Origin: an uncultured Nitrososphaerota archaeon
GTDB lineage: Archaea; Thermoproteota; Nitrososphaeria; Nitrososphaerales; Nitrosopumilaceae
Assembly: GCA_963701075.1 (NCBI GenBank)
Contig: OY969559.1
Span: 1,851,939-1,915,938 of the forward strand
Reading direction: 5' to 3'
Length of the DNA stretch: 64,000 nt
The notes beneath the pieces are model-generated. The model was given only the letters and a program-made list of their open reading frames with translations. It was not told the origin of the DNA and ran no database searches. Shown one piece after another: positions 1 to 64,000 of this stretch (its first letter is position 1; the number at the start of each line of letters is the position of its first letter). The position numbers were made by a program, and so were the translations under genes.

Positions 1-91
1 TAGTGCAGTTTCTTGCCATAGTAAACCCACCAAAATTTAGCAATTTATTTCTTTAAGAAGAGATATTAGGGAAAATCTACTATAATATGAC

Positions 92-298
92 ATGAAGGTC
101 AAGTGCCCCAAATGTGACGACATTGCTGAATTAGGGGATGACTTTTCCTATGTAAAATGTTCAAAATGTTCCTTGGACATGACGTATGGAGAATATGTCA
201 AATTCATAGCATACAAGGATGCCATATATTCTGACATATTGGGAGATTACGCCAAAGACACAAACGGTTCGGCAGCAGGAACTCTTGATGAGTGGTAG
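92..298 (+). CDS. small Zn-ribbon protein
   Basis: CPKC...CSKC motif; TATA-like sequence upstream. Confidence 0.75.
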   Translation: MKVKCPKCDDIAELGDDFSYVKCSKCSLDMTYGEYVKFIAYKDAIYSDILGDYAKDTNGSAAGTLDEW

Positions 299-357
299 AA
301 AAAAAGCTACTACAAGGCTTTAATTAATTTCGAAATGCTAGTGCGCTTAGTTGGCAT

Positions 358-990
358 TTGTATTTGAGACAGACTCTTAACTTGCTGGGGTTTGTTGTCG
401 GTCTTGCATTAGGAATTTTTTCTTACATTGGATTCAAGAATACTGGAAGCCCGACATTATTCAGGCTAAACATTGCCTTTTTTTCAATCGGCATAGGTTT
501 TGGAGTGGTCGGATTTGGGTACATGATAGAGTCGTTCATACTAAACTATGCACAGACTGACAGTTGGATTCAGACACTTGGAATAGGAATTCAGACCATA
601 GGATACTTTTTCATTGCGTTTTCACATGGTATCAAATCATTTTTCCCAAAATCTCGGTACTTCAAATCCATCATATTCCCACTTTTCATCATACCCGGAA
701 ATTCAATTGAGCACATTATAAGGTCAATTTCTTTTATCCTATTGGTATATGGGACGATTGAGACCATTATGTCGTATATGGAAAATAGGAAACGAAGCAC
801 TATCTTTGTTGCTGCCGGACTTGGATTGCTTGCTTTGGGTGAATTCCTAGGTTGGTATTCAATAATATTTCCAAAATCGATACTCTACTTTGTCTCGCTT
901 TCTACAAAGATAATAGGTCTTGGCGCTCTGTTCATCCCAATCTCTCAAGTTCCTTTAAGAGGAGGTCTAAAGCTTGGCGGCAATATATAG
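358..990 (+). CDS. multi-pass membrane protein (possible sensor)
   Basis: 6-7 hydrophobic segments; overlaps the downstream wHTH gene. Confidence 0.7.
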   Translation: MYLRQTLNLLGFVVGLALGIFSYIGFKNTGSPTLFRLNIAFFSIGIGFGVVGFGYMIESFILNYAQTDSWIQTLGIGIQTIGYFFIAFSHGIKSFFPKSRYFKSIIFPLFIIPGNSIEHIIRSISFILLVYGTIETIMSYMENRKRSTIFVAAGLGLLALGEFLGWYSIIFPKSILYFVSLSTKIIGLGALFIPISQVPLRGGLKLGGNI

Positions 991-1264
991 AACTCACATG
1001 AGCATCATAGGAGACATTCTTTCTACTACCAGAGATGAGGCTCCAGATGAATCTGGTGCAAGCGTAACCTACCTAATAAGAAAAGCCAATGTCTCATACG
1101 GAAGACTGGCAAAAATCTTGGAGACTCTGGTTCAGCAAGGCCTTCTTGAACAGACCACATCAGACAGAGCTTGCAAATACAGAATTAGCTCAAGGGGTAG
1201 AGAGTTCCTACAAGCATATCGTGGTTTTAGAGAATTTGCCGATTCCTTTGGGTTAAGAATTTAA
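974..1264 (+). CDS. winged helix-turn-helix transcriptional regulator
   Basis: YR..IIGDIL...LIRKANVSYGRL...L...GLL...YRISSRGREFL pattern of archaeal wHTH regulators. Confidence 0.85.
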   Translation: MAAIYRTHMSIIGDILSTTRDEAPDESGASVTYLIRKANVSYGRLAKILETLVQQGLLEQTTSDRACKYRISSRGREFLQAYRGFREFADSFGLRI

Positions 1265-1350
1265 TCAGATTCATTTTCAACGTCTTCATATTCATCTTCT
1301 ATATCGTCATCGAATTCATCTTCAAATTCATTCTCGAACTCGTCAGACAT
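1261..1350 (-). CDS. 29-aa hyper-acidic micro-protein (MSDEFENEFEDEFDDDIEDEYEDVENESD)
   Basis: clean ATG..TAA ORF; TTTTATAG box about 25 nt upstream; below the ORF-track cut-off. Confidence 0.55.
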   Translation of the reverse strand: MSDEFENEFEDEFDDDIEDEYEDVENESD

Positions 1351-1419
1351 CAAGGATTAGAGAAAATATTTTACTATAAAAGACTTACACAGATGCGTCT
1401 GCGTTATTTGCAAATGTTA

Positions 1420-1533
1420 TCACACGATAGGTTCTACCCAACCACCGCATGAGACACAGATATTCATGCCGTCGTCATTTACGTATGTTTCTCCGCCGGG
1501 TGGGCAATGACATTGCGATACTTCTTCATCCAT
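1420..1533 (-). CDS. 37-aa Zn-finger micro-protein
   Basis: MDEEVSQCHCPPGG...ICVSCGGW; CxC/CxxCG motif. Confidence 0.55.
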   Translation of the reverse strand: MDEEVSQCHCPPGGETYVNDDGMNICVSCGGWVEPIV

Positions 1534-1607
1534 GTAAGATATATGCGATGCAACCTTATATCGTTTTTAGAACAAGAGATAATTTACTACTATTTATCAG
1601 ATAAGTT

Positions 1608-2207
1608 ATGATCGTACCATGTGACCATAATGGAATCATCATGGCGTCGGATATAGTTAGGAAAGGAGGTACCGTGGTATTTCCAACAGATACCGTATAC
1701 GGAATAGGATGCGATCCATTCAACAGCAAGGCAGTTAGGACAATTTACAGAATAAAGGGACGCGAAGAATCAAAACAGTTACCTGTTCTTGGCTTCTCCA
1801 TTTCTGAAATATCAAAGATTGCCATTTTTGATGAATTGTCAAAGAGATTTGCTGCCAAGTTCTGGCCAGGGCCATTAACACTAATTCTTGGCATAAAAGA
1901 AGAAAAGATTGCAAAATCTCTTGGTCTTGATGAAAAGATAGCTGTACGTGTACCAAGTCATCCATGTGCGCTAAAACTTCTCAAAGAATGCAAGCTGCTT
2001 GTGGGAACAAGTGCAAATATAACTGGCCAGCCATCCTCTGCAGACTCGCATGAGATAATAAAAGAATTAGAAGGATACGACATATTGCTAGACGGCGGAA
2101 AAATACTAAATTCTGTCGAGTCAACCATCATAGAAGTTGTTGGAAGCAAATTTCGCATGATACGTGAAGGGAAAGTTAGTGAAAAGGAGTTGCTTGCGCT
2201 AGTTTGA
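1608..2207 (+). CDS. sua5: L-threonylcarbamoyladenylate synthase (Sua5/TsaC)
   Basis: VFPTDTVYGIG, KGR, FWPGPLT, TSAN motifs. Confidence 0.95.
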   Translation: MIVPCDHNGIIMASDIVRKGGTVVFPTDTVYGIGCDPFNSKAVRTIYRIKGREESKQLPVLGFSISEISKIAIFDELSKRFAAKFWPGPLTLILGIKEEKIAKSLGLDEKIAVRVPSHPCALKLLKECKLLVGTSANITGQPSSADSHEIIKELEGYDILLDGGKILNSVESTIIEVVGSKFRMIREGKVSEKELLALV

Positions 2208-2725
2208 ATCTAATTGTAACATGTAGCCGTAATTTTGAGGAAGAAGCGTCTGATGAGATTTCAAATATACTTCAGACACTAGGAGATGACAAAGCAGTGA
2301 CAAAGAACAGTGAATTTTCTGGAATAGTGGTAGTAGATACATCGCTAGACCCCTTTGAAGCTGTAGGTAAAATCAGAGCAAAAATTCTCGATGAGCCATG
2401 GAGTATCAGATATTGTCATCGATTCATACCAATTCAAGAGTCTACCAAGACTGTACTTGATGCAATAGTAAAAGCTGTACAAGAACATGTCAGTAACATA
2501 CAACCAGATGATTCTTACCGAATCACAATTGAGAAACGCGGTTCAGAGTTATCCTCTAAAGAGATAATCGATTCTGTCGCAGAAATTATTAGAAATAAAG
2601 TATCACTTGAAGAATATGATTGGAATATCATAATTGAAATTCTTGGAAATATAACTGGCGTTGCAGTGCTAAAGGACCAAGACATAGTAAGCACCCTAAA
2701 ACTAAAGCGAGATTCAATGGAGTAA
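2204..2725 (+). CDS. THUMP domain RNA-binding protein
   Basis: YRITIEKRG...VSLEEYDWNIIIEILG THUMP signature. Confidence 0.85.
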   Translation: MNLIVTCSRNFEEEASDEISNILQTLGDDKAVTKNSEFSGIVVVDTSLDPFEAVGKIRAKILDEPWSIRYCHRFIPIQESTKTVLDAIVKAVQEHVSNIQPDDSYRITIEKRGSELSSKEIIDSVAEIIRNKVSLEEYDWNIIIEILGNITGVAVLKDQDIVSTLKLKRDSME

Positions 2726-3493
2726 AACTGCAGATCTCTCAACTATGAGATCCTCAAGCGGTGTATTTGACATTACACAGTCAAGTCCTTTCTTTGTTAT
2801 GTTAAATTCCTTTTTTATAAAATTAGTATTGTCTGGAAATGGCAAAATTGATTCTGTCATGGGACTAATTTCAGCAAGAAGTTTTTTTATCAGAGATTTT
2901 TTGCCAATCATGATCAGAATAGAACCATTATTCTCCCGTAATCCTATTTTATTGATTGCCTCGCCAATCTGCCTTGTACATGCAAATCTCATAAGTATGT
3001 CAGTTTCAATTTTGTTAGAAAGCAGTGTGTTTGACTTGCTTGCTGCTAACGAGATTTCAATGACTCTCTTTGCATGACTTGTATTTAGTACATATTGTAG
3101 CCTAATACCTTGAATGATTACACCGGGAAACCTGATTCGTAGATTTTCAAGGAGTTTTATAGGATCAGTACTAGTTTTCTTCAACCTAGCTAATTCCACA
3201 TTATAATTTGAAATGCTAAAGTTGACGCTTATTTTACCACCACCATGCACCACAGGAATTATGCTAACAATATCCCCATCCTTAAGAGACGTTTCTGCGC
3301 CCTGCAAAGCGGAGGAATCTACTCCATTTATAGCGACAAGAACATTTTTGTCATCAAACGCAGGCATGTTTTTTGAAACCAAATCCTGAAGAAAAACAAG
3401 TAGATCAGATACAGTCATGGAATTTTTTTCAATCGATATCTTATCAGAAGAAAAAGAACGCTTTGCGCCACCAAGAAGTTTGACTGTTATCAT
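2714..3493 (-). CDS. cgi121: MoaD/ThiS ubiquitin-like domain fused to KEOPS subunit Cgi121
   Basis: N-terminal Ubl ending IIPVVHGG; C-terminal Cgi121 motif ETDILMRFACTRQIGEAI. Confidence 0.85.
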   Translation of the reverse strand: MITVKLLGGAKRSFSSDKISIEKNSMTVSDLLVFLQDLVSKNMPAFDDKNVLVAINGVDSSALQGAETSLKDGDIVSIIPVVHGGGKISVNFSISNYNVELARLKKTSTDPIKLLENLRIRFPGVIIQGIRLQYVLNTSHAKRVIEISLAASKSNTLLSNKIETDILMRFACTRQIGEAINKIGLRENNGSILIMIGKKSLIKKLLAEISPMTESILPFPDNTNFIKKEFNITKKGLDCVMSNTPLEDLIVERSAVLLH

Positions 3494-3551
3494 GATTTAG
3501 AAAAGTAGTTGGCTCAATATGGAATTTTTGGTTATGAAATATTTGACAGGT

Positions 3552-3809
3552 TTAGCTAATCAGTTGTTCTTCCATCTCGTCTGAGTGGTGGACGGTTTCT
3601 GGCTGATCTGCTAGTGATTCTTTTTCCTTTTGCTCTTCAAGTTCCCTTTTCAAATGAGTCGTTATATAACCTGCAATCTCATTTTTTAGTCCTTTGGATC
3701 TTACTATTGCAACTTCGTTGAGTAGTATCTTATTTTTTTTAAAATCAGTGCCGAATTCTCCTTTATAAGTAGCCATTAGTTCCGTGGAAATTCGTCTGAC
3801 TCTATTCAC
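3552..3809 (-). CDS. rps17e: 30S ribosomal protein S17e
   Basis: FGTDFKKNK...SKGLKNEIAGYIT; start placed at GTG 3809. Confidence 0.9.
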   Translation of the reverse strand: MNRVRRISTELMATYKGEFGTDFKKNKILLNEVAIVRSKGLKNEIAGYITTHLKRELEEQKEKESLADQPETVHHSDEMEEQLIS

Positions 3810-3840
3810 GGTATCGATTGGCAGAAGGGGTATTTTATAC

Positions 3841-4596
3841 CTATATACCAAGATATGAGTTTGTATTTTTTTCTATGATTTCAAGCGTCTCATCGTATCT
3901 CTTACCTAGAATTTGCGATGCACAAAAAAGAACGCTGGGCATGAAAGTTATTTGTGCAGTCTTGTATCCAAAACATTTTGAGAACTTTACTGGTCCGTCT
4001 GTTTCCAGCAAGATCTTGCTAGGTTCCGTTTGAGAAAGAAGAATCTGTTTGTCTTGCGAGTATACCATTGCAGGGCCATATGAAACATCACTGCCTATAT
4101 CCATGGCTTTTTGTAGTTGCTTTTTGTTTCCTGCAAACCAATGTAACAGAACACCCTTGAGATGATACGATGGTAAAATCGAGAATATCTCCTCTAATGT
4201 TCTTCTTGAATGAATCGATATGGGCTTTTCAAGTTTTTCTGCAAGGGACAGCATCTTCTCAAAAACACTAACCTGTCGGTTAAAACCAGCGTCATCAGAG
4301 ACATATGTTTTGTCAAGACCGATCTCTCCTATGCCGGATATTTTATTTGAGTTCTCCATGATCAATCTCACTACTGATTCCAGATCACCATTGGCCTTCT
4401 CTGGATGTATGCCAAGAAAAGGCAGAACTAGAGGGCTTTGTTCGCTCAGGTTCAGCGTTGCAATTGAACTAGAGTAATCCATGGACACACAGCATGCCCT
4501 TAGTCCCATCTTATCCATGGCCGTAAGCATGAACTGCAATTCAGGTTTGAATTCGTCATCTGACAGATGGATATGAGCATCAGTCAACCAGTTCAT
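3841..4596 (-). CDS. tatD: TatD family hydrolase/nuclease
   Basis: DAHIHL, GIHP, IGEIGLD, IHSR, LLETDGP. Confidence 0.93.
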   Translation of the reverse strand: MNWLTDAHIHLSDDEFKPELQFMLTAMDKMGLRACCVSMDYSSSIATLNLSEQSPLVLPFLGIHPEKANGDLESVVRLIMENSNKISGIGEIGLDKTYVSDDAGFNRQVSVFEKMLSLAEKLEKPISIHSRRTLEEIFSILPSYHLKGVLLHWFAGNKKQLQKAMDIGSDVSYGPAMVYSQDKQILLSQTEPSKILLETDGPVKFSKCFGYKTAQITFMPSVLFCASQILGKRYDETLEIIEKNTNSYLGI

Positions 4597-4692
4597 AGTG
4601 TACTATAACCACAAAATAGTGTGTATAAATCGATTCCCAGATACTCTTTTTTCTACTCGAAGTCTTTTATCACAGGCATATGGAGTTAAAAT

Positions 4693-4914
4693 ATGACAAC
4701 ATCTGAATTTGGCCTTTCTGCGATATACAGGATCCTAAAAAAGGCAGGAGCCGACAGAGTAAGCGACGAGTCGGCAAATGAACTGAGAAGAATATTGGAA
4801 GAGGTTGGAACATCCATTGCCAAGAGTGCAGTTGAGATGTCTACACATGCAGGTAGAAAAACAATCAAGGCAGAGGATGTTAGGCTAGCTGCAAAACAGT
4901 TTTCAAAATTCTGA
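4693..4914 (+). CDS. archaeal histone
   Basis: RILKKAGADRVS...HAGRKTIKAEDV histone fold. Confidence 0.95.
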   Translation: MTTSEFGLSAIYRILKKAGADRVSDESANELRRILEEVGTSIAKSAVEMSTHAGRKTIKAEDVRLAAKQFSKF

Positions 4915-4924
4915 TCTAAAAGAT

Positions 4925-5236
4925 TTAATTGTTCATAGGAAACCTTTTTGATTGCGGTGAGGTGGCAGAGCGGCTATGCGTTCGCCTGCAAAGCGAATCT
5001 ATAGGGGTTCGAATCCCTTCCTCACCTTTTAATTTTTGATATAAAATAGCCTCAGCGTTACTGTTTTTCGTAACAACATTACGGAATTCTGTAATGCCAC
5101 TTTTCTCTATCAATGGCAGTTCAAGCATGTAAAAATCCTTTAACTTGTTCCTGATCCGGTGCTCTAGAACTCGTCTGTAGGTTTTTGATGTTTCTAGCCT
5201 ACCTGTTAGATAATCACGTTCAGTTTTACTTAGCAT
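4925..5236 (-). CDS. integrase N-terminal fragment Int(N)
   Basis: reads through att; shares peptide KGEEGIRTPIDSLC in frame with Int(C). Confidence 0.85.
   Translation of the reverse strand: MLSKTERDYLTGRLETSKTYRRVLEHRIRNKLKDFYMLELPLIEKSGITEFRNVVTKNSNAEAILYQKLKGEEGIRTPIDSLCRRTHSRSATSPQSKRFPMNN
4956..5027 (+). tRNA. tRNA-Cys(GCA)
   Basis: acceptor GGTGAGG/CCTCACC; anticodon arm TTCGC-CTGCAAA-GCGAA; T-loop TTCGAAT. Confidence 0.95.
4986..5031 (+). repeat. att site, left copy (3' half of tRNA-Cys)
   Basis: CTGCAAAGCGAATCTATAGGGGTTCGAATCCCTTCCTCACCTTTTA, identical to 12358-12403. Confidence 0.95.
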
Positions 5237-5240
5237 GCAC

Positions 5241-5612
5241 TCACTCTAATGTCCTCACAAGATTCTCAAGGAATTTTTCAATAGTGATTTCTTTACCATT
5301 CTTTCTATGTGGATAAATATCCCAAATATCACCCTCAACTAACAGTGCCGGTTGTTCTTTACCAAAGAATATCCCACTTTGTCTATTAGTTCCAAAAGAT
5401 CTCCTTACTTCATATTTATTGAAGACGGAAGGACCGATAACTTTCCCATAGGCGTCTAAACGTTCTGAATCATTCATTTTTGAAGTATCAAGTATTTTGT
5501 AATCTAGTTTCTTTGATTTTTTTAGTTTATCTAGCAATTGTATTATTTTATTCACGTCAGAACGGACGTTTGTTTCTTTAGTGCTTATGTATAATGAAGC
5601 ATTTATTGGCAT
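5241..5612 (-). CDS. hypothetical protein (element cargo)
   Basis: 123-aa ORF ending 4 nt before Int(N). Confidence 0.7.
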   Translation of the reverse strand: MPINASLYISTKETNVRSDVNKIIQLLDKLKKSKKLDYKILDTSKMNDSERLDAYGKVIGPSVFNKYEVRRSFGTNRQSGIFFGKEQPALLVEGDIWDIYPHRKNGKEITIEKFLENLVRTLE

Positions 5613-5652
5613 TGCACTACCACACCCCTACCACACCAGCACATATAAAGAT

Positions 5653-6810
5653 TCATGCCAATAACTCCCTTATTCCTATAAATGCCTCCTTTATCTTTGA
5701 TGCAGAATTCGGTGTCATCGATTTATCCAAAATGAATTTGTTAGATAAAAACAAAATATCTCTATCAATGAATCCGTTTGCTTTATGCAAGTAAAAATGA
5801 TCTTTCTTCATTTCAAACTTTTCTTCGTCACCAGAAACATAGATTTCAGTTATCACACAAAATGCAATGTGTTGATATTTGTAAAGATATTCTTCCAATC
5901 TATTAATTGTGTTATCTATATTATCTCGTAGAAATGAAAAAGTATAATCTCTTATTATGATGATATTTAGATGATCTTTTGGTAGTTGTTTTTGTTCTGT
6001 TCCCATTTTTGTAGCCATTCTATAAATTTCATCTACCTGATATGTTGGTCCAGAAAAACCCCCTGTCATATTCCTTCTAGATGCCCAATCTATCAAGAGA
6101 TCTCTCTTAGAATCCGTTGCGATGACTAATTCTATCACATTTTCTTCTATTATTTCCTCAAAACCGGATGACTTGCATCTTTCTAATGCATTGTCTATCT
6201 TTGAGAGTATATCCTTTAGATGAGGGTTGGACAGATATTTGTGTATTCGTCCCGTAAAAAGTAACGTAGGTTTACTATTTGAAGTCGTAAGAAACAATTT
6301 TTTAGATATTACATCAAAGGTTTCAGTAACCTCTCTTGCTTGTACACTTTGTCCTAACTCAGTGATTTCTACAAAAAATTCTTCTTTGGTTTCAGGATTT
6401 AAAACTTTAAGATCTGGCACTTTTCCAGTATCAATTTTCGGATAGAATTCAACATTTAATCCGGCTTTGAGAAACCTATTTGCTATGTCTAATTCAAAAA
6501 GTATCTCAAGAAATTTTTCTCTATTTTTCAATTTATCGACTAATTTTCTTGAATTATTACAACGTGACACGTTTTCTATAGCATCATAGAATTCTACAAA
6601 CCATCGTCGTGACGACGGATTATGGAACTGGTATATGTAGTTCCAAACTATCGGATGGCCCTCTTGTGCTAGGACTGGGAGTGAAATTCCAAAGAAACGT
6701 TTGAGATGACGTAGAGATGATTTTGCTTTTTCTTTTTCTGTTTGAGTCAATCCCTCCTCTGTATCAATATGCGTTATCCAATAATCCCAATCTTGAATCT
6801 CAAATGACAT
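5653..6810 (-). CDS. putative PD-(D/E)XK-like nuclease
   Basis: E..IA..F...G..VE......KVPDLKV......FFVEITEL pattern. Confidence 0.55.
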   Translation of the reverse strand: MSFEIQDWDYWITHIDTEEGLTQTEKEKAKSSLRHLKRFFGISLPVLAQEGHPIVWNYIYQFHNPSSRRWFVEFYDAIENVSRCNNSRKLVDKLKNREKFLEILFELDIANRFLKAGLNVEFYPKIDTGKVPDLKVLNPETKEEFFVEITELGQSVQAREVTETFDVISKKLFLTTSNSKPTLLFTGRIHKYLSNPHLKDILSKIDNALERCKSSGFEEIIEENVIELVIATDSKRDLLIDWASRRNMTGGFSGPTYQVDEIYRMATKMGTEQKQLPKDHLNIIIIRDYTFSFLRDNIDNTINRLEEYLYKYQHIAFCVITEIYVSGDEEKFEMKKDHFYLHKANGFIDRDILFLSNKFILDKSMTPNSASKIKEAFIGIRELLA

Positions 6811-6828
6811 ACGATCACCTAAGCAAAC

Positions 6829-7660
6829 TCAGATTTTAGTTGCCTTTAAGAATTCAATTAACTTGTATGAAGTTTCACAGTACACACGAAATAGCATTAA
6901 ATTTGAAAACATCTCCATTCTTTCAATTTTTATGCCAGTTGGATGTCCTGTATCATTTCTCAATCTTCGTATGAGATTAAGTATTGGACTCGTTTTTGAG
7001 TCAAAATCATCTACCATATCACGTGGGAGGTTAGACTTGATTGTAATTTTGATTGTATCAGTCACTAATTGAATTCGTCTATTAATTGTCTTATCTCTAG
7101 TCTTTGCAAATTCATCTTTTATTTTTTGAGACGTAATAGAATCCATCATTGAGTCGTACAATATATCAAAGATGGCCTCAGCAGATACTCCCAACATAAC
7201 TGCTGATGCAAGAAAATTTCCTCGAAGGAATGTTTCTAAACTTTCGATAAGATAGATTTCTGCAGTTGTATCGAATTGAGGAGATTTTGACTTTATAAAT
7301 TTAATATATCCGTCAGGATCATTAGGAATTCCTTCTGTATTTGTCAATACTTTTTTCCCGTATGATGTTATTGACATAAATGGCGGATTTAGATTCAGCT
7401 CTATCCAGACCCCATCTTAGGACACCTTGTTGTAAAAGTGCATTTACCATATCTAATACATGCTCTACATTTTCTTCTGGAAGTGGTGAATGACCACCAA
7501 GATATGTTACTCCTGCGTCTTTCAGAATTCCTTTGGATAATGCAAGATTGTATACATCATGCATGAGAGAACCCATTTGTACACTTCTAGTAGAATTAAG
7601 GTAATTCGTTTTTAATACTTCAAAAAGTAGTTGTTTTGTTGTTTCAAAATCCACAATCAT
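6829..7660 (-). CDS. putative HEPN-domain protein (one apparent frameshift near 7396)
   Basis: ORFs 7322-7660 and 6829-7377 join on removing 1 nt; YLIESLETFLRGNFLASAVMLG helix plus RNDTGH (RxxxxH). Confidence 0.65.
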
Positions 7661-7681
7661 TCCTACAATTTAATGTTAATA

Positions 7682-7755
7682 AATTGCATAATACTGATAT
7701 TTCCGGCTATGAACTAGGTTAGCTAGAACTCGTTCGTGTTGCTACGTGGAGGATT
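7682..7755 (+). repeat. 74-bp imperfect direct repeat, copy 1
   Basis: aligns ungapped with 9156-9229; core TTCCGGCTATGAACTAGGTTAGCT identical. Confidence 0.9.
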
Positions 7756-7777
7756 TCCTTATAGTCATATATTTTAT

Positions 7778-9088
7778 CTAACTTAACTTACAAATCCCAT
7801 TTGCAGACAATAATGTTTTTCTAATTGTCTTAGAATCAATTTTTCCTTCTCTCATCTTAATTATTGCAGAAAACAACTCAGTAGTAGTAAGTAAACATAT
7901 TGAGAGTGGTTCTGCTGCGTTTATGGTTTTTTCTGTAAACGGTGCACCTCTTTTGCTAGGATACATATCAAAAAAATGATTAGCAACTAGTATAGCCTTT
8001 CTTTCCTTCTTATCAGTGGTTTCGTCCACCAGATAGTGTAATAATTGACGGAATTTCTGTATGTCTATACTTTCTTTTTGTCCTGTAACTTCTATAACTG
8101 CTTCTTCCTTTCCATAAATTGCAATCCAATCTTTATCTCCCTTTCTTTTCATAGTGAAACCAATTTCTTCGAATGCGGATCTTACAGATTCCTCTAGCGG
8201 AGTACCATGTTCATAAAGTAATTCTTTGATGAACGATATTTTTTCCAATTTCTCTTTTAGAATATCTTTTTCTGAAGTTAGTTTTTTTATCTTTTTTTCA
8301 TTCTCGGCAATAGAAGAACTAATCTTTGCTTCATCAGGAACAGTAAAATCTTTGATCCATTTAGGTGATGGATTTTTTTCTCCCTTTTTTAATGACCTGA
8401 TTGCATTATTTAGCAAGATCTCTGAAAATCTTTCATCATTAAGAGGAGGCAAGAATATCACAGTGCCTTTTCCTATGGATAGTTGAATTGAAATTGGTTT
8501 TTTTGCTTTGTTTACAGCCAGAATTTTGAGGTTTTCCTTCGGTATATTCTGTAGATCTTTGTACAAATCAAAATATTCTTTGTCTAATCTAATATCATCA
8601 ATTTTTTCAAAATATGCTTCCCAGTAGATTTCATTCATCTTAAGATACGGAGAAAATTCTGTTTGAGTAGTAACAATTGCTTTATTTCCACTTCCCTGTA
8701 CCAGCATATTTTTAAAACTGAAAATATTATTTTGTTTAAAAGGTAACCAATCATAATTAGACAGATAGGCAGTTGTATGTCCTTTTCTTGAATTGAAGTA
8801 GTCACAACTCATACCACAAACAGGACGAATAATACAAACTACTGTACCTCCGTTTTCTAACAAAATGGCTATCTCTCGTTTAAATCTCTCTACATCTTTT
8901 TCATAACTGAATAATTCATCCTCAGGAAATTTTTCATAATTCCAAGGCATATCACAACGAACATGCATTGTGCGATAAGTATCAACGATGACCAGATCAT
9001 AATTGAATGCAGAATTATTTGATATCCCATTTTCTACATCTACATTTTCATTTTCAGTTTCTATACCTAAGGATAGAATTTTGATCAA
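7778..9088 (-). CDS. protein with coiled coil and C-terminal Mrr-like restriction endonuclease domain
   Basis: LEESVRSAFEEIGF..KDW......VIEVTG.....KFRQL...KAILVAN. Confidence 0.6.
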   Translation of the reverse strand: MIKILSLGIETENENVDVENGISNNSAFNYDLVIVDTYRTMHVRCDMPWNYEKFPEDELFSYEKDVERFKREIAILLENGGTVVCIIRPVCGMSCDYFNSRKGHTTAYLSNYDWLPFKQNNIFSFKNMLVQGSGNKAIVTTQTEFSPYLKMNEIYWEAYFEKIDDIRLDKEYFDLYKDLQNIPKENLKILAVNKAKKPISIQLSIGKGTVIFLPPLNDERFSEILLNNAIRSLKKGEKNPSPKWIKDFTVPDEAKISSSIAENEKKIKKLTSEKDILKEKLEKISFIKELLYEHGTPLEESVRSAFEEIGFTMKRKGDKDWIAIYGKEEAVIEVTGQKESIDIQKFRQLLHYLVDETTDKKERKAILVANHFFDMYPSKRGAPFTEKTINAAEPLSICLLTTTELFSAIIKMREGKIDSKTIRKTLLSANGICKLS

Positions 9089-9155
9089 CAGATCATTTCA
9101 AAACAACTATCTAATGAGGATTCTGTAATTTGTTAAAAATTGAACGATGGATTCG

Positions 9156-9229
9156 AATTGCATAATGCCAATAATTCCGGCTATGAACTAGGTTAGCTGA
9201 AACTCGTTTCTGTTGCTATGTGGAGGATT
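9156..9229 (+). repeat. 74-bp imperfect direct repeat, copy 2
   Basis: matches 7682-7755; includes the 3' end of ORF 9188-9550. Confidence 0.9.
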
Positions 9230-9550
9230 CTCCGGAGCTTGTTTGCTAAAAAGTTCCCTTACTGCATCTGCAAACCAAACATTGTCTTTACGTGCTTTAC
9301 GTCTATCAGCCCTTTCAATGACACCTGAGTACAGTAGGATTTTGCTAGCTTCAATTCCTGCTCTAGCCCATCTGACTTTGCCATAATTATCTAATTTTTT
9401 TGAACGAATCTTTCTTTTTGATAGTCTTAGCATCTGTCTAAGGTATGAAACAGCTTCATCTTCTGGATTTGAGTAATGATCAAGCTTGAATAAGTCATCA
9501 TCTTGATGTTTTACTAAAAACTTTGAATTATCTGCTGAGTTTTCATCCAT
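9188..9550 (-). CDS. hypothetical protein (element)
   Basis: 120-aa ORF with a basic central segment. Confidence 0.65.
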   Translation of the reverse strand: MDENSADNSKFLVKHQDDDLFKLDHYSNPEDEAVSYLRQMLRLSKRKIRSKKLDNYGKVRWARAGIEASKILLYSGVIERADRRKARKDNVWFADAVRELFSKQAPENPPHSNRNEFQLT

Positions 9551-9556
9551 TTTTTA

Positions 9557-9844
9557 TCACCCACTACGGAAAATGGCTTCTTTCATTTCCTTCGTTCTTT
9601 TATTCAGTATTGCACCAAATTCAGCTAATTCATCATCAAAGTTTTTTCCTCTCATATTAACAAGATAGTTCCTAAAGTCAGTGTAGATATGACCCCATGC
9701 AAATCCTAAAGCATAGTCTCCTTCTTCCTTGATTTGTAATTCTTTTTTGATTTCTCGGATTTCTTTTATCCATGATGGAATGGACTCGACCGTACGGTCA
9801 ATGAGTTTTTCAAGAGTTCCACGTTCAACAGAGTCTAGAGCCAT
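9557..9844 (-). CDS. hypothetical helical protein (element)
   Basis: ORF-track 9557-9898; likely start MALDSVERG. Confidence 0.65.
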   Translation of the reverse strand: MALDSVERGTLEKLIDRTVESIPSWIKEIREIKKELQIKEEGDYALGFAWGHIYTDFRNYLVNMRGKNFDDELAEFGAILNKRTKEMKEAIFRSG

Positions 9845-10246
9845 ACTTGTTTCTCGATAATGATCACAGTTCCCCATTCTCAATGTTTCGATTTGCATAT
9901 TATTTCAAATCCATCTAACAGCCTACTCACATACGTATTTCTGCAATACAAAAAATTAATTTTCACAGGGTTTTGTTTCCTAATTTCTTATAATTTGGTT
10001 CCCTCGTAGACACTCATAACATGAATTATTTTCTTTAAATATTCATATCAGTTAAACGGCGTTTAACCAATATGAGCACAGAATGTTAAAATTACCAACG
10101 TTTTGTATTAATCTCATTCTTTTTCTGTTTTTACCCTTTTTCTCTTTTTGTTACATGTTATTTTATTATCTTGATGATAATACTGGATACATCTTGATCT
10201 AATGGGTTGCCTAACTCTTTCTATAAAATCGAGGGGTGTTATCATA

Positions 10247-10936
10247 TCATGATTGAGAAAAGTTGTCATAATCTGTAATTTTCTTATTGTTTTTAGAAGT
10301 TTTGTCTTCAGGTTCTACCTGCATTTCTGTTAAATCTATTGGATGTAACCTGTGTTCACCTCTTATTTGTGGACGGTTTTTCTTTATTTTCGGTATTTGT
10401 TCTGGCTTTAGAATTCGTTTTTCTCCATCAGGCATAACTACTCGTATTTTCATGCTTTCATGGTCAGCACAATCCAATATCTTTTGATTCAATGTGATTC
10501 TTGTCAGTTTACGTTTACTCGTTTTTGAATGAGAGGGATACGGCCCTTTTATGGAATGAAAAATGAGAGTTTTATCGTTCAAGTCAACATCAAGTTTCTC
10601 TCCATCTAACATTATTGTGTTATCGTCGTTTATCACGTATTCATTAGGATGTTGTTGTTCGTATTCGTTTATGACTATAGCTGTAATTCTAAAATTCTGT
10701 GGCTTTGATGAATATTCAATAAACCATTTTTTTGCTTCTTTTACAGTTACAAAACACATAGACCATATCCTTCGAATTGATATTTGATAAACATTATTTT
10801 CATAAATGCTGTACAATCTACGGGACATAACTTGAGTTTTTGGCCTTGTCAAAGTTGGGACATGATTAGTATGGTCTGTAAATCTGTTGGATTTGGAATA
10901 ACAATGATTTCCAAAACATAGCGTTTGGATCTCCAC
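10247..10936 (-). CDS. hypothetical protein (element; true start probably MSRRLY near 10828)
   Basis: 229-aa ORF whose 5' part overlaps the neighbouring gene. Confidence 0.6.
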   Translation of the reverse strand: MEIQTLCFGNHCYSKSNRFTDHTNHVPTLTRPKTQVMSRRLYSIYENNVYQISIRRIWSMCFVTVKEAKKWFIEYSSKPQNFRITAIVINEYEQQHPNEYVINDDNTIMLDGEKLDVDLNDKTLIFHSIKGPYPSHSKTSKRKLTRITLNQKILDCADHESMKIRVVMPDGEKRILKPEQIPKIKKNRPQIRGEHRLHPIDLTEMQVEPEDKTSKNNKKITDYDNFSQS

Positions 10937-11474
10937 CTGAAATGACTACTATGGTAGAGTTAGATATCCAATTCTGACGATCTAATACTTTAGAAATATC
11001 ATCATTAGAAATCCCCCTCAACTGATCAGCCAAACAATGCAATGCTGCTAATGCAGCAAAAGTATCCATAACTGTAGTATATGTTATTTTAAACTGTTTT
11101 TCCTTTAACTCATGTTTCAATTCATTATAGGCTTCCCACCATTCCAAGTCTCTTGTAAACGGTGTAAATTGTAATTTATGGAGAATTGAAACTATCTTAA
11201 AATTTGACAGCACTGTTTTCTCATTTATTTTTCTAATTAATGCCGGAATCCCACCATCGATAATGATATTGCATCTACTAGAGATTAGTCTTGTTACTGC
11301 CTCTATCTGTGCCCCACAAACCAACATCATGTTTAGTAATCTTGGTGAGTAAATTTCTCCTGTTCTTTGACGTTCATAAGGCACAACCTCATCAAAGTTT
11401 AACATTTGTTTTTCAAGATCATTGTGTAATTTTCCTAAATTCTCTAAATCTGCTTGGAACCATTCATCAACCAA
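10866..11474 (-). CDS. putative HEPN-like/Abi-like protein
   Basis: YSPRLLNMMLVCGAQIE helix and WWEAYNELKH motif. Confidence 0.5.
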   Translation of the reverse strand: MVDEWFQADLENLGKLHNDLEKQMLNFDEVVPYERQRTGEIYSPRLLNMMLVCGAQIEAVTRLISSRCNIIIDGGIPALIRKINEKTVLSNFKIVSILHKLQFTPFTRDLEWWEAYNELKHELKEKQFKITYTTVMDTFAALAALHCLADQLRGISNDDISKVLDRQNWISNSTIVVISGGDPNAMFWKSLLFQIQQIYRPY

Positions 11475-11528
11475 TTTGGTTATTTCTTGCTGAATTTTGT
11501 ATTAAGGGTATCCAATTGTTATCAACTT

Positions 11529-12403
11529 TCAAGAAGAATTCCTGAGGCTCCGAGTTTCAGCAACTATAGGATTCCACGTATCTATCCATTTACTCTTATG
11601 TTCATACATAGAAGGTAAAAAGTAATGTTTCTGAGATACATTACCTCTCCTACCTTGCATGAATTCAGCCAACAAAGGATCAACCTTACTGGCATTTATT
11701 GTAAAATTCAACTTTCGTAGATATCGTATTTCAAAGCCAAGTTTCTGCTTGTTGATTTTAGTATAGACAAGTCTGCTCATTTTGAAGTTTATTTTATCAT
11801 GTAATTTAGGATGACAGAAAACTGCATTTGCCTTCTTTGTTCCTCTATCCCAGAATAACTCCATTATTCCGTCATTGCAGATGTTTGAATGATTGTTAAA
11901 GGCATTTACTGCCTCTGTTGTTCTAAGACCACTTACTAATGTGAATAATCCAAATATCCTGTATCGTTCAGGTAGTTTGCCAATAGAGTCTAAAACTTGT
12001 TCTAACTTCATGTTATTTGCCATAAGATAGTTATTTACAGACGGCTTCCTAGACCATTTGAGTTCCTTTTTCTTTAGCCAATGTGTGAATTGTTCATGAA
12101 AATTACTATCGTTTTTTATGTCTAAGAACCGTGTAAGATTTGCTACTGACTTTAACACGTCTAGTTTCTTTCTAGTGTCATTCAATGATACAAGTTCATT
12201 AGAGAATCCCAAATGATGATATTTCTTGGAATAACTAAAAATGATACTTGCATATTTTTTGTTTTTGTTTGAGACAAGCCAGTTGTAGTAATCTTCCCAG
12301 TTTAGATCTCTTATACAAGTCCTAAATTGTTCTATTGTAGTATTAGATTTTGCCACACTGCAAAGCGAATCTATAGGGGTTCGAATCCCTTCCTCACCTT
12401 TTA
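11529..12403 (-). CDS. tyrosine integrase catalytic fragment Int(C)
   Basis: LVSGLRTTEA (R), RYLRK, FMQGR, QKHY (Y); begins in att. Confidence 0.9.
12358..12403 (+). repeat. att site, right copy (duplicated tRNA-Cys 3' half)
   Basis: identical to 4986-5031. Confidence 0.95.
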
Positions 12404-12457
12404 TGATATCATAATAACCTACTTTACTAAATACACCAAGTTCTACCAAATTCAGAT

Positions 12458-14212
12458 TTGGCCGATAGAAGTAATGGATTGCTAGAATACATACCAGGGG
12501 CAAGACCGCTTTTACAGCAGTCATCTAATGGACAACCGTTAGAGGGGTTTGCCCAGAACATACGGGATAGTGTAAGAGAGTACGCTGAAGATGCACAAAA
12601 TGAAGTTGAAAAAGGCCATAATTTTCTTCAATGGGTGCTTACAAGAGTATTTGAGGCAACAGAAGATGATGCAACCGATGCAATTATCGATGGACCAAAC
12701 GATCTGGGCATAGACGCATACCTGCCAGTTGACTTTTCTGAAGATAAGATCTATCTCTTTCAATCAAAATATGGAACTTCGCATTCCATGGAAGCCATTG
12801 CCAAGTTTAGACAAGACGTGCAAAGTTTACGCACTAGGGACATTACAAAGATGCGGCCCGAGATTGCACGTCTAGTAACACAGATCCAAGAAAAAAATCT
12901 GAAAATTGAGTGTGTTTATGTTACTGATCAAAAAGTTGATGAGGAAAATTACGAGTCTGTTGAGATACACGATATAGATACAATAATCCAAAAACTTTGG
13001 GATAGGATAAAAAAACCTGCAGTAGGAAAGAAGGCGGCAATAAGGCTAGAGAGCAAACTGAGGTATCAGAACACCCTCCTTGGAATCTTGAAGTTAAGAG
13101 AACTAACTAACTTTGTAACAAAAAATAAGGATTACGTCTTTGAATCAAACATAAGACAGTGGATGCAGTTTAAAACGACTGTAAATAAGGGCCTTCGCGA
13201 GACTTTACAAGAATCGCCTAACAAATTCTTTTACTACAATAATGGCATAACCATAGTTGTAAACGATTTTGAAGAACTTGAGGATAATTCAATACTTTTA
13301 CACGCACCACAGATAGTCAATGGGGCACAAACATCTAATTCAGTATTAGATCATGCAAAACGAACTCACAATTTGGATGGAAGCATCACTGTCACCATAA
13401 TCAAAGCAGCAGACGAATTGGACCAGAACAACATTACAAAGTACAGAAATTCACAGAACGCAGTAAGAGGAAAAGATCTGGTTTCTTTGATGGACTTTCA
13501 TAAATCTATAAAATCTCAGATGGAGAATTTCAGATATTTTTATGAAATACAAGCAGGTTCATTTGATAGTAAAGCAAAATCACAACAATCAGAATTCATT
13601 GGTGATCCCATATACAACAAGTATCTTCCAGATAATCACAAAAAAGTCATTGTTGCCAAAGATGCCATACAGGCATTTGTAGCAGGAATTGAGCAGAGAC
13701 CTACTGAATCATACAGCTCACCTGCACAGTTCTTACCAAGAGGAAGCAAGTATGACGAAGTATTCAATGAAAAACTAAAAGATGACTGTAGGCTATTGTT
13801 GTATCCTTATCTCGTAAAAGAATATGCAAAAAAGACGTTAAATTATGGAAAGAAGGGAGGCCACAAAACAAAAAGATATGCGACCCTCTTTTTTGTTGCA
13901 GTTTACTTTAAAATTCTTCATGAGAAAATAATACTTACCAAAGGCGACTTTAAAGAAGATATTGCAAAACTAGAGCCAATTTTCAAGAGTGTCAAGCTAA
14001 ACCAGAGAATTTTAAAACTTACAGACACCGTCGCGACAAAATTTCTAGAAGATACTGTTGTTGACGATGAGATGACGGCTGCAAATACATACCATAACTT
14101 CTTCTCACATCATGTATGGCTGGATTCCATGATACGTGTTATTGAGAAGAAGATAAAGCAAGAAGAAGACGAGATTGCCAGTATACGAAAAATAGTGCAA
14201 GATCTTTTCTAA
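12458..14212 (+). CDS. AIPR family protein (abortive infection phage resistance)
   Basis: DGPNDLGIDA, FQSKY, FESNIR, FFYYNNGITIV, PQIVNGAQT, RNSQN. Confidence 0.9.
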   Translation: MADRSNGLLEYIPGARPLLQQSSNGQPLEGFAQNIRDSVREYAEDAQNEVEKGHNFLQWVLTRVFEATEDDATDAIIDGPNDLGIDAYLPVDFSEDKIYLFQSKYGTSHSMEAIAKFRQDVQSLRTRDITKMRPEIARLVTQIQEKNLKIECVYVTDQKVDEENYESVEIHDIDTIIQKLWDRIKKPAVGKKAAIRLESKLRYQNTLLGILKLRELTNFVTKNKDYVFESNIRQWMQFKTTVNKGLRETLQESPNKFFYYNNGITIVVNDFEELEDNSILLHAPQIVNGAQTSNSVLDHAKRTHNLDGSITVTIIKAADELDQNNITKYRNSQNAVRGKDLVSLMDFHKSIKSQMENFRYFYEIQAGSFDSKAKSQQSEFIGDPIYNKYLPDNHKKVIVAKDAIQAFVAGIEQRPTESYSSPAQFLPRGSKYDEVFNEKLKDDCRLLLYPYLVKEYAKKTLNYGKKGGHKTKRYATLFFVAVYFKILHEKIILTKGDFKEDIAKLEPIFKSVKLNQRILKLTDTVATKFLEDTVVDDEMTAANTYHNFFSHHVWLDSMIRVIEKKIKQEEDEIASIRKIVQDLF

Positions 14213-14302
14213 AATTTTTATGAAAAGTAGCGGCAGATGGGTGACCGATAGGTCTCTTGCAGGAGGTCCACATTAGCCATCCGTCTACCGCTGTTTTACC
14301 GT

Positions 14303-14524
14303 ATGAAATTGGTAGTATTTAACATCATTTTTATAACGAAAAAAATGAATTTTAATAACTTGGAAGAAACAAAAAAATGCGCTTTATGCAATAGTTCTTT
14401 GGATCATGAATATCATCCCATGGATACATGGGACGTCAAGGGGTTTTTGTGTAGCAAGTGCTATTCTAAAAAACTCGGTGAGCATTATCCAGGCACTCAT
14501 GAAAGAGTTAACAAGTCAAACTAA
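14303..14524 (+). CDS. small Zn-finger protein
   Basis: CALC...LCSKCY. Confidence 0.7.
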   Translation: MKLVVFNIIFITKKMNFNNLEETKKCALCNSSLDHEYHPMDTWDVKGFLCSKCYSKKLGEHYPGTHERVNKSN

Positions 14525-15073
14525 AAACCAACCAGTCTTTATCTGAGATTTATCTGACGCATTCCCTATTCCAGTTGCATATCTCCATACGTATCTAGCC
14601 CTAGTTTCCATCTTGTTCTTTATTTGGGCAAGCGATTCAAGTTCAGACTGAATATTTCCAGTTGTACTGGAACAGCTTTCACAAAATTTGCATTTTGGAT
14701 CTAGGGTTGGAGGCTGGGATTCCATCAATGGGTATGCCCTACAGGCAAGCGGCCTATCTTGGTATATTTTGCATTTGTATCCACCATGGGGCGATCTGTC
14801 GTTGCTTTCAGTGTCAAGAAAAGGGCATGTGTTTCCATCAAGTTCCTTTCCCATTAGTTGATATGCAAGAACTTCATCTGGCTTGTCATTTTTTTCTGAA
14901 ACACCTATTCTGGGAAGAATTTCTGCTGTAATAGAGTGCTTTTTTGCCAAAAATTCTATTTTTTGTTTCTCATCAGGTAAGATGAGCACTCCTATTTTGC
15001 CAAATTGCACAGATGGATAGTATTCTCTTTCTATACAACATTTAGAACATCCTTCTACACATGAAAAGTCCAA
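14516..15073 (-). CDS. YkgJ-family cysteine cluster (CxxCxxCC) protein
   Basis: CVEGCSKCC, CPFL, CKIYQDRPLACRAYP. Confidence 0.88.
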   Translation of the reverse strand: MDFSCVEGCSKCCIEREYYPSVQFGKIGVLILPDEKQKIEFLAKKHSITAEILPRIGVSEKNDKPDEVLAYQLMGKELDGNTCPFLDTESNDRSPHGGYKCKIYQDRPLACRAYPLMESQPPTLDPKCKFCESCSSTTGNIQSELESLAQIKNKMETRARYVWRYATGIGNASDKSQIKTGWFLV

Positions 15074-15192
15074 TACAGTCTAGATGTTGAAAAGGGATAA
15101 AACCTATTTCATGACAGAATTATTTTGGACCAACAGGTATTTCGAAAGGAAGCGTAATACCCTTATATCACCTCACCTTATAAGTACCGAAC

Positions 15193-15474
15193 ATGGTAGC
15201 GTATAGATCTAGTATGCAGATAGTGCGAGATCTGCTTTCTGTCACAGAAGAAAGTGGCGTAGGCGGCATCAATGTAACAGCACTTCTAACAAAGGCTAAC
15301 TTATCACATTCAAGACTCTCCAAGTTTATCGATAACCTAACTGGAGCAGGTCTAATAAACAAGATAGAGTTTGATGGCAAGAACACGTTTGTCATAACCT
15401 CAAAGGGCAAGCAATACCTAGAAACCTACGTACAGTTCCAAAGCTTGGCTGATTCTTTCGGCCTAGAACTCTAA
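15193..15474 (+). CDS. winged helix-turn-helix transcriptional regulator
   Basis: paralog of 974-1264 (KANLSHSRL...ITSKGKQYL...ADSFGL). Confidence 0.85.
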   Translation: MVAYRSSMQIVRDLLSVTEESGVGGINVTALLTKANLSHSRLSKFIDNLTGAGLINKIEFDGKNTFVITSKGKQYLETYVQFQSLADSFGLEL

Positions 15475-15897
15475 GTAGCCTTACTAAATTTTTAATTTTA
15501 AAAATCCCCAGTTTTGAAATTATTTGTAATTTTTAAGATAGTCATTTCAGGTCTTTGGCATAATTTCGAAAGTATCACGTTATAGAACATATCACTTACA
15601 AAAAGAAAAAGATGCAATGGATCTTTTTTCTAAAGTTTTTGACAAATTTTTTAGATCAGAATTAGATCTGTAGGTCAGGTATAAGACAATCGACAGATCT
15701 ATAAAGGCGTAGACTGGCTTATGTTTGGGGAGTATAGACGTGACAGAAGTAATAATATGGTGGAAAGGACTTGCAAAGGAACTAGAGTTAGACATAGAAA
15801 CTCTCAGTGACGGACAAGAAAGAAAGAAACAATTTTGAATTTTTTGCCAGTTCTGTACTGTAATAGGTATTTAGTTTTTTGAAAATTTAATTTTATG

Positions 15898-15971
15898 AGC
15901 CTCGAGTGGGATTCGATCCCACGGCCTAACGCTTACGAGGCGTTCGCTCTACCAGGCTGAGCTATCGAGGC
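15898..15971 (-). tRNA. tRNA-Thr(CGT)
   Basis: acceptor GCCTCGA/TCGAGGC; anticodon arm AACGC-CTCGTAA-GCGTT. Confidence 0.93.
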
Positions 15972-16024
15972 ATTGGTTCGCAATGCCATCAGAGTTTATA
16001 AAAAGCCTTTGTGCTTTGGATTCA

Positions 16025-17338
16025 TTGAAGGTAACAATTTCCGGAGTACGCGGAATTTTTGCTGATGATCTTAATATCAAAGACATAATACATTTTTGTC
16101 GGAATTTTTCACATCTCATAAAATCAAAAAGATGCGTTCTGGCACGTGATACCAGACCGTCAAGTGAAATTCTTTCTCATGTTGCGTCTGCTTCGCTCAT
16201 GGAAAGAGGCATTTCAGTATACAATTTAGGGGTGGCACCCACCCCAGTTGCGTTCAGAGAGTCAAGAAAGTATGGAAGTGGACTGATAGTAACATCTTCC
16301 CACAACCCCCTAGAATGGAATGGGCTAAAATTCATCATAGACGGCAGAGGGATTAATGAATCAGAATTAGAACGCATGCTAAAAGAAAAATCACAATCAA
16401 AAGAAAAAATAGGTTCGGAATCAGAAATCGATTCTAGCTATGTCAAAGAAGCTGCAAAATTAATTGGCAAAGTGAGCGGTAAACCAAATGTTGTAGTTGA
16501 CGTAGGAGGCGGAGCAGCCTTTGAAGTAGCTCCATTACTTTTAGGCAAACTTGGATGTAAAGTAAAAAAAATAAATCACATTCCAGGCAAGTCCTCGCGT
16601 GGGCCTGACCCAACTTCTGACAGATTATCAGACCTGATAAAATTATCTAAAAAGGCAGATATCGGATTTGCGTTTGATTTGGATGGAGACAGACTTGTAG
16701 TAGTAAAAGATGGCAAGAAACAAACACCGGATGTAACTCTAGGACTAGGAGTTGCCAAAGCGCTTGAAATTGGATACAAAAAGTTTGTTTTAAGCATAGA
16801 CACAAGTGTTGCAATTGAGAAATTTATCAATAATGAAGGAGGTCAAGTTAAGAGATCCAAAGTTGGAGAAGCTAATGTCGTAGATTTAATGTTAAAGACA
16901 AACTCTCAAGCAGGCGGAGAAGGCAGTAGTGCTGGTTTTATCTTGCCTGAGTTTAACATGTGTAGAGACGGATTGCTCACAAGTGGCCTGATTGCGTCAA
17001 TGGTTGGGACTGATGAATTTTCAGACATTTCCAAATTCATGGAAGGATATTTTCAAAGAAGAATCAAGGTAAATGTAGACTCGAAATTTCACAAAAAAAC
17101 AATGGAGATACTAACCAAAAAGATGAAAGGAAAATTCAGCCACATAATAACAATGGATGGAGTCAAGGCAATCATAGATGAAGACAATTGGGTTCTGGTA
17201 CGACAATCAAATACAGAACACAGCATAAGAATTTCTACTGAATCAAACAATTTGAAAAAGGCAAAATCTATAGAAAAAGAGGTTACTAATCTAGTCAGTA
17301 AAAGCTATGAAGAATCCAGACGAAATAGAAATCATTAG
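16025..17338 (+). CDS. phosphoglucomutase/phosphomannomutase family protein
   Basis: SGVRG, RDTR, TSSHNP, FDLDGDR, GGEGS, RQSNTE. Confidence 0.92.
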   Translation: MKVTISGVRGIFADDLNIKDIIHFCRNFSHLIKSKRCVLARDTRPSSEILSHVASASLMERGISVYNLGVAPTPVAFRESRKYGSGLIVTSSHNPLEWNGLKFIIDGRGINESELERMLKEKSQSKEKIGSESEIDSSYVKEAAKLIGKVSGKPNVVVDVGGGAAFEVAPLLLGKLGCKVKKINHIPGKSSRGPDPTSDRLSDLIKLSKKADIGFAFDLDGDRLVVVKDGKKQTPDVTLGLGVAKALEIGYKKFVLSIDTSVAIEKFINNEGGQVKRSKVGEANVVDLMLKTNSQAGGEGSSAGFILPEFNMCRDGLLTSGLIASMVGTDEFSDISKFMEGYFQRRIKVNVDSKFHKKTMEILTKKMKGKFSHIITMDGVKAIIDEDNWVLVRQSNTEHSIRISTESNNLKKAKSIEKEVTNLVSKSYEESRRNRNH

Positions 17339-18266
17339 AATATTTCAGCACAGATTTGGGCAAAAATCAAGTTTTGTCCCAGAAGACTTGGAGCTCCTAG
17401 CAATGGCCAATAGAAATTTTGTCGTAAAGTCAGACATGCTAGTTCAAAGTACAGATGTCCCAACTGGCATGAAATTGTACCAAGTGGCAAGAAAGAGCAT
17501 TGTTTCATGTGTGAGTGATTTTGCCTGTAAGGGAGTCAAGCCAAGATATGCCACTATTTCACTTGCTATTCCTCAAGGATTTACTAGAAAAATGATAAAT
17601 GAACTGGCAGATGGTTTTGCCATGGCCTCAAAAGAATTTGATGTAAAGATAATTGGCGGAGACATAAATCAAGGAAAAGAAATTGTCATCGATGTATCCA
17701 TGTTTGGGGTTAGTACAAGTAAAATAATACCAAGAGGAGGGGCAAAAAATGGTGATGCGATAATTACGTCTGGGCCATTTGGATACTCTTCATCAGGATG
17801 GAAGATCATATTTGGAAACCTCAAAGCAGAACCAAAATTTGTTAAAAAATGCAAAAAAAGTGTCTTTTTGCCCACACCTAGACTAGAGTTTGGATTAAGG
17901 GCAGCAAGATATTTTTCTTCTTCCATGGATTCAAGCGATGGCCTATCTATCACTCTAAATGACATGAGCAGGTTGAGCAAAAAGAGATTTGTCATAACTA
18001 CAATTCCAACTGGAAAGGATGTAGAAGCGTTTGCAGAAAAGAAGAGAGTGAGTCTGACAAATCTTGTCTTTTGCGGAGGCGAAGAGTATGAAATAGTTGC
18101 TACAGTTCCTGCAAAGAAGATACATGCAGTAAAGAGGCTTGCAAAGATGCTTGGCGTACCTCTTTTTGAAATAGGTCATGTCGCCAACGGCAAAAATGTA
18201 TCTCTCAGAGATGGAAAACGGGAAACACCTCTCAAACGATGTGGATGGGTTCACCTCAGATCCTAA
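17307..18266 (+). CDS. thiL: thiamine-monophosphate kinase
   Basis: SDMLV, VSDFACKG, IIGGD, MDSSDGL, GGEEYE. Confidence 0.93.
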   Translation: MKNPDEIEIIRIFQHRFGQKSSFVPEDLELLAMANRNFVVKSDMLVQSTDVPTGMKLYQVARKSIVSCVSDFACKGVKPRYATISLAIPQGFTRKMINELADGFAMASKEFDVKIIGGDINQGKEIVIDVSMFGVSTSKIIPRGGAKNGDAIITSGPFGYSSSGWKIIFGNLKAEPKFVKKCKKSVFLPTPRLEFGLRAARYFSSSMDSSDGLSITLNDMSRLSKKRFVITTIPTGKDVEAFAEKKRVSLTNLVFCGGEEYEIVATVPAKKIHAVKRLAKMLGVPLFEIGHVANGKNVSLRDGKRETPLKRCGWVHLRS

Positions 18267-18304
18267 TGTTTTAGCCAACTGCAAAACAGGGGTCTAAATC
18301 CAAC
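18263..18304 (+). repeat. ~43-bp imperfect direct repeat, copy 1
   Basis: CTAATGTT..TTAGCCAACTGCAAAACAGGGGTCTAAATCCAAC matches 19201-19244. Confidence 0.85.
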
Positions 18305-18416
18305 ACTACTTAACATTTGCTCATATCACAAAATTAGGTCTTTTGTCAATTAGTAGAGTCGTGCGATGTAAGGATTGGTTGTTATTCTTTAAGTAAGAGC
18401 TTGGCCAATCTTCATC

Positions 18417-19013
18417 ATGAAAAAATTTGGGAACATGTTTGGTTCAAAGAAAGATACGCTTGAAGAGAGCGAGAAGGTAATAGGTAAAAAAGATAGAATA
18501 GAAAGAAAAGATCTTGCAGGGAATAAGAAAACCGCTGTGGGAGTTTTGGAAGAGTTGGCTAGTGATAAGGATTGGGAGGTAAGAAGAGAAGTCGCTCGCA
18601 ATGAGGCCACACCGTCAGAAGTTTTGGAAAAGCTGGCCAGTGATAAGAAAGAGGAGGTAAGAAGAGAAGTCGCACATAACAAGAAAACTTCTGCTGAAAC
18701 TTTGAAAGAGTTGGCTAGTGATGATGATTGGGAGGTAAGATATGGCGTGGCAAGGAATCACAATACCCACGTAGCGGTTGTGGAGAAGATGCGCACAGAT
18801 AAGGAATGGAGGGTAAGAGAATGCGTGGCTTGGAATGAGAAAACCTCTGTGGGAGTTTTGGAAGAGTTGGCTTTGGATCGTCGGGAGGTAAGATATGCGG
18901 TTTTAATGAACAAGAAGACGCCTATTGATCTTGTGAAGCGTATAAAACTTGAGAATGAACGGGAAGACGCAGAGAGAAAGAAAACTGAGACTCAAAAGAG
19001 CAGATATAGTTGA
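18417..19013 (+). CDS. HEAT/leucine-rich-variant repeat protein
   Basis: about five 26-aa repeats, T...LEELASD.DWEVR..VA.N. Confidence 0.85.
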   Translation: MKKFGNMFGSKKDTLEESEKVIGKKDRIERKDLAGNKKTAVGVLEELASDKDWEVRREVARNEATPSEVLEKLASDKKEEVRREVAHNKKTSAETLKELASDDDWEVRYGVARNHNTHVAVVEKMRTDKEWRVRECVAWNEKTSVGVLEELALDRREVRYAVLMNKKTPIDLVKRIKLENEREDAERKKTETQKSRYS

Positions 19014-19200
19014 GATGAAGACATCCTTGCTGATGCAGGATTACTCTGCTAATGTAACTGCTAATGTAATGGCTGAGTTGTAGTTGACATAATACGGAAG
19101 AATTTCCAAAAACCGACCCTATCTTTTCCATCTCTTATTCCCATCCGATGGTTTTTTGTCAATTAGCGTAAACGAAATCAAAACCGCATATCTCAAAATA

Positions 19201-19244
19201 CTAATGTTTTTTAGTCAACTGCAATACGGTGGTCTAAATCCAAC
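19201..19244 (+). repeat. ~43-bp imperfect direct repeat, copy 2
   Basis: matches 18263-18304. Confidence 0.85.
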
Positions 19245-19306
19245 CCTTCAACCTTTAATTTTCTACCTTATCACAAATCAACCACTCTAACATTATCTTA
19301 GACCTC

Positions 19307-19345
19307 GAAACCCCTGGTGTCTGCGAAGCAGATGGGGATGAATTG
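19307..19345. mobile_element. IS200/IS605-like terminal hairpin remnant
   Basis: GAAACCCC-TGG-TGTCTGC-GAA-GCAGATG-GGGATG resembles IS605 end palindromes; no transposase nearby. Confidence 0.4.
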
Positions 19346-19434
19346 AGACTGAGCGTCTTCAATAGTCAAACATAGTTACAATAGTTACACATAGTTTTAA
19401 TTATTCTACTATGCTATAACATAGTGAAGATAAC

Positions 19435-19584
19435 ATGCAACGAGCCACAAAGAAACCCAAACAAGAAGTAGACGATCTCACGCCAGAAGAGATAGCAGAC
19501 ATCAAAGAATATGAATCCGATAAAGCCAAAGGCAAGATAAAACGAAGCACTTTAGAAGAACTGCTCAAAGAACTACACGAATAA
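19435..19584 (+). CDS. putative antitoxin, 49 aa
   Basis: DDLTPEEIADIKE...KGK...TLEELLKEL pattern directly upstream of a RelE-type toxin; missed by the ORF track. Confidence 0.7.
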   Translation: MQRATKKPKQEVDDLTPEEIADIKEYESDKAKGKIKRSTLEELLKELHE

Positions 19585-19649
19585 GTTGTGAGCATTGCCT
19601 GTATCATCACAGCGTCTCATAAATAAGACCAGAATAAAGAATTACATAA

Positions 19650-19913
19650 ATGTGGATACTTGCACCAAACAAGAAGTTTATCAAACAATACAAGTCATTG
19701 AGTTCTGATTTACAAAAAAGGGTAGACTCGGCACTTGCCGAATTAGTCAAGTCTGAAAACCCTATAAAATTAGGCGACTACAAACCAAGTCTAAAAGTAT
19801 GTGCCTACAACCTTGATAAGAGTAATAGAATTATCTACTCGGTTGATTTTGTAAACAATACAATAGAGCTCCGCAGAGTCGGCACTCATAAACAAGCATA
19901 TGGTAAGGATTAG
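19650..19913 (+). CDS. RelE/ParE (YafQ-like) toxin
   Basis: KKFIKQYKSL...RIIYSVD....IELRRVGTH. Confidence 0.8.
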   Translation: MWILAPNKKFIKQYKSLSSDLQKRVDSALAELVKSENPIKLGDYKPSLKVCAYNLDKSNRIIYSVDFVNNTIELRRVGTHKQAYGKD

Positions 19914-20010
19914 AAATAAGTACGTTTTCACAATAACAATCTTCCAAAAATCCACGACTGGGTCTATTTCTTCGAACAAATGTTTTTTAAACCCGTTATA
20001 GAGCTCTGAA

Positions 20011-20415
20011 ATGTTGTCAGAGCAAGAAACTAAGGAGAAATGGGGAGTTGCCCACATATACAGTAGTTATAACAATACTATTGTCCACATCACAGATGTT
20101 TCTGGTGCCGAGACGGTAGCCATCAGTTCTGGTGGAAGACATGTAAATGCAGACAGGTATGAGTCATCTCCTTATGCTGCAATGAAATCCACTGCAGCTG
20201 TTGTAGGGTCTGCTCATGACAAAGGTTTCACAGGACTTCACATCAGGGTAAGAGCTGTGGGCGGAGTTGGATTGAGAGTTCCAGGACCTGGAGCGCAGGC
20301 AGCAATCAGAGCGCTGGCAAGAGGCGGATTTAAGATCGGCAGAATTGATGACGTAACACCTATTCCTCATGATACGACCCGCAAGAAGGGCGGCAAAAGA
20401 GGAAGAAGAGTCTAG
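20011..20415 (+). CDS. rps11: 30S ribosomal protein S11
   Basis: [19 protein letters not shown]...DVTPIPHD. Confidence 0.97.
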
Positions 20416-20738
20416 GTTTCTGTTAGTTTTACCTTTACTTTTGCATTTTTGTTTTCAAAGAAGTTTGTCATAAAACTGGCAAATTTTTCTTCATATGTTT
20501 TTCCTTTAGACGCTTGAATTTTGTCATCAAGTTTTAGTTGCATTGCAGACAAGAGTTCGTCTTTTATCAATATCTTGAAAAACGCCCAGCCAAATCTATT
20601 CATGGGCTCGCTAATAAGAAACCCATCATGTACTTCACAAAGCATTTGCAAGTTATCCATTGCAGAAGAAATTAGTTCAATGTCTGTTTCGTATTTTGTA
20701 CTTGCAATTTCTAAGAGGGTTGGTCTGTTATTCATCAA
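20412..20738 (-). CDS. hypothetical protein
   Basis: 108-aa ORF co-oriented with the rtcB cluster. Confidence 0.7.
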
Positions 20739-20787
20739 GTTCCCCAGCCAAGGTCTGCAGAAAGAGCCATCTTACATTTCCAGAATA

Positions 20788-21471
20788 CTATTGTAACATA
20801 TTTAGTAATTGATTTACATCCGCTAGACGTAATTTTAGATTATCACGAGTGGTTGCGCTGATAAAAATACTATCTACAAATGTTTGGAGGGATACTTTTG
20901 TTTCAGCAGGAAGACCGCTGACCATTAGCTTGTTAGGCAGCACTGTGGATAATTCTAAGAGTTTTCCCATGTTGATTGCCCTATCGCTTTCAACGGCAAT
21001 CTGTACTTCTAGTTCAATCTTTATGTCATTCAGAAGTTCGATTACACCACTATAATCTGGACGCTCGTGGTCATCAGTCTCTCCTTTCAATTTGTCTGAC
21101 CATGATACCAATTTACCGTCCTGTTCAACTTTTATTGTGGTTTGTACCTTAACTCGAATTCCAATCGACCTAAAAAGCGTAAGAAGTTTTCCCCCATCAA
21201 TAATTTCTGTAACCTCGCCAGACTGTAGCAACTCTGCAAGTTTTGCTACCACCATCCTGGTCTCTTCTGGAAATTGCGCCTCTGCATTTTCAAGAACTTC
21301 CAGGCCCCGATAACCAAGTTTTTTGACAACAATCTCTCGTGGCGATATAGCAGAAGCGGTCGGCTGATTTGTCTTTGATTCCTCAGTTTTCTGTTTTTTG
21401 GAGATGTTTTTTTGCATCTCAAGTAGTCGTTTTGCCTTCAAAAGTTCTAGTTCTTTGTCTTCCTCTGTCAT
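20788..21471 (-). CDS. PDCD5/DUF122-like dsDNA-binding protein with C-terminal extension
   Basis: DKELELLKAKRLLEMQ N-terminus; about 95 extra C-terminal residues. Confidence 0.65.
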   Translation of the reverse strand: MTEEDKELELLKAKRLLEMQKNISKKQKTEESKTNQPTASAISPREIVVKKLGYRGLEVLENAEAQFPEETRMVVAKLAELLQSGEVTEIIDGGKLLTLFRSIGIRVKVQTTIKVEQDGKLVSWSDKLKGETDDHERPDYSGVIELLNDIKIELEVQIAVESDRAINMGKLLELSTVLPNKLMVSGLPAETKVSLQTFVDSIFISATTRDNLKLRLADVNQLLNMLQ

Positions 21472-22949
21472 CCCTTGATTACCCCGATAGGAACGAGTTT
21501 AGCTACTTTTGTTGCTATTCCTAACTCATGAGATACATTTGCCACAGCGTCCACATCTTTGTATGCCTCAGGTGTCTCCTCAACAACACCTTCCCTTGTA
21601 AGAGCTTTTATGAAAATTCCCTTGTCGCCAAGAGATTTTTGAACTTGACTCTCGGTGAAGCTGCGCCTTGCAGCTGATCTTGACATCATCCTTCCTGCAC
21701 CGTGGGCAGTAGAACCAAAGCTCAAGTCCATTGAACCTGGTTTTCCCAAAAGAATCCAACTGCCTGTACCCATGGAGCCTGGAATAAAGACGGGTTGTCC
21801 CAAGTCTCGATATTTCAGCGGTATTTCATCTCGGCCTTTTGGAAATGCCCTTGTTGCGCCTTTTCTGTGAACTACCACTGATTGTAGCTCACCGTCAATT
21901 TTGTGTTTTTCAACCTTTGCTATATTATGAGCCACATCATAGATGAGTTTCATATCCAAATCTTCCTCTGTTTGCCCAAAGACTCGCTCAAATGCCTTTC
22001 TTGTCCAGTGTGTAATCATCTGTCTATTGCTCCAAGCAAAGTTCAATGCTGCAAACATTGCTTTTCTGTAAGATTCACCTTCCTCAGAAGAGTTTGGTAC
22101 GCAAGCAAGTTCTCTATCGACTAGATTTATCTTGTATTTTTGAAGTGCTTGTTCAGATGTTCTGAGATAGTCACTGCAAACCTGATGCCCAAATCCTCGT
22201 GAACCACAATGAATTAGCACTGTAATTTGTCCTTCATTGTAAATTCCCATTCTGTTTGCGGCTTCTTTATCGTGAATTTGATCAACACGTTGAACCTCAA
22301 GAAAGTGATTTCCCGAACCAAGACTGCCAAGTTGTGGAGAACCCCGTTTGCGTGCAGTTTGTGACACTCTACTTGGGTCCGCATTTTTTATTTGACCGTT
22401 TTCTTCACATACATCTGCATCATCTTTTGAGCCATATCCATGATCTACTGCCCATTGCACCCCACGTACAAGAACCTCATCAAGATCTGAAGGGCTCAGT
22501 TTTACAGCTCCCTTTGAGCCAACCCCTGAAGGTATAGATTTGAAAAGCTCAAGTACGAGTTCCTTTAGTTTTGGTCTTACATCTTTTTCATGAAGATTTG
22601 TCCTTACCAGCCTTACACCACAATTAATGTCATAGCCAACTCCTCCAGGGCTTATCATCCCTTTTTCTGCATCCATGGCAGCCACTCCGCCAACTGGAAA
22701 GCCATATCCCTCATGACCATCAGGGAGTACCACTACGTGTTTTACAACTCCCGGTATCGTAGAAACATTTACAGCTTGAGTTATAGTCCTATCAGTTAGC
22801 ATTTTTTGCAATAATCCTTCATCTGCATAGATCGTGACTGGAACCTTCATGCCTCTTGAAGCATCTGCCTCAATGCGATATTCCATATTTCCTATTTTTT
22901 TGGGAATTAACGAAGTCATTTCTTTCTGCGAAAAAGGATATTTGGACAC
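21468..22949 (-). CDS. rtcB: tRNA-splicing ligase RtcB
   Basis: LPDGHEGYGFPVG, GYDINCG, GSLGSGNHFLE, HRKGAT, HGAGR. Confidence 0.97.
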   Translation of the reverse strand: MSKYPFSQKEMTSLIPKKIGNMEYRIEADASRGMKVPVTIYADEGLLQKMLTDRTITQAVNVSTIPGVVKHVVVLPDGHEGYGFPVGGVAAMDAEKGMISPGGVGYDINCGVRLVRTNLHEKDVRPKLKELVLELFKSIPSGVGSKGAVKLSPSDLDEVLVRGVQWAVDHGYGSKDDADVCEENGQIKNADPSRVSQTARKRGSPQLGSLGSGNHFLEVQRVDQIHDKEAANRMGIYNEGQITVLIHCGSRGFGHQVCSDYLRTSEQALQKYKINLVDRELACVPNSSEEGESYRKAMFAALNFAWSNRQMITHWTRKAFERVFGQTEEDLDMKLIYDVAHNIAKVEKHKIDGELQSVVVHRKGATRAFPKGRDEIPLKYRDLGQPVFIPGSMGTGSWILLGKPGSMDLSFGSTAHGAGRMMSRSAARRSFTESQVQKSLGDKGIFIKALTREGVVEETPEAYKDVDAVANVSHELGIATKVAKLVPIGVIKG

Positions 22950-23234
22950 AATTTAAATCATGAGTAACACTGGTTTCTGATTTCTATTTTATCAGCTTGG
23001 TGGTATGTCTATAAAGATCATGTAATCTTTTGCCATCAAGGGAAGATTCCTCATTATGATTATCAATAGTATTGGCGCTATCCATGTCTTTTTTCTCTTC
23101 TTTTTTGATGGTATCCATACCCTCACGTTTGGATATTGATATAAAAGATTAGTGATAAATGGATGAGACCAATGAGAGTTTAATTCACATCTTCTTCAAG
23201 TAGATTTATTTTGCTAGTATAGCTTACTTCAGAT

Positions 23235-24597
23235 ATGCCAATTCTGCCGATTGATGCTGGTCGTTATGGAACAGATGCCATGAAGGAAGTTTTCGATGAT
23301 CAAAAAAAGATCCTGTACCAGCTGAGAGATCGAGGCAGCTGTAGCTCAATCACAATCAGAGATAGGAATGATACCAAAAAGCGCAGCGCAAAATATTGCA
23401 CAGATGGCAAGATCTGGAAAAATCACCACAAAAAGAGTGAAACAGCTAGAGGCAAAAAGTGATCACGACACTGCAGCTCTAGTAGAGGCTCTCAGTGAGA
23501 TATGCAAGTCTTCTTCAAGGCCTTGGATTCATTATGGTTTGACAAGCAATGATCTTGTTGATACCAGTAATTCTTTGCAGATGAGGGACACGATTCGCAT
23601 AATAGAACCCAAGATAGCAAAACTTGCAATCATTTTAGCAGAATTAGCAGTAAAATACAAGGAAATGCCAGCAGTGGGAAGAACTCATGGTCAACACGCA
23701 AGCATAATTTCATTTGGTTTAAAATTTGCAAATCCTGCACTTGAGATGGCAAAACACATTGAAAGAATTGAAGAGGTAAAGAAGAGAATCTTAATTTGTA
23801 AGACTTTGGGTGTGGTTGGGACAGGTTCACTCATGGGAGCAAAGTCACTTGAAGTTCAAAAAAGAGTTGCAAGAAAACTTGCCTTGTTTCCTGCGGATGT
23901 TACAACTCAAGTGGTACCACGTGAAAGATATGCAGAATATGTTTTCGCTCTGGCATTAATTGGCTCTACGCTTGAAAAATTGGCAGTAGAGATACGAAAT
24001 CTTCAAAGAACAGAGATAGGCGAAGTGGCAGAACCATTCAAGAAAGGACAGATGGGAAGTAGTGCGGTTCCAGTCAAGAGAAATCCAGTAAAAAGCGAGC
24101 GAGTCACATCACTTTCAAAGCTATTGCGAAGCCAGATTTCGGTAACATTTGAAAATATTCCTCTTTGGCACGAACGCGACCTTTCAAATTCTGCAAATGA
24201 GCGATTCATTCTTCCCACAAGTGCCATTCTCCTCGATGAGATGCTAGAAGCAATGACAAAAATTCTAAGAGAATTGTACGTCAATGAAGAGCAAATCAAG
24301 AAAAATTTAGAATTCACAAAGGGTCAAATCTTTGCAGAATTTGTGCTTGAGGCACTCATAAAGAAAGGAGTTCCCAGATTTGAAGCATATAGAGACATAC
24401 AACGTGTTGCGTTTGCGGCATTAGAAAATGGGATGGATTTCAGAGATGCAGTAAAAGATGACGGCGCCATATCATCACACCTCACAGAAGAAGAGGTAGA
24501 CAGCATTTTTGTTCCAGAAAATCACCTTGGTGCATCTGGCCAAATAATCAAAAACGTCTACAGTTTAGTCAAAAAGTCCTGTGTCAAGTTTTCTTGA
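23235..24597 (+). CDS. purB: adenylosuccinate lyase (apparent +1 frameshift near 23324)
   Basis: GRTHGQHA and GSSAVPVKRNP; two ORFs join on removing 1 nt. Confidence 0.93.
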
Positions 24598-25345
24598 ATT
24601 TCATCAAATTTTTGTGAATAAGCGAGCCATACTGTAGCGCTTTTTTTCTTTTCAGTGCAGAATCGCTTGGAACTCCAACTGACAGGGCCAGTTTTCGTAT
24701 TATGTGTTTTCGAACCAAGTCATCCTTGTTTTTTATCTTTTCCTCAATTGGAATGGTTTTTGCAAAGGCAATAAATTCCTCAGAAAGTAGTGGTTGCAGT
24801 ATTTTTACACCAAACCCCGAAGATACCACATCTACTGCCTTCATCATTTTAATTTCATTCTCAAGTTTTGACTCCATTAGAACCATAACAGCTTTTTCGC
24901 CATTTTCTATAACTTCCCTGTAAGCATTATACCCGCAAAAGAGTTCATCAATGCCATTTGCTGTAAGAATTTTTTTAATGCCATGCGTTTTTGCAAGTTT
25001 TGATACATAGTAGAAAGCTATACAATTCTCATTCCAAGAAAGATTGTCTGTCATTATTTTTAGTTTAATTTCTTTTGCAACACTAGAGAAAGATTCTTTT
25101 GATATAATGAAAGTGAAATGTTTGAATCCAAGCAAAGTTGCAATTTTCTTTGAAAATTCAATATCATGCGAGCCTTCAAATCCTATCGTAAGTAGCGTTA
25201 CATCAAATCCAATGTCAGAGCAAATTTTTGCCAGTAGCGAACTATCAACACCTCCAGAAAAGGCTATTGCAATTTTTTTTGTTGTCAGTGTATTTTGTAT
25301 TGCACGAATTATTTGCTCATGTATTTGCGTGACAGGATTTGCCAT
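24584..25345 (-). CDS. asparagine synthase C-terminal (PP-loop) domain protein
   Basis: AFSGGVDSS, GIDELFCGY, KKALQYGS. Confidence 0.88.
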   Translation of the reverse strand: MANPVTQIHEQIIRAIQNTLTTKKIAIAFSGGVDSSLLAKICSDIGFDVTLLTIGFEGSHDIEFSKKIATLLGFKHFTFIISKESFSSVAKEIKLKIMTDNLSWNENCIAFYYVSKLAKTHGIKKILTANGIDELFCGYNAYREVIENGEKAVMVLMESKLENEIKMMKAVDVVSSGFGVKILQPLLSEEFIAFAKTIPIEEKIKNKDDLVRKHIIRKLALSVGVPSDSALKRKKALQYGSLIHKNLMKFKKT

Positions 25346-25405
25346 TTGCTTACGATCTAGTACTTTTTCTATGAGAGTTAAATATAGGATTCGCTAGGAA
25401 AAATC

Positions 25406-25693
25406 ATGACACTTGCCAAACTGACCGAGGAGCAAATCCAAAAAGAACTGGCAAATTTGCAAGGATGGAGTGTTGTAAATGGTAAACTGCACAAAGATTT
25501 TGTTTTTGCCGACTTTATAGAGGCCTTTGGCTTTATGACTAGAGCCGCCATCCACATAGAAAAGATGAACCATCATCCAGAGTGGTTTAATGTGTACAAC
25601 AAGATCAAGGTGGAACTGGTAACTCATGATGCAGGCGGAATAACACAAAATGACATCAGCCTTGCAAAAACGCTCAACTCTTTGGCAAAATAG
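25406..25693 (+). CDS. phhB: pterin-4-alpha-carbinolamine dehydratase
   Basis: [19 protein letters not shown]. Confidence 0.95.
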
Positions 25694-25754
25694 CACTCGT
25701 ACTAACACAACGGCCTGTACAGAATTTATATACGGACAGTCTAAAATTTTTCAA

Positions 25755-26576
25755 ATGCCAAGCGGTTCGGCAATTCTTGACTCGGATTTTCGCTATATCG
25801 ACAAAAAAGGAAATCTCCTAAGGAGCAGGACAGAGCTTTCCATAGCTGAGATGCTAGCATTTCTTGGAGTGGAATATGAATACAATTACAGTCTTACGTT
25901 GAAAAATGGAAATAAAGTTAACGTCGACTTTAAGACTGAAAAAGGACTCATAGAGGTAATAGATGATGAAAAAGACATAACAAAATACAAGGAATTAAAA
26001 CAAGAAAATATAGATGCAAAAATAATTGCCATTGGCCATCCAAAACTTGCTGCCAAGCTAAAAGAGCTTGAAGACATAGTACTTTACAAAACAAAAGATG
26101 TTCAGACTGGTTCGATCTTCATCGAGGATCCCTCGTTTGCATTTGATTATGCACATATCTTGCCGCTGGTAGAAAAATGCTCTATCCTTCATGGCCATAC
26201 GTCATCAGTTATGGTAGAACTTGTAGGAGAGATGAAAAATAACCTACTTGTTGATTTTGGAGAAGCAAAAAAGATTATCAAGGAAGTCATTTCAATTCTA
26301 GACCACAAGTTCTTCATCAACAGAAGATATCTTGCAAAAGAAGATGATCTTCATTACAATATCGCATTTGATGGTCCCAAAGGAAAATTCGATCTCCGGG
26401 TTCCAAAAAATACAACATATCTACTAGAGGGAGAAGCCACAGTTGAAAACCTGTCAACTGAAATAATAAAACTTCTAGTTCCCAAGATGCCAAAGAACAT
26501 AGAAGCGGTTGGGGTATACGTCTACGAGGGCTATAACAAAGGGGCCCACATTATTTCACAGATCTCAAGATCATAG
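25755..26576 (+). CDS. queD: 6-pyruvoyl-tetrahydropterin/QueD synthase with N-terminal nuclease-like domain
   Basis: FDYAH, CSILHGH, VDFG, LDH, TVENL motifs. Confidence 0.85.
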   Translation: MPSGSAILDSDFRYIDKKGNLLRSRTELSIAEMLAFLGVEYEYNYSLTLKNGNKVNVDFKTEKGLIEVIDDEKDITKYKELKQENIDAKIIAIGHPKLAAKLKELEDIVLYKTKDVQTGSIFIEDPSFAFDYAHILPLVEKCSILHGHTSSVMVELVGEMKNNLLVDFGEAKKIIKEVISILDHKFFINRRYLAKEDDLHYNIAFDGPKGKFDLRVPKNTTYLLEGEATVENLSTEIIKLLVPKMPKNIEAVGVYVYEGYNKGAHIISQISRS

Positions 26577-26580
26577 TGAC

Positions 26581-28903
26581 ATGGAACCAAAGATAAAGGA
26601 AACAGCATGGAATCCTGAGATTGAAAAGCAGATTTTAAAACAATGGGAAGACTCTAGAGCCTACGAGTTCAAGCCCCAAGGAGAGATTTTCGTAATTGAT
26701 ACTCCTCCGCCATATCCATCTGGAAGACCTTGGCACATAGGAGCAGCTGCTCATTATGCACAGATAGACATGATAGCAAGAACTGCAAGGATGACAGGAA
26801 AGAGCGTACTCTTTCCAATAGGAATTGACAGAAATGGCCTACCTGTAGAGATGTACACAGAGAAAAAGCACAACATAAGGATGCATGAGACAGACAGAGC
26901 AGAGTTTCTGAAATTGTGCGCCACTGCACTTGATGACCTTGAGGCCGAGATGATTCAGATAATGAAAAACCTTGGACTTAGCGGAAACTTTTCAGAATAT
27001 TATAGAACTGATTCCGAACAATATCGAGCCCTTACGCAGGCCACGTTTATAGAATTGTGGAAAAAGGGTCTGATATACATTGCAAATAGACCAAATAACT
27101 ACGACTGGATTACTGGAACCACTATTGCAGATGCAGAAATAACCTATGAAGAAATTCCAACTAAACTAGTTTACATGAGATTTAAGATAAAAAATTCTGA
27201 CAAAGTTCTCACCATAGCTAGTACCAGGCCTGAGCTTTTGTGTGCATGTCAGGCAATAATTGTAAACCCAGAGGATGAGAGACATATTGATTCCATAGGC
27301 AATAGTGCAATAATTCCCGTTATCAACAGAGAGGTTCAGATTAGAACTCACCCTTCAGCAGAAATGGAATTTGGTTCAGGAGCCGTGATGGTTTGCAGTT
27401 ATGGTGATCAAAACGATGTTGCGTTATTCAGAGAACTCAAACTACAAGAGATTGTAGCTATTGGCAAAAATGGCAGAATGACCGAAGTTGCAGGGCAATA
27501 TGCAGGACTCAAAGTAAAACAGGCAAGAGAAAAGATAATCGAGGACCTTCAAAACCAAGGCTTGGTCGAGAAGGTAGAAAACATCAATCACAGAACCCCC
27601 ATTTCCGAGAGGAGTAAGGCACCAATTGAGATAATCCCCATGGAAGAATATTATCTAAAGCAAAAAGAGTCCGTAGGAAAAATCAAGGAATTAGGCTCCA
27701 AGATTGTCTTTCATCCTTCCATGCACAAACAAATCCTCATGAATTGGCTAGAATCAATAACCATTGACTGGCCTATTTCAAGAAGGAGATTTTACGGAAC
27801 AGAGATTCCAATATGGTACTGCAAAAAATGTTCAGAGCCGCACATACCTGAACCTGGCAAATATTACAAACCATGGAAAGATCCAAGCCCCATCTCAAAA
27901 TGTACAAAATGTGGTGCAACTGAGTTTGTCGGAGAGGAAAGAACGTTTGATACTTGGATGGATTCAAGCGTCTCACCGCTATATGTCTCAAAATATGGTC
28001 ATGACGAAGAATTTTTCAAAAAGACTTATCCTGCAACAATCAGACCACAGTCCAAAGATATCGTGAGAACGTGGCTCTATTACACAATCTTGAGGTGCGA
28101 ACAGACTTACTGGACAGACACCATGGAGTGAGGCATGGATTATGGGCTATGGTGTTGATGAACATGGAGCAAAAATGAGCAAAAGTAAGGGAAATGTTAT
28201 CGATCCCCTCCCGGTAATTCAAAAATTTGGCGCAGATACATTTCGATTCTGGAGTGCAAGCGAGATAAATCTTGGTTATGACTTTAGATGCTCTGAGCAA
28301 AAAATTGAAACCACAAAGAAATTTCTAAGCAAACTCTGGAACATATCTAGATTCCTATCAGGCTTTCCAATTGTCAGGTCAGTCAAAACATATCCTGCAG
28401 ATAAATGGATACTATCAGAATTGGATAAAGTTGTATCAGAATGCAAGAAGGGATTTGATGATTACAACTTTTTTGTCCCTTCAACTAGCATTCGCGAGTT
28501 TACATGGAATTTATTTGCAGCACATTATATTGAAATGGTGAAAGGCCGTGCATACAGCAGCAGTTTTAGTGAAGAAGAAAGAGATGCGGCAATTTTCACA
28601 CTGCACAAAGTTCTTTCCACACTGCTTCTTCTTCTTGCACCGATAACACCATTTATCACAGATTATCTTTGGCAGGCTCTATACTCTGATAAAACAATTC
28701 ACACGGAAAAGTTTCCACAGCAAGAAAATCACGAAGACTGGACAAGATTCACAAAACCAATTACAGAGTTTAACTCTAACGTATGGAATAAGAAAAAGGA
28801 ACAAAACCTATCTTTGAAGGATTCAATTGAGATGGGCATTCCTGATGAGTTGCAACAGTTTGCAAAGGACTTGCAAGCCATGCATAACCTAAAGTCCCAA
28901 TAG
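26581..28903 (+). CDS. valS: valyl-tRNA synthetase (apparent +1 frameshift near 28105)
   Basis: DTPPPYPSG..HIGA, DWPISR, DTWMDSS, KMSKS; ORFs join on removing 1 nt. Confidence 0.95.
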
Positions 28904-28975
28904 ATTCCTTTTTTCAAAGCCGAGTTTCAAAAATTATATTTCCTTTAAATAGTGATTTTTGACTATGCTATGTAA

Positions 28976-29974
28976 TTGAAGGCAGTAGTAATTAGAAAAC
29001 ACGGCGGCCCAGATGTTTTGTCATATGAAGAAATCGATGGGCCGCAGACAACCAAGGGTCATGCAATAGTTAAAGTGGATTATTGTGCGGTAAACCACCT
29101 TGACATATGGGTTAGAAACGGTTTGCCTGGTAAGCAAGTTTTATTTCCTCATATTCTAGGCTGCGATATTTCTGGCACCCTTGTAGAGGGCTTTGGAAAA
29201 TTCAAGAAAGGTGACAAGGTCATAGTGCACCCAGCCATACAAAGCGATGTACCAAGAACATCATTTTCCATCATAGGAGGTTTTGGCAAGTATCATGGAG
29301 GCTATGCAGAGTTGGTTCGAGTTCCACAAAAAAACATTGTAAAAAAACCAAGTTGGTTTACCGACATGGAAGCATGTGCATTGAACGTATCATATCTTAC
29401 TGCATGGAACATGCTTGAAAGATCCAGATGCAAAGAAGGCGATACCGTATTCATTTGGGGTGCAAACAGCGGTGTTGGCTCTGCTGCAATACTGCTTGCC
29501 AAGGCAAGAGGTTTTAGAATCATAACGGTTGTATCAAATGAAGATAAGACAGGCCTTGCAAGAAAACTTGGCGCGCATCTAGTCATAGATAGAAACAAGT
29601 CAGACGTAATGGCTGAGACGCTAAAGTATACCAACAACCAAGGCGTTGATGCAGTAATTGATCATGTCGGAGCAAAGACATGGCCAACAAGTATCGAGAT
29701 ACTCAAGGTAGGCGGAAAAATGATTGCCTGCGGTACCACCACCGGAGGAGAAGCTAATGTAAACATTAGAGCTTTGTACAGCAAGGAGGCAAGCATAATT
29801 GGCGCATATCTTGGTACAAAATTACAGTTAATTGCACTGCATAAATTCATGAAATCAAATAAAATAAGGCCAATAATTGACAGCGTATTTTCCCTCAAAG
29901 ATGCCCAGCTAGCGCATCAAAAGATGGAAGAGGGCTCTCAGTTTGGAAAGATAATCCTAAAGGTTTCTCACTGA
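28976..29974 (+). CDS. medium-chain dehydrogenase/quinone oxidoreductase
   Basis: HGGPDVL, NHLD, GANSGVG, QFGKIIL. Confidence 0.9.
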   Translation: MKAVVIRKHGGPDVLSYEEIDGPQTTKGHAIVKVDYCAVNHLDIWVRNGLPGKQVLFPHILGCDISGTLVEGFGKFKKGDKVIVHPAIQSDVPRTSFSIIGGFGKYHGGYAELVRVPQKNIVKKPSWFTDMEACALNVSYLTAWNMLERSRCKEGDTVFIWGANSGVGSAAILLAKARGFRIITVVSNEDKTGLARKLGAHLVIDRNKSDVMAETLKYTNNQGVDAVIDHVGAKTWPTSIEILKVGGKMIACGTTTGGEANVNIRALYSKEASIIGAYLGTKLQLIALHKFMKSNKIRPIIDSVFSLKDAQLAHQKMEEGSQFGKIILKVSH

Positions 29975-30200
29975 CAAATTGCCTGCAATCACAATCTAGT
30001 ACTAGGCATGTCTCTTTTGTTCTGATATGATCATCTATTGAATGGCCGCATTTTACATTTTTACATATGCGCCTTGTTTCTTCTCTTTGGACAACTTTTT
30101 GGGCTATCTGATTTGCCTGTTCTTTAGAATATCCTTTTTTGTCAATGTAATAGTGTACCACCCTGTTGTACAATTCACTTGGATCAAACCTACGGCTCAT
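29895..30200 (-). CDS. hypothetical Zn-binding protein
   Basis: CKNVKCGH...H...CLVLDCDC. Confidence 0.7.
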   Translation of the reverse strand: MSRRFDPSELYNRVVHYYIDKKGYSKEQANQIAQKVVQREETRRICKNVKCGHSIDDHIRTKETCLVLDCDCRQFVSEKPLGLSFQTESPLPSFDALAGHL

Positions 30201-30244
30201 CGTACAGATAATATCACATCAAAACATTTTAAGTTGCTGAGTAA

Positions 30245-32536
30245 CTAGTGCAGGAGATTTTCTCTTTCACGCAATATGTTAAGGGCAGATCCTGCCTGAA
30301 ACCACTTTATCTGGAAATTGTTGTAAGAGTGGTTTAGCAATATACTCTCCTTTGTGCCATCTTCATGATTTATGTATGCTTGCAGCTGTTTGCCTGGCTG
30401 CATCTCTGAGAGTCCAACTATGCTTACCCTGTCAGTTTCTCTAATCTTGTCATAGTCAGCTGGATTGGCAAATGTTAGTGCAAGTACGCCTTGTTTTTTC
30501 AAATTAGTTTCGTGAATTCTTGCAAAACTTCTCACTATCACAGAGGCGCATCCAAGATATCTTGGAGACATGGCAGCATGTTCTCTGCTACTGCCCTCGC
30601 CATAGTTGTAATCACCTATTACAACCCACCTTAGTCCCTTGCCTTTGTACTGTCTTGCTATACTTGGAAAAGTATCCATGGCACCAGTGAGGAGATTTTT
30701 TCCTTTTCCCACTTCGTTGTTGTAAGCATTGACTGCACCCAAGAAAACATTGTCACTGATTTTATCAAGATGGCCTCTAAATTGCAGCCAAGAACCTGCA
30801 GGCGATATATGATCTGTTGTACATTTTCCTTTTGCCTTCAATAGAATGGGCAAGTTTACAAAATCTTTTCCATCCCATTTTGCAAATGGTTCAAGTTTTT
30901 GAAGCCTGTTGCTATTTCCAGGAATTGTCACTGCTACAAGATCTGGAATTTCAGAAGGTGGGACGTAGACGTCTTTTACACTTTTGAATCCTAGCGGTGG
31001 AATCTCTAGTGCCTTTTTTGGAGGCTCTAGTGTGAATTTTTTGCCATCAGACGCGGTAATTTGGTCTTTCAGGGGGTTAAATGACAACCTTCCTCCAAGA
31101 GCAAGTGCAACAATTAGTTCTGGGCTTCCTATGAAGTTCATTGTTTCTCTTCTGCCATCGTTTCTTCCCGGAAAATTCCTGTTGTATGAGGTGATGATAG
31201 TGTTAGGTTCACCAGGCTTTAGTTCCGGTCTTTGCCATTGTCCAATACACGGCCCACATGCATTTGCCAATACAGTTGCTCCAACTTGTTGCAGGGTCTC
31301 CATCTGTCCATCCCTTTCTATTGTAGCACGTATCTGCTCAGAGCCTGGAGTTACTAAGAGTGGTATCTTTACCTTCAACCCTTTGGCTTTTGCTTGCTCT
31401 GCTACATTTGCTGCTCTTGTCATGTCCTCGTAAGAAGAATTTGTGCAACTACCAATTAACGCAACAGATATGGTATCAAGATAATTGTTTTTCTTGACAT
31501 CCTCTGCAAGCTGCGAGATTGGCCTTGCAAGGTCTGGCGTATGTGGACCTACTACATACGGTTCAAGTTTTGAAAGATCAACTTCAATTATTTTATCAAA
31601 ATATTTTTCTGGATGTTGTTCAACATCTGGGTCTGCAGCAAGTGAGTCTTTGTGGGTATTTGCGATATCGGCAATTTTTTCACGGCCTGTCGCTCTAAGA
31701 TAGGTTTCCATTTTTTCATCGTATGGAAATAATGAGCATGTAACTCCGATCTCTGCGCCCATGTTAGTTATTGTTGCCTTTCCTGTACAGCTTATTGTTC
31801 TAGCACCAGGCCCAAAGTATTCCAAAATGGCGTTTGTTCCGCCTGAAACCGTAAGCTTTGATGCAACGTATAATATGATGTCTTTAGGTGCAGTCCAGCC
31901 ACTTAGTTCGCCTTTTAGATTAATGCCAATTCTTTTTGGATACAAAAGCTCCCAAGGAAAGCCAGCCATAACTTCAGCTGCGTCCAGTCCTCCAACTCCC
32001 ACTGCCACCATCCCAAGCCCTCCTGCGTTTGGAGTATGAGAGTCAGTTCCTATCATCAGCCCTCCAGGGAATGCATAATTTTCTAAAACTACTTGATGTA
32101 TTATTCCGGCACCTGGTCTCCAAAATCCTAAACCGAATTTTCGTGAGGCAGATTCAAGAAACTTGTAGACTTCGCTATTTTCATCAAGAGCTAGCCTAGT
32201 GTCTTCTTCGCTTCCCACTCTTGCTTGTATGAGATGATCACAATGCACTGTGCTTGGGAGTGCAACCCGTTTTAATCCAGATTGCATGAATTGCAATATT
32301 ACCATCTGACCCGTAACGTCCTGCAATGCTACTCTATCGGGTTTGAGAAAGACATAGGACTTGCCAGGCTCAAAGTCCTTGGCAGTATCAATATCTTCCA
32401 AGTGGCCAGCAAGAATCTTTTCTGCCAGGGTTAATGGTCGGTTTATTACTTTACGATATTTTGAAATATTTTCTTCTAGTTTTTTGTAGACTCCGGAAAC
32501 AAGCTCAGGAGTTGTCCCTATATCCATGATAAACAT
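30245..32536 (-). CDS. acnA: aconitate hydratase
   Basis: DRVALQD, HCDHLI, IGSCTNSSYED, ACGPCIG, TTDHISPAG, GEGSSREHAA. Confidence 0.96.
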   Translation of the reverse strand: MFIMDIGTTPELVSGVYKKLEENISKYRKVINRPLTLAEKILAGHLEDIDTAKDFEPGKSYVFLKPDRVALQDVTGQMVILQFMQSGLKRVALPSTVHCDHLIQARVGSEEDTRLALDENSEVYKFLESASRKFGLGFWRPGAGIIHQVVLENYAFPGGLMIGTDSHTPNAGGLGMVAVGVGGLDAAEVMAGFPWELLYPKRIGINLKGELSGWTAPKDIILYVASKLTVSGGTNAILEYFGPGARTISCTGKATITNMGAEIGVTCSLFPYDEKMETYLRATGREKIADIANTHKDSLAADPDVEQHPEKYFDKIIEVDLSKLEPYVVGPHTPDLARPISQLAEDVKKNNYLDTISVALIGSCTNSSYEDMTRAANVAEQAKAKGLKVKIPLLVTPGSEQIRATIERDGQMETLQQVGATVLANACGPCIGQWQRPELKPGEPNTIITSYNRNFPGRNDGRRETMNFIGSPELIVALALGGRLSFNPLKDQITASDGKKFTLEPPKKALEIPPLGFKSVKDVYVPPSEIPDLVAVTIPGNSNRLQKLEPFAKWDGKDFVNLPILLKAKGKCTTDHISPAGSWLQFRGHLDKISDNVFLGAVNAYNNEVGKGKNLLTGAMDTFPSIARQYKGKGLRWVVIGDYNYGEGSSREHAAMSPRYLGCASVIVRSFARIHETNLKKQGVLALTFANPADYDKIRETDRVSIVGLSEMQPGKQLQAYINHEDGTKESILLNHSYNNFQIKWFQAGSALNILRERENLLH

Positions 32537-32596
32537 ATTGATAATAATCTGAATTTAATATAAATGGTCCCTAGGGCAGGTTAGAAAATACTAGAT

Positions 32597-33214
32597 CTAG
32601 TTTTTCTTTTGTACTAGATTAACAAAGTACTTGTGTATTGATATGTCTGCTGTAAGTTCGGGATGAAATGAGGTACCAATAATGTTTCCTTGTTTTACTG
32701 CAACTATTTTTTCATTGAATTTTGACAGTATCTCTACATCCTTACCTGCATCTACGACTGACGGTGCCCTTATGAAGACACCGTGAAATTTTGGTATGCC
32801 AATCTTTTCAAGCGTAACATCTGCCTCAAACGAGTCCTTCTGCCTTCCAAAAGCATTTCGCTCTATCTTGATATCAAGATAGTCTAGCAAGGGCTGCTCC
32901 ATCTCTCCTACAACCCTATCCTTTGCTTTCTTTGACAAGAGGATCATTCCTGCACATGTACCTAAAACAGGTATGCCAGAAGCAATCTTTTCTTTTATCT
33001 TTTTCAAAGAGCCATTAACTAGTGAAAGTGTTCCAATTACAGTGCTTTCTCCGCCAGGAATGATGAGTCCGTCAAGATCAGAGATTTGTTCTGGACTTTT
33101 TACTTCGGTTACAACTCCTTCAACTCCAAGTTCATCCATTGCCATTCTTGTAGCAGACAAGTTCTCTGCAACATCTCCCTGAACAGCAAGTACGCCTATG
33201 TTTACACCGGTCAT
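32597..33214 (-). CDS. pdxT: pyridoxal 5'-phosphate synthase glutaminase subunit
   Basis: GVLAVQG, PGGEST, GTCAG, FHPE. Confidence 0.96.
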
Positions 33215-34180
33215 GCCGTACTACCTCTTTCCTGCATTCTAAGTTCTAAATTCTTGGTATCAAGCCCCAACATGGATTGTCGCTCGTCTACCATCTTTTG
33301 GGCTTCCTTTACTTTGTCAGAGTCTTCCCAGAATGTCGTAGCAAGAACAACAGCTTGTGCACGCTCTTTTGCATCTTCAGACTTGAAGATTCCAGAGCCG
33401 ACAAAGACTCCGTCACATCCCAGAGTCATCAAGTATGCAGCATCTGCAGGAGTAGATATGCCCCCCGCTGCAAAATTTACTACCGGAAGTCTGCCAAGGC
33501 TTGCAGTCTCTTCTACAAGCGAGTATGACACTTTGAGCTCCCTTGCAATGCTGATTAGATCTTGTTCATCTCCAGCATCATAGATTGATTTTATGCGTCT
33601 TAATTCGGTATTTACATTTTTTATGTGAATCACAGCTTCTGCAACATTTCCAGTTCCAGGTTCGCCCTTTGTTCTTATCATTGCCGCGCCTTCCTCAATT
33701 CTTCGTAGTGCTTCACCCAGGTTTCTTGCACCGTTAACAAAAGGTGTTGTAAAATCCCATTTCCAGATGTGATGAAATTCATCTGCTGGCGTGAGTACTT
33801 CGGATTCGTCAATCATATCGACGTCTGTCTCTCCCAAAACCTTGGCCTCATAGACATGTCCTATCCTGCATTTTGCCATCACTGGAATTGTTACAGAGTC
33901 CATTATCTCTTCAATAACTCTAATACTAGCTGTTCTCAGCTACACCTCCAGCTTTTCTTACATCAGCTGGAAGTTTATCCAATACCATTACTGCCACAGC
34001 TCCTGCATCCTCTGCTATCTGGGCCTGTTCTGCGGTTGTAACATCCATAACAACGCCATTTTTTAGCATGTGAGCAAAACCGCGCTTCAGAGTTGAGGTA
34101 CCCCTGCGCGTTTCAAATGATCCTATCTTCTCTCGAACTATTCCTTTTGCATTACCAAAATCGCCTGAAAGCGGAATCAT
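33211..34180 (-). CDS. pdxS: pyridoxal 5'-phosphate synthase lyase subunit (apparent frameshift near 33937)
   Basis: [26 protein letters not shown]; ORFs join on removing 1 nt. Confidence 0.95.
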
Positions 34181-34297
34181 ACAGTTTGATCGCCTCGAGA
34201 TCTATTTATTTTATGGTTCTAGCAAGCGGATGGCTCATGCCTTCAGATCCAACTTTGATGCATCAGCTCGAAGGATTACGGCCCATCTTTTGAGTAC

Positions 34298-34831
34298 CTA
34301 TTGTGTTATTTCACCGATGATACCATCAAGACTGGTTTGTACCTGAGTTATAATCGGTGGAACAAACTCTTGGCTGGCGTTTTGGTCTGCCCACTGAAGA
34401 TTGACAGTCTTGCCATCAAGAGTGACTTGAATGCCATATTTTTCATAATTTGAGATGTCTGGCTTGGCTTGGTAGACATTACTTGGAATATCCACAAATC
34501 CAGTCTCCTTAATGAGTGCCTTCAATTTTGTCAATTCATCTTCAGACAGTTGATATTTTACGTCAGGCTCTGAATAGCCATTTTTTGTAAGGCTGTACAC
34601 AGCAGAGCCGTCATTTTGTATTGTCAAGACTTCGGCAGTATCTGCCCCAATGCTTTGTGTTAGCCCAAATGACACTTTTTCCAGATGTTCTTTGGTATAC
34701 TGGAGAGTCATTACATCTTCAGAGTTTACTGCAGAGCTTTGAATCTCCGGCCTTGTCAATTGAGGAACAACTATGAAGATAGCTGCAAGTATAGGAATAA
34801 CTCCTAGTATGAGCACTATTGGTTTGACCAT
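34298..34831 (-). CDS. membrane-anchored hypothetical protein
   Basis: N-terminal TM helix, 177 aa. Confidence 0.7.
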   Translation of the reverse strand: MVKPIVLILGVIPILAAIFIVVPQLTRPEIQSSAVNSEDVMTLQYTKEHLEKVSFGLTQSIGADTAEVLTIQNDGSAVYSLTKNGYSEPDVKYQLSEDELTKLKALIKETGFVDIPSNVYQAKPDISNYEKYGIQVTLDGKTVNLQWADQNASQEFVPPIITQVQTSLDGIIGEITQ

Positions 34832-34991
34832 GACTTTTCAACTAATTTTTTTGGAGTTATGCAAATGAAAGAAAACTGCATCAATTTGGTAGAGTACACA
34901 CTTTATCCCCAGTTGATTAGGTTTTCATGTCTGCAATAAATCTTCAGAAACTAAGTAAATTAAAATTCAAGTGCATTTATTGACCAAACGT

Positions 34992-35147
34992 GGGGTCGTA
35001 GCCTAGCCAGGCATGGCGACAGGAAGATCACATGATCACCGCTAAGGGCTCCAGTGGTTCAACTAGCTTCACTGACGAAAGGATGATGTACAGTTTGGAG
35101 CTGTAGTGACCCGTGTGTCGCCGGTTCAACTCCGGTCGGCCCCACCA
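34992..35147 (+). tRNA. tRNA-Trp(CCA) with two introns
   Basis: acceptor GGGGTCG/CGGCCCC plus encoded CCA; anticodon arm AC[intron ~35021-35045]GGG-CTCCAG[intron ~35055-35108]A-CCCGT. Confidence 0.88.
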
Positions 35148-35260
35148 TTTTTTTAGATCTGTCATTTTGGAGAACAGTTATAAGGAAAAACCAGCTATCT
35201 AAAACTGATCAAGTTGGGGATGATTTGTGGCACTAATTATAACAATGGAGGATGTAAAAA

Positions 35261-35893
35261 TTGAGTCGCGGTAATTTTCCTACATTTGGGACTTCTAAAA
35301 CTGGAACATATGTTTCCACCCTGAAAAATTACAACCTGCCTCCGTTCATTCTTGAAAAGGTCGCAATAGATTGTAAATCTGACCTGGTCAGAAAAGGAAG
35401 GATCGAGGAACGCCTGCAAAGCATGAACGATGCAGCTCTTGAGATTCTTCATAGAGTTTTTGTTGATTGTGAGGAAAACTCTGACGGCACTTATGCCAAC
35501 TATCGCTTTTTTGCATATATTTCCAGCATGTTTCACAAGTGTGAAATTCTTCTAAATGAAAAGATTCCTGGCCAGTCTGGCAAGATTCACAAGATTCCAA
35601 TTGCAGTAAAAAACAATGGCATGTACATTGCGGTTGGTTTTAACAAGTCAAGCGGCGGTCCAATATCAAAGAGAGAAGCAATCAAGTTCTATGAGCTTGT
35701 CGATGACATTAAGAAAGGAGAACACGGAAACCAACTCTCAGAAGGAGTGTATGGTTCTTCAGTTGGCTTTGATGGCGAAGCACTTGTTACCTTGGAAAAT
35801 TTGAGCAAGGCTCGCAAGAAAGACCCACAAAATAAAATAGATTTTAAAACAGCAAGCTTTGGAAATAGAATCTATTCTGTCACAAAGTGCTAG
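35261..35893 (+). CDS. hypothetical protein
   Basis: 210-aa ORF. Confidence 0.7.
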   Translation: MSRGNFPTFGTSKTGTYVSTLKNYNLPPFILEKVAIDCKSDLVRKGRIEERLQSMNDAALEILHRVFVDCEENSDGTYANYRFFAYISSMFHKCEILLNEKIPGQSGKIHKIPIAVKNNGMYIAVGFNKSSGGPISKREAIKFYELVDDIKKGEHGNQLSEGVYGSSVGFDGEALVTLENLSKARKKDPQNKIDFKTASFGNRIYSVTKC

Positions 35894-36006
35894 TGCTTCT
35901 TTTTAGCAGAACAGAATTTTGTATGAACTTGTTTTTCTACAGTTAGCGTTGTTTCATTTTCATGAAACATTTTCTGCCCGCAATCAGGACAAATGAATTC
36001 TGGCAT
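35890..36006 (-). CDS. 38-aa Zn-finger micro-protein
   Basis: MPEFICPDCGQ...HTKFC (CPxCG...HxxxC). Confidence 0.6.
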   Translation of the reverse strand: MPEFICPDCGQKMFHENETTLTVEKQVHTKFCSAKKKH

Positions 36007-36148
36007 GAAAAAACTCTGAAACACTTACTTATAGTCTTTTAGAAGATTTGGAAATCCAAAGTATATGCATTGAGAGATAAATAGTAGAAAAGATACGCAA
36101 TGTATTTCAGTCATGGTATGGAACTTGCTAAAATAATGGCAATGGAAG

Positions 36149-36388
36149 ATGCCAAGACCACGTGTAAAACATTTGGCTGGTTCTACTACAAGAGAGGAAA
36201 GATGTTTCGGTGTTACAAAAAACCATTACCTTCCGCCTGGAAAATGGCAGACGTTATGCGGCAATCACGTGGTGGAACCGTCAGATATCTCGCATGTTTG
36301 TTTTACTGACGCGAATCAACTTTTCAGACATAAGCTTTGTAAAAGCTGTTTAGGTGTACTCAATGCCAAGTCTTTGTTTGAAACCTAG
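36149..36388 (+). CDS. small Cys/His-rich protein
   Basis: H...TLCG...LCKSC. Confidence 0.5.
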   Translation: MPRPRVKHLAGSTTREERCFGVTKNHYLPPGKWQTLCGNHVVEPSDISHVCFTDANQLFRHKLCKSCLGVLNAKSLFET

Positions 36389-36423
36389 TCAGCATTTAAT
36401 GGCTGTATTTGTTTTAATGATTT

Positions 36424-36990
36424 TTACTGCTTTAGACTGGAGGTATCAAGTGTTGCAAAAAGAGGATTCTTCTCAGTATTTTTGTAGTTGGCATCATAGT
36501 ATTCAAATGGCAATGCTGCAAAAAGATGCTTGTCCCATATCTCGTGTACAAGTTCTTTGTAGTTCTTGTATCTGGCTTGTCTGAGAAACTCGTGAGAGAG
36601 CTCGTGAGAGACTTTTGTGCAGTTTTTATCCATTAGAAAAGCGATATCGTCTTTTTTAGGGCTCTTTTGCCACCACACCATCCCAAAGTTTTCTGCAAAA
36701 TAACCTTCGCAGGTACAATCTGTCCACATGGGCCTAAAATATGTCAGATAAAAGTGAAAAATGTGTTCGCCCCTGTTTACATGGTCTTCCATAATCACAG
36801 GTGTGTCAAGTATCCTGAATCGTTCCCCAGATCTTACTACCATCTCATCTGATTGGACATCAACTTTCTGTGAAAATGTTTTTTCAATCCATGTCTTGTA
36901 AAAGTTGGCCATTTTTTCCACATACTGAAATTCCCACTTTCTTTGCTCAAGTTCTTCTTCCTTTACAAGAAATATGAAGTGTAGTAGCAC
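36424..36990 (-). CDS. hypothetical protein, possible metallopeptidase
   Basis: HELSH (HExxH) motif. Confidence 0.65.
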   Translation of the reverse strand: MLLHFIFLVKEEELEQRKWEFQYVEKMANFYKTWIEKTFSQKVDVQSDEMVVRSGERFRILDTPVIMEDHVNRGEHIFHFYLTYFRPMWTDCTCEGYFAENFGMVWWQKSPKKDDIAFLMDKNCTKVSHELSHEFLRQARYKNYKELVHEIWDKHLFAALPFEYYDANYKNTEKNPLFATLDTSSLKQ

Positions 36991-37173
36991 ATTTGCTCAA
37001 GGCTATCACACAATTAAAAGGTCTTTTGCATACGCCTACTAGCGTAATATTTCATAAATTTTTGTGGTATCTCAAGTGATCCATTGTTAATTTACCAGTG
37101 TCTCTGCATCAAAAATAAAAATTGAAGGTAGTGCTCTTGAAAATATGAGGATGGAGGGATGGAAAGTAAGGAA

Positions 37174-37413
37174 TTAACTTTGACCTTCGATTCCCATCAA
37201 AGTTAGAGTAGAACGGATCTTCTCTATTTTACGAATCTTCCATGTGATTATCTCCCTGAGGGCTTCTACTGTTGGAGATTCAATTTTGGCCAAAATATCG
37301 TAGGCTCCAAACGTACCATGAACTTCTTTCACTCCGGCGATTGCTTTCAGCTGTGAAATGATTGCTTCTTCTGAGCCTAATTCACAATTTATTAGCACAT
37401 ATGCAGTTGCCAT
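37174..37413 (-). CDS. Lrp/AsnC ligand-binding domain protein
   Basis: AYVLINCE.G.E...GAYDILAKIE...IRSTLTL. Confidence 0.9.
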   Translation of the reverse strand: MATAYVLINCELGSEEAIISQLKAIAGVKEVHGTFGAYDILAKIESPTVEALREIITWKIRKIEKIRSTLTLMGIEGQS

Positions 37414-37569
37414 ACTATATCTATACAGGGCAAATATATCAATAGATCTGTTGTTTTCGGTCTTGACAATAATTGTCAAGTAGCATTATAATCAAGAATA
37501 AGACTCGTTTTGCGTTCAAAAATAGCAAAAATTATTGTGATTGTCAACATTTTTCAAAAATTAAATGAA

Positions 37570-37716
37570 TGTTCCCCGGTTCTGACTCACAGAAAATCAT
37601 TGGTAATTTTAGCCTAAACCCTCATCTTGTTTTCATACCGGGGTGCCCTGTCGCACGGCTGGGTGGACCAAAAATCATATTTTGTCATCACAGTCCGTCT
37701 GCGTGCATTTGGGGCG
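37570..37716 (-). ncRNA. candidate two-hairpin box H/ACA guide RNA
   Basis: GC-rich stems GCACG/CGTGC and CCCCGGT/ACCGGGG, each followed by ACA; TGATGA K-turn-like motif. Confidence 0.45.
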
Positions 37717-37909
37717 TAATGAATTATCTACTAGTCAAATATTAATCCAGTGAGCTTTATCCAATGTTCGATAACAGGCACAAAATGAAATCCTTATGCA
37801 ACATTTACAGACTTTGATGATTTTTGTACAACCTTAAACCAAGTTCAAATTTGTTTGATCCCGTAACCATATTGTCGTAAAACTTTAGAACATTAGAAGA
37901 TCAGAGATA

Positions 37910-39052
37910 TTGATGAAAAAGACAGTGTTCCTATTTCTGATTCTTCTTCTGATTCCAGTTACAGCATACGCACAAGCAGACTATTACCAAAATACTGGGT
38001 TCAATTTGAGCGGGAATCCAATAATATGCTTCATCAAGCCAACTGATCCAAATTATCCAAACATAGGATCAAAGATGCAAGGATTAGTCACAGATGCTAC
38101 TGATGATTGGTCAAACGAACTTAATGCAGGAGGAACTAGTCATATTCCCGTATGGAAAATAAATTTGATACCAAGCTCACCTGATGTACCAATATCAGAT
38201 TTGTGTAACATAGTAATTCAATTCCAACCTGCGCCATTAACAAATCAGCAAACAGCTGACATAGTTGATCCGGTTGGAATAACAACTTGGAATTTTGAGA
38301 CACACACTGCAAGTATAGTAATTTATTATGATATGATAGATTACAACACATCAGTAACTTATTCTTCTGATCAAGTAGGATTAAATCCTATCACCCAGAG
38401 TGAAGCAGTACGTAATGGCGGATTTATTCACTATTCAGGAACACCGTATTATTCCAATTCACTTGCATCAGATCCACAGTTAAACATGGCAATCAGACAT
38501 GAACTGGGTCATGCCTTTGGTCTAGGACACTACATCATGTCTGATACAGAAATGAAGGAATGGGACACAGGTCAAATTGATCCGCCATCCATCATGATCC
38601 CAAATCTTCCGCCTCAGGGCTACAATGAATTTGCCATAACTACAATCGATATAAAACAGTTAAAGTCACTTTATAGTTCGTCTGGATTTGGCGGAACAAT
38701 TTCTCCACAAAATACTACACAAGATACCACACAAATTACACAGACAACACCTCCATTACCACAGCCTCAGACCTTGCCATCTCCAATTCCAAGTTGGATC
38801 AAAAATAATGCAAAGTGGTGGTCACAAGGACAGGTTAGCGATGATGAGTTTGTCAAGGGAATTCAGTATCTTGTTCAAGATGGAATAATTCAGATCCCTC
38901 AAACACAGGCATCACCTAGTGAAGGATCACAACAGATACCACAATGGGTTAAGAATACTGCCGGATGGTGGGCAGATGGACAAGTATCCGATGCGGATTT
39001 TGTAAAGGCAGTTCAATATTTAGTCAGTAGTGGTATTATCACGGTCTCCTAG
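37910..39052 (+). CDS. secreted metzincin (matrixin-like) metallopeptidase with duplicated IPxWIKN C-terminal domain
   Basis: signal peptide, HELGHAFGLGH, Met-turn SIM. Confidence 0.85.
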   Translation: MMKKTVFLFLILLLIPVTAYAQADYYQNTGFNLSGNPIICFIKPTDPNYPNIGSKMQGLVTDATDDWSNELNAGGTSHIPVWKINLIPSSPDVPISDLCNIVIQFQPAPLTNQQTADIVDPVGITTWNFETHTASIVIYYDMIDYNTSVTYSSDQVGLNPITQSEAVRNGGFIHYSGTPYYSNSLASDPQLNMAIRHELGHAFGLGHYIMSDTEMKEWDTGQIDPPSIMIPNLPPQGYNEFAITTIDIKQLKSLYSSSGFGGTISPQNTTQDTTQITQTTPPLPQPQTLPSPIPSWIKNNAKWWSQGQVSDDEFVKGIQYLVQDGIIQIPQTQASPSEGSQQIPQWVKNTAGWWADGQVSDADFVKAVQYLVSSGIITVS

Positions 39053-39087
39053 ATCCTATCTTCGGATCCACCTAGATCGTAAAATCG

Positions 39088-40726
39088 CTAAAAAATAGCA
39101 GTGAGATTTATCTCAAAGCCAGCCACGGGTATTCTAAGCTTAAAGTTATCCAGTACCTCAGGTGCTAGTTCCCCAACAATTCCAACCTTTTTACCATCAA
39201 CAAGAATGTCTGCGGTTCTTCCCGGAACAAATAACGGATCGCTTGAAATTTTTGTGGTAGGCGTAACATCAAATCCTGATTTTAAAAATGATTGCAGGAT
39301 TGATTTTATCTCAGTATAGACTTACATCGTTGTGTGCACTCGCACATGCCAGACGAATCTCTTCACCAACTGGATCGTCTCTGTAAAATGCAGTTCCTAT
39401 CTCAAAAATTTTCTGCGGATATGTCTCATGTATGTTTCTTGACAGAACGTCAACCAGTCCTGGAAGTAGCGCATCACGCAATATTTGGTGTTCCTGGCTC
39501 TTAGAGTCAGATACCGACATCATACCAGACGAGTCTCTTTTTGCCAGATCATACAGAGTATGTTTTCCTGCCAGTCCAAAGTTCATCACTTCAGAATAGC
39601 CAAGACCTATCATAGTGGACCTGGCTGCTTCTAGCGATACAGTGACTTTATTTTTTTGACCAGCAGACTTGGCTTGCGGTATTGTGGGTACTAGATTTTG
39701 GATTCCATATCCCAGTGCCACTTCTTCTACAAGATCAATTGGTCCAAAGATATCGGTCCTGTATCTTGGAACCAAACAGAGAATTTGCTTGCCCTTTACT
39801 GTAGCATCTAACCTGCTCTTTCGGAGTGACTTTACCATGACAGATGTGGACACATCAAGTCCGAGTGTATTTTTCACAAGTACTGGATCAAGCGACATCT
39901 TCCTAGATGTCAACAATGGAGTGGAATTTCGCGGTCCCAATATGCGGACAGAGGACAGTTTGAATCCAGCACTCTGCATGGCATATGATACCACAGCAAG
40001 TGCATCTTCGGCGGCATTTTTGTCAGTGGCGGTTACTTCAATCAAGAGATTTTTGCTTGCAGTGGTAACTTCGGTCAGCTTTGAATTGATTATTGGCGGA
40101 AATGATATCGTGTTTTGCGCAGAATCCATAATGACAGGTACTTTTTTGCTTTCTCCTTCTCCAAGCAAGTGCTTGTATGCCAAGCCAGTCTCTGTCTTGT
40201 CAAGTATTTCAGATACAGACATGCTATCTTGCGAGTTTAATGGAATGAATCTGTGAGTTCTTTCCACAGTCTTGTATACTAGCGGGAATTTTATTTTGCT
40301 CAAGTCATGTATTCCAATAGAGACCTTTTTTCTTTTTCTCCCAATGCCGTTATGCAGGTCTTCTTGCATTGTGATTATCTGCCTTATTGTTTCGTCATCC
40401 ATCTTTCCATTTAGTGCCTCTATTGCAACAATGTAAGGCCTGACTTTTCCAACTGAAGCATCTGCTTTTATCACATGAGTTCCTTTTTTGATTCTAAGTT
40501 GTGGTGCCCCAAGATTTATCCCAAGAATGCCTTGCAAGCTTGTGACTATGCCATAATCTGTGGAAAAATCCGGTCTGTTTGGACTGTATTCAACATTGAC
40601 GTGATCTGATGTCTCTTCTTCAATATCAAGACCCAGAAACGGCAATGTGGAGATGATTCTTTCTTTTGAGACCTTGCTTCCTAGTAGTTTTGTTATCCTG
40701 TTAAAGTATAATGTAACTACTGGCAT
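39088..40726 (-). CDS. pheT: phenylalanyl-tRNA synthetase beta subunit (apparent frameshift near 39320)
   Basis: PNRPD, QEDLH, SFPPIINS, YRTDI...DLVEE; C-terminus resumes in another frame to TAG at 39088. Confidence 0.93.
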
Positions 40727-42148
40727 TTTGGTACGCTCCTCAACCATCCCAATTTGTTGTTGTACAGTTCGCGAACATCATCAAGACCATACCTTAGCAT
40801 TGCTATTCTTTCAATTCCTCCTCCCCATGCAAGAACTGGATTTTTTATGCCAAGCGGTTTTGTAACTTCTGGTCTGAAGATTCCCATACCAAATAATTCC
40901 ACCCACTTGCCAAGCCTTTCATTGTATATCATTGATTGAAGAGAGGGTTCCGTATACGGGAAAAATGTTGGCCAGAACTTGGCTTTTTTGATTCCCATTT
41001 TTCTATAAAACTCCATTTGCAAGCCCATCAAGTCTCGCAGTGTTACATTTTTTCCAACAACTACTCCTTCTACTTGGTTAAACTCCACGAGATGCTTGTA
41101 GTCTGACCTTCTCGTTTCGAAATACTCTCCCTATTGAAAATAATCTTGCTTCGTCATATTCTTGGTCTGCCAGTGCCTTTATGGTAACACATGTAGTGTG
41201 GGTTCTCAGGACCATTCTTTTTGCAGCATCCAAGCGCCAGTCATAGTGCCACCCGTTCTTGTGAGCTGCTTCAACCTGCTTGATTTGTTTTGGTGTTGCA
41301 ACTGACTTTGCACTGATATCTTTGAGGTAAAATGTGTCTTGCATCTCCCTTGCAGGATGGTCCTGTGGAATAAACAGCGCATCAAAATTCCAAAAACTGG
41401 ACTGTGTGCTGTTACCAACTAATTCGGTAAATCCTAGGCTAACAAATATCTCCCGAACCTCATCGATTACATCTGCCAACGGATGGCTTCGTGCTGCAAA
41501 GACTACAGGAGCGTGGGCCTCCACGTCAATTGCCCGTTTTGCAGACTCGTCTGTTACCTGGCTTGCATTCTTGGCAGCCTCTATTCCTTTTTCTGTTACA
41601 TCTACTGTTGTATATTTGGTAGAAGTAAAATTAAGAAACTCTGGCCTTTTTTTGAGCAAGTCAAGTGCACCCTTGTCTTCTATCTCATCTAATGATATTG
41701 CACTAGGATCTTTTGATGCAATTAATTTTAGTATTCTTTCTTCTGAGGTAGTATCATGATATCCCCTGAGCAAGATTCTGTTTTCATGTATTTCTATCCA
41801 GCCATTTTTCTTTGCGTTTGCAATGGCTGGGCTAAATTCATTTTTTAGCTGATCTTTTGCCTCATTAATTTCACATGAGGAAGCAGGTAGTGATTTTAGA
41901 TAATTAACAAGTTGTCTTTCTGGCAATCCCTTCTGCAATGACTCATTTCCTCTTTTTCCTAATGCAACAAAACTTTTTTCAGATTCTGTGACTTGAACCA
42001 AGTCTTTGAACTTGAGCCACTCTATGCCACGCCTTACTTGGTCTATTGATAACTGTGATTTTTCCGACAACTCTTCTGGTGTCGAGTTTTGCTTTTCAAG
42101 TAATGATTTTAGGATCTTTTGCTCTATCGGATGAAGAACTTGTGACAT
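40717..42148 (-). CDS. pheS: phenylalanyl-tRNA synthetase alpha subunit (apparent frameshift near 41102)
   Basis: WNFDALFIPQDHPAREMQDTF, LRTHTT, FPYTEPS, GIERIAM. Confidence 0.95.
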
Positions 42149-42201
42149 TATCACAAACATCCCAAAAAGACTTTTTAAACGTTAACTTGACTAAATCATG
42201 A

Positions 42202-43317
42202 ATGTCGTCTGAGGATTTCACAGTAACACCTTGGAGCGTAGAAGGCGATATTGATTATGACAAGCTGATACAGAAATTTGGCACAGAAAAAATTTCAGAC
42301 GAACTGCAGGCACGCGTAAAAAAGATAACGGGCGAGATTCACCCGATGCTAAAGCTTGGATATTTTTTCAGCCACAGAGATTTTGATAAAATTTTAACAG
42401 AATATGAAAAAGGCAACAAGTTCTATTTGTATACAGGTAGGGGTCCCTCAGGTTCAATTCACATGGGACATCTGTTGCCATGGATCTTTACCAAATATTT
42501 ACAAGAAAAATTTGACGTGAATTTGATTTTCCAAATTACTGACGATGAAAAGTTTTTGTACAATGATGAAAAGTCTTTCCAAGACGTATCAAAGTACACG
42601 ACAGAGAACATCTATGATATCATTGCAGTGGGGTTTGATCCAAAGAAGACAAAGATTCTAGTTGATACAAAAGATATCAAGCGAATTTACCCAATAGCGC
42701 TTGAGATAGCAAAACGCATAACATTTTCAACCGTAAAGGCAGTCTTTGGATTTCAAAATTCTACAAACATTGGCATGATAGGTTTTCCTCCCATCCAGGC
42801 GGCACCTTGCTTTCTTCCGTCCGTCATCGAAGGCAAGCCAACACAGGTTCTCATACCTGCTGCAATAGACCAGGATCCGTACTGGCGTGTCACACGAGAC
42901 ATTGCAGAAAAGATTGGCTTTCCAAAGCCAACACAGATTCACTCCAAGTTTCTGCCGGGACTTGGAATGCAAGGAAAGATGTCATCTTCCATTCCAGAGA
43001 CTGCAATATTTACAACTGATACAGAAGAGGCAATAGATAAAAAGATCTCAAATACATTTACCGGAGGTCAGCCCACTGTAGACTTGCAACGAAAACTTGG
43101 AGCAAACTTCAACATATGCCCAGTGTTCTGGTACCTGAGATACTTTTTTGATACCGAAAAAGAATCAGACGAGCGGGCAAGAAAATGCAGGGCAGGTGAG
43201 CTTCTTTGTGGAGAGTGCAAGTGCAATCTCAAGGATGCCACAAAACCATTCATTGCAGACTTTAAAAAGAAGAGAGAAAAGGCAAAAGATCAGGTAGACA
43301 AGTTCTTGTTTGATTAG
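42202..43317 (+). CDS. trpS: tryptophanyl-tRNA synthetase
   Basis: YTGRGPS..HMGH, AIDQDPY, KMSSS. Confidence 0.96.
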   Translation: MSSEDFTVTPWSVEGDIDYDKLIQKFGTEKISDELQARVKKITGEIHPMLKLGYFFSHRDFDKILTEYEKGNKFYLYTGRGPSGSIHMGHLLPWIFTKYLQEKFDVNLIFQITDDEKFLYNDEKSFQDVSKYTTENIYDIIAVGFDPKKTKILVDTKDIKRIYPIALEIAKRITFSTVKAVFGFQNSTNIGMIGFPPIQAAPCFLPSVIEGKPTQVLIPAAIDQDPYWRVTRDIAEKIGFPKPTQIHSKFLPGLGMQGKMSSSIPETAIFTTDTEEAIDKKISNTFTGGQPTVDLQRKLGANFNICPVFWYLRYFFDTEKESDERARKCRAGELLCGECKCNLKDATKPFIADFKKKREKAKDQVDKFLFD

Positions 43318-43325
43318 TTTTAAAA

Positions 43326-43607
43326 ATGAAAAAGAAAATAATCTGTGAAGACGAATACGAAGCACAAAAGCTTGCAAGCTTAATCTACATTAGAGATAAC
43401 AGTGAGACATTCATATCTGGAATACTTGAAATTATAGAAAACGAGCTTGTGATATCGCTCAAGGATAAATCAGCTCATAGCATACTTTTCAAGGATAAAG
43501 TGGAGGCAGAATCTTTTGCTGATTTTATCCAATCAGTAGTAGAGCAAGTCAACAGACTTGTGGACACCAAAGTTACTCAAAACATAATAGAAATAACAAA
43601 AGAATAA
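43326..43607 (+). CDS. hypothetical protein
   Basis: 93-aa ORF coupled to trpS. Confidence 0.7.
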   Translation: MKKKIICEDEYEAQKLASLIYIRDNSETFISGILEIIENELVISLKDKSAHSILFKDKVEAESFADFIQSVVEQVNRLVDTKVTQNIIEITKE

Positions 43608-43608
43608 T

Positions 43609-43941
43609 CTATACCAATGATTTGTCCATTTCTTGCGATACAATTTCCTGTACTTTTAGAAAGTATAGCCTGGTCGTATATGGCATATCATCCAGATTAT
43701 TTGCTATTGCAATCATAAGATATCGTACTGCACGCTTTGAGATATCCAAGTTGAACTTGAGATACAAGATGGGGTCCTGCTTGACATTTATCTTGTCTAC
43801 AAGCCACGGCGGTGCCATCTCTTTTGCCTCCTCAATTATCTTCTTGTACCAAAATGCAATGTTTTCAGGATCAAGACCGTCTTTTAGGCCAGATATATCA
43901 GAAGACATCTTACTGAGCATGTTATTGGTTATTTCCTTCAA
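43609..43941 (-). CDS. hypothetical protein
   Basis: 110-aa ORF. Confidence 0.7.
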   Translation of the reverse strand: MKEITNNMLSKMSSDISGLKDGLDPENIAFWYKKIIEEAKEMAPPWLVDKINVKQDPILYLKFNLDISKRAVRYLMIAIANNLDDMPYTTRLYFLKVQEIVSQEMDKSLV

Positions 43942-43995
43942 TGATATACAGAGGTATTTTTGGGGTTTTAGAACGATTACTCAAATATAGAGAAG

Positions 43996-44472
43996 CTACT
44001 TGTCAACGGCAAGAATATTGCCATCAGAATCTATCTCAGAGCTCTTTATTCGCGAGGTCGATATGCGTCTGCCATCTTTTGCAAGTACCATTGGCACCAC
44101 TATCACGTCCACATCAGGCGAATTTCTTTGTCTTCGCAGTAGATTCAGTTCATTGCCCTGAAATGCTGTTTCTTCGCTTACAACCAAGGCCTCAACTTCT
44201 TTTTCCAGAACTGCCGGGCCAAAATCATTTTCTAACTTGCTTATATCGTATTTTACATTTGGAAAATTTCTTTGTATGATATCCTCCAAGGCCTCGTATC
44301 TTTGCGCATAGTCATGAATCAGATACTTGCCCTTTTCTTTAGCCATTTCATCGCTAGTCAGTCCAATAATCACTTTATATGATATGTCAAACCCTTTGCG
44401 TAAAAGTTCCAAATGTCCACTGTGTAAAATATCAAACGTCCCGCCAAGAGCTATCAACTTGTATTTTTTCAT
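43996..44472 (-). CDS. coaD: phosphopantetheine adenylyltransferase
   Basis: GGTFDILHSGH, VVSEET, RISTSRI. Confidence 0.93.
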   Translation of the reverse strand: MKKYKLIALGGTFDILHSGHLELLRKGFDISYKVIIGLTSDEMAKEKGKYLIHDYAQRYEALEDIIQRNFPNVKYDISKLENDFGPAVLEKEVEALVVSEETAFQGNELNLLRRQRNSPDVDVIVVPMVLAKDGRRISTSRIKSSEIDSDGNILAVDK

Positions 44473-44508
44473 ACAGATACAACTCCAATTAGCAATTAAA
44501 TGATATCA

Positions 44509-45669
44509 CTATTTCACAAGCGCGATGTTAATCTTAGTTCCTGAAGACGAGATCGGTACACCGTTAGAATCCCACACGTAGGTTTCTATGTAATACGAGC
44601 CTGCGGCATCAGGAGTCCAAGATACAGATTCGGTATGGTCTTGGTCATTGCCACCTAGAAATACGCCTGTGGTATTGCCAATAAACTCAACCTCGCCTCC
44701 AAATTTCTTTACTTGCACATAGTAAACATATGACTGCACACTATCAAGCAGATAGTTTAGGTTACTGCTGATCTTAACTGGAGCATATACAGGTATAGTA
44801 GAATATGGGCTTCCCGACGGATTTGTGACATTTGTACTGCTTACCATCACAGGTAGTGCCGCAATGATATTTGTAACATTGGTAGGCAGGGATTGATAGT
44901 TATCAGACTCGGCAATAATCTGGAATGTTTTTGCGCGGCTGCTAGGAGTAGATGTTATGGTAAAATTTGCCGTGTTTCCTGCACCAGTATTAGGTACTGT
45001 AGTGGCATCAATTCCAACTACTCTTTGAAATGCGTCATATGTTATCAGATAAAGATTAGTATTTGTGGCAGTAGATGTTCCGCCGTTCTTGAGGATACCA
45101 GTGAGGATCAGATTGTCAGATAGGTGAAGAGAAATAGATGGTATTGTCAGCGCCTGATCTTTTGCAGATGCCGGGGTAAAGCCTGCTAGGTCTACTGCTA
45201 CTTGAGTAATTGAAGGGTTGGCGTTTGTTGAAGATATTGAAAATGGGGCCATCGAATTTGGCTCTACAACTTGAAGAAGTGTCGTGCCAGTCTTGTATTC
45301 CAGTACGTTGTTATTAGGATCCTCAAAGGTAACTCCAACTTTAACACCGGCTACTGGAAAGTTATTGTTATTTTGAATGTCACCCAAGACCACCGTTGTA
45401 CCATTAGTTGCCTTGTAGCTGTACGACGAACAGACTACAACTGTTAGTGTGCTTGAAGGAGGCAGAGTCTCGCCTCCATTAGATGGGGCAGTTTGCAGGC
45501 ATGGTTGCTGCATATTTCCTTCATTTGTTACGCTGGTGGGGGCAGTGGTACAATGTATGGAGGCAGTTTGCAGGCATGGTTGCTGCGCGGTTACTTCTGC
45601 CGATGTCCACATGAAACCAGCGGAAAAGAATGCTAAAATGAGCAGACTTGCAAGAATTACTGTTCTCAT
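44509..45669 (-). CDS. secreted/surface protein with Ig-like (FxLYD-type) domains
   Basis: signal peptide; G...N.....V...F.D/YD repeats; SWTP..AG.Y.IE.YVW C-terminus. Confidence 0.75.
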   Translation of the reverse strand: MRTVILASLLILAFFSAGFMWTSAEVTAQQPCLQTASIHCTTAPTSVTNEGNMQQPCLQTAPSNGGETLPPSSTLTVVVCSSYSYKATNGTTVVLGDIQNNNNFPVAGVKVGVTFEDPNNNVLEYKTGTTLLQVVEPNSMAPFSISSTNANPSITQVAVDLAGFTPASAKDQALTIPSISLHLSDNLILTGILKNGGTSTATNTNLYLITYDAFQRVVGIDATTVPNTGAGNTANFTITSTPSSRAKTFQIIAESDNYQSLPTNVTNIIAALPVMVSSTNVTNPSGSPYSTIPVYAPVKISSNLNYLLDSVQSYVYYVQVKKFGGEVEFIGNTTGVFLGGNDQDHTESVSWTPDAAGSYYIETYVWDSNGVPISSSGTKINIALVK

Positions 45670-46006
45670 ATACCATACTTTTTACGCAAGTAATTAATCA
45701 TATGCGACATATCATAATCTATACAACGTGGACTAGAAGCTTTTACCAAAATATACTGACAGTACATCAAATTACAAAAAGAAGAGTAAAAGGTGGTAAC
45801 TTACTTGTTTTTCTTCATTGCGGTGATTACACACCAGTATATGAATCCGGGGATTAAACCAACGGCCAATGGTATGTATACGCCTGCTTGACTCCAATCT
45901 TGCATTTTTAATTACCTAGCTAAACAGAAACGATATAGTATTTAAATCCATCTTTCAGAAGTACCCTCTCACAAACCATTCTTCTTTAAATAAAACTAGA
46001 CTAGAG

Positions 46007-46381
46007 TTGAAACTAGGTTTGGAAATAACAATAGATCCCTGGAAAGAACTAGTCATACATGAAGTATTGGAGTTAAAGTTTGACGATTGGATTACCCAAG
46101 TGATCGCAACTGCGCGATCAGCAGGCGGTGGAATACCTACAATTTTTTGGGCAGACGGAATTGCATTTCATTTTGCAACTTTTCCTGATACTGAGACCAC
46201 AGTACAAGAAAAGATCAAGGGACGAATCCACTATTCATCTGTAACTTTTGCAGTCAAGGAAAAGTTTGAGCGACAGGTAGTAAGAGAGGGCGGTACTGTA
46301 AATTTCACAGATGTTGGCCACAATGAGATATTTAGCAAGTTGATAAATAAACTCAAAGCAGGATCAAAATTCAAGGGATAA
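46007..46381 (+). CDS. hypothetical protein
   Basis: 124-aa ORF with TTTAAATA upstream. Confidence 0.72.
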   Translation: MKLGLEITIDPWKELVIHEVLELKFDDWITQVIATARSAGGGIPTIFWADGIAFHFATFPDTETTVQEKIKGRIHYSSVTFAVKEKFERQVVREGGTVNFTDVGHNEIFSKLINKLKAGSKFKG

Positions 46382-46390
46382 TAGTAAAGG

Positions 46391-46555
46391 CTAGTTCTTC
46401 TTCACTTTGCGATATACCAGGCCAATCCCTGCTACCACAAGAACTGCACCTATAACAAAAAGGTATGGAGGATTAGATTCCATAGGAGTTAGGAAGATTC
46501 CCGCAGTAATCATGGCCAAGTAAAACAACATTTCAAAATCAAAATCCCACGCCAT
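46391..46555 (-). CDS. 54-aa two-TM membrane protein
   Basis: MAWDFDFEMLFYLAMITAGIFL...FVIGAVLVVAGIGLVYRKVKKN; TTTATA upstream. Confidence 0.6.
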   Translation of the reverse strand: MAWDFDFEMLFYLAMITAGIFLTPMESNPPYLFVIGAVLVVAGIGLVYRKVKKN

Positions 46556-46759
46556 TTAATGATGCCCACCATCTTCCATAGTATAAATGGCACTGTTATT
46601 TTTCGGCGGATTGCATCTTTTGTCATATAATCATGTCATGCCAAGCCTCAGGATAGATAATTGAGATGATGAGGGCGTATCATGGATACATCAGAGATCA
46701 TTGGCGAATAGAAAATCCATTCGTAATATCTAATTGTAGCAAAATAATAAGGACATGAA

Positions 46760-48043
46760 ATGCGCGGAGAGTTTTTTATACTATTTTTGGCAATTGTTTT
46801 GGCTTTACTAGCATATCCAGTAAGCGCAGAAGGCTATAGCCTGAATCCTTATTTTGCGAGATACTTTGGAAACCCTCAGATGCCAGCACCTGTCGGCATT
46901 GCCTCTTATGGTCTTTATCCGACTGGCAATGGATTTAGTCATTATACCATAGAAACTGACAAGATTGTGGCAAACGCTACAGTCAATGCCCTTCAAGCAC
47001 ATGACATATCATCACAGAATTTACCATTTGCCAGAAATTCCATGTGTATAACTGGGCAAGAATATGAGCCGTCAAATGCAGATATGCAAAATGGCGCCAA
47101 TCTTCAGTTCAATGTCATGATGCAAGTCAATACCACTGTAGGTTCACAGACAATATGGCTTCAGGATACGGCTCGTTTCAATACGGCACAAATGACAATG
47201 ATTATCCCCCATGACATTGTTGCAAATCTTACGTCTGGGGGAGGTGAAAATATAGCATATGGCAATGGTATCGTCAATCCCTCTCAACATGGAATTGAAT
47301 ATTACGAATACGAAGGAACGTGTTACAAGTATTTGTTGCCGTTGACAATCTCATACGAGATAGATGTGCACAAGATCTCAGGCAGTCTAGTGCAGGTCAT
47401 ATTCAAAAATGATGATAGTGTTTTTGATACTGTCAATCTCCCTATACCAAATGTAAAGTCGGCACATATTGTAGTGACTCCTAATCAACATGGAATTCCA
47501 TATGATGCAGAGTTTGTATGGGTAGGATATTGTTGTTCTCAAGAGTCTACTTTTACACAGATGAATTCTACATTATCCATGTATTATGAAGGAGATGGTA
47601 ACAAATTGCACAGTTTTCCAACACTTTTTACATTTGGAACCAATACTGCAGAGACCGCAAGTAACTTGCTTGTTAAAAGAGATGGACATGATTGGCATGT
47701 AGTCATAGGCCAGAACAATAATACATTTTTTGAGCAGAGAAAAAACTCTACATCTACAACACATGGCAGTATGACCATCCCATCTTGGATTAAAAACAAT
47801 ACAAAGTTGTGGTCGCAAGGAGAGATTACAGATACAGGTTTTGTAAAAGGTATGCAATACTTGATACAAAATAAAATCATACAAATTTCTACCACACAGC
47901 CTAGTTCTGGTACCACACAACAGATACCGGCATGGGTAAAGAATGACGCGGAATGGTGGGCAGATGGACAGATATCAGATGGCGAGTTTGTCAAGGCAGT
48001 ACAATACCTCATCAACAACGATGTAATTCAGATAAGCTCATGA
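46760..48043 (+). CDS. thermopsin-like (peptidase A5) secreted protease with IPxWIKN tail
   Basis: PAPVGIASYG, NLQFN, WLQD, DAEFVW.G, GTNTAET. Confidence 0.8.
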   Translation: MRGEFFILFLAIVLALLAYPVSAEGYSLNPYFARYFGNPQMPAPVGIASYGLYPTGNGFSHYTIETDKIVANATVNALQAHDISSQNLPFARNSMCITGQEYEPSNADMQNGANLQFNVMMQVNTTVGSQTIWLQDTARFNTAQMTMIIPHDIVANLTSGGGENIAYGNGIVNPSQHGIEYYEYEGTCYKYLLPLTISYEIDVHKISGSLVQVIFKNDDSVFDTVNLPIPNVKSAHIVVTPNQHGIPYDAEFVWVGYCCSQESTFTQMNSTLSMYYEGDGNKLHSFPTLFTFGTNTAETASNLLVKRDGHDWHVVIGQNNNTFFEQRKNSTSTTHGSMTIPSWIKNNTKLWSQGEITDTGFVKGMQYLIQNKIIQISTTQPSSGTTQQIPAWVKNDAEWWADGQISDGEFVKAVQYLINNDVIQISS

Positions 48044-48134
48044 ATTTTTTTAGACTGACCATTGTTGCAATATACTACCATTTGGTCTTTTCATACAAAG
48101 CATCTATTTCAGTTTGAAACCGATGGCTTTTGAA

Positions 48135-48392
48135 CTAACGATCAGCTGAGAATTGAGGATTATCTGCAAAAATTATTCCAAGCCTTTGCAATATCACTAG
48201 AATAATTCCTACTATTCCTACAAGCAGAATCACAGGAAGTACATTATGCTGGTCCAGGCCAATTTTGAATACTCTATAACCAAACGGTCTAACAACAAGA
48301 ATTATCATGCCCGCAAGTATGCCAAGAAGAATGACCACATCTCGCAGATTATGTGAATCGTTTGGCAAATGCTTTTGAGACTTTTCTGACAT
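48135..48392 (-). CDS. small membrane protein
   Basis: two hydrophobic helices. Confidence 0.6.
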   Translation of the reverse strand: MSEKSQKHLPNDSHNLRDVVILLGILAGMIILVVRPFGYRVFKIGLDQHNVLPVILLVGIVGIILVILQRLGIIFADNPQFSADR

Positions 48393-48819
48393 ACATTTTA
48401 GAGATGGGGACCTTTGATAAAAATTTACGCTAGATTCTATTCAGCCCTATATTTCTGATCATCATAATGATTCAGATATTTACATGGTTCCTACGTAATG
48501 CTTTTCATACCTTACGTTTACCGTAATGTCATTGCGTTATTTATCGAAGGCAATTCCTCTTGTTCTTTTCTTAATGTTATACAACAACATTGGTTTTAAT
48601 TACATCTGTAAGAGGACTTGATAACAGATAGCCGTTGAGAAGAAATGCTCCGCAAATATAATATACAGAGATCGCACATTGTGTAACATGGTGGCAGATT
48701 TGAATTATGATTTTGGACAAAGCGCTCTTCTCCCCCTAGAGACCTGCTTTTTTAGAATGGTTTCTGCCATCTCTTTTTTCAATTAAGAAATGACCTGCAA
48801 AGAATACATCAATGGCATC

Positions 48820-50039
48820 ATGGAAAAACTACGCGTTGTTCTCCTTGCTGTTGTGGTCATTGCAGTGCTTGGTAGCAGTGCTGGTTTTATACATGCAAGT
48901 CAGGCTTCTTCTGGTCCGTATGCCACAACAGACAAGATGGCGTTTCCTGATTATGTGAGTTTATTTAAGATGACACAAGGCTCCATAGTCCAAATAACAA
49001 GTATAGTATCGGATCCATCTGAGATCATCATCACAAATGGTATACAGTCTAACGCTAACACCACTATGCTTGGCTCGGGGTTTATGTATGATACTGCGGG
49101 ACACATAATCACAAATGCCCATGTGGTGGGTCAGAACAAGGTTGTCTATGTAACACTCATTGATGGCAATACCTATAATGCAAATGTAGTTGGGATAGAT
49201 CCATACAATGATTTGGCAGTAGTACAGTAACTGGCAACTTTACCGGAGAAAACATAGTACCACTACAGCTTGGTAACTCTTCCCAACTTGAGGTAGGGCA
49301 GTACGTGGCAGCAATCGGCAATCCGTTTGGCCTTGAAGATACCATGACTAATGGTATCATATCACAACTTGGCAGAACACTTGACGATGAGGAGACTGGT
49401 GGATTTTCTATTCCTGATATTATTCAAACTAGTGCAGCAATAAATCCTGGAAACTCTGGTGGGCCACTTCTTAACATGGCAGGACAGGTAATTGGGATGA
49501 ATACCGCAATAAAGACCGATACCGGTGACTTTGCAGGAGTCGGATATGCAATTCCATCAAACCAGCTTGCAAGAATAGTGCCAGTCCTGATAAAGAATGG
49601 TACATACCAGCACCCTTGGCTTGGCATTGAGGGAAGGAACCTGACCCCAGAGATAGCCCTTGCAAATGGGTTTGCGCAAAACTTCAAGGGCGTAGTAATA
49701 GAGAAGATATCAACTAACAGCTCTGCTTCAAAGGCAGGCCTTGAGGTTGCAACAGATGACCAGAACGGCATACCACATGGCGGAGATATCATAGTATCAA
49801 CTGATGGACATCCTGTCAAATCCATCTATGATATCATAGGATATCTGGATGATTACAAATCAGTTGGAGATACCATAAATCTTGGAATAGACAGGGGCGG
49901 AAAGACGATTGAGGTTACACTAACATTACAGGCAAGACCACCTCCTGCACCGCCGGCGCCTCCAGCGTCTATACCATCTCCAGACCTTCCACAAATTCCT
50001 GGCTTTCCGCAGATCCCAGGCTTTCCACAAGTCCCATAA
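48820..50039 (+). CDS. htrA: HtrA/DegP serine protease with PDZ domain (apparent -1 frameshift near 49228)
   Basis: [25 protein letters not shown]; Pro-rich tail. Confidence 0.9.
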
Positions 50040-50271
50040 TTTAGAGTCCGGCAAGGGCTGGATTTGTAGAGCCTGAACCGATGGTAGTTGGAATTTTCTA
50101 GTCTATCAAGATTCGAGTCGGGTTCTCTTTTTCCCATGTTAAAGTTAGAGTGACCAGTCTCCAAAGGTCAAAGGATTGCCGTAATTAACATCATTCCTTG
50201 GAGTTCTATGGTCTTCATTGCGATATACATGATATGATTAAATTGTTTGCCTGCAAAACTGCGTGATATAG

Positions 50272-50385
50272 CTAGCCATAGGGATCATCGTTTTCTTTTG
50301 GTTTGTTATAATATTCTCCCAAATGGTTCTCATCACAAGTGCAAGATCCAAGTGTTTTTTTACAGAACCTGCAACGTTCAGCCAT
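50272..50385 (-). CDS. 37-aa Cys-rich micro-protein
   Basis: MAERCRFCKKTLGSCTCD (CxxC..CxC). Confidence 0.45.
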   Translation of the reverse strand: MAERCRFCKKTLGSCTCDENHLGEYYNKPKENDDPYG

Positions 50386-50536
50386 TTCCCTAATTTAAAA
50401 ATCCGAGGTATTAAAATCATTATTTACAACAAATCACAACGTGAATCTTTTACTTTTTGGGTTCAGGCATATGAGTTTTTTTGCTGATCAACTTCAATAT
50501 GATCTATTATTATATTTGGAAAATTAATTACAAGTC

Positions 50537-50695
50537 ATGCCAAATATTCGTGTCTGCCCCAATTGTAATAAAATATTGCAAGTTGGAGAGATTCATGATT
50601 GTAGATTACCTCGATCTGAGCTTGTAACATGTAACAAATGTGGACAAAAGTACAAAGAGGGACATGGTCATATTTGTCCCACAATGATAAAATAA
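50537..50695 (+). CDS. 52-aa double Zn-ribbon micro-protein
   Basis: CPNC...HDC and CNKC...HIC; TTATATT upstream. Confidence 0.6.
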   Translation: MPNIRVCPNCNKILQVGEIHDCRLPRSELVTCNKCGQKYKEGHGHICPTMIK

Positions 50696-50788
50696 ACTCC
50701 AGAAATAGACTATTTCAATTTAAGATGCTGTTACCTTGTGGGTTTATCAATCGTGATTTTTGATTCCGTTGACAATGGTTTAGAAAAA

Positions 50789-51349
50789 TCAAATCCTTTG
50801 GCTTATCTCATTTAGAGACTTTCTGCTTCTTTTTTCAGGCTCTTCAGCAGGAAAGCCAATAGCCAGCATCGATACGGGCTTGAAATTACTATCTATCGAA
50901 AAGAGTCTATGAATCATTTCTTCATCAAAGGAGCCAATCCAAACAGAAGAAAGCCCTAGTGCGTGTGTAGCAAGCTGTGAATATGTACAAGCAATTGTTG
51001 CATCTTGTATGCAATACAGTTCCACGCCGCGAATGCCACAAGACTTGGCAGAAATTAGGTCTGCACAAAAAATCAGTATTACTGATGCATCTTCAACAAA
51101 ATTCTGGTCATGTGTTGCACTTACAAGTTTCTTTTTATCTTCCTTTTTTTGAACTACAAATATTCTATAAGACTGCAAGTTCCTAGCAGAGGGAGCACTG
51201 TTTGCTGCAGATAGAATTTTATCAATGATATCATCGTTTAATGCTTCTCCCGTATAGGCACGAATAGAGTGTCGTGTAGCAATGAGATCAAAAAAATTCA
51301 TTTTTTCATTTGATGATCTTTGGTACAGGTTTTTCCCTTTTTGCATCAA
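50789..51349 (-). CDS. nitroreductase family protein
   Basis: RHSIRAY, APSARNLQ, GLSSVWIG. Confidence 0.92.
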   Translation of the reverse strand: MMQKGKNLYQRSSNEKMNFFDLIATRHSIRAYTGEALNDDIIDKILSAANSAPSARNLQSYRIFVVQKKEDKKKLVSATHDQNFVEDASVILIFCADLISAKSCGIRGVELYCIQDATIACTYSQLATHALGLSSVWIGSFDEEMIHRLFSIDSNFKPVSMLAIGFPAEEPEKRSRKSLNEISQRI

Positions 51350-51490
51350 TTATATCTGTTTTACAAAGATATTAAATCGATTAACGATTTTCACTAGTGA
51401 AAACACCTTCCAAGTGTTAAAAGGCGTTCAGAGGTAAATTGTGCTGTTACTGAATCACATAATCATCTGAATCTGGTAAGACGACTTTTC

Positions 51491-52402
51491 TTAACCCACT
51501 TCCATCTTGGTGAATGCGTAGGTACCAAGAAACAGGAAGAAGAGAGCACACCCTGCTATGACTGCAAAGTCAACAAATGGCGATATGAGGTAGACACCAG
51601 TAAGAGAACCTCTGATACCATCAATTCCATATGTGAGGGGGTTAACGAACTGGACCTGGTAGAGAACAGGTATGCCCTTGACTACATTTATGGGAAACAT
51701 GCTGCCCGAAAGAAAGAACAGTGGCATCTCTATCATTGCCACAAGAGCCATGAACCCTTCAGTCCCTTCTATGAGTGCACCAAGTGTCAAACCAAAGCCC
51801 ACGAAGGTCCAAAACGTGACCACCATAAACCCAAGCGCTAGCAGCAAACCAGTAAAGCTGACAATATGGAAACCAAACCATATGCCAAAGAACAACGCAA
51901 TGGATAACGAGATTAGCCCCTGAAACATTGCTATAGTCATAGCACCAAGACTCCTCCCAATCATGAGCGAAGTGCGCCTGACTGGAGCAACCATGACCTC
52001 TTTTAGGAAACCAAACTCCTTGTCCCAGAGAACTGTTACACCACTGTTAGTGCCAGAGAAGAGAAGCCCCATTCCCAAGATTCCTGGGACAACGAATGCA
52101 AAAAATGGAAGACCATAAAAAAAGTTTCCTGACGGGAATAGCTTGCTCAGTGGCAATCCAAAGAGAATCATCCATGTAAACGGCGAGACCAGTGCAGAGG
52201 CAGTTCTAGTCTTCATTCGGAAGAAACGTATTAGTTCCCGGAGCCACATGCTGTAGATTGGCTGACCCTCCAGCAGCGGTCTCTTCTTTTTTCCGGCCCT
52301 CATAACATCGCTTCTTGTCTTAATCTCAGATGGCTTATCTGCTTGTTGATCGTATTTCTTCTCTTTGACCCCTGATTGGTCAGTATTGTGTTGGTCTTCC
52401 AA
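51491..52402 (-). CDS. ABC-2 type exporter permease
   Basis: FVVPGILGM, DKEFGFLKEVMVAPV, PLFFLSG, NPLTY. Confidence 0.92.
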   Translation of the reverse strand: MEDQHNTDQSGVKEKKYDQQADKPSEIKTRSDVMRAGKKKRPLLEGQPIYSMWLRELIRFFRMKTRTASALVSPFTWMILFGLPLSKLFPSGNFFYGLPFFAFVVPGILGMGLLFSGTNSGVTVLWDKEFGFLKEVMVAPVRRTSLMIGRSLGAMTIAMFQGLISLSIALFFGIWFGFHIVSFTGLLLALGFMVVTFWTFVGFGLTLGALIEGTEGFMALVAMIEMPLFFLSGSMFPINVVKGIPVLYQVQFVNPLTYGIDGIRGSLTGVYLISPFVDFAVIAGCALFFLFLGTYAFTKMEVG

Positions 52403-52404
52403 CT

Positions 52405-53412
52405 TTATCTTGCTCCTGCTCTTCTCATGTTTCTTTTCATCTGCATATCCTTTGACACACCTTCGGCTTCACGTATTGTTCTTCCGGTCAGTTGAACAAA
52501 GACATCTTCGAGGTTTGGTTCACGTTCATCTATTGATATGATTGTAAAACCATGTTTTTCTGAAAAGCTTACAAGCTCTGCCACTCTTCCTTCTCCACGT
52601 TCCACATCCAGCAGAATCTCCTTGCCATATTCTTCAGCTCCTTTTACCCACTCAAGCTGCTTCACTTTGCTTACAAACTCTAGACCTTTTTCTTTTTGAT
52701 TTGCTATTGCGACCGAGATAAGGTTCGTGCCAACAGCTTCCTTTAGTTTGGCAGGAGTATCAATTGCTATGATTTTTCCTTGGTCTATGATTGCAACGCG
52801 GTCGCATAGATAATCGGCCTCCTCAATGTAATGTGTGGTAAGAGAAACGGTTACGCCCTCTGTTTCCCTGGCGGTCTTTATCTGCTCCCACAAGTCCATC
52901 CTTGCCTTGATATCAAATCCAATTGTGGGCTCGTCCAAAAAGACGACCTCGGGAGAGGTAATGAAGCCTCTGGCAACTTCAAATCTCCGCCGAACTCCCT
53001 CGGGAAGGTCGTAAAGCTTGACATTCTCTTTGCCCTTTAGGTCAAGCAGAGCAATTACCTCCTCTATTCTTTTCTTCCTCTCTTGGCTGTCCAGTTTGTA
53101 CATTCTGGCATGAAAATCTAGGTTCTCCCTGCCAGTAAGCCACCAGTCGCTTGAGCGGTCCTGAAAAACAATACCTATCGAACTTCTGACCTGATCTCTT
53201 TCCTTGACGACGTCGTATCCACATATCTTCGCAGAACCCGATGTTGGGTAGAGAAGAGTAGTCAGCATCTTTATAGCTGTTGATTTTCCAGCCCCGTTGG
53301 GACCAAGGAATCCAAAGATCTCCCCTTTCTTGACTGTAAAGCTAACACCATCAACTGCTGTAAAATCCCCAAACTTCTTGGTAAGCCTGTCTGTCTCTAT
53401 TGCAGCTTCCAA
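52405..53412 (-). CDS. ABC exporter ATP-binding protein (DrrA-like)
   Basis: GPNGAGKST, FLDEPT; signature degenerate (LPEGV). Confidence 0.9.
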   Translation of the reverse strand: MEAAIETDRLTKKFGDFTAVDGVSFTVKKGEIFGFLGPNGAGKSTAIKMLTTLLYPTSGSAKICGYDVVKERDQVRSSIGIVFQDRSSDWWLTGRENLDFHARMYKLDSQERKKRIEEVIALLDLKGKENVKLYDLPEGVRRRFEVARGFITSPEVVFLDEPTIGFDIKARMDLWEQIKTARETEGVTVSLTTHYIEEADYLCDRVAIIDQGKIIAIDTPAKLKEAVGTNLISVAIANQKEKGLEFVSKVKQLEWVKGAEEYGKEILLDVERGEGRVAELVSFSEKHGFTIISIDEREPNLEDVFVQLTGRTIREAEGVSKDMQMKRNMRRAGAR

Positions 53413-53413
53413 T

Positions 53414-54409
53414 TCACTTGTCCACCCCCATTGCTTTCTTCCCTGTATAGTGCAAGAGTACGTCATCCAAACTGGCTCGGTGAGATTTTATCGAGGAGAT
53501 GCCAAATCCGTGATCTGTGGCAAACCTGACTATTTCCACCATGCCAATAATATTATTTTTCATGCCAAGGACAAACGAAGAATCGACTCGCTTGACATTT
53601 TCTACCCATCCCATCTCTCTTAACAGCTTGACAAACTCTTCACCTGAACCCTTGGATATCTTTACTGTTACCAGGTCCTCACCCACAGAGGCCTTGAGCT
53701 GGTCTGGTGTGCCTATAGCTAGTATCCTCCCTTCGTCAATGATGGCGGTCCTGTTGCAAAGGTAGTCAGCCTCGTCAAGATAAGATGTTGAAAGTAGGAC
53801 TGTTGTACCCCTCTCCTTGTTTATCCGTTTGATATAATCCCAAAGGTATCTTCTGGTCTGTACATCTAGGCCTATCGTAGGTTCGTCCAGAAAGAGAATA
53901 TCAGGATATGTCAGCATGCCCCTTGCTATCTCGAGCCTGCGGAGCATTCCTCCCGAGTAGTAGCGCACTTGAGTATCAGCATGAGCCTCAAGTCCTACAG
54001 TTTTGAGGACCTCGGCCACTCGCTTTTCCCTCACCTCTTTTGGTAGGTTGTACATTCGAGCTGCAAAATCAAGATTCTCCTTGCCTGTAAGATAGATGTC
54101 TACTGCTTCCTCTTCAAATACGAGACCTATACAGAGTCTTACACCATCTTTTTCCTTTACTATATCGTAGCCACATACTGTGGCACTGCCTGAATCTGGA
54201 TTCAAGAGTGAGGAGAGCATCATTACGGTTGTAGTCTTGCCTGCGCCATTCAAGCCAACAAGACCGAAGATATCACCTTGAAAAACTTGAAAGCTTACGG
54301 AGTTGACTGCTGCGATCTTTCCGTAGTGTTTGGTGATTGCCCTCACGTCAATAACAGGTTGGCCCTCACCTTCGCTTGTTTCACCAACAATAGTAGTAAC
54401 GTTTGTCAT
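53414..54409 (-). CDS. ABC exporter ATP-binding protein (DrrA-like)
   Basis: GLNGAGKTT, YSGGM, FLDEPT. Confidence 0.92.
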   Translation of the reverse strand: MTNVTTIVGETSEGEGQPVIDVRAITKHYGKIAAVNSVSFQVFQGDIFGLVGLNGAGKTTTVMMLSSLLNPDSGSATVCGYDIVKEKDGVRLCIGLVFEEEAVDIYLTGKENLDFAARMYNLPKEVREKRVAEVLKTVGLEAHADTQVRYYSGGMLRRLEIARGMLTYPDILFLDEPTIGLDVQTRRYLWDYIKRINKERGTTVLLSTSYLDEADYLCNRTAIIDEGRILAIGTPDQLKASVGEDLVTVKISKGSGEEFVKLLREMGWVENVKRVDSSFVLGMKNNIIGMVEIVRFATDHGFGISSIKSHRASLDDVLLHYTGKKAMGVDK

Positions 54410-54898
54410 GCTACCTCCTGAGAAAAATTTTCCAACTTCTTATCTCTTAAAACTTTGATCAAATAAGCAATTAAAAAGGTAACACGTTTCCCAAGTCTGA
54501 GAAACAATCAAGGATTCGAACTGAAATAATGAATTCATGAGCAACCAAAGACGTAACAAATCCTAAAATCAATACTTGCAGTCCTTCAACTCAGATTTTT
54601 ACGTCTACATACGTGCGTACTGGATACCATTTTGGATAAATAGGAAAAAATAGGAAAATTTGGCCCCTTGTTTTTTCTAATATTCTGTGTACCTTTTGGG
54701 TTGATGAGCAAAATAGGAGTGGACTGGAGGGGTTTCACTAACTGCAGCGTCTGAAACCCCTGAATTTTTCTCATTTTTCATGGTTTCATCATTCATGTTG
54801 GTTATGATACTGGACCATATTGTTAAATTTTTGGGACCCCATGCAAATGAATTATTTCACAAGTGTAAAACTGTACAATACTTTACAGCTTTCAGGTA

Positions 54899-55156
54899 GT
54901 TTCAATCCTTGTTATGATGGATTTGTCTTTTTGACAACCTGCTTTGATACCCTCACCTGCTTCGATACCCGTTTCAATCCTTGTTATGATGGATTTGTCT
55001 TTTTGACGATCTCCAAGGTGCATATCTCCGAGGTGCATATCTCGTTTCAATCCTTGTTATGATGGATTTGTCTTTTTGACCATGTTTAATTCTGTCGAAC
55101 CTATCACTGCAAGAAATATGTTTCAATCCTTGTTATGATGGATTTGTCTTTTTGGC
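54899..55156 (-). CRISPR. CRISPR mini-array: 4 repeats (37 bp), 3 spacers (35, 36, 39 bp)
   Basis: GTTTCAATCCTTGTTATGATGGATTTGTCTTTTTGAC at 54899, 54971, 55044, 55120 (last with one mismatch); strand inferred from the ATTGAAAC 3' end. Confidence 0.95.
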
Positions 55157-55209
55157 TTTGCTATTCAAAACCAGATCATTCTTAAATCATTCTTTTTGTG
55201 TAGATCATC

Positions 55210-56898
55210 ATGCTTGCATACGAGTTATTTTTGATTAATAAGAAATCAGATACAAGTGACCCCCGTGGAGGCTCACAGCCAATTAAAAAAATATTCTTTC
55301 AAAATGGTACAGTCATAATAGATAAAGCCCTTGAGGAATACACTTCAGAATATTTGGAAAGAACCAAACAATTACAGGACTGGCTTCAGATGCCATTAAA
55401 CACTATTGACAAGAAAGAACTCAATCTTCCTGATATGAGAGTGTCTTTTGCACAGCCTAGTCCATATGTCGAAGTTTATGGTAATGTTAAAACAAACAAA
55501 AACTCAGAAAGTATGCTATCTATTACAATAGGTAAAAAACCAAACATCATTGAATACTCCTTGGACGTATTGACTGGAAAAATTATTAAGAATCACAACT
55601 CAAAGATCAAGCTCAAAATTGATGACAAAAATTATTTTCTAAAAGACAATAATCTGTTTACATCATATGTTGATTCTGGACTACTAGATAAAGACGGAAC
55701 TATAAACAACAATGCCTTTGATATCATATCTAGAGAGTTTCTAGAATATGCCAAAACCCGTGCTTGCAGTTTGACAACACAGGGAAACCTTAGATTTAGA
55801 ATCTACATCTTACCAAATGATTCTGAAATTAAAGTCAAAGAAAAAGAAATTACAACTAAAGGCGATTCGTTTTTGGATTATTTTGGCAATACGTCATCAG
55901 AGTATGCATCTACACCCACAACAACTACAAAATTTTTGTCATACGATGATAAAGCATTTACAATTAACTGCAAACAAAAAAGTGATTTTTATAAAAATGT
56001 GGGAATTGGGAAAGAGTCACTACAAAAAATTTTTCGTCCTAAAGGAAAAACTTTTAACATTAGTGGACTAGAATGGACATTTCTCAATATTTCTGATAAT
56101 GATTACAAGTTTAAAGATACACGAAAAGGCATTTTGACACAACTGTATGAAAATTATAAAATACTTTCAAAAGACTCTGGACCAAGCAGGCAAATTAATC
56201 TCAAAGTCATTTGTGTGCGAGTTAATCAAGCAAAACAGGAACTTTTGATTGATGAAAACCTTACAATGAAACAAATGTCAAAAATGTTTTCTAAAATAGA
56301 TGAAACAAAAATTCCTTTCTCTGTATTTGAGATACTCATAGACAAATCCAATAAAAATCCCATTTGGAACACCTACTTGTATGTGGTGAAGAATTATCTG
56401 TCCGGCAACTCTGTTTCTAAAGAATTCCTTCTGGCATATTTTACAAAATTGCTCAAACACAAAATATTTGATTGGATAAAACTGAAAAACAATAAAGAAC
56501 AACTCGATTTCTTTTCCAAATCTGACTTTTGTATAAAATACTTAATTAATACAAATATCATACAGAACTACATGAATTCTAATGAAGAGTTTGCACTAAG
56601 AATTGGACAAATTGCAAGACGGTATGTTGATTTTAAACAGAGTAATAAAGATGGAGATAATTCACTAGGAGATATTTTGACATATTCAAAGTATGACCGA
56701 GAGCGATTACGATTTGTATATTCTAGAATATCACGTGGAGTTCAGCTTGCCAAAGTAGCAGATACATCAAAGGACGATGTGACTAAGAAAATTAGCTCAC
56801 TTCGACCTAAAGAAGAAATTTCTGATGATGATGCATCAAAAGATTATTCGTATTTCTTTTTTAATGGATATTACACAAGTCAGGAGATTAAAGCATGA
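55210..56898 (+). CDS. cas8b: type I-B large subunit Cas8b (divergent)
   Basis: first gene before cas7-cas5-cas3; size; C-terminal helical Cas11-like region ending FFNGY. Confidence 0.75.
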   Translation: MLAYELFLINKKSDTSDPRGGSQPIKKIFFQNGTVIIDKALEEYTSEYLERTKQLQDWLQMPLNTIDKKELNLPDMRVSFAQPSPYVEVYGNVKTNKNSESMLSITIGKKPNIIEYSLDVLTGKIIKNHNSKIKLKIDDKNYFLKDNNLFTSYVDSGLLDKDGTINNNAFDIISREFLEYAKTRACSLTTQGNLRFRIYILPNDSEIKVKEKEITTKGDSFLDYFGNTSSEYASTPTTTTKFLSYDDKAFTINCKQKSDFYKNVGIGKESLQKIFRPKGKTFNISGLEWTFLNISDNDYKFKDTRKGILTQLYENYKILSKDSGPSRQINLKVICVRVNQAKQELLIDENLTMKQMSKMFSKIDETKIPFSVFEILIDKSNKNPIWNTYLYVVKNYLSGNSVSKEFLLAYFTKLLKHKIFDWIKLKNNKEQLDFFSKSDFCIKYLINTNIIQNYMNSNEEFALRIGQIARRYVDFKQSNKDGDNSLGDILTYSKYDRERLRFVYSRISRGVQLAKVADTSKDDVTKKISSLRPKEEISDDDASKDYSYFFFNGYYTSQEIKA

Positions 56899-57821
56899 CT
56901 TTGACTGAGATTCTGTTTTACTACGAATCAAAGCAAAATCCAAACGGAGATCCTGGATTTGAAAATCAACCAAGAATGATGCCTGATGACACAATAATGG
57001 TAACAGATGTGAGAATAAAGAGAACAATACGCGATTATGCCAGAGATATTCTTGGCGAGACTCTGTTTGTCGATTATGATAAAAATGGTTCTCCAACAAC
57101 AGCTGATGGAAAAGCCAAAGAAATTCTCGGTTCACTTAGTGGAGATGTAATTAGTGGTTTGTTAAAAAAAACATTTGATGTTCCATTGTTTGGTGCGTTA
57201 GTTACAATTAGAAAAGGTTCTGATGATGAATCAGGTTCTGCAAAATTGACTGGTCCATTACAGTTTGGAAATTCCAGAAGCGTAAATAAAGTTCAGATTA
57301 TAAACCCTACAATAGTTGGAAGATTTGTTGGGAAAGAAAAAGAAGGAAAACAATTTTCAACATTTGGAAAATTCTATTCTGTAGAATATGCATTAATCAA
57401 AGTACAGGGAGCAGTAAATCCAAAAAATCTTGGAAAATATAGTGAGGACAAGGAAATTGTAAAAAAATTTGATGAAAAATCATCCATGATTCATAAATGT
57501 CTGTGGCATGGAACAACCAAACTGATTACAAGATCAAAGTTTCCACAACGCAGTATTTTGTATATTGATGTATCTTACAAGAATCAAATCTACAATGATC
57601 TTCCAAATCTAGTTGATGAAAGTAAAGAACTAAAAGGAATGGCAAAGGATCTAGGAGCATCACCATTTGATTTTTCTAAACTAATTGATACGTTATCTAA
57701 AAGAAAGTTGGAGATAGTAATGGTTCAATTGAGAGGTGCGGAGGATGTTTCCAAAGATGTAGATGAACTAGAATCCAAGTTAAAGTCAAAAGGAATCTCA
57801 GTAAAAATACTGTCAGATTGA
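56895..57821 (+). CDS. cas7: Cas7 (Csh2/Cas7b type)
   Basis: NPNGDP..N.PR, VTDVRIKRTIRDY, D..LFG, GPLQF. Confidence 0.93.
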   Translation: MTLTEILFYYESKQNPNGDPGFENQPRMMPDDTIMVTDVRIKRTIRDYARDILGETLFVDYDKNGSPTTADGKAKEILGSLSGDVISGLLKKTFDVPLFGALVTIRKGSDDESGSAKLTGPLQFGNSRSVNKVQIINPTIVGRFVGKEKEGKQFSTFGKFYSVEYALIKVQGAVNPKNLGKYSEDKEIVKKFDEKSSMIHKCLWHGTTKLITRSKFPQRSILYIDVSYKNQIYNDLPNLVDESKELKGMAKDLGASPFDFSKLIDTLSKRKLEIVMVQLRGAEDVSKDVDELESKLKSKGISVKILSD

Positions 57822-58549
57822 AAATCATCTCATTTAGAATATCTGGAGCGTTTGGAGCATTTAGAGATCCATCAGTTACCTCAAACCAAACCGTATACTA
57901 TATTCCCTCAAAAAGTGCGGTAGTTGGGATTTTGGGCGCTATGATTGGAATAAAACGCTCAGATCAGTTAGAAGATATTTACAGTATAGAATATTTGGAT
58001 TTTTTTAAGAATACAAATATTGGAATACAGTTAGAATCTCCCCCAAAAAAAGTGGTATATTTTACAAACCATCGTTCCATAAAAGAGGCAAAAACAAAGC
58101 CATTCAAGACAGAGGTAGTTGAAAATCCAAGATATACAATCTACGTTGATACTGAAAAATCATACTTTGAGAAACTATCAAACGCATTGATGAAAAACCA
58201 GTTTGTATATTCTCCATATCTTGGTCATGCATATTGTCCTGCATCAGTTTTTGATGCCAAAGAAATTGATGCAAAAGTTGTAGATTTTGAATATGAAAAA
58301 ACAAAATGTGTGGTTCTTGATGAATCATATGATCCTAGTTTTACTCTTAAAATGAATCCTACTGATAATGAAGGTTCTTTGATGATAGAAAGACACATCC
58401 ATCATTTTTTTAATGAGGAAAAGTTTGATGGACGTGTTTTAAAACATTGGATTCCAACAAATAATTCAGAGTATAAAATTGAAAGAGACTCTCCAAGAAA
58501 GATGTCAAAGTTTTACAAGGTGGGAGAATACGTTGTGTGCATGTACTAG
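57818..58549 (+). CDS. cas5: Cas5
   Basis: GAFGAFR.P.....Y.IPSKSAVVGILGAMIG; YSPYLG. Confidence 0.93.
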   Translation: MKIISFRISGAFGAFRDPSVTSNQTVYYIPSKSAVVGILGAMIGIKRSDQLEDIYSIEYLDFFKNTNIGIQLESPPKKVVYFTNHRSIKEAKTKPFKTEVVENPRYTIYVDTEKSYFEKLSNALMKNQFVYSPYLGHAYCPASVFDAKEIDAKVVDFEYEKTKCVVLDESYDPSFTLKMNPTDNEGSLMIERHIHHFFNEEKFDGRVLKHWIPTNNSEYKIERDSPRKMSKFYKVGEYVVCMY

Positions 58550-60782
58550 AGAATTTTTATCTCATCCTATTGATGAACCAAAACACTCCCTAATAGAACA
58601 CTTGATTGCGGTTGGAAAAAAATCAAATGAACTTTTTACAGAGACTAGCTTCAAAAATAAAAATATCGCATTTTATTCAGGACTCTTGCACGATGTAGGC
58701 AAGATAAATCCGTGGTATCAAGAAATATTTAATGCAACACAAGATAGGAAAAAAATACAGGAAGACGTATCAACAAAATTTGTACAACAGCATTCTGTAT
58801 TTTCTGCTTGGGCAGCAAAATATCTTTTATCCAAAATTGGATTAGAATATGACATAATTGATAAGATACTTGTGCTAATTTACGGACATCATAGTACAAT
58901 ACGAAGAAACCTCGGTGAGATGAAAAAGGGAAAACAATTCATTGCATCTCATGATTTTATGAAAGAAAGCATCAAAGAATTTTCATCTCAAGTATCTTCC
59001 ATGTCTGAATTTTCCTCTCTGAACTGGAACTTGTGCATGAATGAATTTAGTAATCCTGTATCATTTGATCTAACATTAAATTCGACTAGCACTCCAGATG
59101 ACTTTTTGGAAATGTCTGTGGCATTTTCATGCCTATTGCAAGCCGACAGAGGCAGTTTCAAAGACTGGTCCATCCCAAAATTTGATCTAAGTATTGATAC
59201 TACCTCCCTAGCAAAACCCCAGCAAATGAGAAACTTGTCATCTTCTGCTAGACTTCAACAGGAGAAAATGGGAGACATGAGAAACAGATTCCAAAAAGAA
59301 GTCATGGAGAACTTTGATTATTCTGAAAAAGTCATTGTAATTCATGCCCCCACTGGAATAGGCAAGACCAAGGTCTTTCTTGACCTGATTTCAAAATATA
59401 AAGGCGACAAAATGATTCAACGAGTTTTTTATTTTTCACCACTTTTAGCACTGACTGAAGATTTTGAAAGAAAATTTGAATCAACCCTTCTTCAGGATAA
59501 AAAGCAGTCTAGTGATATTTTAATTTACAATCACATGTTTGCAGATTCACTTGAAGAAAAAAGAAAATCCGAAAATGAAGGATACACTCACGAGTGGAAT
59601 TTTCTAATTGAATCATTTAACAAAAAATTTGTAATAACTACCACCCAGAGACTTTTAATGACCATTTATTCCAATACTGCAACAGATAAATTAAAACTGG
59701 CATCATTTAGAAATGCCATCTTAATTATTGATGAGGTCCAGACAATTCCAAAATTTATTTTATCAAACCTCAAAGAGATATTTCTAAAAATGAGTCAATA
59801 CATGGGAACAAAAATAATACTTGTCAGTGCAACAATTCCAGAAGAAATCGGTGATATGAAACGAGTGAAAATCTCAGAAAAACTTGTATCTGATTATCTT
59901 GATCAAACACAAAAACAAATAGCAGTGGTGAAAAAACTTGACCTTTTAACACTGATAATCAACAAGACACTAGTCATGGCAAACACTAGAAAAAAAGCAG
60001 TCAACATTTACAATGACATATCACAAATTTATACCGATACAACAAAAATTTATCTTTCATCTGGAATAAGAAAAAAAGACAGAATAGAGATTTTAAAAAA
60101 TCTCTTAGAAAAAGAAAACTATGTTTTGGTATCTACTCAAGTAGTAGAAGCAGGAGTGGACATTAGTTTTTCAAATATCTACAGGGAATTTGCTCCACTG
60201 GATAACATCATACAAGTAATGGGGAGATTGAACCGAGAAGGATTAAACCCTGATGCCAAACTGATTATCTATTCAACAGATGGTAATGAATTTCCATACA
60301 GCCAACTTGAATTTGCTGAATCACAGAAAAGACTGGAAAATATACACAATTCAAAGGAACTATACGGTATTTTGAAGTCGTATTACAGTGACATATCTGC
60401 AAGAAACAATCGCAATATTGCAAAAACAGATGATCTTGAACGTTACATCAAAAATTTAGATTTTGATGGTACATGGAAGTTTGTAAAAAATGAACTTTTT
60501 ACAGAAGACGATCGAGACTCGGTTTTTATTCCTGAATTGAAAGACTGGGATCAACTCAAAGATGCACTAGTAAATAATCAGTTGAAAGACAATTTTAAAA
60601 AATATGGATTACTTACTGCGACACTCCCACGCTCAGTCTATAAAATTGGTACAGAGTATTTTGATGAGGCTTTATTAGAGAAAAATATTTTACTTCCAAA
60701 AAAAGAGCATCTTAAAACAATCTATGATGAAAACATGGGATTAGATAAATGGATCATATCTGAAACTGTAAGTAGTGATTGA
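58479..60782 (+). CDS. cas3: Cas3 HD nuclease-helicase (start possibly TTG 58533)
   Basis: LIEHL, LLHDVGK, HH, QAD, APTGIGKT, DEVQ, SAT, QVVEAGVD, QVMGRLNR. Confidence 0.95.
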   Translation: MKETLQERCQSFTRWENTLCACTREFLSHPIDEPKHSLIEHLIAVGKKSNELFTETSFKNKNIAFYSGLLHDVGKINPWYQEIFNATQDRKKIQEDVSTKFVQQHSVFSAWAAKYLLSKIGLEYDIIDKILVLIYGHHSTIRRNLGEMKKGKQFIASHDFMKESIKEFSSQVSSMSEFSSLNWNLCMNEFSNPVSFDLTLNSTSTPDDFLEMSVAFSCLLQADRGSFKDWSIPKFDLSIDTTSLAKPQQMRNLSSSARLQQEKMGDMRNRFQKEVMENFDYSEKVIVIHAPTGIGKTKVFLDLISKYKGDKMIQRVFYFSPLLALTEDFERKFESTLLQDKKQSSDILIYNHMFADSLEEKRKSENEGYTHEWNFLIESFNKKFVITTTQRLLMTIYSNTATDKLKLASFRNAILIIDEVQTIPKFILSNLKEIFLKMSQYMGTKIILVSATIPEEIGDMKRVKISEKLVSDYLDQTQKQIAVVKKLDLLTLIINKTLVMANTRKKAVNIYNDISQIYTDTTKIYLSSGIRKKDRIEILKNLLEKENYVLVSTQVVEAGVDISFSNIYREFAPLDNIIQVMGRLNREGLNPDAKLIIYSTDGNEFPYSQLEFAESQKRLENIHNSKELYGILKSYYSDISARNNRNIAKTDDLERYIKNLDFDGTWKFVKNELFTEDDRDSVFIPELKDWDQLKDALVNNQLKDNFKKYGLLTATLPRSVYKIGTEYFDEALLEKNILLPKKEHLKTIYDENMGLDKWIISETVSSD

Positions 60783-60786
60783 ATAG

Positions 60787-61461
60787 ATGAAGATGTGTGA
60801 TTCTCAAATGAATGACAAAAGAATAAAGATATGCCACGCAATACTGGATTTTGATTCAGAGAAAAATGTAACACCTATACAACTACGAGGATTTTTTGCT
60901 CATCTGTTTACAAATATTTCTGAATTCCACCACCACTCTGATAATTCCTATCACTATCCACTGATTCAATATAAAAGAATTGATAAGAAACTTGCAGTCA
61001 TTGGTATAGGAGAGTTTGCAGACGTTGTATTTGACAAAATGTCAAACCTTGATCACATCACTACTCAAGACCAAAAAATACCGTTAACCAACATTGAGCT
61101 ACAAAACAGCGTCTATTTTCCTAAAGAAGTCGAAAACAAATACAAGTTTACATCCCCTTGGATTGCATTAAACAAAGAAAACTATTCAAAATATACATCG
61201 CTTGAAAAAAAAGATCAGAGACAATTCCTAGAAAAGATTCTTGTAGGAAATATCCTGAGCATGCTAAAAGGAATGGAAATATTCATAGATCAAAAAATAA
61301 CCGTAAAAATAAACAGTTGCAAAACAATTACCACTACTGCACACCAAAATAAGTTTGCAGGATTTTTCTGCGATTGGATTTCCAGCATAACTATTCCAGA
61401 ATACTGTGGTCTTGGAAAAAGCACATCCAAGGGATTTGGAGTTGTAATTAGTTCAAAATGA
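60787..61461 (+). CDS. cas6: Cas6 (Cas6b-type) endoribonuclease
   Basis: YPLIQYK and C-terminal G-rich loop GLGKSTSKGFG. Confidence 0.88.
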   Translation: MKMCDSQMNDKRIKICHAILDFDSEKNVTPIQLRGFFAHLFTNISEFHHHSDNSYHYPLIQYKRIDKKLAVIGIGEFADVVFDKMSNLDHITTQDQKIPLTNIELQNSVYFPKEVENKYKFTSPWIALNKENYSKYTSLEKKDQRQFLEKILVGNILSMLKGMEIFIDQKITVKINSCKTITTTAHQNKFAGFFCDWISSITIPEYCGLGKSTSKGFGVVISSK

Positions 61462-62402
61462 TCGTAGAGATTACTACTCATGGAAGTACATTGAAGAGAG
61501 ATCATGATTCATTCATAGTTCAAACTACTGATGGAAAAACTGATATTCCTGCAGAAAAAGTGGATGCGATAATTATATCATCAAATTCTCTAATCAGCAC
61601 ACAGGCAGTACGTTTGTGTATTGAAAAACAGATTCAATTAGTAATTTCTACTTGGTCTGGAAAACCTATTGCAAGATTGTGGTCAAGCAGTCCAGGAAAA
61701 TCTACTGAATTACGTCGCAATCAATACCTCAATCAAGACACGGTCATAGGATATGAAATATCATTGAACATACTTTCCAAAAAACTAAAGGGACAAAAAC
61801 AATTCCTAGTTGATTTAAGAAACAACCGAAAACTGCCTCCAGCAAAATTAGAGACTGCCATTTCAACAATAGATAATTCCCTGAAAAAACTGACTGCAAT
61901 AAAATACACCAATGACTACAAGGCAACATTTTTGGGTCTGGAGGGTGCCTGTGCTGCAAACTATTTTCAGGCAATTTCTTCAATCCTACCTGAAAAATGG
62001 TCTACACAAAAAAGAAGTCAGCACCCAGCACATGATGAATTTAACGCTACATTGAACTATCTGTATGGAATGGCATATGCTGATGTTGAAAAAATAATAA
62101 TTCTCTCTGGACTTGATCCAAACGCTGGCTTTTACCATTCTGACTCTTATGGAAAACCAACGCTTTCATTTGATATAATAGAAATAATCAGACCAGTTGT
62201 TGATAGAATTATAGTTACATCATTTACAAAGAAGATGGTAAAGGGTAACTGGTTTGAAAAACAAGACGATGACACAAACTCAATTTTTCTTTCAAAGGAA
62301 GGAAGGCAATTTCTAATTTCATCATATATTGAAAATGGACGCAAGACTGTGGAGACTGAATCATGGGATTTTTGCAAAATTATAATACAAAAACTACAGT
62401 GA
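61458..62402 (+). CDS. cas1: Cas1
   Basis: GLEGACAANYF, NATLNYLYG, GLDP..GFYH, LSFDIIE. Confidence 0.95.
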   Translation: MIVEITTHGSTLKRDHDSFIVQTTDGKTDIPAEKVDAIIISSNSLISTQAVRLCIEKQIQLVISTWSGKPIARLWSSSPGKSTELRRNQYLNQDTVIGYEISLNILSKKLKGQKQFLVDLRNNRKLPPAKLETAISTIDNSLKKLTAIKYTNDYKATFLGLEGACAANYFQAISSILPEKWSTQKRSQHPAHDEFNATLNYLYGMAYADVEKIIILSGLDPNAGFYHSDSYGKPTLSFDIIEIIRPVVDRIIVTSFTKKMVKGNWFEKQDDDTNSIFLSKEGRQFLISSYIENGRKTVETESWDFCKIIIQKLQ

Positions 62403-62409
62403 TACATGT

Positions 62410-62706
62410 ATGAAAAAGAATATGTATTATGCAGTCTATGATATTACTGAAAACTCTACTCGTAGCTCAGTAATTCATGTCCTAAAGAATCATGGATTTA
62501 CAAGAATCCAAAAAAGTGTATTTTGTGGAAGTTTATCTGGGCAGAACAAAAAAGATTTGATTGAAACAATAAAGACAATCGTTGATGAAAATGATTCATT
62601 CTATCTAATATTGACATGCAACCAATGCTTTGGTAAAATAAAAATAATTGGAAAAGGATTTGACGAGGAATACGTCTCAGATAAAAAACCGGCAGTGGTA
62701 CTATAA
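62410..62706 (+). CDS. cas2: Cas2
   Basis: VYDIT...R....LK..G..RIQKSVF. Confidence 0.95.
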   Translation: MKKNMYYAVYDITENSTRSSVIHVLKNHGFTRIQKSVFCGSLSGQNKKDLIETIKTIVDENDSFYLILTCNQCFGKIKIIGKGFDEEYVSDKKPAVVL

Positions 62707-62708
62707 TA

Positions 62709-63293
62709 ATGTCACTGACAGTAACTGATGTAGTAGAATACACATTTTGTCCCAAATTTCCATATTTTATCAACGTCTTGGGACTAGACCAATACGAACA
62801 GAAGAGGGGGACAGTTACTGCAGGACGAAAACTGCACCAACTACACGAAAGAAATAATCTAGACTATATCCCCCACACAAATAAAGGCAGAAAACTTGTT
62901 GCTAGTAAATTTTATTCTGAGAAACTTGATTTGTCTGGAAAGATAGATGAGGCAATTGAGACAGATGATGAGATAATTCTAATAGAACGAAAATACAGTG
63001 ACATTTGTGACATATCTAATACTCTTCTAGTTCAGTTAGGACTGCTGTCTATTCTAATTGAGGAGAATCTTGGGAAATCTGTCAAAAAAGCAGTTGTGAT
63101 TTTTAATAAAACTAAAAGAAAACAAATCTCTGTAGTAATTGATGATGCCGTAAAAAATCACTCACTTGAAATACTAGAGAAAACAAAAAAAGTCATTCAA
63201 ATGGGAATAATGCCTGATGCTGATTTTGATAACCGTTGTCTTAACTGTTGTTTTAGAAAAATTTGCCCTGTCGGATCCTTAAATAGTGGATGA
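62709..63293 (+). CDS. cas4: Cas4
   Basis: FCPK, GKID, IERK, C..C.FRKIC. Confidence 0.93.
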   Translation: MSLTVTDVVEYTFCPKFPYFINVLGLDQYEQKRGTVTAGRKLHQLHERNNLDYIPHTNKGRKLVASKFYSEKLDLSGKIDEAIETDDEIILIERKYSDICDISNTLLVQLGLLSILIEENLGKSVKKAVVIFNKTKRKQISVVIDDAVKNHSLEILEKTKKVIQMGIMPDADFDNRCLNCCFRKICPVGSLNSG

Positions 63294-63377
63294 TAATTAT
63301 TGGAAACCACTAAAATGGGGTGATTAAATACAAAAAAACTGAATAAAATAGGCACAGTTTAGCCTGTTCTAATGACG
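63294..63377 (+). promoter_or_regulatory. putative CRISPR leader
   Basis: AT-rich non-coding segment between the cas4 stop and the first repeat; TTAAATA box. Confidence 0.55.
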
Positions 63378-64000
63378 GTCAAAAAGACAAATCCATCATA
63401 ACAAGGATTGAAACCAGTGACATAAATCTGTTCATGCAGCTGTTAAGAGTATGTCAAAAAGACAAATCCATCATAACAAGGATTGAAACAATGTCAAGTA
63501 ACCTGATCATGAGTGCAGATCATGCATGTCAAAAAGACAAATCCATCATAACAAGGATTGAAACTAAAGTCCAACTCTGCTCATACAGATGATAGAATTG
63601 TCAAAAAGACAAATCCATCATAACAAGGATTGAAACCAAAATATTCAGCCGGTACCCCAAGTACTTGGGTATGTCAAAAAGACAAATCCATCATAACAAG
63701 GATTGAAACCAGAGACTGGATTTGATGTTGCTCTTGCAAGAGGTCAAAAAGACAAATCCATCATAACAAGGATTGAAACAAGCAAGTTGAGAACAATGCA
63801 ATCAAGACCATCATTGGTCAAAAAGACAAATCCATCATAACAAGGATTGAAACCACTTACTATCATCAATCACCACCCACGCAGAGAAACGTCAAAAAGA
63901 CAAATCCATCATAACAAGGATTGAAACCTATTTCTCTTGATTTTTGTATCTTTTGTAGATACCGTCAAAAAGACAAATCCATCATAACAAGGATTGAAAC
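63378..64000 (+). CRISPR. CRISPR array: at least 9 repeats and 8 spacers, reaching the window end
   Basis: GTCAAAAAGACAAATCCATCATAACAAGGATTGAAAC at 63378, 63453, 63528, 63600, 63673, 63743, 63817, 63891, 63964; spacers 33-38 bp. Confidence 0.98.

Follow-up and report, generated by a model that had tools for sequence, protein, structure and literature searches.

A probable cryptic integrated element with a split SSV-type integrase in the tRNA-Cys gene of a Nitrososphaerota archaeon

Introduction

The 3′ part of the tRNA-Cys(GCA) gene of an uncultured Nitrososphaerota archaeon (GCA_963701075.1) recurs about 7.4 kb further along the same contig, which raises the question of what the intervening DNA is and how it came to lie there. 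We analysed the locus within a window of 64,000 nucleotides (OY969559.1:1851939-1915938), from whose first letter all positions are counted. A first-pass annotation of the window had read the block as an element carrying a self-splitting integrase of the SSV1 type. Tyrosine integrases are described with the active-site consensus R...KxxR...Y, and the att sites of the SSV type are about 40-50 bp long and match a portion of a tRNA gene exactly (PMC8371274).

Results

A precise insertion in the tRNA-Cys gene

Among the 35 tRNAs found by ARAGORN in the host genome (1.916 Mb, one contig) there is a single tRNA-Cys gene, and it alone has a 25-nt exact partial duplicate elsewhere. The 46-nt direct repeats that the first-pass annotation had placed at the two ends of the block were borne out: the two copies, designated attL and attR (Table 1), are 100% identical, and the match ends sharply on both sides. 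The repeat begins two bases 5′ of the anticodon, and its sequence occurs exactly twice in the host genome. The insertion in the 3′ part of the gene measures 7,372 bp, as does the circle obtained by excising the element in silico, and the GC content falls from 0.38-0.41 outside the block to 0.32-0.34 within it. The public runs were covered as assembled contigs; these are interrupted at the 46-bp repeat and showed neither a circular junction nor an empty attB, a result that carries no weight in either direction.

We compared 11 loci of the same genus, and the 7.4-kb block was absent from all of them. At seven loci (G077, G031, G078, G034, G006, G032, and G033), the sequence leading up to 5031 was joined directly to that from 12358 through a single att copy, the junction to be expected if the first-pass annotation was right. 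Three further loci (G028, G019, and G036) contained a single att copy followed by an unrelated insert of 0.6-0.7 kb, and the remaining one (G001) ends within the tRNA. G034, G028, and G019 are unpublished genomes, and the conclusion on the empty site rests on the other six precise sites. The presence of an empty site in genomes of the same genus indicates that the block is an insertion, and the exact repeat at the 3′ part of the tRNA, the drop in GC content, and the empty sites together exclude a chance match.

Table 1. Features of the inserted block and its target, with positions in the window
Feature	Position	Strand	Remarks
tRNA-Cys(GCA), attB target	4956..5027	+	ARAGORN; Rfam RF00005, 59.6 bits; intact after integration
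int(N), putative integrase residues 1-83 (5236..4986)	4925..5236	-	103-aa ORF; continues across the tRNA antisense until the stop at 4925
attL, 46 bp	4986..5031	.	from tRNA position 31 to 4 nt beyond the 3′ end
123-aa cargo ORF	5241..5612	-	no significant family match
385-aa cargo ORF	5653..6810	-	predicted N-terminal helical region and PD-(D/E)xK-like nuclease-fold core
182-aa cargo ORF	6829..7377	-	weakly HEPN-like; RNDTGH (Rx4H) in the translation
112-aa cargo ORF	7322..7660	-	overlaps the 182-aa ORF
74-nt direct repeat, copy 1	7682..7755	.	upstream of the 112-aa ORF
436-aa cargo ORF	7778..9088	-	predicted N-terminal GATase1/ThuA-like domain, coiled coil, and C-terminal FokI-like PD-(D/E)xK nuclease domain
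74-nt direct repeat, copy 2	9156..9229	.	upstream of the 436-aa ORF
120-aa cargo ORF	9188..9550	-	no significant family match
113-aa cargo ORF	9557..9898	-	RHH-like hint at E 0.075 only
229-aa cargo ORF	10247..10936	-	no family match
202-aa cargo ORF	10866..11474	-	sole cargo gene common to a sibling element
int(C), putative catalytic part (12357..11529)	11529..12524	-	331-aa ORF; PF16795
attR, 46 bp	12358..12403	.	partial copy of the tRNA-Cys 3′ part

One integrase gene in two fragments

The ORFs at the two ends of the block both contain KGEEGIRTPIDSLC, encoded in the same frame by the antisense strand of the repeat, and our translation agrees here with the earlier reading. In the int(C) ORF, this attR-encoded peptide follows 41 host-flank codons, from which the ATG comes. 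When 5236..4986 was joined to 12357..11529, we obtained the predicted continuous frame of 1,080 nt and 359 codons with zero internal stops. The 331-aa ORF matched PF16795 (Phage_integr_3) at residues 172-302 (E 9.7e-10), its 39 bits lying above the cut-off of 27, and this family search thereby upheld the proposed assignment; int(N) had zero matches in Pfam. In a family alignment of 24 sequences, R145, K174, R214, H244, and Y245 were among the invariant residues of int(C), and in the joined protein these are R229, K258, R298, H328, and Y329, in keeping with the tyrosine-recombinase residues that had been claimed for it. The KxxR box reads R295-x-x-R298 in the joined protein, its first position being R instead of K; across the alignment this position is R or K.

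A search of 50,697 phage and virus records matched the integrase only to four Sulfolobus spindle-shaped virus records, of which two, both from SSV5, are annotated as integrase. The SSV5 integrase is 31% identical to int(C) over 124 columns, and the SGLR, [K/R]xxR, and KHY motifs align pairwise with SGIR, KYIRK, and KHY of SSV5. The solved SSV1 integrase domain was not retrieved by PDB sequence searches with either the protein or the family profile as query. The marks of the SSV type were thus found side by side, namely the PF16795 domain, the R...[K/R]xxR...Y residues, an attP within the int ORF, and a 46-bp att shared with a tRNA. Judged by sequence, a single SSV-type ("suicidal") tyrosine integrase is represented by the two end ORFs, one its N-terminal and the other its C-terminal fragment, and the self-splitting type named in the first-pass annotation stands.

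Integration would have taken place by site-specific recombination between an attP within the element's own SSV-type integrase gene and the identical 46-bp chromosomal attB, which starts in the anticodon loop of the only tRNA-Cys(GCA) gene and takes in its 3′ end. Such an event would rebuild the tRNA at attL and, because the att lies inside the integrase gene, would divide that gene, leaving Int(N) with residues 1-83 on the tRNA side and Int(C) with R229, K258, R295-x-x-R298, H328, and Y329 on the far side. The free form would be a 7.4-kb circle, and excision from the present state would presumably require that a related integrase, itself intact, act in trans, or else that the fragments have some activity.

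Sibling elements in related genomes

Six sibling elements were found in related genomes, in each of which Int(N) adjoins the tRNA and Int(C) lies at the opposite end. They occupy four different tRNA genes: one shares the tRNA-Cys target, and the others lie in tRNA-Thr(CGT) (two), tRNA-Gly(TCC) (one), and tRNA-Gly(CCC) (two). One of them, at L048, agrees with the published NitAR2-E4 in its 20-nt att, its target, and its size of 12,235 bp. The sibling Int(C) sequences (NitAR2-E4 and those of G014, G112, G137, G189, and G214) are 55-68% identical to the present one, and the elements range from 5 to 13 kb. Int(N) likewise has counterparts in tRNA-proximal ORFs, with 48-57% identity at L047, L048, and L049 (residues 1-60), 50% at L050 (residues 1-44), and 60% at L019 (residues 1-103). 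Excision in silico yielded open ORFs of 347-365 aa in five of the seven elements (that of the window and four of the six siblings); the joined ORF was not open in G014 and was truncated in G214.

Stop codons or frame breaks interrupt Int(C) in the relatives G184, G188, G214, and G047. The 120 Int(C) homologues listed are 196-313 aa long, and no unsplit relative was found among them or by searching longer proteins with Int(N); nor were there integrase relatives in IMG/VR or in the 72,556 plasmid records of PLSDB. A free replicating form of this integrase family is therefore undocumented. Pfam and PADLOC scans detected restriction-modification or Abi-type genes in five of the six siblings and a D5-like primase-helicase in one (G137, L049). 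The same scans detected no virion family above cut-off in the siblings, the sole virion-type match being P9_TM in one of them, at 24.8 bits where the cut-off is 25.

Cargo genes

All nine cargo ORFs are co-directional with int. For the 436-aa protein (model pLDDT 83), Foldseek retrieved STM3548 (E 4.3e-5) and FokI (E 1.1e-4), and VIA-align superposed the model on FokI (2fok; Z 13.4, rmsd 2.7, 139 aligned), AF1548 (Z 11.6), and the small subunit of R.BspD6I (Z 11.3), while residues 1-237 matched the ThuA-like structure 1t0b (Z 10.7). The protein has 11 homologues excluding itself; E333 and Q348 are invariant in nine sequences, with no invariant lysine after E333. On the strength of the model, the C-terminal domain is a restriction-endonuclease-like alpha/beta core with a predicted PD-(D/E)xK nuclease fold.

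The 385-aa protein belongs to a large uncharacterised family (561 representative clusters at E<=1e-3), and 38 sequences share an invariant D133 (within a 'PD'), E148, Q275, and N357; no relative was found in IMG/VR viral contigs. Its model (pLDDT 93.8) had zero Foldseek matches at E<=1e-3, and its VIA-align list consisted mostly of PD-(D/E)xK nucleases, headed by the CdiA-CT nuclease 4g6v at a Z of 8.9, within a range where chance arrangements also turn up (rmsd 3.4, 126 aligned). The 182-aa ORF resembled PF18735 at a level below the cut-off (E 0.019; 15.3 bits against 28.4). A base at 7396 is missing in contigs from three public runs, and removal of a single base anywhere in 7385-7404 opens one frame of 276 codons; the 112-aa ORF is probably the N-terminal part of the 182-aa ORF, the two forming one 276-aa gene if the base near 7396 is absent.

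The 202-aa ORF and L049 13414-14052 share 53% identity across 213 aligned columns; the former has no Pfam match and shows no similarity to the neighbouring AbiV-like ORF in L049. The two copies of the 74-nt repeat are 88% identical and, genome-wide, confined to the element, with no significant fold and no Rfam match.

None of the cargo proteins had a significant match in PADLOC, Pfam, PHROGs, or NCBIfam. In the same four collections we found no capsid, packaging, Cas1, pPolB, or conjugation family and no Rep, primase, helicase, or partition family in the element, which bears out the earlier statement that capsid, conjugation, and Rep genes are lacking and fits the label 'cryptic'; 'satellite-like', the other label proposed there, is a conjecture. 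PHROGs gave zero matches at E<=1e-3, and neither there nor in Pfam did a cargo ORF match the fusellovirus core genes (capsid proteins, DnaA-like ATPase), although divergent small structural proteins could escape both searches. Among the five uncharacterised small ORFs there may be one that serves replication or virion structure. Two putative PD-(D/E)xK-fold nucleases and a weakly HEPN-like protein, without recognised replication or virion functions, make a defence or toxin-type payload, as in the siblings, the likeliest reading of the cargo; drawn from predicted folds and from the siblings, it is a tentative one, with somewhat less than an even chance of being right.

Discussion

The best overall explanation, and a very probable one, is that a cryptic integrated element occupies 4986-12357, with the second att copy extending to 12403; the element as such and the mechanism of its integration can be accepted with great confidence. 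A local duplication of the 3′ part of the tRNA without any recombinase, the block being ordinary chromosomal DNA, would account for the bare existence of the repeat and nothing more. It can practically be dismissed: each half of a PF16795 integrase reads through the repeat in frame, the exact empty site is present in relatives, and other genomes show this layout again at four tRNA genes. A provirus of a small undescribed archaeal virus, fusellovirus-like and with structural genes too divergent to be recognised, is very unlikely. Among the named relatives of the integrase, those of fuselloviruses stand closest, and the capsid genes of small archaeal viruses often escape recognition, but PHROGs were silent, neither the integrase nor the 385-aa protein has relatives in IMG/VR viral contigs, the two largest cargo proteins have predicted nuclease folds, and the siblings carry restriction-modification and Abi genes with no virion family above cut-off.

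We consider it rather improbable that the block represents a small plasmid in integrated form, similar to pTN3 or pT26-2, self-replicating once excised and with its initiator among the 229-, 202-, 120-, 113-, and 123-aa ORFs. SSV-type integrases do occur on plasmids as well as on viruses (PMC8371274), five cargo ORFs have no assignable function, and the sibling in G137 encodes its primase-helicase; against this, no replication or partition family was found in the element, the plasmid records held zero integrase relatives, and a recognisable replication gene occurs in only one of six siblings. More weight attaches to a dead relic, in which a single integration was permanently trapped by the splitting of its integrase and persists as a strain-specific genomic island, although on balance we doubt it. 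The integrase is split, the genome has one copy of the C fragment and no second copy of the family to act in trans, no other tRNA has a partial duplicate, and the damaged Int(C) and joined ORFs of the relatives named above point the same way. However, the att copies agree completely here, and neither the fragments nor the joined frame is damaged, pointing to a recent event or a maintained function, and pTN3 and SSV2 are reported to be excised in trans by related incoming elements (PMC8371274). For the cryptic integrated element as we see it, continued mobility of the present copy is rather unlikely.

What our analysis adds to the first-pass annotation is a set of sibling elements, predicted nuclease folds for the cargo, and a placement against the published thaumarchaeal catalogue. 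That catalogue defines cryptic integrated elements as att-bounded insertions with an integrase and without viral, casposon, or conjugative signature genes (PMC6563490). The present block has the att and the integrase, and signature genes were not found with Pfam, PHROGs, NCBIfam, or PADLOC; it belongs to this already known class. NitEve-E3 is the one thaumarchaeal member described there as having an SSV1-like integrase split on integration, and it resembles the present element in its host group, tRNA target, 46-nt att, and lack of viral genes (PMC6563490). It is an 11.2-kb element in tRNA-Glu of Nitrososphaera that encodes MCM (PMC6563490), whereas ours measures 7.4 kb, is inserted in tRNA-Cys, and lacks any recognised gene for replication. 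NitAR2-E4 and the other siblings share the integrase family and the position of Int(N) at the tRNA end, but their cargo is almost wholly different, the 202-aa ORF alone being shared, with one sibling, and the targets tRNA-Thr(CGT), tRNA-Gly(TCC), and tRNA-Gly(CCC) differ from ours. In the catalogue of Krupovic et al. 2019 (PMC6563490), the NitAR2-E4 integrase is listed only as arCOG01244 Integrase/Recombinase, and no tRNA-Cys element appears.

The integrases of SSV1/SSV2-type Fuselloviridae share with ours PF16795, an attP inside int, a tRNA-identical att, and the Int(N)/Int(C) partition, and the R...[K/R]xxR...Y residues align with those of SSV5. Unlike them, ours is only about 31% identical, over the catalytic core alone, with R instead of K at one box position; no fusellovirus genes were found, and the host, instead of being a hyperthermophilic crenarchaeon, is an ammonia oxidiser of soil and a mesophile. 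Because split integrases have been described mainly from hyperthermophiles, their occurrence in a soil ammonia-oxidising archaeon makes the element modestly notable. The pTN3/pT26-2 elements reside in hyperthermophilic Euryarchaeota as large plasmids with known backbones (PMC7253208), and the plasmid collection gave no sequence match to ours. Their suicidal integrases in Thermococcales are described as split, with tRNA targets that vary within one integrase family and pseudogenised genomic fragments (Badel et al. 2020, PMC7253208); the present family likewise combines splitting on integration, varying target tRNAs, and degraded fragments.

An SSV-type element inserted in tRNA-Cys

A repeat search of the window returned one pair of 46-nt direct repeats that were 100% identical, and a script confirmed that identity ends exactly at both borders. 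The repeat spans the tRNA-Cys (GCA) gene, located with ARAGORN and Rfam, from position 31, which lies two bases ahead of the anticodon, to 4 nt beyond the 3′ end of the gene. The minus-strand ORFs at the two ends of the element, Int(N) beside the tRNA (103 aa) and the catalytic part Int(C) (331 aa), both contain KGEEGIRTPIDSLC, with the repeat read in one frame. Joining 5236..4986 to 12357..11529 in silico gave an uninterrupted frame of 1,080 nt and 359 codons, and the corresponding circle measures 7,372 bp. Repeat search, translation and script thus recovered the repeats, both flanking ORFs, the joined ORF and the circle at the coordinates that the first-pass annotation had claimed. The GC content was 0.32–0.34 within the block against 0.38–0.41 in the flanks. 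The host genome, a single contig of 1,915,938 bp, contains the att sequence exactly twice and the integrase C fragment once. Among its 35 tRNAs predicted by ARAGORN, only one is tRNA-Cys, and a 25-nt exact partial duplicate was found for this tRNA only. A tRNA-Thr (CGT) gene 3.5 kb downstream, of the target type used by two related elements (in genomes G112 and G191), appears unoccupied, and its partial duplicate is absent from the genome.

Coordinates of the features in the window and in fetched loci of related genomes
Feature	Sequence	Position	Strand	Remark
tRNA-Cys (GCA)	window	4956-5027	+
attL	window	4986-5031
attR	window	12358-12403
Int(N)	window	4925-5236	-	103 aa
Int(C)	window	11529-12524	-	331 aa
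Int(C) extension in host DNA	window	12404-12524	-	41 codons
Low-complexity stretch with a chance PDB match	window	about 12160-12325		Int(C) residues 11-65; phmmer vs PDB
385-aa ORF	window	5653-6810	-
182-aa ORF	window	6829-7377	-
112-aa ORF	window	7322-7660	-
436-aa ORF	window	7778-9088	-
202-aa ORF	window	10866-11474	-
74-nt direct repeat	window	7682-7755 and 9156-9229
AIPR/AbiU-like gene	window	12458-14212	+
tRNA-Thr (CGT)	window	15897-15971	-
Element of G014	L019	983-12601
Variable segment	L019	12604-13007
Variable segment	L013/L014	about 800-1495		unpublished genomes
Variable segment	L017	about 889-1464
Variable segment	L021	about 3517-3890
Split BamHI-family endonuclease	L051	3446-4109		two overlapping ORFs

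Within the genus, 57 of 61 genomes, counting that of the host, have the left flank, consisting of the histone gene and tRNA-Cys. The first-pass annotation had pointed to the histone–tRNA-Cys–AIPR locus of relatives for comparison, and we aligned 11 loci returned from other genomes of the genus with the window. Seven of them (G077, G031, G078, G034, G006, G032, and G033) were precise empty sites with a single att copy, in which the sequence up to 5031 continues directly at 12358 and the two flank alignments overlap by 44–68 nt over that copy. Three others (G028, G019, and G036) carry one att copy and, between it and the same right flank, an unrelated 0.6–0.7-kb insert, and the locus of G001 stops in the tRNA; none of the 11 contained the 7.4-kb block. 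Three of these genomes (G034, G028, and G019) are unpublished, but the remaining loci still supply six precise empty sites, so the conclusion of an insertion does not rest on them.

Directly outside attR lies an AIPR/AbiU-like abortive-infection gene (PF10592, E 3.6e-55; PADLOC AbiU, 1.2e-42), which adjoins tRNA-Cys in all same-genus loci compared, so that the element landed next to a conserved defence gene. With its ATG at 12524, in host DNA, the Int(C) ORF overlaps the beginning of the AIPR ORF, which is encoded on the opposite strand. In several genomes of the genus, the tRNA-Cys att is separated from the AIPR flank by a variable 0.4–0.7-kb segment, absent from the window; that of G014 contains a 123-aa ORF. 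These segments may be what remains of earlier insertions at this hot spot.

Identity of the integrase

Int(C) matched PF16795 (Phage_integr_3, "archaeal phage integrase") with an E-value of 9.7e-10 and 39 bits, the cut-off being 27. With tblastn, 50,697 phage and virus records yielded only four matches, all in Sulfolobus spindle-shaped viruses and at about 31% identity across residues 133–246, which fell on the annotated integrase in two SSV5 records and on a "hypothetical protein" gene in the other two; no relatives of the integrase were detected in 72,556 plasmid records (PLSDB). In a pairwise BLASTP with the SSV5 integrase (E 7e-10, 31% identity, 124 columns), the motifs SGLR/SGIR, RGTKK/RGSKR, RYLRK/KYIRK, and KHY/KHY were aligned (window/SSV5), corresponding to the R...KxxR...Y catalytic positions that the accessible text of PMC8371274 gives for SSV1-type integrases. 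An alignment of 24 family members showed R145, K174, R214, H244, and Y245 to be invariant, with R or K as the first box residue. The invariant residues correspond to R229, K258, R298, H328, and Y329 in the joined protein, whose first box residue is R295. With a score above the PF16795 cut-off and catalytic motifs aligned with those of SSV5, the family search suggested in the first-pass annotation came out in favor of an SSV-type integrase. Its central reading, an SSV1-type self-splitting integrase element in tRNA-Cys, is upheld as real and rightly interpreted by the repeats, the empty sites, the PF16795 match and the open joined frame. A sequence search of the PDB with the family profile yielded nothing below E 0.74 and did not retrieve the solved SSV1 domain. 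A phmmer match to a clostridial neurotoxin binding-domain chain in the PDB (E 0.0023) was weak, fell on a low-complexity N/K/Y-rich stretch, and was dismissed as compositional chance.

A family of split integrases at different tRNA genes

Searching with Int(C) identified 165 proteins or protein clusters at E ≤ 1e-5, of which the 120 listed were 196–313 aa long. Some are named integrase or hypothetical protein and come from Ca. Nitrosotalea, Nitrosotenuis, Nitrosopumilus, and Nitrosarchaeum, and several have N-terminal extensions translated from the antisense strand of tRNA 3′ parts, the same tRNA-Cys peptide included. Among 401 sampled genomes of the class, 18 had an Int(C) match at E ≤ 1e-10 and 11 a close relative (E ≤ 1e-60), none of the latter with an open frame longer than 331 aa. 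Stops or frame breaks interrupted the Int(C) matches of four genomes (G184, G188, G214, and G047).

We fetched six places with sibling elements of the same layout, located their att repeats by script, and scanned their cargo with Pfam and PADLOC. In five siblings, the tRNA-proximal ORF shared 48–60% identity with the first 44 to 103 residues of the window's Int(N); in G214, Int(N) had no match. For four siblings (G112, G191, G137, and G189), in-silico excision produced an open ORF of 347–365 aa over the att; G214 yielded a 288-aa ORF and G014 no open frame. Together, these data indicate that splitting characterizes the family, that its targets were switched from one tRNA to another, and that part of the copies is decaying. 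The same pattern of splitting, target switching and decay has been described for Thermococcales by Badel et al. (PMC7253208, accessible text). In a seventh relative, G071, Int(C) lies at a tRNA-Cys att copy and the contig ends inside the element. Within the genus of the host, G014 holds a different element in the same tRNA-Cys. In the decaying G214 sibling, Int(C) carries a TGA stop.

Sibling elements, their tRNA targets and their recognizable cargo
Genome (locus)	Target	Size	att	Cargo
G014 (L019)	tRNA-Cys	11.6 kb	42 bp	AbiTii (E 2e-20), PDC-S34 (E 1e-58), Fic domain, trypsin-like protease
G112	tRNA-Thr (CGT)	13.2 kb	43 bp	complete type I R-M set (HsdS, HsdM, HsdR), HNH endonuclease
G191 (L048)	tRNA-Thr (CGT)	12,235 bp	20 bp	C5 cytosine methylase, PIN domain, RNase H-like protein
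G137 (L049)	tRNA-Gly (TCC)	13.4 kb	43 bp	HEPN_AbiV, HD+OB protein, D5-like primase-helicase
G189	tRNA-Gly (CCC)	5.3 kb	42 bp	nothing recognized
G214 (L051)	tRNA-Gly (CCC)	5.1 kb	26 bp	BamHI-like endonuclease over two ORFs, N6/N4 methylase

Search for unsplit forms and a proposed integration route

An unsplit copy of this integrase family has not yet been seen among proteins, IMG/VR or PLSDB: searching with Int(N) revealed no unsplit integrase among proteins of 182–2000 aa, and IMG/VR viral contigs contained no Int(C) relatives when searched by single protein or by alignment. The element was found at ≥99% identity in assembled contigs of four public soil-metagenome runs from two studies. Compared with 4500–13000 of the window, these contigs contained no joints. 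They break off within the 46-bp repeat, and a 46-nt contig consists of nothing else, which leaves the attP junction and the empty attB unreadable either way.

In the mechanism we propose, a 7,372-bp circle would carry attP in codons 70–85 of int, and the integrase would recombine it with the identical 46 bp of tRNA-Cys. The anticodon stem probably forms the symmetric core of recombination, as we infer from tRNA-targeting integrases in general. Integration would rebuild tRNA-Cys at attL, which matters because the genome has no other, and would leave int(N) beside the tRNA and int(C) 7.3 kb away, read from the ATG in the host flank. Excision would require an intact relative acting in trans, or residual activity of the fragments; the host genome contains no second member of the integrase family. 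Excision in trans has been reported for pTN3 and SSV2 (PMC8371274, accessible text).

Relation to described elements

Suicidal integrases, which carry attP inside their own gene, are presented as a trait of hyperthermophilic archaea in the accessible parts of PMC7253208 and PMC8371274. In the reference catalogue for thaumarchaea by Krupovic et al. 2019 (PMC6563490), as far as its accessible text extends, one element, NitEve-E3, is noted as having an SSV1-like integrase split on integration, and its att is 46 nt long, as in the window. The window element fits the "cryptic integrated elements" class of that text, which records tRNA-Cys integration for no genome. The G191 element equals NitAR2-E4 of the catalogue in att string, target, and size, so at least one sibling is already catalogued; its integrase is entered there only as arCOG01244 Integrase/Recombinase, with no mention of the split in the accessible text. 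A full-text search of the accessible library found no paper linking suicidal integrases to the Nitrosopumilus lineage or SSV-type integrases to ammonia-oxidizing archaea; broader searching brought up only the works cited here and a 2025 preprint, whose accessible integrase passages do not mention splitting.

The known mechanism is unaltered, so the finding extends what has been described more than it surprises. It documents self-splitting to the base pair in a soil ammonia oxidizer, with empty sites in relatives, and adds a family-level picture in mesophilic ammonia oxidizers, the nuclease-type cargo, and the lack of any unsplit copy so far. With at least four tRNA targets and defence-type payloads, the family offers a tractable set for studying how trapped elements are mobilized again and how nitrifying archaea, important in nitrogen cycling but difficult to handle genetically, swap defence genes. 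In addition, the att/Int pair is a candidate tool for site-specific integration in these archaea.

Cargo of the window element and its siblings

Nine cargo ORFs (eight if the 112-aa and 182-aa ORFs are fused) fill the element, all on the minus strand like int. None had a significant match in Pfam, PADLOC, PHROGs or NCBIfam, in line with the first-pass annotation, which had recognized no capsid, conjugation or Rep gene. The 436-aa protein has 11 homologues besides itself, none of them annotated. Its model (pLDDT 83) is predicted to consist of an N-terminal domain, a long helical linker, and a C-terminal domain. VIA-align relates the first to GATase1/ThuA-like folds (1t0b, Z 10.7, residues 1–237) and the last to the FokI cleavage domain (2fok, Z 13.4, rmsd 2.7, 139 aligned), AF1548 (Z 11.6), and the R.BspD6I small subunit (Z 11.3); Foldseek also matched the model to FokI (E 1.1e-4).

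The 385-aa protein is one of a large uncharacterized family, for which 561 representative clusters were counted at E ≤ 1e-3; in the ESM Atlas, the clusters most like it are mainly bacterial. D133 (in "PD"), E148, Q275, and N357 are invariant across 38 sequences. Its model (pLDDT 93.8) had no Foldseek match at E ≤ 1e-3, and the VIA-align list consists mainly of PD-(D/E)xK nucleases, namely CdiA-CT (4g6v, Z 8.9), AF1548, BsmI, XisH, Cdn1, SduA, NucC, and Can2, a moderate indication of a PD-(D/E)xK-like nuclease fold. The only contig locus with a homologue of this protein, L055, has neighbors without an informative Pfam match; these include no other protein of the element, and this one locus shows no sign of a conserved multi-gene system around the 385-aa protein.

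The 182-aa ORF contains an Rx4H motif and has a below-threshold match to HEPN_RiboL-PSP (E 0.019). It is overlapped by the 112-aa ORF. One base of the window, at 7396, is missing from contigs of X1, X3, and X4, three public runs of one study (X1 possibly being the source sample), and its removal turns the two ORFs into a single 276-codon ORF; the position may be an assembly indel in the window or a real frameshift in the strain. The 202-aa ORF is the sole cargo gene in common with a sibling (53% identity, G137 element); an AbiV-like identity was discarded, as it shows no similarity to the AbiV-like ORF adjoining that homologue. The two copies of a 74-nt direct repeat, 88% identical, lie upstream of the 112-aa and 436-aa ORFs. 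The repeat had no Rfam match, folded no better than shuffles (z -1.4 to +0.6), and had no copies outside the element in the host genome; it may be a duplicated regulatory block.

Defence-type genes were found in five of the six siblings and a recognizable replication gene in one, and no sibling had a virion gene above the Pfam cut-off. Because the siblings carry such genes, the window cargo could be a defence or toxin-type nuclease payload, a tentative reading that we keep just below an even chance because no cargo protein is significant in any curated family. A wider reading, which we consider unlikely, would be that mesophilic ammonia-oxidizing archaea host widespread suicidal-integrase elements as exchangeable defence-gene cassettes, in which a conserved split integrase, retargetable among tRNAs, is coupled with nuclease, R-M or Abi payloads that differ entirely from one another. 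Mostly without a replication module and split in all known copies, they would spread only with a related intact integrase, a helper element or a virus, in a satellite-like manner, and the integrated Int(C), with its start codon in the host flank, may retain partial function. In the G214 sibling, the split BamHI-family endonuclease lies beside a methylase gene that is intact.

Follow-up and report, generated by a model that had tools for sequence, protein, structure and literature searches.

The small second CRISPR array beside the type I-B cas operon of this ammonia-oxidising archaeon is probably an ordinary secondary type I-B array with virus-derived spacers. Two of its three spacers are themselves tandem repeats. 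They would have inherited this periodicity from their source genes, and the two spacers are probably linked by the neighbourhood of those genes on a virus-like element. A distinct 'mini-array strategy', or a new kind of defence system, is not supported.

The stretch of DNA analysed here (the window, 64,000 nucleotides) comes from the end of a single contig of 1.916 Mb with 38.6% G+C, of which it makes up the final 64 kb, and the genome encodes an archaeal AmoA. A type I-B cas operon at 55210..63293 on the plus strand adjoins both a main and a small CRISPR array. We assign it to type I-B on its gene set, with a Pfam match for every cas gene but the large subunit; on its direct repeats, which lie in the expected range of ~30-37 nt, end in ATTGAAAC and enclose unique spacers in the expected range of ~33-40 nt; and on spacers that match foreign DNA beside a 5' PAM, namely spacer C, spacer B in contig L030 and two spacers of the G075/G452 array described below. 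The operon and the main array comprise:

55210-56898, plus strand: large subunit (cas8b by position), 562 aa, no family match in Pfam or NCBIfam
56895-57821, plus strand: cas7, Pfam match; the best NCBIfam model is type I-B (Csh2), below its curated cut-off
57818-58549, plus strand: cas5, Pfam match; the best NCBIfam model is type I-B (Cas5h), below its curated cut-off
58479-60782, plus strand: cas3 (HD and helicase), Pfam match
60787-61461, plus strand: cas6b, Pfam match
61458-62402, plus strand: cas1, Pfam match
62410-62706, plus strand: cas2, Pfam match
62709-63293, plus strand: cas4, Pfam match
From 63378, plus strand (63378..64000 in the window): main array, 15 repeats and 14 spacers in all, crossing the contig junction

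The small array occupies 54899-55156 and consists of four repeats of 37 nt and three spacers of 35, 36 and 39 nt. It is set upstream of the large-subunit gene, cas8b, at a distance of 53 nt, diverges from this gene and points the opposite way to the main array. The 37-nt main-array repeat recurs unchanged in three of the four units; the remaining one carries a single substitution. Its parts are:

54899..54935, minus strand: repeat 4, leader-distal in the crRNA sense, identical to the main-array repeat
54936..54970, minus strand: spacer C, 35 nt, the oldest, crRNA sense GGGTATCGAAGCAGGTGAGGGTATCAAAGCAGGTT, period 18
54971..55007, minus strand: repeat 3, identical to the main-array repeat
55008..55043, minus strand: spacer B, 36 nt, period 15, crRNA antisense to a pentapeptide-repeat protein gene; the plus strand reads DLQGAYLRGAYL
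55044..55080, minus strand: repeat 2, identical to the main-array repeat
55081..55119, minus strand: spacer A, 39 nt, the newest, leader-proximal, aperiodic
55120..55156, minus strand: repeat 1, leader-proximal, one substitution (GCC... versus GTC..., crRNA sense)
55157..55209: the 53 nt that separate the small array from the start codon of cas8b; putative divergent promoter and leader

We took as crRNA sense the strand on which the 3' end of the repeat reads ATTGAAAC. This orientation is supported by the main-array leader, which is 95% conserved in the related genome G079, and by the homologous G079 array, in which a degenerate last repeat lies at the far end. From the orientation of its repeats, the reading direction of the small array should therefore be that of the minus strand, beginning at its cas8b-proximal end. 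Its spacers then follow the leader in the order A, B, C, which makes C the oldest. The interval 55157..55209 is a putative divergent promoter and leader for the small array and cas8b; by inspection, a TATA-like word, the palindrome TCTTAAATCA / TGATTTAAGA, stands in it ~24 nt away from repeat 1 on one side and ~22 nt away from the ATG of cas8b on the other. Comparison of the main-array leader and trailer with both small-array flanks gave similarity at shuffle level, and a test of origin by rearrangement, in which the small array was compared with the flanks of the G079 and G067 arrays, gave none beyond the repeats themselves. A contig from run X6 carries repeat-spacer A-repeat unchanged. For spacer A itself no target was found in the virus-like loci and contigs compared, and an exact scan of IMG/VR with a 26-nt part of it returned 0 matches. 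Since the substitution sits in the leader-proximal repeat and in none of the others, the small array may no longer acquire spacers.

Are the two tandem-like spacers truly periodic? The sequence-only reading had described them as 18-bp and 15-bp tandems, and this description is accurate: spacer C repeats with period 18 at 15 of 17 compared positions and spacer B with period 15 at 19 of 21. The latter is also called by TRF (55009-55043, 2.3 copies). We scored as periodic any sequence with a period of 6-18 and at most two mismatches, or at most three in a relaxed version of the test. By the strict test, 119 of the 1,915,903 36-mers of the host genome pass (6.2e-5, spacer B itself counted in). None of the 14 main-array spacers does, as had also been noted for those first visible, and neither does any of the 66 spacers from arrays with the same repeat (14 from the main array of the window's genome, G000, 42 from G079 and 10 from G067). 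Relaxation admits one of these 66 (G079, period 12) and, in the related G075/G452 array, one of 16. The two spacers are genuinely periodic, well beyond what chance would give in host-like DNA. The periodic share of 36-mers is higher in viral DNA: 3.7-12.6% in four short target contigs (L116, L030, L031 and L032) and 1.1% across twelve 20-kb viral loci around the gene matched by spacer C, versus 6e-5 in the host.

That gene encodes a hexapeptide-repeat protein. The 25-nt core of spacer C was found in six metagenome contigs and in five contigs of species-representative genomes. In 11 of 11 contigs the sites are stepped by 18 nt, with 2-11 sites of at most five mismatches per contig; the best site has one mismatch in seven contigs (L027, L028, L030, L032, L115, L116 and L117) and two in the other four. 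All fall in ORFs of 178-241 aa whose coding frame consists of GI(E/K)AG(E/W/S) repeats. Spacer C corresponds to the sense strand of this gene, and GIEAGEGIKAG, the frame earlier read from the spacer alone, is the coding frame of the target ORFs. No perfect protospacer for spacer C or B was found in the databases scanned, and exact scans of IMG/VR with both whole spacers and two degenerate cores gave 0 matches. Among 80 IMG/VR relatives chosen by protein similarity only, spacer C finds a site with at most five mismatches in eight, with at most three in two and with at most two in none.

The hexapeptide protein is a member of a large family without a name (798 proteins at E <=0.001; 137 IMG/VR contigs), in which the number of repeats varies from about 3 to >25 units. 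It has no Pfam or PHROG match; some homologues carry PF27195, a family absent from the Pfam copy searched. The protein is predicted to be beta-rich by an AlphaFold2 model (mean pLDDT 84.9) with short strands each 6 residues. In a Foldseek search of the PDB with this model, no match had an E value under 0.6; the weak best-ranked ones were GlmU, LpxD, gamma-carbonic anhydrase and bactofilin.

Spacer B leads to a second repeat-protein gene. Contig L030 starts inside an ORF reading DLQGAYLRGADLQDADLQGADETN..., which spacer B matches at 29 of 36 nt and, read as DLQGAYLRGAYL, at 11 of 12 residues, in agreement with the pentapeptide reading first made from the spacer. Five of the seven nucleotide differences are synonymous third positions. 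The 12-aa translation of spacer B itself is too short for Pfam scoring; the ORF at L030:3-413 is a pentapeptide repeat (PF00805, E 2.8e-5, 24 bits, cut-off 20.2), and so is a gene at L116:3299-3610+ (PF00805, E 1.3e-20, 73 bits, cut-off 20.2), where spacer B fits four registers with 8-9 mismatches. Contigs of four public DNA runs cover parts of the window; among them, a 151-nt contig of run X5 fits 55009-55042 (34 nt) with three differences, and its loose ends continue the 15-nt unit. The closest relatives of spacer B carry 3-9 mismatches, and only such diverged relatives were found: its core gave 0 matches in the metagenome contig scan, and 0 of 400 other genomes of the order contain it with at most three mismatches.

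The two target genes are neighbours. In L030 they share a strand, and ~330 nt separate the end of the pentapeptide ORF from the hexapeptide gene downstream of it. L116 carries three consecutive genes within 1.9 kb: the hexapeptide gene (1733-2458), one for a Cas4-like PD-(D/E)XK nuclease (2461-3105) and the pentapeptide gene (3299-3610+). The distance between pentapeptide and hexapeptide genes is 0.3-0.9 kb in these two contigs, one of which is binned in a same-genus genome. A regular-expression search of the IMG/VR relatives found a pentapeptide run near the hexapeptide gene in 1 of 80 loci, so that this adjacency is not general in the hexapeptide family.

What kind of element carries these genes, and whom does it infect? 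Neighbours of the hexapeptide gene encode a YqaJ/RecE-like exonuclease, an HNH-like zinc-finger protein and wHTH proteins. Two long contigs (31 and 34.5 kb) have portal and head genes; the 31-kb contig (G454:C54) also encodes a terminase large subunit, a major head protein and a tail protein, and the 34.5-kb contig (G455:C213) a minor head protein. Both were placed in bacterial MAGs by binning; the sole resemblance of their capsid protein is to bacterial phages (27-34% identity), which is uninformative on the host. Host assignment therefore rests on those short target contigs that belong to two Thaumarchaeota-titled MAGs, G033 and G075, of the same genus as the window. In a survey of 400 genomes of the family, a degenerate two-unit hexapeptide pattern was present in 3 of 62 other genomes of this genus versus 0 of 338 in 26 other genera; in the third of these genomes, G032, the pattern falls in a different gene, which has a short run of hexapeptides. 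The host genome has no homologue of the hexapeptide protein and contains six loci with pentapeptide repeats. Spacers B and C most likely derive from two repeat-protein genes of a virus-like element infecting the window's genus, much as the sequence-only reading had supposed when it named viral repeat-protein genes as targets. A BLAST search of all 69 spacers of G000, G079 and G067 against 86 virus-like loci (L027-L112), five more (L113-L117) and the two full-length long contigs returned only B and C as convincing matches. Two G079 spacers gave matches of 18-20 nt in the same search.

The sequences beside the target sites are consistent with a type I-B PAM. At its best sites spacer C has a 5' flank of TTC (L115, L027 and L032) or TTG (L116 and L117), and the spacer B site in L030 is flanked by TTG. 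Work on Haloarcula hispanica I-B (PMC4066796) gives TTC, TTG and TTT as interference-permissive PAMs. At spacer C registers that follow a Glu codon the flank is TGA. TTN-flanked spacer C sites with at most two mismatches number one to three in each of the 11 contigs, with at least two in four contigs; many contigs end inside the repeat, so these counts are lower bounds. Multi-register matching is real but modest. The proposal that the guides hit many registers of a viral repeat gene holds for spacer C, with its 2-11 sites per contig; for spacer B there are only diverged relatives, with seven mismatches in L030 and 8-9 in the four registers of L116.

A second host sampled the same gene. The G075/G452 array has a related repeat (four differences) and 16 spacers. 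On L115, a contig binned together with this array, its spacer 7 finds a TTA-flanked site in the repeat region of the hexapeptide gene that agrees at 35 of 35 nt; its spacer 10 fits the same gene just upstream of the repeat region at 32 of 34 nt, with a TTG flank. None of the other spacers of this array matches the virus-like loci. Three protospacers, from two hosts, thus fall within ~75 nt at the start of the repeat region. To judge from these positions, the stretch may be an acquisition hot spot; the contigs were collected through the hexapeptide gene, and matches to this gene are therefore favoured.

Does a comparable array accompany related cas loci? In G079 the large subunit is 94% identical in amino acids (cas8b DNA 95%), the repeat is the same and the array has 43 repeats. 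Similarity between G079 and the window begins at 55208; upstream of this point G079 has an integrase-like fragment and neither a repeat nor an array. A cas locus that abuts such a fragment is as expected of mobile cas islands. Upstream of the G067 cas8b (51% identity) there is no repeat with at most three mismatches. Flanks of up to 1.5 kb per locus at the cas8b homologues of G033, G008 and G028 (34-43% identity; G028 unpublished) are free of repeats, the G008 contig ending 5 nt past the truncated cas8b match, so that its upstream side is not covered. Small arrays beside related cas8b genes, for which the sequence-only reading had proposed a survey, are accordingly missing at G079, G067, G033 and G028 and on the visible side of G008. 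No spacer is common to the G000, G079 and G067 arrays (best local score 13). As this is so despite the 95% identical cas8b DNA of G000 and G079, the system turns over.

How would an ordinary array come to hold two periodic spacers side by side? We propose that the array is transcribed on the minus strand from its cas8b-proximal side, that Cas6b would cleave the transcript into crRNAs, and that a Cascade of Cas8b, Cas7 and Cas5 loaded with these crRNAs would locate TTN-flanked DNA for Cas3. Spacers B and C would have been captured from two neighbouring genes of the virus-like element. Primed adaptation is a likely route, as suggested by adjacency: the older hexapeptide spacer C would have primed capture of the pentapeptide spacer B. 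The spacers are periodic because their sources are tandem-repeat coding DNA, and for the same reason each crRNA finds a single best site in a gene along with several near-matches at staggered positions of that gene. The two periodic spacers stand together because their sources adjoin. As B and C are next to each other in the array, and their sources next to each other on the element, neighbourhood offers the simplest explanation. Two independent draws from the whole virus would yield two periodic spacers at roughly 3e-4, whereas a second draw from the neighbourhood brings this into the per-cent range; for a second spacer drawn from within 3 kb, the chance of being periodic is ~4-13%. Given that this chance is only ~4-13%, there may also be some bias towards repeats.

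Such a bias, as a cause in its own right, is the main rival to the neighbourhood account. Tandem-repeat genes might be preferred or better-retained sources of spacers and so dominate an old small array: the same PAM-flanked prespacer exists in many copies, and mismatched registers would sustain priming and cross-react with diverged viruses, so that repeat spacers would be acquired more often and kept longer. Two of three spacers are periodic here versus 0 of 66 (strict) or 2 of 82 (relaxed) in related arrays; two hosts independently drew three spacers from ~75 nt; spacer C still has sites with at most five mismatches in 8 of 80 IMG/VR relatives; and H. hispanica I-B priming tolerates more mismatches and more PAMs than interference (PMC4066796). 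However, this is one such array only, noticed after the fact, and the virus contigs were gathered via the hexapeptide gene, which favours matches to it. The main arrays of the system family are periodic at 1-2%, about the rate of viral DNA (1.1% of 36-mers), and the source neighbourhood already accounts for much of the coincidence. We regard bias as the main cause as unlikely. Similarly doubtful is a relic, that is, an array fragment stranded by an event such as array recombination, with no acquisition and perhaps no expression, that preserves a frozen sample of an old infection and would serve no function today. Consistent with a relic, the main-array leader has no counterpart in either flank (similarity at the level of shuffles), the repeat nearest cas8b is the substituted one, and the array is missing in G079, where similarity starts exactly at 55208, with none seen near other cas8b homologues. 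Yet three repeats are perfect and the spacers are of normal length; on inspection, the TATA-like word stands ~24 nt upstream of the first repeat in a geometry like that of the main array; and a near-perfect TTC-flanked protospacer exists in same-genus metagenome bins, so that the memory held by the array should still be relevant.

Could the array instead be regulatory, like CreA or other cas-regulating cr-like RNAs? Partial complementarity would then guide Cascade to the promoter of cas8b, of cargo genes or of host pentapeptide paralogues, for repression without cleavage. Its place directly upstream of cas8b is typical of the mini-arrays described in 10.1101/2023.03.03.530964, and the host does have six pentapeptide-repeat loci. 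However, spacers B and C have no match of at least 15 nt in the host genome, where their best sites show 10 mismatches in 36 nt (B) and 11 in 35 (C) and have no TTN flank, which speaks against the suggestion that they regulate host paralogues. A seed-anchored scan of 54400-63400 on both strands returned self-shifted matches and one site in cas3, so that hits in the cas locus are at chance (1 observed versus 0.94 expected from shuffled spacers). The array is not conserved in the closest relative, G079; it has three spacers and perfect repeats, not one spacer and a degenerate repeat; and two of its spacers have viral targets (best sites with one mismatch for C and 3-9 for B). A PAM-flanked promoter target in or near the cas locus with a seed-anchored match of at least 10 nt, a conserved position and two degenerate units around one spacer are all absent, and with its lack of conservation, its perfect repeats and its viral targets the array departs from the regulatory mini-array features set out in 10.1101/2023.03.03.530964. 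A regulatory role is therefore highly improbable. The broader idea of a multi-target mini-array strategy is likewise not supported: the array is missing at the other cas8b loci examined, it has no target in the cas locus, and the coincidence of two periodic spacers is largely accounted for by the neighbourhood of their sources.

Secondary CRISPR arrays flank type I-B cas operons in haloarchaea and clostridia. Like these, the small array uses the main-array repeat, has normal spacers, adjoins the cas genes with its presumed leader towards them, and holds virus-matching spacers. Unlike these, it has three spacers, a leader unrelated to that of the main array and two of three spacers from tandem-repeat coding DNA, and it is missing in G079 despite 95% identical cas DNA. 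With regulatory mini-arrays and cr-like RNAs (CreA of CreTA and cas8-promoter guides; Shmakov et al. 2023, 10.1101/2023.03.03.530964) it shares a short run of repeats outside the main array and beside the large-subunit gene, but it differs from them in having perfect repeats, three spacers and viral protospacers, no partial target in the cas locus and an unconserved position.

In primed adaptation of H. hispanica I-B, new spacers come from both up- and downstream of the priming site and from either strand, according to Li et al. 2014 (PMC4066796). The TTC and TTG flanks seen here are like those of H. hispanica, and two adjacent spacers from genes at most 1.4 kb apart, on opposite strands, would fit priming of this kind. 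In contrast to H. hispanica, our host is a thaumarchaeon whose large subunit has no match among known families, and only adjacency points to priming. Type I-B systems and spacer-virus links in Thaumarchaeota, with spacers against the capsid gene of a provirus, are reported in Krupovic et al. 2019 (PMC6563490). Our case is like theirs in that an ammonia-oxidising archaeon carries spacers against mobile elements of the same phylum; unlike theirs, our targets are a pair of repeat-protein genes on contigs that resemble head-tailed viruses. In the main text of PMC6563490, a word search gave 0 uses of 'pentapeptide' or 'mini-array', and in open-access text we found no paper on tandem-repeat- or pentapeptide-derived spacers.

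An ordinary secondary array of this kind connects the type I-B system of an ammonia-oxidising archaeon from soil with a specific virus-like element found in its own genus, two of whose genes are named. It provides a natural case of one guide that matches its target gene at several staggered sites, and two hosts have independently sampled one 75-nt stretch. This makes a simple, testable system: do repeat-derived guides resist escape or promote priming? One tentative idea, which we hold to be rather improbable, is that tandem-repeat coding DNA is a self-reinforcing hot spot of type I CRISPR memory. With one good site and many mismatched registers, a repeat-derived crRNA would both cut and keep priming. 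If this were true, spacers from the neighbourhood would be pulled in, escape by point mutation would be resisted and diverged viruses would be cross-recognised; repeat spacers would be over-acquired and would outlive others in small old arrays; and variation in the copy number of the viral repeat (about 3 to >25 units) would be the virus's counter-move.

Is the viral hexapeptide-repeat gene that matches spacer C (54936-54970) of the small array targeted by one host alone? In a second host of the same genus (G075/G452, array in locus L118), two spacers are directed against this same gene. Counted over both hosts, three protospacers fall within a ~75-nt stretch where the hexapeptide repeat region begins, and all three are flanked by 5'-TTN.

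Features at related loci
L115 reverse complement 352-426 and L116 1863-1991 (virus-like contigs): protospacer cluster, start of the hexapeptide repeat region
L116 2461-3105: Cas4-like PD-(D/E)XK nuclease gene (Pfam Cas_Cas4, E 1.4e-6)
L136 1180-1983 (G032:C16, another genome of the same genus): 267-aa ORF
L024 1083-1334 (G079, the closest relative): 83-aa ORF upstream of cas8b, abutting the cas operon

The targeted gene belongs to a large, unnamed family characterized by the GI(E/K)AGx unit, which comprises 798 proteins and 137 viral contigs (including IMG/VR loci L033-L112 and proteins P0001-P0120). The number of units ranges from ~3 to >25, the G+C content of the viral contigs that carry the gene from 0.31 to 0.69, and a Ralstonia phage protein is among the members. 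Numerous viral contigs stop inside the gene and two carry it at both ends; the repeat therefore seems to break assemblies. On the virus-like contig L116, the Cas4-like nuclease gene is flanked by the two repeat-protein genes. A similar hexapeptide (GIKAGS/SIEAGE) occurs as a short run of ~6 units in the 267-aa ORF of L136, preceded by a zinc-ribbon-like N-terminus. This run is not a CRISPR spacer.

Pentapeptide repeats, the source type of spacer B (55008-55043), are found at six loci in the host genome, including 477235-477492. The latter locus has the GGTGCA-NNN-CTC-NNN codon pattern in common with spacer B, but differs from it at 10 of 36 positions.

The interval between the small array and cas8b (55157-55209) contains a single TATA-like palindromic word, TCTTAAATCA / TGATTTAAGA, ~22 nt ahead of the cas8b ATG and ~24 nt ahead of the array's first repeat. 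This word could be a putative promoter element for both directions, in which case the cas8b mRNA would be leaderless. The word AATAAAATAG lies near the main array, at similar spacing to that array's first repeat. The main array itself runs across both ends of the single contig (63378-64000, then genome 1-436); the assembly was therefore opened inside it and may have lost spacers where the ends join. Elsewhere in the window, a trypsin-like/PDZ (HtrA-type) protease at 48790-50039 falls into two separate ORFs, one at 48790-49230 and one at 49305-50039, and may represent a frameshifted or interrupted gene.

One of 42 spacers in G079 is periodic (L020 2469-2503; 12-nt period, 20/23 positions), and BLAST against virus-like loci L027-L117 and two long virus contigs returned no target. 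Judged from its translation, the 83-aa ORF in L024 may correspond to the C-terminal portion of a tyrosine integrase. Similarity between G079 and the window begins 2 nt ahead of the cas8b start codon, which points to a mobile cas island or to its insertion at differing sites.
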